64,000 nucleotides of DNA from Salpingoeca rosetta. Taxonomy: Eukaryota; Protista; Choanoflagellata. Shown here piece after piece: positions 1 through 64,000 of the stretch. The position numbers and the translations under genes are program-made. Under the pieces are notes generated by a model. The model saw only the letters and a program-made list of their open reading frames with translations, was not told the DNA's origin and made no database searches. How positions within the stretch are numbered: position 1 is the first letter of the stretch; the number at the start of each line of letters is the position of its first letter. The stretch lies in NCBI GenBank assembly GCA_033442325.1, contig JAWQFM010000005.1, positions 1,861,665-1,925,664 on the forward strand, written 5' to 3'.

Positions 1-36
1 TACCTGTGCTCCTTCGTCAATTGCTGTGCGCTACAG

Positions 37-518
37 GCGTGAACGCGGTCAACTTCTACGCGCAAACCATCATCATCTCTGCTGGGTTTGACCAGGACCA
101 CGCCTTCTCCTTCTCCATCTACATTGGCGTCATCAAGGTTGTGTTTGTTGGCGTTGGGATGCTCCTCATCGACAGCGCGGGCCGCCGCATCCTCATGATT
201 GTCGGCATTGCCGGCATGACCCTCTCAACCGCCCTCCTAGCTGCCGTCTTCCAGGTGCGCTGTGGTGTGTGTGTGTGTGGGGGGGGTTGTGCGTGTGTGG
301 GGGGCGGGGGGTATTTGGTGCTTACGGTGTACGGCGATCGAGCACATACACATACACGCACGCACGCACACGCACACACACGCACACACACACACATTGC
401 CCTTGGTTTGCAACCTCCTGCAGATGAAGGAGGAGCACGGCAGCGTCAGCAATGGTCTTGGTTGGCTCGCCCTCATTGCATTGTTTTTCTACATGGGCTT
501 CTTCGAAATTAGCCTCGG
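37..518 (+). CDS. Sugar-porter family MFS transporter, internal exons 37-254 and 424-518 (gene starts before the window; the rest is probably lost in the N gap)
   Basis: Spliced translation GVNAVNFYAQTII...LLIDSAGRRILMIVG...FFYMGFFEISLG carries the sugar-porter motifs G.N...Y and D..GRR. AG/GT boundaries at 35-36, 255-256, 422-423 and 519-520. Confidence 0.85.
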
Positions 519-602
519 GTATCTACCCCCAACTTTGCTGTTGTCATGTGCAAGCACTGCGCACTGCGCCTCTGTGTTGCTGGTCTGTCCAATTCTGTGC
601 TG

Positions 603-606
<4 letters not shown>

Positions 607-696
<90 letters not shown>
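607..696. repeat. (TG)n microsatellite running into assembly gap 697-1363
   Basis: Directly visible. Similar (CA/TG)n tracts fill most introns in the window. Confidence 0.95.
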
Positions 697-2021
697 NNNN
701 NNNNNNNNNNNNNNNNNNNNNNNNNNNNNNNNNNNNNNNNNNNNNNNNNNNNNNNNNNNNNNNNNNNNNNNNNNNNNNNNNNNNNNNNNNNNNNNNNNNN
801 NNNNNNNNNNNNNNNNNNNNNNNNNNNNNNNNNNNNNNNNNNNNNNNNNNNNNNNNNNNNNNNNNNNNNNNNNNNNNNNNNNNNNNNNNNNNNNNNNNNN
901 NNNNNNNNNNNNNNNNNNNNNNNNNNNNNNNNNNNNNNNNNNNNNNNNNNNNNNNNNNNNNNNNNNNNNNNNNNNNNNNNNNNNNNNNNNNNNNNNNNNN
1001 NNNNNNNNNNNNNNNNNNNNNNNNNNNNNNNNNNNNNNNNNNNNNNNNNNNNNNNNNNNNNNNNNNNNNNNNNNNNNNNNNNNNNNNNNNNNNNNNNNNN
1101 NNNNNNNNNNNNNNNNNNNNNNNNNNNNNNNNNNNNNNNNNNNNNNNNNNNNNNNNNNNNNNNNNNNNNNNNNNNNNNNNNNNNNNNNNNNNNNNNNNNN
1201 NNNNNNNNNNNNNNNNNNNNNNNNNNNNNNNNNNNNNNNNNNNNNNNNNNNNNNNNNNNNNNNNNNNNNNNNNNNNNNNNNNNNNNNNNNNNNNNNNNNN
1301 NNNNNNNNNNNNNNNNNNNNNNNNNNNNNNNNNNNNNNNNNNNNNNNNNNNNNNNNNNNNNNNGTGTGGCCTGTCCACCGCGACATGACGTATTGCCCTC
1401 AGTCTGCTCTCCACCCAGCAGCTGGCTTTTGGTTTTTGGGGCTGTGTAGTGCTGTGCTCTGAGGGAGGGGACGTGTGCCTCACTGTGCATAGTATCCTAG
1501 GATTGCGGTTGATGTCAAGTGTGTACATACCTCATTCACACACGCGCGCTTTCCGAGCCCTCGCTTCGTTTGAAGTTTCCACTTTTCATTTCTTTGATTG
1601 CATCGAGTGAATGGGAACGCTCTAAGCTATGCTTGCTCAACCACTAGCAAAGGAAGCGAAATACAAATGACATGACGTACCTTCTATCACACGAAACGAA
1701 TAACGTACAGCAGCAACATAATGTAACACGTAATGTAATGTCATGAAATGTCATGACATGCAATGGAACTGGAACAACACGATGTCAGAACCGCCACGAT
1801 GCAATGCCTTCATGCACTCTTGCACTGCCTCAATTGTTCGCGAGTTGCTAGTTGGCGGGCCATTAGAAGACTAGACATCAATATCAGCGACTCCAGCTCC
1901 CTGTTGCTGGAAGCGCGGGCTCTTTCCGTGCACCGCCTGTAGCTGAAAGTCAATGCCACAGATGCCTTCATGTCAATTTGCAGTTGTGGACCCTGATCAC
2001 AAAGACGACAGGTTCGCTTCC

Positions 2022-5000
2022 TCAGCAGGCACTGGTGGTGCTCATCGAGCGCTGTCGCTTCCCAACATCCACTTGCTCATACTCTGAAGCCGGCAACACA
2101 GGGAGATCTTTCATGTCGTAGTCGCCTGCATCCCAGTCGTGTGCATGCATTCTTCCACCATCGCTTTCTTGGTGTCCAACATCGTACACGGTTGCGTTCC
2201 ATTGGTGAAGTCCTGCAACAAGCAAAGTGCACCGAATGGGAAACCACAGTCAAGGAGCGTGGGGTAAATGGGTGAGTGCACGAACACGCGAACAACACAG
2301 ACAACACACATGTGGCATCACTCTTCATCAAGCACGTGGTGCGAAAAGTACACAAGCGCACGTACACAAGCGCGCGCGCACAGACAGACAGCCAGACAGA
2401 CAGACAGACAGACAGACAGACTCACTCACTCACATACATGCACGTACGGTGAACCTCACCCCGCACGTCGCTCCCGTCACTCGTGGTTGAGTGCCGTCTG
2501 CCCGGTCGCCGCCCTCCAAGGCCAACACGCGTCTCGCGCATGTTCACATTGGGATAGACCGCCTCAACCACGTCGTAATCGCCCTCGCCAGAAGACCGCA
2601 CGGTCACTGGCATGGGATTCTCTGCGTATGCTTGCGCGCCTTCCTTGCCAACGGCAACACGCCGCTTGCTTCGACAGCGCCGTCGCACAATCACCACAAC
2701 AACAATGATGAGCATGACCACACCACCGACTGCGCCGCCCACGATCACTGCAATCGGCACAGCCGTTGGGGAGCCGGATGAATCTGTCTTGATGGTGATC
2801 GTTCGCGTTGTTGTTGTGGATGACGTTGGCAGCAGTCGCTTCGTTGATTGCCCTCTTGCTGTTGCTGCTGCAGTAGGACAAGTGATGTACGTGCGTGGAG
2901 ATGTGAGCCAATATGAGCTAGGTGTGAGACACGCGAGGTCTGAGTGCACAAACAAACAAGGCACAGAACTTGCAAGCGGTTAACACACACACACAATCAC
3001 ATACACAAGAACACACAATCACATGCACACATCCTCCCTCCCTCCTCCTTGTTATCTCACATCACGATAAACCCACCGCAGTCGATGCCTGGTGGACAGT
3101 CACAGTATGGTCCTGTGGCCGTTGGGATGCACGTTCCTTCGGGAAAGCAGATGGTGGAGACGTTACAGGGGTTCAGCATGCACTGACGATCACTGGTTGG
3201 CGTCAGCTCCACAGACTCAAACTCCGTGTCATCGCATACCGTCGCCAGCTCACACACGCGGTTGGTGGTTGGTGTCGGGGGGACAATCGCATACTCGTCA
3301 AGGTTGCACGTGTGCAAGTCAGTGCATTCGCGATTGCTGGTTGGTGTTGGCGCAACGGTCTCGTATTGGCTCGCCGTGCACACGAGCGTTGTCACGCACG
3401 CACGGTCACTGGTGTTGGTCGGCGCCTGGGTTTCAAACTGCAGCGGGAACACGCACGCGTCGCTGATGTTGGCACACACGCGGTTGCTGCTGAGCGTGGC
3501 GTCTGTCACAATGTACTGCGTGCTCAGGTCACACACCGTTGTGTTGGTGCACACGCGATCGCTCGTGTTCGTTGGTGCCGTGGCCTCAAACTGCGTGCTC
3601 GCGCACGGGGCCGAGATGTTGCTGCACCGCCGGTCTGACACGAGCGTCGGCAGCACAGAGATGTACTCCAGCCCCGGTGTGCACACCGTCGTGTTGGCGC
3701 ACATCCGATCAGAGAACTGCGTTGGGGCGCGCGTCTCGTACGAGTCGCAAAGGACGCACGTCGTGAGCGCGCGGCACACCGGGTTGTCCGTTGTCGTCGC
3801 GTTCACAGCCACATACTCGCCCGCCTCGTCATCGCACATCAGCTGCTCGCGGCAGTTGCGGCTCACCGTTGTCGTCGACACCCACACCCTCGGCCCGTAG
3901 TCGTTCAGCACGAGCTCAAACCCTTGGCCGAGGAACGTGAACGCCACCCGCTGCTCGCCGGCAATGCTCACGGGCGCATCGCTGTACGTGAGGGCGGCGG
4001 TTGCGCGGTCGGCGTTGGTTTCGCCAGCGGCATCAATGCTGATGAGCAGCGGCACACCCGTGAGCACGAGGTCGGGTGGCAGTTCAGACGACGCAGCGAC
4101 GAAGAACGCATCGCGTGGTGGGTCGTGGGCCGCCTTGATGAACACGCCACGCTGGTTTGTGGCCGCGTCAGCAACAACCACCTCGCCATCCGTCACCACC
4201 AGCTGCGCGTTGTTGTGCAGCGTAACGTTGGGGCTGTCCAGGTACACAAACACGGCCGTGCGCTGCGGGTCAGAGGGCACCTGCTCCCTGCCGTCGCCAC
4301 CGCTGATCGTCTGCACGTACACGGCGACAGAACACTCTGTCTGCTCGACGCTGACGGCGAGGGACGGGTCCGTGTCTGGCGCTGTCATGTTCACGCTCCG
4401 CACGAGGGCAAACAGACCAAAGTTGGCGCGCAAGAGGAAGTTGACGTCGACGGTGTTGATGATCGTGTTGCCGTCGGCATCCATGTCCGGCATTTGAAAC
4501 GCCTGAACCGCGGACACAAACGCGCCATCTGGATCAAGCAGCCGCTCATTCAGGAACCGTTTCAGAAAAGTCACGTCACGCACGTCAAACAAGCAGTTGC
4601 CATCCGCATCACCAATCTGCCGCTGGTCCGCGCACACTGCGCAAGGCGGCGAGCCACACTCCGCGCGACGTGCACGGCTGGCTGTGGTGCTGCTGAACCC
4701 GAATGTGCGAACACCAGTAGTGCGGGTGGCGCTGGCGCTTTGATGACTACGACGACGCCGCGCAGGTGCGGTGATCTCGAGTGTGACGTCGCCTGCAACA
4801 AATGGGACATCGCTCGCCAACAGCGTGCCGTCCCCATCGGCAATCGTCACCGCTGTGCCGCTGACGGACGAGAATCCAGCACCTGCACCACCCTTGACCC
4901 GCAGCGTCACCTCAAACAGGGTCAGGGTGCCTGGCCCAACACCAGCCGTTGATCCACCAAACGAGATGCGACCGCTGCCGTCCAATCCGCCTGCAAACTC

Positions 5001-8000
5001 GCCGCCAGGCCAGTCGCTCCCTTCTGCCACATCCACAAACTCAAGCACAGCGTCATCAAAGGTGACCTGCAGGGAGATGGAGGCAAACGCCAGGGTGCTC
5101 GGCAGTCGCACGCGCACAGAGATCGCAACGGTGTCGCCGCCTGTCACGGGTGCGAGCGGCAGCTGCTGCGTGGCGCCCAAGTCCACATCGTAGTTTGTGG
5201 GCACCAAATTCACATAGAAGAGTGCCGTGGCGTTCACGTCAGCATTGTCTCCCGCATACACCGCCAGCGTCTCTTGTGTGCGCGAGTTGCCTGTCAGCGT
5301 CGCTGTTCCCGTTGCGCTGTCGATGACAACGGCATCTGTCGCCGTGGGCGTGGTGATATCGAACGTGATGAGGTTGGGCAGGGCGAGCGCGCCGCCATTT
5401 GGGAAGAGGTAAGTGGTCGTGAGCGTGAGCCCGTTCTCCATCACCACGCTCGCTCGCATCTGCTGCTTGGTGTTGACGGTTCCAGCGAGCGTTGTTGCCG
5501 GCAGCACAGGTGTGATGCTGGCCACACCCCAGGCGAGCGAGGAGACGGTGACGGCGGTGGTGTTGAAGAGGTCACGCAGCGTCGCCACACCACGGCCATC
5601 CCTTCGTCACCGGGCAGCTGCGGCGTTGGTGAGACGAGGCGCGTATTGCTGTTGTAGTTGAAGAATGCGGGCGTGGAAACCATCAGCTCTGCGTGGTCGT
5701 TCGCCGACACAACTTCCCTGGACGACAACACCGCACTGACATCGACCATCGCCTGCTGCCACGTGTTGGATGCGCCCAATCGCCGCATCTCCGCCACTTC
5801 TTCGTCCTCGGATCCAGGAAAGGCCGGGAAGGGCCGGAGCGCAACCCGCAGTCCAGTGGCGACCACAACCTCGACAGCCAATGACGCCGTCACGCCCGTG
5901 TGCTCAAACGACACCAGCAGCCGCGCCTGCCCTTCCGTGCTGCCATCCGCAACAGCCACACGCAAGCGCGTGCCATCGACCGTTGCGGTGATGTTTCCCT
6001 CTGTCGCGATGTTCGTGCGCGCGTCTGTTGTAAAGTCAATCTCCGTGCCATCGTCATACTGCAGGAAGACCGAAACCAGGGTTGATGACGCCAGGTTCGC
6101 CGGCAGCTGCGAGCTCACGTCTGTGGACGGCGCCATTGCTGCTGGAAGCCCTGCAACGCGCACACCGGTCACAGCGGGAAGGGCGTTCACCACGTCCACG
6201 GTACCGTGCACAGTCGTGGTGTCAGACACGTACCATGTGAGGCCCACGGCAACAGATCCACCGCCAAGCGTCGTCACGAAGGGGTAGCTGTTGCTGCTCG
6301 CATCGTTAATGTTGGAGGCAATGAGCGCTGGGCTGCCGGTGGTGACGGTGGTGTTGTGCAGTGCGGGGTCGAGGACTCGGGTGCTGCCGTCGCTGAAGAT
6401 GGCGTGGACGACGACGGATGCGCTCTGCTGGTCTGCTGTCAGCACAGACGTGAAGGATGATGACACGCGGGTGTAGGTATCGGCACTTGATGTGGTGGTC
6501 GCAGCAGTGACAGATGCAACGACGGTGGCGGAAATGGCCACGGGTGTTGCTGGTTCGTTGTCTGTCGCTTCAACGTCTCGCGCACCGAGACACGAAGGTG
6601 TGCGCAGCGGATGCGAAATGCACAGCCTGAACGTGCCAGATGTGTTGGTTGTGATGGACAAAGGTGTGACAATCACATTCCCATCATCACTGCCACCGCC
6701 CACGTGTTGCCCCCGCAGCAACGGCCACACCTCTTCGGTCACATCCGTGCTGTTCAACCAATCATCAGCGCCACCACTTGTCATTGTTGTTGGGGATGAC
6801 CAGTCTGCCTCAATCGTGTATCCGACATGCTGGTACAACGCCGTGCCACCAATACGCCGCAGCACCACGTCACTGCCGCTGCTGCTGCCCTGTACGTCGA
6901 TAGCAATGCGAAACGCTGCTGGGTGCCACACCTTGTATCCGAGCGTCGTGTTGAGAGGCAGCGTGGCGTGCTGGACCACCACCTGTGCACTGTCGCTGCC
7001 GGCTGTCTCAGCACCAGTGAAGTGCACATACCCGCAGCTGGCATCAACTTGCAGCGCCTCTGGTGCACTTGAGGAGCACACGAGCGACGTCGACGGTGAT
7101 AGTGTGGTGCCACTGCCGCTGGCGCTGTACGCGCTGACAGTCAACGGGTGCTGCAGTGCTGCGTTGTCTGGGTTGAGGGCGGCCGTGTTGAGCAGGACGT
7201 TGGAGAGCGGGGCGGTTGTGGGCGGTGCACCAGCCGTGCGCATCGATGGGAACGCGTGGAGTGCAACGACGTCGGCTTCATTATAGGTCGTCAGCGAGAC
7301 AGTGGAGGTGCGGTGTGCAGTTGGGTTGGGGTTGCTGCTGGCGACAACCAGCGGCGCCGTGCCCGAGAGGACTGGCTGTCCGCTCGAATCAAACGCCTCC
7401 ACAACACTAACGTTCAACACGACGTCACGCGCAGCCATTGCACCGACCAGCACATCTGCCGTGAACAGCGCACTCTCCTCAGCACCAGCACTACCACCAC
7501 CACCACCCTGCTCGATGGCGCGAACGCCAAGCACAGCAACATCACGCGAGGGCAGCGACGATGCAGTCACCGTCCATCCACTGCCGCCCGTGACGGACTG
7601 GACCTGCAGAGTGTTGGCGTCTAGGGACGTGACACGCAGCTGCCACGAGCTGAGTGGTCGTGCACCGCCATGCGCAGAGACGGTGAGCGTGAAGGTCTTG
7701 GATCGTGGCAGTGGTCGCTGTGGGAACACGGCCAACACATCGCCAGTGAGGGGTTCGGGTCGCTCCACGCGCTGCGCTGTCTGCAACGTGGCTGCTACGT
7801 CTGCTGTTTCTTCTGCTGCTGCTGTCGCGTTTGGACCGGCGGTCAGCGTGATCTCGTGCCACGGCCGTGAAGTAGGAGGAAGGCAGCGTCAGTGTTGCTG
7901 TGCACGACGGCGTGGGTGACGATGAGGACGTGGTGCACATGGCTGTGACGGCCGTGAGCTGCTGTGCGTTGTCCTCAATGCGCACGTGGCACTCTGCATC

Positions 8001-10292
8001 TTGCATGGCGAGGCCGCGGCCATCTAGTGCAAACAGCAGCACCTTCACCGCCGCGTCATGGGGCAGCACGACTGCGGGCTGCGATGGCTGGCGGCTGTGG
8101 GAAAGGCCGGGCTCGCCCAGCAGCACAGCACGTACGCGCGTGGCTGTTGGTGCAGTTGTTGTGATGGCGGTGCCTGTGATGGAGGCTGTTGCCTGCTTGT
8201 CGCCGAGCGCTGAGTGGATGGACACGGGAGAATCACGCGCAGCGACTGTGAGCAGCGAGCGCGACGTGACTGTCGTGTTATCGCTGACGGAGGTTGTGTC
8301 TGAGGGTGAAGCTGCAACGAGGAGACCGGGTGGTGCTGCAGCTGCCATTCTGATGGGCAGGGTGATGGCTGGGTCGACGCACAGGGTGTCTGCGGTGCTG
8401 GTGCCGGCTGCGGCCACAACCCAGCCATCAGGGCACGTCGAGTGTGGCTGGCATGCGTCCTGGTTGATGGTGTCTGTGAACGTGTCGGGAGGGCACGCGT
8501 TGCACGTCACGTCTGTGTCGTTGTAGAAGGTGCCCGGCTCACAGGGCGGCAGCACCGTGATCTGGCGCGACGCCGAGATGGCCGGCACCCGCTCCACATA
8601 CAGCCGAACAGTCACAGTGCCCGTGGGCGCTCGTCTGTTCAGCTGCCAACGTGCGTTATTGCCGAGCCGGGTGGCAGCAAGAACATGAGGGTATTGGTGT
8701 TGGGTGCAGTGTGATTGGAGTGAGGGTGTAGACAAGGGCTAGAAGGGCTTCCTGCAAACAAGGAAATCATATGGGCACCCTTGTGGGTGTTGTAGCCAAA
8801 CTATCACAATCAAAGCAACTTCATTGGCTCAACGTGGGACGTTGTGACGTGACAACTTACCAAGATTCCAACGGCGGCAGAGTAAGGTGTTGACGCTGGT
8901 GATTCGTCGAACGTGAATCCATTTTGCACAGCTCCAATGATGTGTTCACCCGACATCGCATTGCTGACAGCGACGGCAACCTCCTCATCGGCAAAGTTGA
9001 CGATGGTATAGGCCACGGTAATGTTGGTTCCTTGAACTGCACGACCAGTGGTGCCGACCGATCCTGCAAAACTATATCCGACGGCTGCAGGCGCAATAGC
9101 AAGCAGCGTCAGGCGATGATTATAACAAGAGGAGTTTAACTACACTTGCATGGAGGCAGCTGCCAGTGATAGCATCAAGTCATGCGTGAAGCTTCGTGAT
9201 CCACACACCTGGAACGAAGAGGGGTCCGAGGAAGAAGTCGTCCGTTCCGCCGTCGACTTCTTTCACATAGATGTTGTGCGTGTACAGAAGTGGTTGAGGA
9301 TAGTTGTTGGCGATTGAAGGGACCGTGTATGTAGCAGATCCAGAATTTGGCGTGCTTTCATCCCCAAATAATGAGTAGGGGTACGCAAGATCGCCCTCGG
9401 ACGTGCGAAACACCAATTGAATCTTCACATCATTCCCATCAAAGTTCTGTCAAGGCATCAGAATACACGTGTTCAAGGTTTGAGGAGAGAGTGCTTTCGT
9501 CAGTGGTGGGTGAGAGGAGACAAATGCCAGGCATGAAACGAGAGAGAGAGAGAGATAGCGCGCTAGGCGAGCCGCACTGGTGACATGTAACAGCGTGAAG
9601 ATACCACCGGGTGCATACCTGCCATTTGATAGTTACATCTTCGCCAGGGATCAAGAACGAGTACGCACGCGGACTTGTAACGGCGAATGGTGGAACTGCC
9701 AGCAGCAGAGAGTTGGAAGACCGGGACGAGGATGGTGAGAGGCAAGTCAAATGCTGTGCGGACGTGCGTGCACGTTACTGAAAGATGCAACACGTGACCT
9801 TTACTCTGCCACGCACGCACACACACGCACACACACACACATTCACACACGTCTTTGACGTCGATCCGACTCACATTCAGTGGAGAAGGTGTCGCCGCTG
9901 ACAAAGGAGCTGGCCCTGGTGTTGTCTGGTGCAATCTGCAGCAGGATTTGCAAGTTGTCCTCTGCGATGTACGGGATATCCCAGTTGTAAGAGCCAGTGG
10001 TGGCTGGGCTGGCGAGGGTATGGTTGAGAACAACCTCGCCCGAGAGGAACCGTTGCACTGTACCGCCGTCTTGGTCCAAGCTCCCCAGGACAATGAAGAT
10101 GTTTGGGAGGCCTGCTTCGACGTTCCACTCGATGGTGAGCGTCGATTCACCACCAATGAGCGTGCCGCTCGCGTCATAGGTCACGCACGGTGCGGGCGTG
10201 CATGGTGCAGCCGCAAAGCACGTCCGTGGCAGCGCACCACCGGACAGGAGCGCCAAAACGGCAAGAAGGACAGCAAGGACAGAGGTGGCCAT
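2022..10292 (-). CDS. TMEM132-like type I membrane protein: signal peptide, Ig-like modules, TNFR-like repeat, TMEM132 cohesin/Ig region, second cohesin, dockerin, Cys-rich (PTxTSDRxC) repeats, EGF, TM, Tyr-motif tail; multi-exon, two apparent frameshifts
   Basis: Signal peptide MATSVLAVLLAVLALL at 10292. TMEM132-like stretch VLLNTAALN...VCSSS...LQVDASCGYVHFTGAETAG...KVWHP. Cohesin-like TVAISVRV...SLQVTFDDAVLEFV...LFEVTLRVK. Dockerin-like GDADGNCLFDVRDVTFLKRFL and DADGNTIINTVDVNFLLR. TM IAVIVGGAVGGVVMLIIVVVVIV. Last exon ends SAC* at 2022. Confidence 0.8.
2113..2766 (-). repeat. Copy A of a ~660-bp inverted duplication (TM, tail and intron) shared with 13746-14413
   Basis: The reverse complement aligns almost base for base with 13746-14413, including the intron. 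Confidence 0.95.
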
Positions 10293-10701
10293 TTTGATTG
10301 TTTTACATGGCTGGAGGATGTGGTTTGCGCTTTTCCCAAGCAAGACAACAAAACAAACAACCCACCACAGTTTTGCCACGCCGGCTTCTTCGCGTCTTCT
10401 GTGTGGTTGAAGGCCTATTACCCCCACACGCACACCAGAACGTGTGTGCCTGTGTATACTGACCTTCCTCTTCCTCTTCTGACAAGTGGTTCTGAGGCGC
10501 CACTGTTACCTTCCGTTCCGCCCTCGTTTCATCAACACAGCGACCGCACATCCCGAACATCCATCCACACATCATTTGTTTGTAACGACCAACACAAACA
10601 ACTCACAAGACAAACAGCAGCACAGCACAAGGAGGCCGCACGCGCCTGCTCGCGCACTGCCAGAAAACACTCACCGGCGAGAAGCATCGCCGACCGTGTT
10701 G
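10293..10701. promoter_or_regulatory. Probable bidirectional promoter between the TMEM132-like and cadherin genes
   Basis: 409 bp between divergent ATGs at 10292 (-) and 10702 (+), both followed by signal peptides. Confidence 0.55.
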
Positions 10702-13700
10702 ATGGCGCGCCCACTTGGCCGGGCACTCGCCCGCAGCCCCCGCCGCCGCCACCCATCACCGGCATGCACCGGGATGCTTGTGACCGCGGGGCTGCTGCTC
10801 GCATCCTTGTTACTCGGAGTGGCGGTGGCGCAGAACACACCGCCCACCTTCCAGGGCACCCCCTTTATTGAACTGTACATCTTCAACGTTCCCGAAACTA
10901 ACGACCCAACATCAACCGTTGGCACCGTCACTGCAACAGACCCCGATGCGGGGCAGACCCTCCAGTACACGCTGTCTGGGAGTGGCTCTGCCGCGTTCAA
11001 AATCGACCGTAACACGGGTGTGGTCACGTCGCGCCTTCCGCTCGACGCAGACTTTGGCACCACCACCTACGACGACATCACCGTGTCTGTCTCAGATGGC
11101 GTGGACTCGACCACGGGCCGCATCCTCATCGCCATCACGGACGTCAACGACAACTCGCCCGTCTTCAACCAGGACCTGTACACGATGAAGGTGGCTGAGG
11201 ATCTCGAGGCGGACGTGACGTTTGCGTCTGTGGAGGCGGTGGACGTCGACGTCTCGACGCAGAACAGCCGCGTGACGTACTTCATCATTGGCGGTGACCC
11301 GGATGGCATCTTCCAGATTGCCACCGTCAGCGGTGAGGGCAGGGTCTCTGTTGCCACGCAGCTTGACTACGAACGCAACAGGACCCACACGCTTGTGATT
11401 GAGGCACGGGATGGTGGGACGCCGACCCGCACAGGCAACACCACCCTCTTCATCGAAGTCACCGACGTCAACGACAACGTGCCAGTGTTCAGCCAGTCGC
11501 TGTACGAGGTCAACCTGCCCGAAACCCTCCGCGAGCGCCCCGCCCGCCGCCGCCGCGCCGTGGGCACTGTTCTGGTGACCATCTCCGCCACGGACGACGA
11601 CACGGGCGACAACGCCGAGGTGCGTTACTCCATCACCGGCGGCAACGAGCTCGGCCTGTTTGCCCTCGACGAGGTCACTGGCGACTTCACCCTGGAGAAG
11701 CCCGTCGACTTTGAGGAGCTCACCAACCCCGTGCTCGACATTACTGTCGTGGCCACGGACCTTGGCGGCGCCGTGTCTGACCCGGCCACCATCCGCGTCA
11801 CCGTGCAGGACCGCGACGACCTCCCCGTCTTTGAGTCGGACCAGCTGCCGGAGCTGACCATCTTCGCCGGCGACATTGGCCCCGTCGGCTTTGCCCCCGT
11901 CGTCGATGATAGCCGCAAGAACACGTTTGAGTGCCGCCTCACCACCCCTGGCACCCCATTCACCGTCGCCGCCGCCACGAGCGGCGCCACCGGCTGCAAC
12001 ATTGTTGCGCAGTCCTCCACCACGGAGCTCGGCGGGCAGATGTTCACCCTCATGCTGGAGATTGCCGACCAAGTCGGCGTGCTGTCGCGCACCCGCGTCG
12101 TCGTCAACGTGCTGCCCACCAACCGCGACCCGCCCGAGTTTGCCATGGACATCTTTGATGTCCTCCTCTCCGTGGCCACGCAGATTGACACCACCGTGGT
12201 GGACCTTGGCGTGACAGACCCCGATGGCGACGCCGTGTCCTGCAAGCTCCTCTCCTCCCCCAAGGGCCTCTTCCGCATCGACGACTGCCAGCTCGTGCTG
12301 GACTCGCGCCTGCCCACGGATGGCCCCACCTTCTTTGACTTGCTTGTGGAGGCGTCGGATGCGCCCACGCGCGGCAACCGCAACCTCACGTCCACGGCCC
12401 ACGTGCAGATTACGCTCACGGGCGTGTGCCCGAGCGACGACGCGTCCTGCACATGCGCGGACGAGGGCGCCACGCCGCCCAACTGCACCCCAGACCTGTG
12501 CGAGGCCTTCCCTTGCGTCAACGATGGCGTGTGCTCGCAGGGCGTGAGCAACCAAGGCCTGCCCGAGCGCAAGTGCATGTGCGCCAACTTCTTTGGTGGT
12601 GACGACTGGCGAGGTGGACGCCGTGCGACGACACGCCCTGCATGACGGNNNNNNNNNNNNNNNNNNNNNNNNNNNNNNNNNNNNNNNNNNNNNNNNNNNN
12701 NNNNNNNNNNNNNNNNNNNNNNNNNNNNNNNNNNNNNNNNNNNNNNNNTCCACGACCACGACAACGACCACAACAACAACAAAAACCACAACCACCACAA
12801 CCACAACCACCACCACCACCACCACCACCACCACCACGCTCAACCCGTGCGATGGTTCGCCCTGCTCTGAGGGCCAGTTTTGCCGCCGCGTCGACGACAC
12901 CAACTTTGAGTGCGTGGACGGGAGCACCACCACAACCACCACCACGACCACCACCACCTTGTCCACGACCACGGCAGCCACGACCACCACCACGACAACG
13001 ACGACGACGACGACCACAACCACGACGACATCGCCGCTGGCCACTGTGACGTTCACGGTTCCCGACGATGACGAGATCAACGACTGCTCCCAGTGCCAGA
13101 ACGGCGGAACGTGTGTGAGGACACCCACTGGCCAGGTGACGTGCGACTGCCCACGCGTGCAGCAGGGCCGCTTCGAGCTGTGCTACGAGAACGCCGACTG
13201 CACCTCGCAGCTCCCCTGTGACCAGGTGCCGTTCCCTCGTGGCGATGCCACGGGCTCCAGCACGTCCACGCCTGCCACCCGCCCTGAGGTGCCGTACACG
13301 GTTCCGGACAGCGACGTCATCGACGACTGCTCGCAGTGCGAGAACGGCGGGACGTGCGTTGTGACGTCGTCCGGCCCAGCTGACGTGCGAGTGCCCGCGC
13401 GTGCGCCAGGGCGGTGTTGAGCGCTGCTACGAGGATGCCCGCTGCACCAACCTGAGCCCCTGCGACGAGGTTCCTTTCCCCCGCGGCGACGCCTCTGTCT
13501 CCACCACCGCTGCTGCCACCGTCACCTTTACCGTGCCAGACCAGTTTACTGTCTCGGACTGCACTCTGTGCCAGAACGGCGGCGTGTGCGCGTTCACTGC
13601 CAGCGGCCAGCAGTTCTGCCAGTGCCCCCGCGTGCCGATTGGGTCAACCGACTTTTGCTACGAGAACTTTGACTGCACGTCGCTGCAGCCGTGCGACCAG

Positions 13701-14483
13701 GTGGATGGCCCCAACGGCGACCGCTCCGCGTCGACCAACTCGACGACGGCTGTGCCCATTGCAGTGATCGTGGGCGGCGCAGTCGGTGGTGTGGTCATGC
13801 TCATCATTGTTGTTGTGGTGATTGTGCGGTGGCGGTGTCGAAGCAAGCGGCGTGTTGCCGTTGTCAAAGAAGGCCCGCAAGCATATGCAGAGAATCCCAT
13901 ACCAGTGACCGTGCGGTCTTCTGGCGAGGGCGATTACGACGTGGTTGAGGCGGTCTATCCCAATGTGAACATGCGCGAGACGCATGTTGGGCTTGGAGGG
14001 CGGCGACCGGGCAGACGGCACTCAACGATGAGTGACGGGAGCGACGTGCGGGGTGAGGTTCACCATATGTGCATGTATGTGAGTGAGTCTGTCTGTCTGT
14101 CTATCTGGCTGTGTGTGTGTCTGTCTGTCTGTCTGTGTGCATGTGTGTGTCTGTGCTTATGTACGTGCGCTTGTGCACTTGTCGCACCACGTGCTTGACG
14201 AAGAGTGATGCCACATGTGTGTTGTCTGTGTTGATCGCGTGTTCGTGCACTCACCCATTTACCCCACGCTCCTTGACTGTGGTTTCCCATTCGGTGCACT
14301 TTGCTTGTTGCAGGACTTCACCAATGGAACGCAACCGTGTACGATGTTGGACACCAAGAAAGCGATGGTGGAAGAATGCATGCACACGACTGGGATGCAG
14401 GCGACTACGACATCAAGAATTCATCACCACCTTACGAGACAGTTGGAAAGCGACAGCAATCGACTCCTGCCAGCGCATGCTGA
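10702..14483 (+). CDS. Cadherin: signal peptide, ~5-6 EC repeats, EGF, Thr-rich stalks, 3 extended EGF repeats, TM, Tyr-motif tail; spans gap 12649-12748
   Basis: Cadherin motifs ATDPD, DVNDNSPVF, LDYE, DVNDNVPVF, ATDDD, VDFE and DRDDLPVF; EGF CVNDGVC and CQNGGTC; poly-Thr; TM ~13755-13825; last exon ends SAC* at 14483. Confidence 0.9.
13746..14413 (+). repeat. Copy B of the inverted duplication shared with 2113-2766
   Basis: Direct sequence comparison. Confidence 0.95.
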
Positions 14484-15107
14484 GTCGTCAGTGTTGCGAG
14501 TTGTACACCTGGCTCGTTGTGTTATGAAACCTTGTTGTGCAGATGTTCCTATCATGATTCCCATCCGCATCCTTTTTGTCACTGGAATGAACTCATTGCT
14601 TGACCAAACACCCGTTACACAGCAATCAATAAAGAAAGCATGTTTGCTTGCGACTTGATTGCACTGTTGACCAAACCAGTGGCAGCAGCAGCACACATCA
14701 AGCCACGGCACACGCTTCACGACGACGCAAGGCTCCACCACATCACTATCATCACACCACTTCACTCTCCAAGCAAGCGTCATCAACGCAAGAACTCAGA
14801 CCAAACACAACAAGCAAGAAAGGCGTCTCATAAATGAAAGGATAACAGAGAGGACGACAGAACTGCGTCCAATGACACGGTGTAACCAAGAGGGAAAAGA
14901 ACAATGAGTCAACAGAAGAAGTGCCATGTAACTCGAGCAAACGCAAAACCATTGCTCACGCCACCGTTCCCCAACTCTCTTCCTCAAGCACACACACACG
15001 CACGCACACACACACACACACACGCACACACCTACACACACTCGCGCACGCACACACACCTCGAACGTACACCTACATTCTCATTCAGCCACCCACACTA
15101 ACGACAC

Positions 15108-27784
<12,677 letters not shown>

Positions 27785-28159
27785 CTGCGCGCCTTGCTGA
27801 AGGAGTTTGTTTGCTTGTTTGGATTTCAGCGAGAGGAGGAGACATGAATGCCAGCGGCCGCAGCGTTGCGCTTTGCTTGTTGCATCTGCAGGCAGCCAGC
27901 CAGGACTGCAGCTTGCTTTTTCCCAAAACAACTCTGCTGTTTGTTTTGCGCACGTTGCCCAAGTCCGAAACTCTACTGAATTCAGTCGAAACTGATATCA
28001 GTGGTGGAGAATCTTGGAGCACAACACAACAACACAACACAACACAACAAGCAAAGCAGCACGCACACGGCTCTTCCACTCTCCAGCCAGCCAGTCAGTG
28101 TTGTCAGATCACATCACGCGATCTGGCAATCACATCACGCCATTACAGGAGCAGGAGCG

Positions 28160-29346
28160 ATGGTTGGTGTGTTTGCGAGCTGGCGAACCCAGCGCTGGAT
28201 TACACTGGCGTTTGGGTGCGTGCTGATGCTGTGTGCAGGTACCGTGTACCTGCTCCCTGCATGGAGTGATGGCTTGCGCGCCCAGGCGCACCTCAGCATC
28301 TCATCCTTCAACACAGTCGCCACCGGCCTCAACGCAGGTGATCGCATGGGCGACTTGTGAGGGGGGATGCTTGAATGCACACATGACTGTGTCTGTATGG
28401 TTACGTGTGTGTGCGCGCGCGTTGGTCTGTGAATGTGTGTGTGTGTGTAAATTTCTCTCACTGTGTATGTGTCTGTGCCTGTGAATGTGTGCGTGTGTCT
28501 GTGTGTATGTGTGTAAAGTTCGTTCACTGTGTCTGTATCTGCCTGTATGTCTGTGCCTCTTCGGTGCTAGCAAGATGCTGTTGTATGGCTGCGATCCACA
28601 GCGATGGCTCTTGCTGTTTCGTTGCTTGTGGCAGCCATCAGTGCTGCCTGAACAAGCATGCACATCATCACCCACGCATGTTCACCCGCCGCTTCCCGAT
28701 CACTCCACACACAACTACACCAATGCAGGGACATGGTTGGGCGTTATTGGTGGTGTCCTGTACGATCACGTTGGCCCAAAGCCCACGGGTATCGCCGCAG
28801 GATTGCTTCTCTTCCTCGGCTATTTTGGCATCAAGCTCGCCGTCCAGGTGTGTGTGTGTGTGTGTGTGTGTCTGTCTGTCTGTCTGTCTGTCTGCGTGTG
28901 TGTGTGTCTGTCTCTCTGTCTCTCTGTCTCTCTGTCTCTCTGTCTCTCTGTCTCTCTGTCTCTCTGTCTGTGTGGTTAACAGACGCAGCCTGTTGCAGCC
29001 CATAGTCGCAGACGTGCTTGCACTCGTGCCACCCCCAACCAAGCCGTCTTGATCGCTGTGCTGGTTGTCGTGTAGCCCTTCCCTGAACAAGCTCACACAC
29101 ACACACACACATACACATACATGCACACGCATACACATACATACACATGCACATACAAACACATCAACCAGCACTATGCCAAGACGTGGCTCATCACCGT
29201 CCTTGCCCTTGTCGTGGGCCAGGGATCAGGGTAAGCTTGACATTGACACTGTGATGAAAGCCCATGACTTGGCCACAAAGTACTTCTGCCACCCCAATAC
29301 ATTGGACTTGCTGGTCACATACACACACACATGCATACACTTTTCG

Positions 29347-29377
<31 letters not shown>

Positions 29378-30223
29378 GTGCACTTTTCGCTCACACACAC
29401 ACACACGTACCGGCTCACATGCACTGACGGCTTCCCCCTCCCTCCCCGCTGGCATGCGGTTCCTTTCGCTGGTATCAGCTTCTTCTACACCGTGGCCTTG
29501 AACACGAGCGTCAAGAACTTTGGACCAAACAGTCGTGGCAAGGTATTGCGCAAGCGACACACCCTGCTACTTGATCCTTGGACTGTTGTACTGGCGTCAT
29601 ATTGGCGGCAAGGCTCTCATGTGACAGCTGCTCACTTCAATGCTGCTCGTGCTCCCCTCTTTTGCACGCCCTCTCTTTCGCTCACTCAGTATCCCCCCGC
29701 ACACACACACACGCACGCACACACACACATACACACATACACACACGCAAACACCCGCACACACGCACACACGCACCCTTTTCTTGCGGTCTGCCTGTCT
29801 ATGTTCGGCAGGTCGTTGGCTTGCTGGTGTGCTTCTTCGGCCTGTGCTCCGGCATCTTCACCGTCTTCCTCAAGGGCTTCTTCCCCAGCGCCAACTCGGG
29901 CCACCTGCCGCAATTCCTCCTCTTCCTTGCGCTGGTCACGTCCTGCACGGGCCTCATCGCAACGTTCTTCCAACGCCTCCTCTTCGTGGCAGACAAGACG
30001 TCCCTCCCGCCATCCATGCACCCGCTCACCCCTGCTGACGCGACGCCGCCACCGGCCGAGCCCCTGCGCATCACCATCGGTACGCACGCACGTGTGTGTG
30101 TGTGTGGGGGGGGGACAAGAATTGTTGTATCTACCTCATTTCTTGCTTGAAGCTTGCTTGCGCCCTCTTGTGTTGAGTTTGGGTGTTGTTTCTCTGCTGA
30201 TTGCCCTCCATTTATCCACATCC

Positions 30224-30309
<86 letters not shown>

Positions 30310-31966
30310 GCACCCCCTCTCTTCCTATCACGAGCCGAAAGTGAAAACAAAATTGAGGAAGCGGATTGTATCTCCTGCAGGCTCACGTTGTCTCTTATGT
30401 TCAGGGCATCTCGGTTTCGGTCTGGGGGCACACCGTTTATCTATCTGAAAGTCCGTTACCAGCCAAATTAGATTAAGGATTGGATAATACAAACCACGTC
30501 GGCGCCGTATGTCCTCCTAGCAGCCACTGAAAGCGTTCTTACGCGCGACGGGGATAAATGATTTACGTGCGGTAACGGCTCTCTAATAAGTACGTGTGCG
30601 TAAGAAAGTCCACGTCGTCGCATTGGCGAGAAGAGTCGCAATACCTGAGTGAACTGAAAAGAACCTAGCCGCAGGGCAGAAAAAGTGGTTGCTTGAGGGT
30701 AACAGTGAAAAACAATTGCGCTTCGGCACTTCTGTCTGGTGTGTGTGTGTGTGTGTGTGTGTCTGTCTGTGTGTGTGTGTGTGTGTGTGTCTTTCTGTGT
30801 GTGTGTGTGTCTGTCTGTGTGTGTGTGTGTGTGTGTGTCTGTACCTGTGTCTGTACCTGTGTCTGTACCTGTGTCTGCGCCTGTGTCTGATCTGGTCTGT
30901 GTGTACTCTTGTGTGCGCGACCATACCCATAATTGCATTATTGGATGCCACGTGCCCCAATCGCGCCCCATCTCATCCCAATCTAATTCTCCCCTCCCCT
31001 GCCCTCCCACACCCCCGCCGTCACATGTCGACACCAGTTTTCCGTGTGCAACACGTTTGGGCGGCTGTTTAGTGGCCACATCTCCGACACCTTCGCCCGT
31101 CGCCTTCCTCGACCGGCATTCCTGGTCATGGCAGCCTTGCTCATGGCCATCGTTCAGGTGAACACCGCATTCCCATCTCAGTCACACTTTTGTCTGTGCT
31201 TTGATGTGCATGTTTATGTGTGTGCAAACATGTTTGTTTCGCTTACCATTCACCACCCCCCTCCACTGCTGTGCTTGCATGCGCGTGCGTGCACCTTTGA
31301 TGTTCCGGCATGCATTCGATCCATTTCGCGGGTTTCAGGTCATCTTTGCGTTCGCCAGCGTCAACCTCCTGTATTTGGGTGCCGTGCTTCTGGGCCTTGC
31401 CTATGGGTCGTTCTTCTGCCTCGTGCCCACCCTCACTGCTGAAGCGTTTGGAGTTGTACATTTTGGCGCCAACTACGGCTTGCAAGGCCTTGCCCCAGCA
31501 GCAGGTGCGTGCATCCATCTGTTCATCTTTCTGCCTAACTGCGCAGGGGTTTGCCCTTGCCTTGGCTGGGTTCTTCCATGCCCATATTTCTCACCAAAGC
31601 TTGCGCTCTCGTCAACAATCCACCAACCACACACACACACACACACACACATCTTTTCTCTTGCTCCTCACCACCACCACCACGCCAACCACTGCGCGTG
31701 CAGGATCTGAGCTGCTGAGCACGTTGATGGCTGGGGGCATGGCCGACGACCGGCAGCGCCACCATTTTGTCAACGTCACCTCCGATCACGGGCACGACCA
31801 CGCCCTGCACTGCCTCGGGCCAGCCTGCTACCGCGTGTCGCTGCTGGTCAATGCAGGCCTGTGTGTGTTTGCTGCGCTGATTGCGGTGGTTATTACAATC
31901 AGGCAGCGCACGGGCCGTGCAGACACGCTTCTTAAGCACTCACACAGCGCAATCAAGCAATCATAG
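28160..31966 (+). CDS. Nodulin-like (NFD4/MCH1-type) MFS transporter; a central exon is absent from the sequence
   Basis: Exons ~28160-28337, 28729-28847, 29172-29230, 29478-29542, 29812-30079, 31038-31157, 31339-31504 and 31705-31966. Motifs AGTVY, GVLYDHVGP, VKNFGPNSRGKVVG, CNTFGRL, FGVVHFGANYG and CLGPACY. Confidence 0.85.
30334..30727 (+). ncRNA. Candidate large structured RNA or foreign insert, family unassigned
   Basis: ~49% GC by hand count, TpA-rich, no microsatellites, no credible ORF. Nested helices with G-U pairs, paired ends and an 8-bp loop-loop complement (30453-30460 with 30571-30578). Confidence 0.55.
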
Positions 31967-32634
31967 ACTGCTGCTGCTGTAGGCAACAACCTCGCGTTTT
32001 GCTTTGATGTAGGCGATCTTTGCTCTTGTTCTTCTTTTCCACGAACGACAACCATCTCTATGCATTCGTTTGCTTGCTTCTTCGCCCGTTGTGTTGTGTT
32101 ACGACCGCATCTCCCATTGCTTGTTCATGTTCTCGCCTGCCCTCTTGTGCTCTTGCTTCTTTCTTTCTTGTGCATATATTGTTGCTGACTTGTGAGCACG
32201 CGCCTCCATCATCCGCGTGCCTCCCCCCCCCCCCCCTCCTTGCTTCCTTCCCCATGCTGTGTGCTGTTGACACTTGACTGGCTGACGTGCATGCTGCCGG
32301 GTTTTACAAAGCATACACAGAAAGATCAAGCAGAACACAAACGTATACGACATCCATGCCAATCAACAGTGTTGAGTGGAAGGGTTGGGGGGGGGGGGCA
32401 CGCATGGGGTTGCTCAGTCATGTGGCGCTTGCTTCCAGGCAAGTTGAGTCAGAAAAAACAAGACATTAACCATCGAAAAACAAACAACATCTCTCACATA
32501 CGCGCACACGTTCAACTCTCGCATGCACAATCACTACACACATATTCATACGCATACACAATCACACACACACAATCACACAAACGCTCACATGCACGTC
32601 CACACACACACACACACACACACGACAACGACGT

Positions 32635-56032
<23,398 letters not shown>

Positions 56033-58203
56033 CGCTGGAGCTGTGGGAGGTACAGCAATGGTGTCGCCTGTGCGATCGTGGGACACGGGACGCGCACGCA
56101 TGCTGGCGGTGGGTGTCACGTGTCGCAATCGTGTACCGCGAAAGATGTGGGGAGGTGGCGGTCACAGAGACCACGCTTCTCCGGCTGGTTGGTGTATGCC
56201 CTTGCTGTTGGTCTTGCTTGAGTGGTAAGGGTCAGTAGTGTACTTGGGAGAAGCGAGATGTGGAGTGGGCTGTGGTGGTGAACGCACAGATCTGCCTCGA
56301 AACCGATATGGTGGCGATAACGATGACGATGACGATGACGATGACGACGGTTAGAAAAAAAAGAGCGATGTGTGGCGTTCGTTTGCTTGCTGATTGATTG
56401 ATTGATCGAAGTGGGAGCTGTGGTGTCTGCCTGTGTGTCTGTGTGCGAGGCAAAGCAGGGGGGGGTGCTTGCGCGGTTGCTTTGCTGGTGTGTTGCAGCG
56501 GTAGCTGTTGATGGTGAGCGCACAGCACTCTCGCTCAACAAGAGACGATGCACAAGGGGAGGTGCAAGAAGAGGAGGAAGGAAGGAATGAGAAACGGGCA
56601 GGCAGGCTGGGCTGGGCGATGCGTTCGTTGTTGGGAAGCAAGCCGCACAGAGCAAGAGGACCGTTGAATATTAGTCCAAGATTCCCACGAAAAATCTTGC
56701 CAGGAGCAGCCGCTGCTTGTGCTTGTGTGTTGATGACTTTGCTACTTTGGTCTCAGTGTCTCACAGCTCTCCAGCTCTACACTACAGCTCAATATCACTA
56801 TCACACTATCACAGCAGGCAGTACTCTCCCTCCCTGGGGAGCTCTAGCTGGCTGCCCTCCCAGTTTGTTGGAGGGATGACTGGAAGGGATTGAGGAACGC
56901 AGGCTTGCTGAGGATAATCCTTTTTGCGTGGTTGATTCGTGTTCGTAGATTCGTGTGACATCTTGACATGGATTGTTGTTGTGTCAAGTAGTGCTTCTGG
57001 GCTTCTTTCAATGTCTTCTTCTGTATCTTCACTTCTTTCCCTTTGCTTCACTTCTTCCACCACCCCCACCGAGCGTGCTACCGTCATGCAAAAAAGCCAA
57101 CACATCAGAAATGAGAAGAAAAAGAGAATACATAAGCAAGCCGTATCTGAAAAGAAAGCTGAAAAGAGAGACAACACGAAGGTCTCCCTCCTCCTCCTCG
57201 CTCGGCATCTCTCTCTTGCTCTTCGCTGTTGGACATAGATATGTGTATCACCAAACCACCTCAGCATTCTCATCCAACACACTGCACCCCCGTACGACGT
57301 CTCACTCACACAGACACACACAGACACACACACGCACCTCCAAACATCAATGCTTTTCTCTAAAGCCAGCTCTCTCTTTCTCTTTCTTCTCTCAGTCTCT
57401 CCTTCCCGCTCACACCCTCACACCCTCACACACCATCACACGCAGTTGCACACACACGCATACTCACACACCATCACACGCAGTTGCACAAGCACTCACA
57501 CTCTGCCTTCCCCAACCAAGCAACCAGACACCGCCAACCGCTGCCAGGTATTGCATGGAATGTGCAGCGTTTGAATTTCGCGGCGCAAATGGTTTCCAAG
57601 AGCGGAACCTTGAATCTACGATTCGCACACAACTCAAGCGTCTAACTGCGCACCGACAGATCCACCAGCCCCTCTGTTTGCGCCAAACATCGCCATCGCC
57701 TTGGACAACAACAACAAAACAAACGCTCCACCAACAACGAAGGTGTGTGCCTTTGCAGTGCCTTGCGTGTGTGTGTGTCTCTCTCTCTTGGTTGCCAATC
57801 TCTCTTCTCCATCACCCATCACCCACCACCGCTGAAAGCGTTTGTCCATCTCGTCGCCTTGTTGCTTGCAACACGATCGAAGGCTGACTGCCAACCAACC
57901 AGCCAACCACCGTCTACTGCATTCCACCTTACGTCTCCCTTCTGAAGCCGGGCCTTACTCTCTTCACTCACCTTGTACTCGCTCCGCCTCGACTGTTGTC
58001 AGCCTGGTGCTGCCTCCCGTGACTAAGCAGAAGCTTGGCTGGTTCATCTCCTGGTTTTGGCTGCCGCCTCAGCACCCATTGTCCTTCTCTGCTGCTCCTC
58101 GACTGCTGCTGCTGCTGTCGCTGCACTCGGTGTTGTTACAAGTGTTGCTGTTGCTCCTTTTCTCTCTGGTGTCCTTTCTTTGCTCCATCCACCACCACCA
58201 ACA

Positions 58204-58578
58204 ATGGGAACCCTGGTTCACCCCAAGACCGTGCGCATGTTCCGGTAAGCGTGTTGTGTTTGTATGCGTGTTGTGTTGTGTGTTGTGTGTTTTGTGTTGT
58301 GTGTATGTGTAGACGTGTGGTGAACCTGTGTGCATGTGTCTGTTGTGTGTGTGTGTGTGTGTTGCGTTGTATGGGTGTGTGTTGTGTGGTGTGCGTTGCG
58401 TGTGTAGACGTGTGGTGAACGTTTGTATACTCTACCCTGCCGTACTCACACCACCTGATCACCGCGCTCCTCTCCTTTCCCATTACAGCAACGGTGACAT
58501 GTTCTTCCCGGCTCGGTCTGTGGTCGTCAACACCCATGTCACACGCAACTGGGACGCCTTTCTTGACCGAGTACGTCC

Positions 58579-58651
<73 letters not shown>

Positions 58652-58670
58652 CGTGTGCGTGTGTGTGCGT

Positions 58671-58717
<47 letters not shown>

Positions 58718-61319
58718 ACACGCACATCTTGATCAGCTCGTCGTTTGCCATGCACCATGCTCCTCACCCTCGCCTTCTCAACTCACTCAACCCATTCCCT
58801 CACCCCATCCCCTCACCCCAAACCTACACATGCAGGTGACGCAAGGCGTCCGTCCCCAGCGGGGCGCCATCCGCCTCATCTACGATGCCGACACGGGCAA
58901 GAAGGTCAAGACGTTCGAGGACCTTGAGGACGGCAAATCCTACGTCGCCGCAGGCCTGGAGCGCTTCAAGCGCATCCCATACTCGAACATTCAGGACCAG
59001 CGCACGCGCGAGCGCACCATGATGCAGGTCAGCATAAACTACACGCACAAGCAAACATACACACGTGTAACACGTGTCTCACCCTGACCTTTCCGTCACA
59101 CACACACACACGTACTCAAATCAAAGCAAGCACACAACACCACACAACACCACACACACACACACATCCGTTTACAAACTGCTGTCGCGTGCCTCACTCA
59201 CCGTCACCCCACTCACGTCTGACCCGTATCAAACACATGTGTGCGTGGCACAGAAACACAAGACGACGCTGTCTTCGGTGCAGCGCGTGATCCGGTCTGG
59301 CCGCGCCAAGAAGCTGGGCGCCGGCGTGCGTGGCAAGACCATCTACGTCACCATGAACGGTGACCTGCAGTTCAAACCCATCAAGGTGCTGGTCAACAAC
59401 CGCACCACCCCAGACATTGAACACCTCTACGATGAAATTGGCAAGAAGGTCAAGGCCTACACCGTCGAAACCATCACAAAGGTACCGTATGTGTGTGTGT
59501 GTGTGTGGATGTGTGTGTGTGCGTGTGTGAATGCTGTGTGTAGTTGGATGCTGTGTCGTGGTGGTGCGGGCGTGCACGCGCATGTTTGTGCGTGTGTTGT
59601 TTGCTTGTTATCGTGTTGGACGGACCCCGTGCGCTGATTGCTTGTGTGTACGAGTGGAGAATCTTCCCAATCTGCGTGGTGGCCTGATGTTCTCGCACAC
59701 CACCAGTCCACTGCTTGTTCTCACCCACTACACACACACACACACACACACGCACACGTGTGTCATCGCGCAACAGGTGTACGACATCAACGGGCGTCGC
59801 ATCCGTTCGCTGGACGGCGTGTCCGATGGCGGCCAATATGTCGCAGTCACGCGCGGCCGCTTCAAGGCCCTGCCTTACTTCTCCCCGGTCCCCATCAGCC
59901 AGTCTTCCCCTGCAAAGATGTGCGTTTGCCTCTACTGTGTGCATGGTCGTTGCTATGTTCCGTGTCCATGCGTCCTTGCCTGTGCGGCAGAGCGCGCATT
60001 TCGTTTGCTCGTGCGGTTATCGCCCCTGTCTTACTCTCAGCTGTCCCCTCAACTACCGCCTACCCACCATTTTCTCACCCTTTTCTCACACAATGACACA
60101 CACACACACACTCACACACATGCGCTTGTTCTGTTTGAATTACACCCCCAACCTTGTGCTCAGGGCCATCAAGCTGCGCAGCGACCTGCGCTATCAGAAG
60201 AACAAGAAGTACAAGAAGAACGGCAGCCCAACAAAACTGGCGCCCATGGGTGCGTACCAGAACGGCAACAGCAAGGCCGCCTCCAACAACGCGTCCCCAG
60301 TCAAGCCCGCGAAGAAGCCGCAGCAGGCGCAGTCGCCCGTGCAGGCCAAGCCGTCACCGCCGAAGAAGCTCGCGCCCGCAGAGAAGGTGCAGAGCTACAA
60401 CGTCACAGTCGTCACGGGCAGCGATGCCTCGCACGCGACCGACGCCAACGTGTACCTGACCATCCACGGCAGCAAGGGCGACACGCGCCGCGAACCGCTT
60501 CGTGAGGACTCGGACAACTTTGACGTGAGTGAACCCCCGGCCCACGCAACACACAGGCGTGGAGGGGAGATAGAGAATGGAGTGGAGAGGAAGGGAAAGG
60601 GGGGGGGGGCGGTTCGGTATTCTGCAACGAGTCTTTCTGACTCTTGTGGTGTTTTACCGCGGGAGTGTCAGCGTCATGTTGGCGTTCCTGCAGCTGTGCA
60701 TGTGGGTGTCCTTTTGTGTTGATGCTGTTTGACCGCGGCATTATTTCCCGTCCATTTTTGTACATCCATGTGTTCGTTCCACTCGCATGCGTTATGCATG
60801 TGCTGCTACATCCACTCGCCCACTCGCGCGCTTTGTGGCCACCACCGATGCCATTGGTTTTGTTGTTGTTGTTTTTATTTCATTTATTTTTTAATTTTAA
60901 TTTTTGGCTTCTCCGCCACACAATCGCAGGCTGGCAACGAGGACGTGTTTGCTGTTGAGAGCAAGTCCATTGGCGACATCACGGCCATCACGCTGGAGCA
61001 GGATGACTCTGGCGCCAGCAGCGCGTGGTTTGTTGAGCGCGTCACGGTCCGCGATACTGTGACCAACAAGCGCATCGTCTTTGAAGTGCACGACTGGCTC
61101 GCCACAGACCGCGGCAACATGACGGTTCGTGCACACGCGGGTGTGTGTGTGTGTGTGTGTGTATCTTTGCTTGTGAGAGAGAGTGTGTGTGTTGCTTTGC
61201 TTGTGAGAGTGTGTACATACTTGTGTGGTTGTGTTGTTTTCGATTCTGCAGTGCATGTCACTCACATTAACGGGCACCCACTGCAACCCCCCCCCCACAC
61301 GCGCGCGCACACACACACA

Positions 61320-61351
<32 letters not shown>

Positions 61352-62375
61352 TATGCAGAACAAGATCCGCGTGGAGGCTGATGGCTCGCACAAGAAGAAG
61401 AAGAAGAAGGCCAACGGTGCAGTGCGCGATGAGATGGCTGCGCCAACACGGGAGCAGGCTGATGCTGTCGAGGATACGGCAGACACCATGGAGGACCGGC
61501 CCGTGAAGGAAGCGCGCGCCGCTGTTGTTGATGACGACGACGTGGATGATACGCCGTCCATTAGCACGGGCAAGTTCCAGGGTGCGGAGAAGGAGATTAA
61601 GGCTGCGTTGCAGGATCCACAGCAGCTCAAGGCCTTTTGGCGGCAGCTCGACTTCAACGGCAACAACATTGTCAGCCTGGCCGAGATTGACAAGTTTGTG
61701 GTACGTCAGCATGTGTGAGTGTGTTGTGCGTTTCGTGAGTGAGTGAGTGTGTGTGCGGTCGCTCTGCGCGCGTGTGGGTTTATTTGTTTGCATTGCCTGT
61801 CTCAATACGTCCAACACAACACACGCGCGCGCACACACATGCACAACAAACACACTCACACGCACACATACACGCTCGCACACACACATACACGCATGCA
61901 CACATACACAAACATACACACTCTCACACACACATACACCCCCTCCCTCCCTCACACACACACACACACACACGTGCAGGTTGAGCGGTTTCCAGTGCTG
62001 AACAACAAGCCTGCTCTGATGCGGGCGTACAAGAAGACGACGCTGCGCGATGGCGATGGCGACTCGTGGGTGGAGAAGAAGGAGTTCCCTGCGCTCCTGT
62101 CCAACCTGCTCTACTTCAACTGCCTGTTTGACGCCTTTGACGACATTGACACGGACGACGACCGGCGCGTGGACTTTGAGGAGTTCAAGAAGGGCCTGAA
62201 GGTGCTGGACATGAAGATGGGCGAGCAGGACGCGCGCGATGAGTTTGCGCTCATGGACGAGAACGGCGGCGGCGTTGTGCTGTTTGACGAGTTTGCGGCG
62301 TGGGCTGCCCAGTCTGCCTGCCCCGTCAACGACGTGGTCATGACCGAGTTCACCACATCCGATGACAAGATCTGA
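58204..62375 (+). CDS. Two doublecortin (DCX) domains, PLAT/LH2 domain and calflagin-like EF-hand domain
   Basis: DCX: [15 protein letters not shown]...[20 protein letters not shown] and [14 protein letters not shown]...VYDINGRRI...[12 protein letters not shown]: YNVTVVTGS...[15 protein letters not shown]...[10 protein letters not shown] hands: [45 protein letters not shown] exons; stop at 62373-62375. Confidence 0.9.
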
Positions 62376-64000
62376 TGACGGTCACATGCGCCTGCAGTGG
62401 TGTGTGCGTGTGCTCGTGTGCCTGCAGTGGTGTGTGCGTGTTCGTGCGCGTGCTTGTGCGCGTGCTTGTGCGCGTGCTTGTATGTGATAGAAGCCTTTTA
62501 TGTAGACGCCTTTTTTTCTTTTCTTTTCTTTCCTTTTCGTTTCTTCGTTCCGATGTTGTCCTCTCGCTGTCAGACACGTATCATCGCTGGTTGTTTGCTT
62601 CTTTGCGGGGGGGGGGGCAACTGTTTTGTTTGTCTCCATTGTAATGTGGCGCGTTTAGGTCTTGATGGTGGTTGCCTGGCGTTACACCTTTTTGCCCAAT
62701 GACTGCATCTTCCACCTTGATGGGGACTGTTTCGTTCGCTGTGTGCGCGTGTGCGTGTAGTATTATGTGCTGTGTGTGTGTACGTATATGTCGTTTTGGG
62801 TGTATGTGTGTGTGTTGGTTTGTGTGATCTTGATCGTTGGGCTCCAACACGTTGTTGTGTGCTCCTTCCTCCCTCCCTCCCGCCCTCCAATCCCCTCCCC
62901 CCAACGTACACATACACACTATTCCCCACATCGTCTCCATCTCACACCACCTCACCCACAGCACTCACTCATTCTCTCTCCGGCCACATGTTGTCTTTCC
63001 TTATTGTGTGTGCGTGTGTGTGTGTGTTTTTTTTTCTTCTGTATTTCGTATTGTGATTGGCTTGTTGCACAAGTGCGCCCATCCCTGTTCCTTTCCACTC
63101 AATGCCGTAGTTGTTGCCTGTGCTTTGCTTTTTGTGTTGAGATGAGAGCATGTCTTGCTTTGTCATGTCATCTCATCGCCCTCGGTGTTTCTTACTTGGC
63201 CCCCTCTTTTTTTTTTCTCCCCTTGTTGTTGATGTGAACGAATGAACGAATGAACGAATGACACCGCTGAATCCATGGGTGATGAGGAAGCGTGGAAAGG
63301 ACAGCACTCTTGTCAACCAAGTGAAGAAGCATGACTGGCAAAGCAGTGGCCATGCCGCCATCCACCCATGCGTGGTTGAGTACCCTACCCTTCCATTTCC
63401 AGCATTTCCTCATGACACTACACGTCATTGCTTCATCTTCTCGCTGCTGCTCTGCTGCTCTGTTGCTTGATGAGTAGATTACCCATACACTTATACACTA
63501 CAGTCGCCACCCAAAACCCACTGCCACAGCAGCGCAGCAGCATGCCAAGTCCACCCATCGCAAATAATTGCTGCAGTGGGCTGCGGTGGCACTCGATGAT
63601 TGCGAAGCAAAGTGCGAAAGGGAGCTCTTGCTTCATCGGGCTTTACAACCACGTTTGGGGGCGCGAAGATGGCGCGGTTGCGACGATGTTGCTGGCACAC
63701 GCGCTTGGTTGGAAGGCCAAGCCTTGCACTGCAACAGTGGCGCCACCACAACAACCGCGCACCGATATGCCACGTTGCCAGTCAAACACTGCGCGGCAAC
63801 CAGTAACAAAAAAGTTGCCATCCCACAATCGTCTTGCTTCTTGCACATGTTGCATCGGTACGTTCAACGCGTTTCAACGAAACACCGAATGTCCATGTGG
63901 GTTGTGCATTTCGAAGCCCCGAACTTGCATGACATGCACGCACACAACCGTTATCGTTTTGCTTGCCGTTGCGCGACTGATTGGTGGTTGCGTAGGGCTC

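What the first reader, a model, noticed from the sequence alone, without database searches (positions are those of the whole stretch)
4415..5160. Cohesin - polybasic cleavage site - dockerin in one eukaryotic receptor
Seen: a cohesin-like domain (~4775-5160) is followed by PARRRRSH...SRARRAE and then a dockerin-like duplicated Ca-loop/helix (GDADGNCLFDVRDVTFLKRFL; DADGNTIINTVDVNFLLR). Established: cohesin-dockerin is the Ca-dependent binding pair of bacterial cellulosomes; TMEM132 proteins and choanoflagellate coherin cadherins carry cohesin domains. Inference: after furin-type cleavage the shed ectodomain could stay clipped to the membrane stub via cohesin-dockerin, or bind in trans between cells. 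That would be a cellulosome-like, Ca- or force-releasable adhesion latch.
Basis: partly seen in the sequence, partly recalled or inferred. Interest (0 to 1): 0.75.

Follow-up and report, generated by a model that had tools for sequence, protein, structure and literature searches.

The report
Cleavable cohesin–dockerin joint in receptors
A choanoflagellate surface receptor carries a bacterial-type cohesin and dockerin pair separated by two conserved protease sites. The same unit recurs in many large eukaryotic adhesion proteins and looks like a built-in "cut, then hold together" joint.

Summary
Window 4416-5228 (minus strand, Salpingoeca rosetta gene PTSG_01972) encodes three things in order:
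- a Pfam-significant cohesin with a cohesin fold;
- an RRRR site, a 24-residue disordered spacer and a RARR site;
- a disulfide-stapled type I dockerin. It is weak by itself (14 bits) but secure by paralogue profile and by fold.

This is not a one-off. At least 20 copies of this cassette exist in the genome. Cohesin and dockerin are always adjacent, one to one, and no orphan of either was found.

Among 173 cassettes from 126 database proteins, 165 keep furin-type or dibasic sites between the two domains. The named sources are three choanoflagellates and one haptophyte. Partner domains include cadherin, tyrosine phosphatase, VWA, Kunitz and TNFR/EGF.

Direct-coupling analysis puts a cohesin-dockerin residue pair (Gly in strand 6 with Phe after helix 3) as the strongest coupling in the whole cassette. 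Other top pairs link cohesin strands 3 and 8 to dockerin helix 1.

Best reading: a convertase excises the spacer, and the two halves stay joined through a calcium-dependent cohesin-dockerin contact. Cleavage, binding and release are inferred, not shown. The complex prediction gave no verdict. The findings search listed only this same stretch, not other DNA.

The parts
2025..10292 (-). Gene PTSG_01972 (annotated 2268 aa), a type I single-pass receptor. Signal peptide at the N-terminus (10212-10292).
   Evidence: names the protein (P0002). maps it by tblastn and shows the N-terminal hydrophobic leader.
8379..8495 (-). TNFR/ephrin-receptor-like cysteine-rich repeat
   Evidence: Pfam TNFR_c6, E 1.7e-8, in ORF 7542-8735
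6917..7201 (-). TMEM132-type Ig domain (fourth domain). A weak sixth-domain match lies at about 6320-6481.
   Evidence: Pfam Ig_TMEM132_4th, E 5.7e-20; Ig_TMEM132_6th, E 0.02
4761..5228 (-). Cohesin domain (Pfam core 4785-5138), a nine-strand beta sandwich
4749..4760 (-). Basic site 1, RRRR, directly after the last cohesin strand
   Evidence: Present in 15 of 16 paralogues. R majority in family columns 160-163.
4677..4748 (-). Spacer of 24 residues, Ser/Thr/Ala-rich, predicted disordered and not alignable among paralogues
   Evidence: pLDDT below 50 for cassette residues 159-187. Spacer length 0-41 in paralogues and 0-77 in the family.
4665..4676 (-). Basic site 2, RARR (R-x-R-R)
   Evidence: Invariant columns R185, R187 and R188 in 16 of 16 paralogues. 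117 of 173 strict and 138 of 173 dibasic in the family.
4614..4664 (-). Cysteine-bearing N-terminal extension of the dockerin (C..PPC..C)
   Evidence: Conserved Cys columns 197 and 200, paired with the Cys in Ca loop 1 (column 213). The coupling of columns 200 and 213 ranks second overall.
4416..4613 (-). Type I dockerin: Ca loop 1 plus helix 1 (4551-4613), a short connecting helix, and Ca loop 2 plus helix 3 (4428-4481), ending in the NF motif
   Evidence: Loop positions 1, 3, 5 and 12 are conserved in 87-100% of 173 cassettes.
3864..4415 (-). Conserved domain of about 180 residues after the dockerin, function unknown, shared by most paralogous cassettes
   Evidence: Iterated search of the flanks
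3087..3863 (-). TNFR-like cysteine-rich repeats and one EGF-like domain
   Evidence: Weak Pfam TNFR_c6 and hEGF matches; the repeat pattern can be read in the translation
2686..2754 (-). Transmembrane helix, followed by a cytoplasmic tail of about 138 residues
   Evidence: The intron at about 2868-3076 is supported by RNA loose ends.

Best explanation
The stretch encodes one copy of a conserved eukaryotic cassette: cohesin, basic site 1, variable spacer, basic site 2, then a disulfide-stapled dockerin. It sits in the ectodomain of a type I receptor, downstream of a TMEM132-like domain array.

Shown here:
- both domains are true members of the bacterial cohesin and type I dockerin families;
- the two basic sites are the most conserved feature of an otherwise unalignable, disordered linker;
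- cohesin and dockerin always occur one to one and adjacent;
- residues on cohesin strands 3, 6 and 8 co-vary with dockerin loop 1/helix 1 and with the Phe after helix 3.

Inferred:
- in the secretory pathway a furin/kexin-type convertase cuts at both sites and removes the spacer, much as the C-peptide is removed from proinsulin;
- the N-terminal ectodomain (about 1500 residues, ending in the cohesin) stays attached to the membrane-bound part (beginning with the dockerin) through a calcium-dependent cohesin-dockerin contact on the canonical 8-3-6-5 face;
- the receptor thus becomes a non-covalent two-piece molecule whose outer part can be released or exchanged.

In giant proteins with several cassettes, the same process would give a chain of segments held by such joints.
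For: Domain identity.

Cassette recurrence:
- All 16 Pfam cohesins in the genome align end to end with the window's 270-residue unit.
- Four apparent orphan dockerins are also full cassettes.

Sites:
- RxRR is invariant in 16 of 16 paralogues and RRRR is present in 15 of 16.
- No such motif occurs in 12,101 flanking residues.
- Of 173 cassettes in 126 representative proteins, 129 have a strict furin motif in the linker, 36 have dibasic motifs only, and 8 have none.
- The presence of the two sites co-varies (columns 162 and 193).
- The linker is disordered in the model.

Enzyme: four P-domain hits in the genome, one confirmed as subtilase plus P domain.

Contact:
- The strongest coupling in the cassette, by both MI-APC and mean-field DCA, is cohesin column 89 with dockerin column 271.
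- That pair is Gly-Phe in 102 cassettes, non-Gly/non-Phe in 61, and mixed in 10 (Fisher 1e-35, not corrected for phylogeny).
- The next inter-domain pairs are columns 47-210, 47-218, 128-218 and 48-217.
- The predicted disulfide (columns 200-213) ranks second overall, which serves as an internal control.
- The single-chain model has pTM 0.77 despite a 29-residue disordered linker.
Against: - There is no experimental evidence of cleavage, calcium binding or cohesin-dockerin binding.
- The complex test gave no verdict, because one unrelated control scored 0.41 against 0.56.
- The window's own dockerin is below Pfam's threshold.
- Covariation can be inflated by subfamily structure. It cannot tell contact within one molecule from contact between two copies of the same protein.
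- 8 of 173 cassettes lack any basic site, so the joint can exist uncut.
- Strand numbers come from the order of strands in a predicted model, not from a solved structure.
- In the one RNA run examined, most reads came from the 97.5%-identical paralogue PTSG_07261 rather than from the window copy.
Confidence: 0.55

Rival explanations
1. The cassette is cut as above, but the freed cohesin and dockerin bind in trans. They would bind copies on the same or neighbouring cells, or the cassettes of other receptors. This would give cell-cell adhesion or a combinatorial surface scaffold rather than an internal joint.
For: - At least 20 cassettes with 25-39% identity give room for a specificity code.
- The dockerin recognition positions (10, 11, 17 and 18 of each repeat) are variable.
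- Covariation fits homotypic trans binding as well as cis binding.
- Cassettes sit in adhesion-type proteins such as cadherins.
Against: - Strict one-to-one adjacency with no orphan cohesin or dockerin is the opposite of the scaffoldin/enzyme pattern.
- A tethered partner at very high local concentration would normally win before cleavage.
- The single-chain model packs the two domains together (pTM 0.77).
Confidence: 0.15
2. The sites are cut, but cohesin and dockerin do not hold each other. Cleavage simply sheds the outer ectodomain, and the dockerin is only a calcium-stabilised structural cap on the stub.
For: - The basic sites are conserved.
- The complex prediction was not specific.
- The window dockerin is a weak family member.
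Against: - It does not explain why a cohesin always precedes and a dockerin always follows the cut site.
- It does not explain why the strongest couplings in the cassette are between the two domains and involve known recognition positions.
Confidence: 0.12
3. The basic runs are not protease sites. The cassette stays in one piece, the cohesin and dockerin pack as a rigid two-domain unit, and the arginines serve another role such as binding sulfated glycans.
For: - 8 of 173 cassettes have no basic site and 36 have only dibasic motifs.
- Cleavage has not been observed.
Against: - Two separate R-x-[KR]-R sites bracket a spacer that is hypervariable in length and sequence. That pattern is typical of excised propeptides.
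- The motif is absent from 12,101 flanking residues.
- The sites lie in a disordered, exposed loop.
- Convertases are encoded in the genome.
Confidence: 0.12

Closest known systems
Bacterial type I cohesin-dockerin pairs of cellulosomes (for example C. thermocellum, PDB 1OHZ and 2CCL)
   Same: Same two families by profile and by fold. The duplicated Ca loop/helix carries D/N at loop positions 1, 3, 5 and 12. Covarying residues lie on the strands numbered 3, 6 and 8 and on dockerin positions 10 and 11, which is the canonical contact region by established knowledge.
   Different: Here the two are adjacent in one eukaryotic membrane protein, one to one, with protease sites between them. The dockerin carries conserved cysteines (a likely disulfide). 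No enzymes or multi-cohesin scaffoldins are involved.
Non-cellulosomal proteins with cohesin and dockerin in one polypeptide (survey by Peer et al. 2009, cited in PMC6030884, recalled from memory and not held here; bacterial ESM Atlas clusters)
   Same: Both modules occur in the same protein. Small bacterial proteins of 184-218 residues carrying Cohesin plus Dockerin_1 exist.
   Different: The prokaryotic proteins have no convertase sites and no TMEM132-like array, and they are not parts of giant receptors.
Furin-cut, non-covalently held receptors of animals: Notch S1/heterodimerisation domain and LAR-type receptor tyrosine phosphatases (established knowledge)
   Same: The proposed logic is the same: a convertase cut in the ectodomain, the halves stay associated, and the outer half can later be released. 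One cassette-bearing homologue is itself a receptor tyrosine phosphatase (P0005).
   Different: The holding domains are unrelated. Here a dedicated binding pair of bacterial type does the holding, and two cuts remove a spacer.
GAIN/GPS and SEA autoproteolytic modules of adhesion GPCRs and mucins (established knowledge)
   Same: A portable ectodomain module that turns one chain into two non-covalently attached pieces, proposed to respond to mechanical force.
   Different: Those modules cut themselves within one fold. Here an external protease would be needed, and two separate domains bind each other.
TMEM132 proteins and the coherin, lefftyrin and hedgling cadherins (PMC6030884)
   Same: The TMEM132 third to sixth domains lie upstream of the cassette in this gene and in its homologues.
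   Different: That paper describes a divergent cohesin-like domain ahead of the Ig domains. It reports no dockerin in vertebrates and no cleavage sites. The cassette here is a second, canonical cohesin about 350 residues after the sixth domain. This gene has no cadherin repeats.
Proinsulin-type propeptide excision (established knowledge)
   Same: Two basic sites bracket a poorly conserved connecting peptide whose removal leaves two associated chains.
   Different: Insulin chains are held by disulfides, not by a binding-domain pair.

Membership tests
Cohesin (PF00963) | Profile match above the curated threshold | tested here: met
   40.2 bits against 24.1, E 4.8e-10. The paralogue profile finds only cohesins in the PDB, best E 3.5e-8.
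Cohesin (PF00963) | Nine-strand jelly-roll beta sandwich like solved cohesins | tested here: met
   Model pLDDT mostly 75-94 over the domain. Top 40 or more Foldseek hits are cohesins with target TM 0.72-0.79.
Cohesin (PF00963) | Binds a dockerin | tested here: inconclusive
   The complex prediction gave no verdict. Covariation supports a contact. A binding assay is not possible with these tools.
Dockerin type I (PF00404) | Profile match above the curated threshold | tested here: not met
   The window's own segment scores 14.2 bits against 22.9. Four genomic dockerin matches reach the cut-off, two of them in cassettes aligned here and one in a cassette found. 13 of 16 paralogues match at E up to 1, best 3.4e-8. 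Membership therefore rests on the paralogue profile: PDB hits are all dockerins, best E 9e-7.
Dockerin type I (PF00404) | Duplicated segment of about 22 residues, each a 12-residue Ca loop with D/N at positions 1, 3, 5, 9 and 12, followed by a helix | tested here: met
   Read directly: DADGNCLFDVRD and DADGNTIINTVD. Family-wide conservation is 87-100% at loop positions 1, 3, 5 and 12.
Dockerin type I (PF00404) | Dockerin fold rather than a paired EF-hand | tested here: met
   pLDDT 88. The top 32 Foldseek hits are dockerins, with target TM 0.65-0.83 in most and rmsd mostly 2-4 A. Calmodulin and polcalcin score TM below 0.25. Foldseek E-values are weak (0.06 or higher) because the domain is short.
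Dockerin type I (PF00404) | Calcium binding | not testable with these tools
   Only the ligand residues can be read.
Proprotein-convertase (furin/kexin) substrates | R-x-[K/R]-R motif in an exposed segment of a secretory-pathway protein | tested here: met
   RRRR and RARR in a linker with pLDDT below 50. The protein has a signal peptide and a transmembrane helix.
Proprotein-convertase (furin/kexin) substrates | Motif conserved while the surroundings vary | tested here: met
Proprotein-convertase (furin/kexin) substrates | A convertase is present in the organism | tested here: met
   Four P-domain matches; one ORF carries Peptidase_S8 plus P_proprotein.
Proprotein-convertase (furin/kexin) substrates | Actual cleavage | not testable with these tools
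   This needs protein data.
TMEM132 family | The five-domain array followed directly by the transmembrane helix | tested here: not met
   The fourth domain is significant and the sixth is weak. However, about 1300 further residues (the cassette, cysteine-rich repeats and EGF) follow before the membrane. The gene contains a TMEM132-like array but is not a TMEM132 orthologue.
Coherin cadherins | Cadherin repeats together with a cohesin | tested here: not met
   No Cadherin match in P0001 or P0002. Other cassette proteins do have cadherin repeats (P0004, P0087).
Cellulosome-type system | Multi-cohesin scaffoldin plus separate dockerin-bearing enzymes | tested here: not met
   Cohesin and dockerin are one to one and adjacent in all 20 cassettes found, and none was seen without its partner.

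The most novel reading that the evidence does not exclude
The cassette is a general eukaryotic cleave-and-hold joint, borrowed from bacteria. It turns giant adhesion proteins (cadherins, receptor phosphatases, TMEM132-like receptors) into chains of segments held by specific, calcium-dependent, very force-resistant cohesin-dockerin bonds.

Different cassettes would have their own pairing code. Ectodomain pieces could then be released under load or low calcium, or exchanged between receptors, giving a cell-surface counterpart of cellulosome assembly. It would be an ancient alternative to the GAIN, SEA and Notch-type joints of animals.
Probability: 0.2. Interest if true: 0.9.

Novelty: new variant of a known kind. 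Interest (0 to 1): 0.74.

Why it matters
Cohesin-dockerin is one of the strongest known protein-protein bonds, and it is studied almost only in bacterial cellulose degradation.

If eukaryotes use it as a processed joint inside adhesion and signalling receptors, three things follow:
- It would be a new solution to making a receptor ectodomain detachable or force-sensitive. Animals solve that problem with Notch S1 cleavage, GAIN and SEA domains.
- It would give a concrete role to the cohesin domains of choanoflagellate cadherins and of proteins carrying a TMEM132-like array.
- It would offer a compact natural module (about 280 residues) for protein engineering: it is made as one chain and ends as two held pieces.

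The claim is directly testable with simple biochemistry.

Tried and rejected
- Complex prediction of the cohesin part against the dockerin part with two calcium ions gave no verdict. The score was 0.56, but one unrelated control scored 0.41. It is not used as evidence either way.
- Structure search of the whole-cassette model in the ESM Atlas matched only the cohesin half and says nothing about how the two domains pack.
- Single-sequence search of the cohesin against PDB sequences found nothing. The dockerin alone gave only weak dockerin hits. Profiles were needed.
- The word-based homologue search found only five proteins, because of its length and word limits.
- The papers by Peer et al. 2009 and Nichols et al. 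2012 are not held, so what they say about choanoflagellate dockerins could not be checked. No held paper links dockerin with furin, or with choanoflagellates beyond PMC6030884.
- A generic EF-hand pair was considered and rejected.
- An Ig fold in place of a cohesin was considered and rejected.
- A pseudogene reading of the window copy, based on two frame breaks, was rejected as unlikely.
- The CLIPPER domain (PDB 9ifr) appeared among the cohesin-like folds. It concerns isopeptide bonds and was not pursued.
Exon pieces and database proteins were used by reference.

Full report
**What is at the coordinates.**
The finding lies on the minus strand in an 843-codon open frame, 3057-5588.
- Pfam places a Cohesin domain at ORF residues 151-268, window 4785-5138, with E 4.8e-10 and 40.2 bits against a cut-off of 24.1.
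- Directly after the last strand come RRRR (4749-4760), a 24-residue Ser/Thr/Ala-rich spacer, and RARR (4665-4676).
- A short cysteine-bearing stretch follows, then two Ca-loop/helix repeats (4551-4613 and 4428-4481).

**Is the second domain a dockerin or a generic EF-hand?**
- Taken alone it is below threshold: Dockerin_1, E 0.05, 14.2 bits against 22.9. It is still the only family hit and spans profile positions 2-52 of 57.
- The only PDB sequences reached at E up to 10 are dockerins.
- The case becomes firm with paralogues. A profile of the 16 equivalent segments of this genome finds 20 PDB chains at E up to 0.01. All are dockerins, the best at 9e-7, and the alignments are full length.
- 13 of the 16 segments hit Dockerin_1, best E 3.4e-8.
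- An AlphaFold2 model of the window's segment has pLDDT 88. Its top 32 Foldseek hits are dockerins, with target TM 0.65-0.83 in most. Calmodulin and polcalcin score TM below 0.25.
- The cohesin model's top 40 or more hits are cohesins, with target TM 0.72-0.79. The cohesin profile finds only cohesins in the PDB.

**The gene.**
- The window is Salpingoeca rosetta. The protein is PTSG_01972 (P0002, 2268 aa). A 97.5%-identical paralogue, PTSG_07261, lies on another contig.
- The protein has a signal peptide and TNFR-like repeats.
- A TMEM132-like array follows. The fourth domain has E 6e-20, and the third, fifth and sixth are seen weakly here or in homologues.
- About 350 residues of unknown kind come next, then the cassette and a conserved domain of about 180 residues.
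- It ends with TNFR-like cysteine-rich repeats, an EGF-like domain, a transmembrane helix (2686-2754) and a short tail.
- It has no cadherin repeats.

**It is a cassette, not a curiosity.**
- Six-frame searches of the whole genome found 16 cohesins and 14 dockerin-like matches. Wherever both were seen, they lay 200-300 bases apart in the same order and the same frame.
- All 16 cohesin loci align end to end with the window's 270-residue unit.
- Four dockerin matches that seemed to lack a cohesin are also complete cassettes.
- That gives at least 20 cassettes, including two nearly identical pairs. None has a cohesin without a dockerin or the reverse.
- Several giant open frames carry two or three cassettes about 5 kb apart.
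- At least 419 residues upstream and about 190 downstream are also conserved between copies.

**The basic sites.**
- In the 16-copy alignment (25-39% identity to the window's copy) there are only 12 invariant columns. Three of them are the arginines of site 2 (R-x-R-R). The four arginines of site 1 are at least 90% conserved.
- Between the sites the spacer is 0-41 residues long and cannot be aligned.
- In the same proteins, 12,101 residues outside the cassettes contain no R-x-[KR]-R motif. The 4,106 residues inside contain 37.
- In the model, the segment between the sites has pLDDT below 50.
- The genome encodes subtilase-plus-P-domain convertases.

**Beyond this genome.**
- A profile search of 1.84 billion representative proteins gave 8367 hits at E up to 0.001 and 310 at up to 1e-30.
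- 129 cassettes have at least one strict furin motif in the linker, 36 have only dibasic motifs at the two places, and 8 have none.
- By aligned column, site 2 is R-x-[KR]-R in 117 and dibasic in 138. Site 1 is R-x-[KR]-R in 82 and dibasic in 116.
- The calcium-ligand positions 1, 3, 5 and 12 of both loops are conserved in 87-100% of cassettes. Three cysteine columns are conserved.
- Named sources are S. rosetta, Codosiga hollandica, Barroeca monosierra and one haptophyte record, Pavlovales sp. CCMP2436. Most others are unnamed environmental assemblies.
- Partner domains include cadherin, Kunitz, VWA, TNFR, EGF and a protein tyrosine phosphatase. The phosphatase record is labelled as a bacterial MAG, but its architecture is that of a eukaryotic receptor.
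- Small bacterial proteins carrying cohesin plus dockerin also exist.

**Do the two domains touch?**
- The dedicated complex test gave no verdict and is not counted.
- Two other lines bear on the question. First, the single-chain model has pTM 0.77 although about a tenth of it is a disordered linker. That suggests a defined mutual arrangement, but it is only a model.
- Second, I ran covariation analysis on the 173 cassettes (effective number 167).
- With both MI-APC and mean-field direct coupling, the strongest pair in the whole cassette is between the domains: cohesin column 89 (window Gly91) and dockerin column 271 (window Phe270).
- The counts are Gly with Phe 102, neither 61, mixed 10. The alternatives compensate in size (Val-Ala, Val-Val, Ala-Leu).
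- The second-ranked coupling is the cysteine pair of columns 200 and 213, a plausible disulfide that acts as an internal control.
- The third-ranked coupling is again inter-domain (columns 47 and 210). Pairs 47-218, 128-218 and 48-217 are also in the top 26.
- By the order of strands in the model, the cohesin columns lie in strands 3, 6 and 8.
- The dockerin columns are positions 3, 10 and 11 of the first repeat and the Phe after helix 3.
- By established knowledge of cellulosomal complexes, dockerins bind the 8-3-6-5 sheet through positions 10, 11, 17 and 18. So the signal falls where a canonical contact would be.
- Caveats: the Fisher value is not corrected for phylogeny, the sample is small for this method, and the signal does not separate contact within one molecule from contact between two copies.

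**Best explanation.**
- The cassette is made as one chain.
- A convertase removes the spacer.
- The cohesin-ended outer fragment stays on the dockerin-headed membrane fragment through a calcium-dependent bond.
- The strict one-to-one adjacency favours this internal joint over a scaffold-and-client system.
- Release by force or low calcium, and exchange between cassettes, are possible but untested.
- I put 0.55 on the full chain of inference. The domain identities alone are near certain.

**State of the window copy.**
- Against the paralogue's single 2028-codon frame, the window has one extra base at 7859 and one missing base at 5588. The annotators bridged both with short introns.
- Contigs from three independent DNA studies insert one base at 5587. 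The inserted letter differs from the paralogue's and restores the frame.
- Contigs from two of those studies omit the extra base at 7859.
- These breaks are therefore probably errors of the reference sequence.
- Stranded RNA reads cover 3100-7400 in the sense expected for a minus-strand gene. They show no introns there and a splice from 3077 to 2867.
- At sites that distinguish the copies, nearly all reads carry the paralogue's letters. In that run the window copy is at best weakly expressed.

**Novelty.**
- Cohesin domains in choanoflagellate cadherins and the TMEM132-like array are published (PMC6030884).
- From memory, the 2009 survey by Peer and colleagues noted cohesin and dockerin modules in lower eukaryotes, sometimes in one protein. 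I could not read it.
- I found no held paper describing the conserved pair of convertase sites, the one-to-one cassette, or the inter-domain covariation.
- I rate it a new variant of known kinds: it combines a bacterial binding pair with the convertase-cut heterodimer principle of animal receptors.

Noticed in passing
window 5588 and 7859: The window copy has two single-base frame breaks relative to the intact paralogue. Independent DNA assemblies insert a base at 5587 (three studies) and omit the extra base at 7859 (two studies). The breaks are probably reference errors, and the two short introns in the annotated model are probably artefacts.
   Followed up: partly
window 2983-8618, and L026 (another contig of the same genome): A recent duplication of at least 5.6 kb at 97.5% identity gives the paralogue PTSG_07261. 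In the one RNA run examined, almost all reads at distinguishing sites come from the paralogue.
   Followed up: partly
window 13722-14480 (+) and 2025-2889 (-): The transmembrane and tail exons of this gene have a diverged second copy (71-89% protein identity) on the opposite strand, at the end of the neighbouring head-to-head gene.
   Followed up: partly
genome contigs C6 about 1.970-1.980 Mb, C7 about 2.027-2.037 Mb, C4 about 1.898-1.905 Mb: Giant open frames (6100-7600 codons) carry two or three cassettes spaced about 5 kb apart. Each sits inside a repeated super-module of at least 900 residues that includes the TMEM132-like array.
   Followed up: partly
P0005 (database protein labelled as a Rhodobacteraceae MAG): This is a receptor with the cassette, several EGF domains and a protein tyrosine phosphatase domain. 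Its architecture is eukaryotic, so the bacterial label is probably contamination of the bin.
   Followed up: no
P0138 (Pavlovales sp. CCMP2436, KAJ1626334.1): A complete cassette with dibasic sites occurs in a haptophyte record. The cassette may therefore not be limited to the relatives of animals.
   Followed up: no
window 3864-4415 and about 5230-6300: Two conserved stretches flank the cassette (about 180 residues after it and about 350 before it). They match no Pfam family but are shared by most paralogues.
   Followed up: no
P0001 (PTSG_07261): UniRef calls it a GPS domain-containing protein, but no GPS match appeared in the Pfam scan at E up to 0.01.
   Followed up: no

What the first reader, a model, noticed from the sequence alone, without database searches (positions are those of the whole stretch)
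30334..30727. ~400-nt foreign segment that folds into a closed multi-domain RNA with a loop-loop (kissing) pairing
Seen: between two microsatellites lies sequence unlike its surroundings (~49% GC, about 23 TpA, no CA/TG runs, no credible ORF). Hand-found nested helices: ends GCCGAA 30334-39/TTCGGC 30722-27 and AATTG 30351-55/CAATT 30713-17; TTATCTA 30437-43/TGGATAA 30481-87 with inner TCTGA/TTAGA; GTCCTC+AGCAGCCACT 30511-28/AGTGGTTGCT+GAGGGT 30684-700; 12-bp TTCTTACGCGCG 30536-47/TGTGCGTAAGAA 30595-606; hairpin 30622-42. The loop sequence CCGTTACC (30453-60) is the perfect complement of GGTAACGG (30571-78) in another loop. Frequent G-U pairs favour the + strand as RNA, and GAAAGTCC occurs twice. 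Inference: a large ribozyme-like or mobile-element-associated ncRNA that I cannot assign. It could be a horizontally acquired insert or a contaminant or chimeric piece.
Basis: partly seen in the sequence, partly recalled or inferred. Interest (0 to 1): 0.85.

Follow-up and report, generated by a model that had tools for sequence, protein, structure and literature searches.

The report
Foreign read-sized piece: assembly artefact
The "structured RNA" is most likely a stray piece of foreign sequence about 415 bases long that entered the Salpingoeca rosetta reference assembly where a real exon belongs, so it is an assembly error and not a gene.

Summary
The segment is in the window as described. 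Its composition stands out: 48.7% GC, and TpA at 5.6% of dinucleotides against 1.7% for the window. Every hand-found pairing exists. The fold is no better than chance: the minimum-free-energy z-score is +0.49 on the + strand and -0.35 on the - strand, the longest helices are matched by 11-28% of shuffles, and Rfam gives no hit.

The organism is Salpingoeca rosetta. In three independent DNA runs, contigs cover every unique block of a 4.2-kb stretch without a mismatch, but none covers 30214-30889. No run out of 20 that hold the neighbouring gene holds words of the segment. It lies in an apparent intron of a Nodulin-like MFS transporter gene. About 150 residues that homologues have (the TM7-TM8 region) are encoded nowhere in the window. 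Fifteen RNA reads join exon 31038 to an upstream exon end that the window lacks.

Window 30322-30674 is 353/353 identical to a 49%-GC island in the 70%-GC Kutzneria sp. 744 draft assembly, where it also cuts off an MFS gene.

Verdict: a foreign piece of about one 454-read length, of unknown source, that stands where real sequence should be. It is not a real feature, and interest is low. The same scan noted many similar "foreign" segments in this genome on other DNA; I did not test those.

The parts
29800..30079 (+). Last exon before the hole of a Nodulin-like MFS transporter gene. The gene starts at the ATG at 28161 and its stop codon ends at 31966.
   Evidence: Pfam Nodulin-like, E = 6.7e-4, on this exon alone. 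tblastn of homologues P0004, P0008, P0011 and P0012. RNA depth 5-7 and DNA contigs with no mismatch.
30214..30889 (.). Interval with no contig from any of three DNA runs and no RNA read. It holds both microsatellites and the whole finding.
   Evidence: read laying: contigs of X1 and X3 end at 30213 (X20 at 30173) and resume at 30890 (X20 at 30988). Depth is 0 in bins 30297-30860 in X1, X3, X20 and X23.
30226..30307 (.). (CA)n microsatellite on the left of the piece.
   Evidence: Sequence.
30322..30674 (.). Core of the foreign piece, identical to Kutzneria sp. 744 supercont1.1 (L001:1337-1689).
   Evidence: blastn gives 353/353 identities and no gaps. The exact 24-mer scan of 185,579 species genomes found only that record.
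30675..30727 (.). 3' continuation of the foreign piece, present only in this window. The same composition continues. The right border lies somewhere in 30728-30739.
   Evidence: Sequence. The Kutzneria record diverges after L001:1689 into its own 70%-GC sequence.
30738..30889 (.). (TG)n/(TGTC)n microsatellite block on the right of the piece.
   Evidence: Sequence. The reads tool skipped it as a repeat.
31038..31152 (+). First exon after the hole (FSVCNTFGRLFSGHISD..., the end of TM8 and the loop motif). In RNA it is joined to an upstream exon end that the window does not contain.
   Evidence: 15 RNA reads have a loose end before 31037 with full agreement. The intron joint 31152->31334 is GT..AG. 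Translating the loose end extends the homology to four homologues. The loose-end sequence is absent from the window at up to 3 mismatches.

Best explanation
The segment does not belong to the Salpingoeca rosetta genome. It is a foreign piece of about 415 nt (window 30322 to about 30736), roughly the length of one 454 Titanium read, that was built into the reference assembly between two intronic microsatellites. It stands where the real sequence should be, and that real sequence includes at least one exon of a Nodulin-like MFS transporter gene. The helices are what any 394-nt sequence of this composition gives by chance. Shown: the segment is absent from independent DNA, no RNA lies on it, the mRNA contains an exon end that the window lacks, and an unrelated draft assembly contains an identical copy. 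Inferred: the route. A contaminating or chimeric read, or a mis-tracked mate, was probably placed during hybrid assembly or manual gap closing at the sequencing centre. The source of the piece remains unknown.
For: (1) read laying: in three DNA runs from three studies (2014, 2018, 2025), Logan contigs cover every unique inter-microsatellite block of 27900-32100 with 0 other letters, including a block of only 106 nt (28978-29083). None covers 30214-30889. (2) look-up of sequencing runs: no run was listed for the segment, although 2 of its 39 sampled words would have been enough. 20 runs from 8 studies hold the neighbouring 36500-40500 at share 1.00. (3) The flanking ORFs are exons of one + strand Nodulin-like/MFS gene. 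RNA joints at 29229->29478 and 31152->31334 show it is spliced. (4) Homologues P0004 (Monosiga brevicollis, 551 aa), P0011 and P0133 have about 150 residues (P0004 219-366, P0133 167-322) between the parts that align to 29809-30042 and to 31038 onward. tblastn finds no counterpart for them anywhere in the 64-kb window, and the six-frame translation of 30080-31060 shows none. (5) 15 RNA reads carry CAGCAACAACGCCGCTACTTTCCTCGTCCT directly before 31037. This string is not in the window. In frame it reads SNNAATFLVL, and it raises the alignment score to all four homologues tested (for example, 128 against 111 for P0004). The genomic sequence upstream of 31038 does not align. (6) Window 30322-30674 is 353/353 identical to Kutzneria sp. 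744 supercont1.1. There it is a 49.5%-GC island in 65-75%-GC DNA, and it ends a YbfB-type MFS_4 gene at profile position 311 of 364. The two records continue differently on opposite sides, so each holds a different sub-window of a longer third sequence. [quoted passage not shown] The Kutzneria sp. 744 draft is poor: 534 contigs and BUSCO 87.3% (PMC10232511). (8) Folding and helix statistics are at chance, and Rfam gives no hit.
Against: The reads tool itself warns that a hole in Logan contigs proves nothing, because a filter drops some records. Contigs also break at microsatellites, so no contig bridges the hole and the true sequence there was not recovered. I could not find the source of the piece. 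It is absent from PLSDB plasmids, INPHARED phages, E. coli genomes, JGI metagenomes and IMG/VR, and GTDB species genomes hold it only in the Kutzneria sp. 744 record. That Kutzneria sp. 744 was sequenced at the same centre rests on the 'supercont' record name and my own memory, not on a tool result. The original Sanger and 454 reads of the assembly were not examined.
Confidence: 0.93

Rival explanations
1. The piece is real S. rosetta DNA (ordinary intron sequence or a decayed transposon fragment) that short-read contigs fail to show for technical reasons.
For: The read-laying tool warns that holes in contigs prove nothing. The piece is flanked by microsatellites at which all contigs break.
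Against: Seven other blocks flanked by microsatellites in the same stretch, down to 106 nt, are covered in X1, and most of them in X3 and X20. The word index found no holder at all, against 20 holders for the neighbouring gene. The gene lacks about 150 residues here, and RNA reads carry an exon end that is absent from the window. The piece is identical to a record from an actinobacterium.
Confidence: 0.03
2. The piece is a genuine recent insertion (a mobile element or horizontally acquired DNA) present only in the culture used for the reference assembly.
For: There is a sharp composition break. The ends carry a 6-nt inverted repeat (GCCGAA/TTCGGC) and an imperfect direct repeat AGTGAAAACAAAATTG / AGTGAAAAACAATTG. 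An identical copy exists in another organism's record.
Against: An insertion would not remove the exon that the mRNA contains. There is no second copy in the 64-kb window. No coding capacity or Pfam hit was found. 100% identity over 353 nt between a choanoflagellate and an actinomycete, with different break points in each, fits a shared laboratory source better than biology. It is absent from 185,578 other species genomes and from metagenomes.
Confidence: 0.03
3. The piece is an intron-encoded structured ncRNA or ribozyme.
For: Several hand-found helices and an 8-nt loop-loop complement exist.
Against: The MFE z-score is +0.49 and -0.35 on the two strands. The helix lengths lie within the shuffle range. 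Rfam gives no hit. No variant homologue is available for covariation. RNA depth is zero on both strands while the flanking exons have depth 5-20. The DNA is absent from independent runs.
Confidence: 0.01

Closest known systems
Cross-project or chimeric contamination in draft genome assemblies. Large-scale screens of GenBank and RefSeq (for example Conterminator and NCBI FCS-GX) have catalogued this class of error; I cite these from memory and did not check them here.
   Same: A short stretch with foreign composition that is identical between records of unrelated organisms, absent from independent reads of the organism, and breaks a gene.
   Different: Usual cases are whole contigs from bacteria, human or vector. 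Here a read-sized piece sits inside a scaffold with no N gap, its source matches nothing in the searchable collections, and it stands in for real sequence rather than being added to it.
Intron-encoded structured RNAs (snoRNAs, group I/II introns, other Rfam families)
   Same: It is located in an apparent intron and has several possible helices.
   Different: No Rfam match, no thermodynamic signal, no expression, and the 'intron' is itself an artefact of a missing exon.
Non-autonomous transposons (MITE or SINE)
   Same: The size is about 400 nt, there are short inverted ends, and the composition is unlike the host's.
   Different: It is single-copy in the window, has no target-site duplication of host sequence, is absent from the host's reads, and replaces an exon.

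Membership tests
Structured non-coding RNA or ribozyme | Folding energy clearly below that of dinucleotide shuffles | tested here: not met
   z = +0.49 (+ strand) and -0.35 (- strand). The longest helices are reached by 11% and 28% of shuffles.
Structured non-coding RNA or ribozyme | Match to a curated RNA family | tested here: not met
   No Rfam 15 hit at gathering score over the whole window. The best E-value in 30200-30900 is 2.9.
Structured non-coding RNA or ribozyme | Compensatory changes in homologues | not testable with these tools
   The only other copy found is 100% identical, so no variation exists to count.
Structured non-coding RNA or ribozyme | Presence as RNA | tested here: not met
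   RNA depth is 0 on 30156-31001 in run X23 (16.5 million reads read), while the flanking exons have depth 5-20. This is one library only, and small non-polyadenylated RNAs could be lost.
Assembly contaminant or chimeric insertion | Absent from independent sequencing of the same organism while the flanks are present | tested here: met
   Three DNA runs from three studies show no contig on 30214-30889, with all neighbouring unique blocks covered at 0 mismatches. No run holds its words, against 20 runs for the neighbouring gene.
Assembly contaminant or chimeric insertion | Identical sequence in the record of an unrelated organism, foreign to both by composition | tested here: met
   353/353 identical to Kutzneria sp. 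744 supercont1.1: 49% GC against about 70% there, and against 52-57% GC in the surrounding kilobases of this window.
Assembly contaminant or chimeric insertion | Real sequence is missing at the site | tested here: met
   About 150 residues of the MFS protein have no counterpart in the window. RNA reads carry the missing exon end. In Kutzneria the MFS_4 gene stops at profile position 311 of 364.
Assembly contaminant or chimeric insertion | Traceable to identifiable source reads or a source organism | not testable with these tools
   The Trace Archive, the original 454 runs, nt and UniVec are not available here. There is no match in plasmids, phages, E. coli, metagenomes or viral contigs.
Transposable element (MITE or SINE) | Multiple copies in the host genome with terminal repeats and a target-site duplication | tested here: not met
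   No second copy in the window and no words of it in any S. rosetta run. Only a 6-nt inverted end is present.

The most novel reading that the evidence does not exclude
The piece is a genuine, very recently transferred mobile sequence shared between a choanoflagellate and an actinomycete, present only in the cultures that were used for the two reference assemblies.
Probability: 0.01. Interest if true: 0.8.

Novelty: not a real feature. Interest (0 to 1): 0.06.

Why it matters
The segment has no biological importance: there is no new RNA here. The result has some practical value. The S. rosetta reference assembly, which is a widely used model genome, has an error that removes part of a transporter gene (the TM7-TM8 region of a Nodulin-like MFS protein). 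The same foreign piece also sits in the RefSeq record of Kutzneria sp. 744. Other first-stage notes on this genome describe many similar 300-740-nt 'foreign' segments, some said to replace exons (not tested here). These should be put through the same read-coverage test before anyone reads them as novel RNAs or mobile elements.

Tried and rejected
1. Rfam at gathering score and at permissive E-values: nothing credible.
2. MFE against shuffles on both strands, and longest-helix statistics: at chance.
3. Other copies within the window by blastn with word size 7: only the microsatellite flank matched.
4. Coding potential: the six-frame translation shows no MFS-like stretch. Pfam on the two longest open frames of the piece gave nothing.
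5. Source of the piece: there is no match in PLSDB plasmids, INPHARED phages or E. coli genomes by distant blastn, none in JGI metagenomes with two different exact words, and none in IMG/VR. Four 20-mers occur in no paper. The food bacterium Algoriphagus is unlikely as the source, because the scan of species genomes hit only Kutzneria.
6. A process spike-in in the Broad 454 library paper: none is mentioned. My idea that the piece is a 454 control fragment or a vector stuffer remains an untested guess.
7. Fetching the public S. rosetta contig through the neighbouring gene's protein (P0033) failed, because the protein exceeds the tool's length limit.
8. P0133, a transcript-derived homologue, proved to come from another species and not from S. 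rosetta. The full S. rosetta protein was therefore not recovered.

Full report
**What is in the sequence**

Window 30334-30727 is a 394-nt non-repetitive stretch. It lies between a (CA)n tract (about 30226-30307) and a (TG)n/(TGTC)n block (about 30738-30889). Its composition differs from the rest of the window. GC is 48.7%, and TpA makes up 5.6% of dinucleotides against 1.7% window-wide (AA 11.2% against 3.8%). It is the most TpA-rich non-repetitive stretch in the 64 kb, and it has no second copy there.

**Is the fold more than chance?**

No.
- On the + strand the minimum free energy is -110.4 kcal/mol against -112.7 ± 4.7 for dinucleotide shuffles (z = +0.49).
- On the - strand z = -0.35.
- The longest Watson-Crick helix (9 bp) is reached by 22 of 200 shuffles, and the longest helix with G-U pairs allowed (12 bp) by 55 of 200.
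- Rfam 15 gives nothing at gathering score for the whole window. In 30200-30900 it gives only chance-level hits, the best with E = 2.9.

**Context**

The window is eukaryotic, with GT..AG introns full of microsatellites. A neighbouring giant ORF is 100% identical to PTSG_01976 of Salpingoeca rosetta.

The ORF pieces around the finding are exons of one + strand gene for a Nodulin-like MFS transporter.
- Pfam finds Nodulin-like on 29800-30078.
- tblastn with full-length homologues maps exons from about 28184 to 31942. I found those homologues with the exon as query; one of them, P0004, is from Monosiga brevicollis (named).
- The start is an ATG at 28161.

The finding therefore sits in what looks like a 958-nt intron between an exon ending at 30079 and an exon starting at 31038.

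**A piece of the gene is missing**

Homologues have about 150 residues between the parts that align to these two exons (P0004 219-366, P0133 167-322). That region includes TM7 and most of TM8. Nothing in the 64-kb window encodes them, and the six frames of 30080-31060 show no such stretch.

**Reads**

The word index listed no run for the 394 nt, although 2 of its 39 sampled words would have been enough. In contrast, 20 runs from 8 studies of the same organism hold the neighbouring 36500-40500 completely.

I laid three DNA runs (2014, 2018, 2025; three studies) and one raw RNA run on 27900-32100.
- DNA contigs cover 28044-28421, 28518-28839, 28978-29083, 29169-29314, 29417-29687, 29779-30213, 30890-31613 and 31694-32100 with no mismatch.
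- No contig lies on 30214-30889 in any run, and RNA depth there is zero.
- RNA joints 29229->29478 and 31152->31334 (GT..AG) confirm the gene's splicing on the + strand.
- Fifteen RNA reads that lie on the exon from 31037 onward carry, directly upstream, CAGCAACAACGCCGCTACTTTCCTCGTCCT, with full agreement.

That string is not in the window at up to 3 mismatches. In frame with the exon it reads SNNAATFLVL. It extends the alignment to four homologues (for example, score 128 against 111 for P0004), whereas the genomic sequence upstream of 31038 does not align. So the mRNA contains an exon that the assembly lacks at this place.

**The same piece in an unrelated record**

An exact 24-mer from the segment was scanned over one genome for each of 185,579 bacterial and archaeal species. 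It hit one record, Kutzneria sp. 744 supercont1.1.
- Window 30322-30674 equals L001:1337-1689 at 353 of 353 positions.
- There the piece is a 49.5%-GC island in 65-75%-GC DNA.
- A YbfB-type MFS_4 gene runs into it and stops at profile position 311 of 364.
- On the 5' side the Kutzneria record continues with about 20 more low-GC bases that the window lacks. On the 3' side the window continues with at least 53 more bases of the same composition that Kutzneria lacks.

Each record thus holds a different sub-window of a longer third sequence.

The piece is absent from JGI metagenome contigs (two words tried), IMG/VR, PLSDB plasmids, INPHARED phages and E. coli genomes. No paper in the library holds any of four 20-mers taken from it.

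**How it probably arose (inference)**

The S. rosetta genome was produced at the Broad Institute from Sanger plasmid and fosmid reads plus 454 Titanium reads of about 400 bases. [quoted passage not shown]

The 'supercont' naming of the Kutzneria record suggests the same centre. That link is my own knowledge, not a tool result. The Kutzneria draft is known to be poor, with 534 contigs and BUSCO 87.3% (PMC10232511).

In both records the piece has about the length of one read (about 415 and 370 nt), and in both it stands where real sequence is missing. The simplest reading is that a contaminating or chimeric read, or a read placed through a wrong mate link, was used to close a gap. I could not establish what the source sequence is. 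A sequencing control fragment, a cloning stuffer, or another project's DNA are untested guesses.

**Alternatives**

- *A technical hole in short-read contigs.* This is unlikely, because much shorter blocks flanked by microsatellites are covered, the word index agrees, and the exon is missing.
- *A real strain-specific insertion or inter-domain transfer.* This does not explain the missing exon or the different break points in the two records.
- *A structured RNA.* This fails every test that could be run.

**Earlier notes of this scan**

Other first readers noted many 300-740-nt 'foreign' segments in this same genome. Several lie inside microsatellite tracts, and two are said to replace exons. 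I did not test them. They fit a systematic assembly problem and should be checked in the same way.

**Verdict**

The observation of a compositionally foreign segment is correct. The structural reading is chance. The segment is an assembly artefact and not a feature of the organism.

Noticed in passing
window 30080-31037 (gene 28161-31966, + strand): The Nodulin-like MFS transporter gene is incomplete in this assembly. About 150 residues (the TM7-TM8 region) that RNA reads and homologues show are not encoded anywhere in the window, so any gene model made on this assembly at this locus would lack that region.
   Followed up: yes
L001:1316-1689 (Kutzneria sp. 744 NZ_KK037166.1): The RefSeq record of this actinomycete carries the same foreign piece as a 49%-GC island. 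It cuts off a YbfB-type MFS_4 gene at profile position 311 of 364, just upstream of the end of a convergent 893-aa gene that looks to me like a pyruvate phosphate dikinase (not tested).
   Followed up: partly
window 28020-28052: A (CACAA)n-like low-complexity tract in the 5' leader of the MFS gene. DNA contigs branch here into several different continuations, contig depth upstream is 10-15 times that of the neighbouring blocks, and 22 RNA reads show a 31-nt 'goes back' joint. This is probably a length difference in the repeat or a dispersed repeat.
   Followed up: no
window 32635-46506, - strand: A 4623-aa open frame belongs to PTSG_01976 (annotated as 6230 aa), with Ephrin_rec_like cysteine repeats and a long coiled-coil tail. 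The frame runs in phase through a TG/CA microsatellite intron near 32900-33100.
   Followed up: partly
window 697-1363, 12649-12748, 24680-24779, 48440-48614: Four N gaps, two of them exactly 100 N, show that this is a draft scaffold. The stretch next to the first gap (about 1400-1700) is also unusually AT- and TpA-rich and could be checked for the same kind of artefact.
   Followed up: no
window 31757: C>T in 4 of 23 RNA reads, with no such difference in the three DNA runs. The reads start at only two positions, so this may be an error or duplicates.
   Followed up: no
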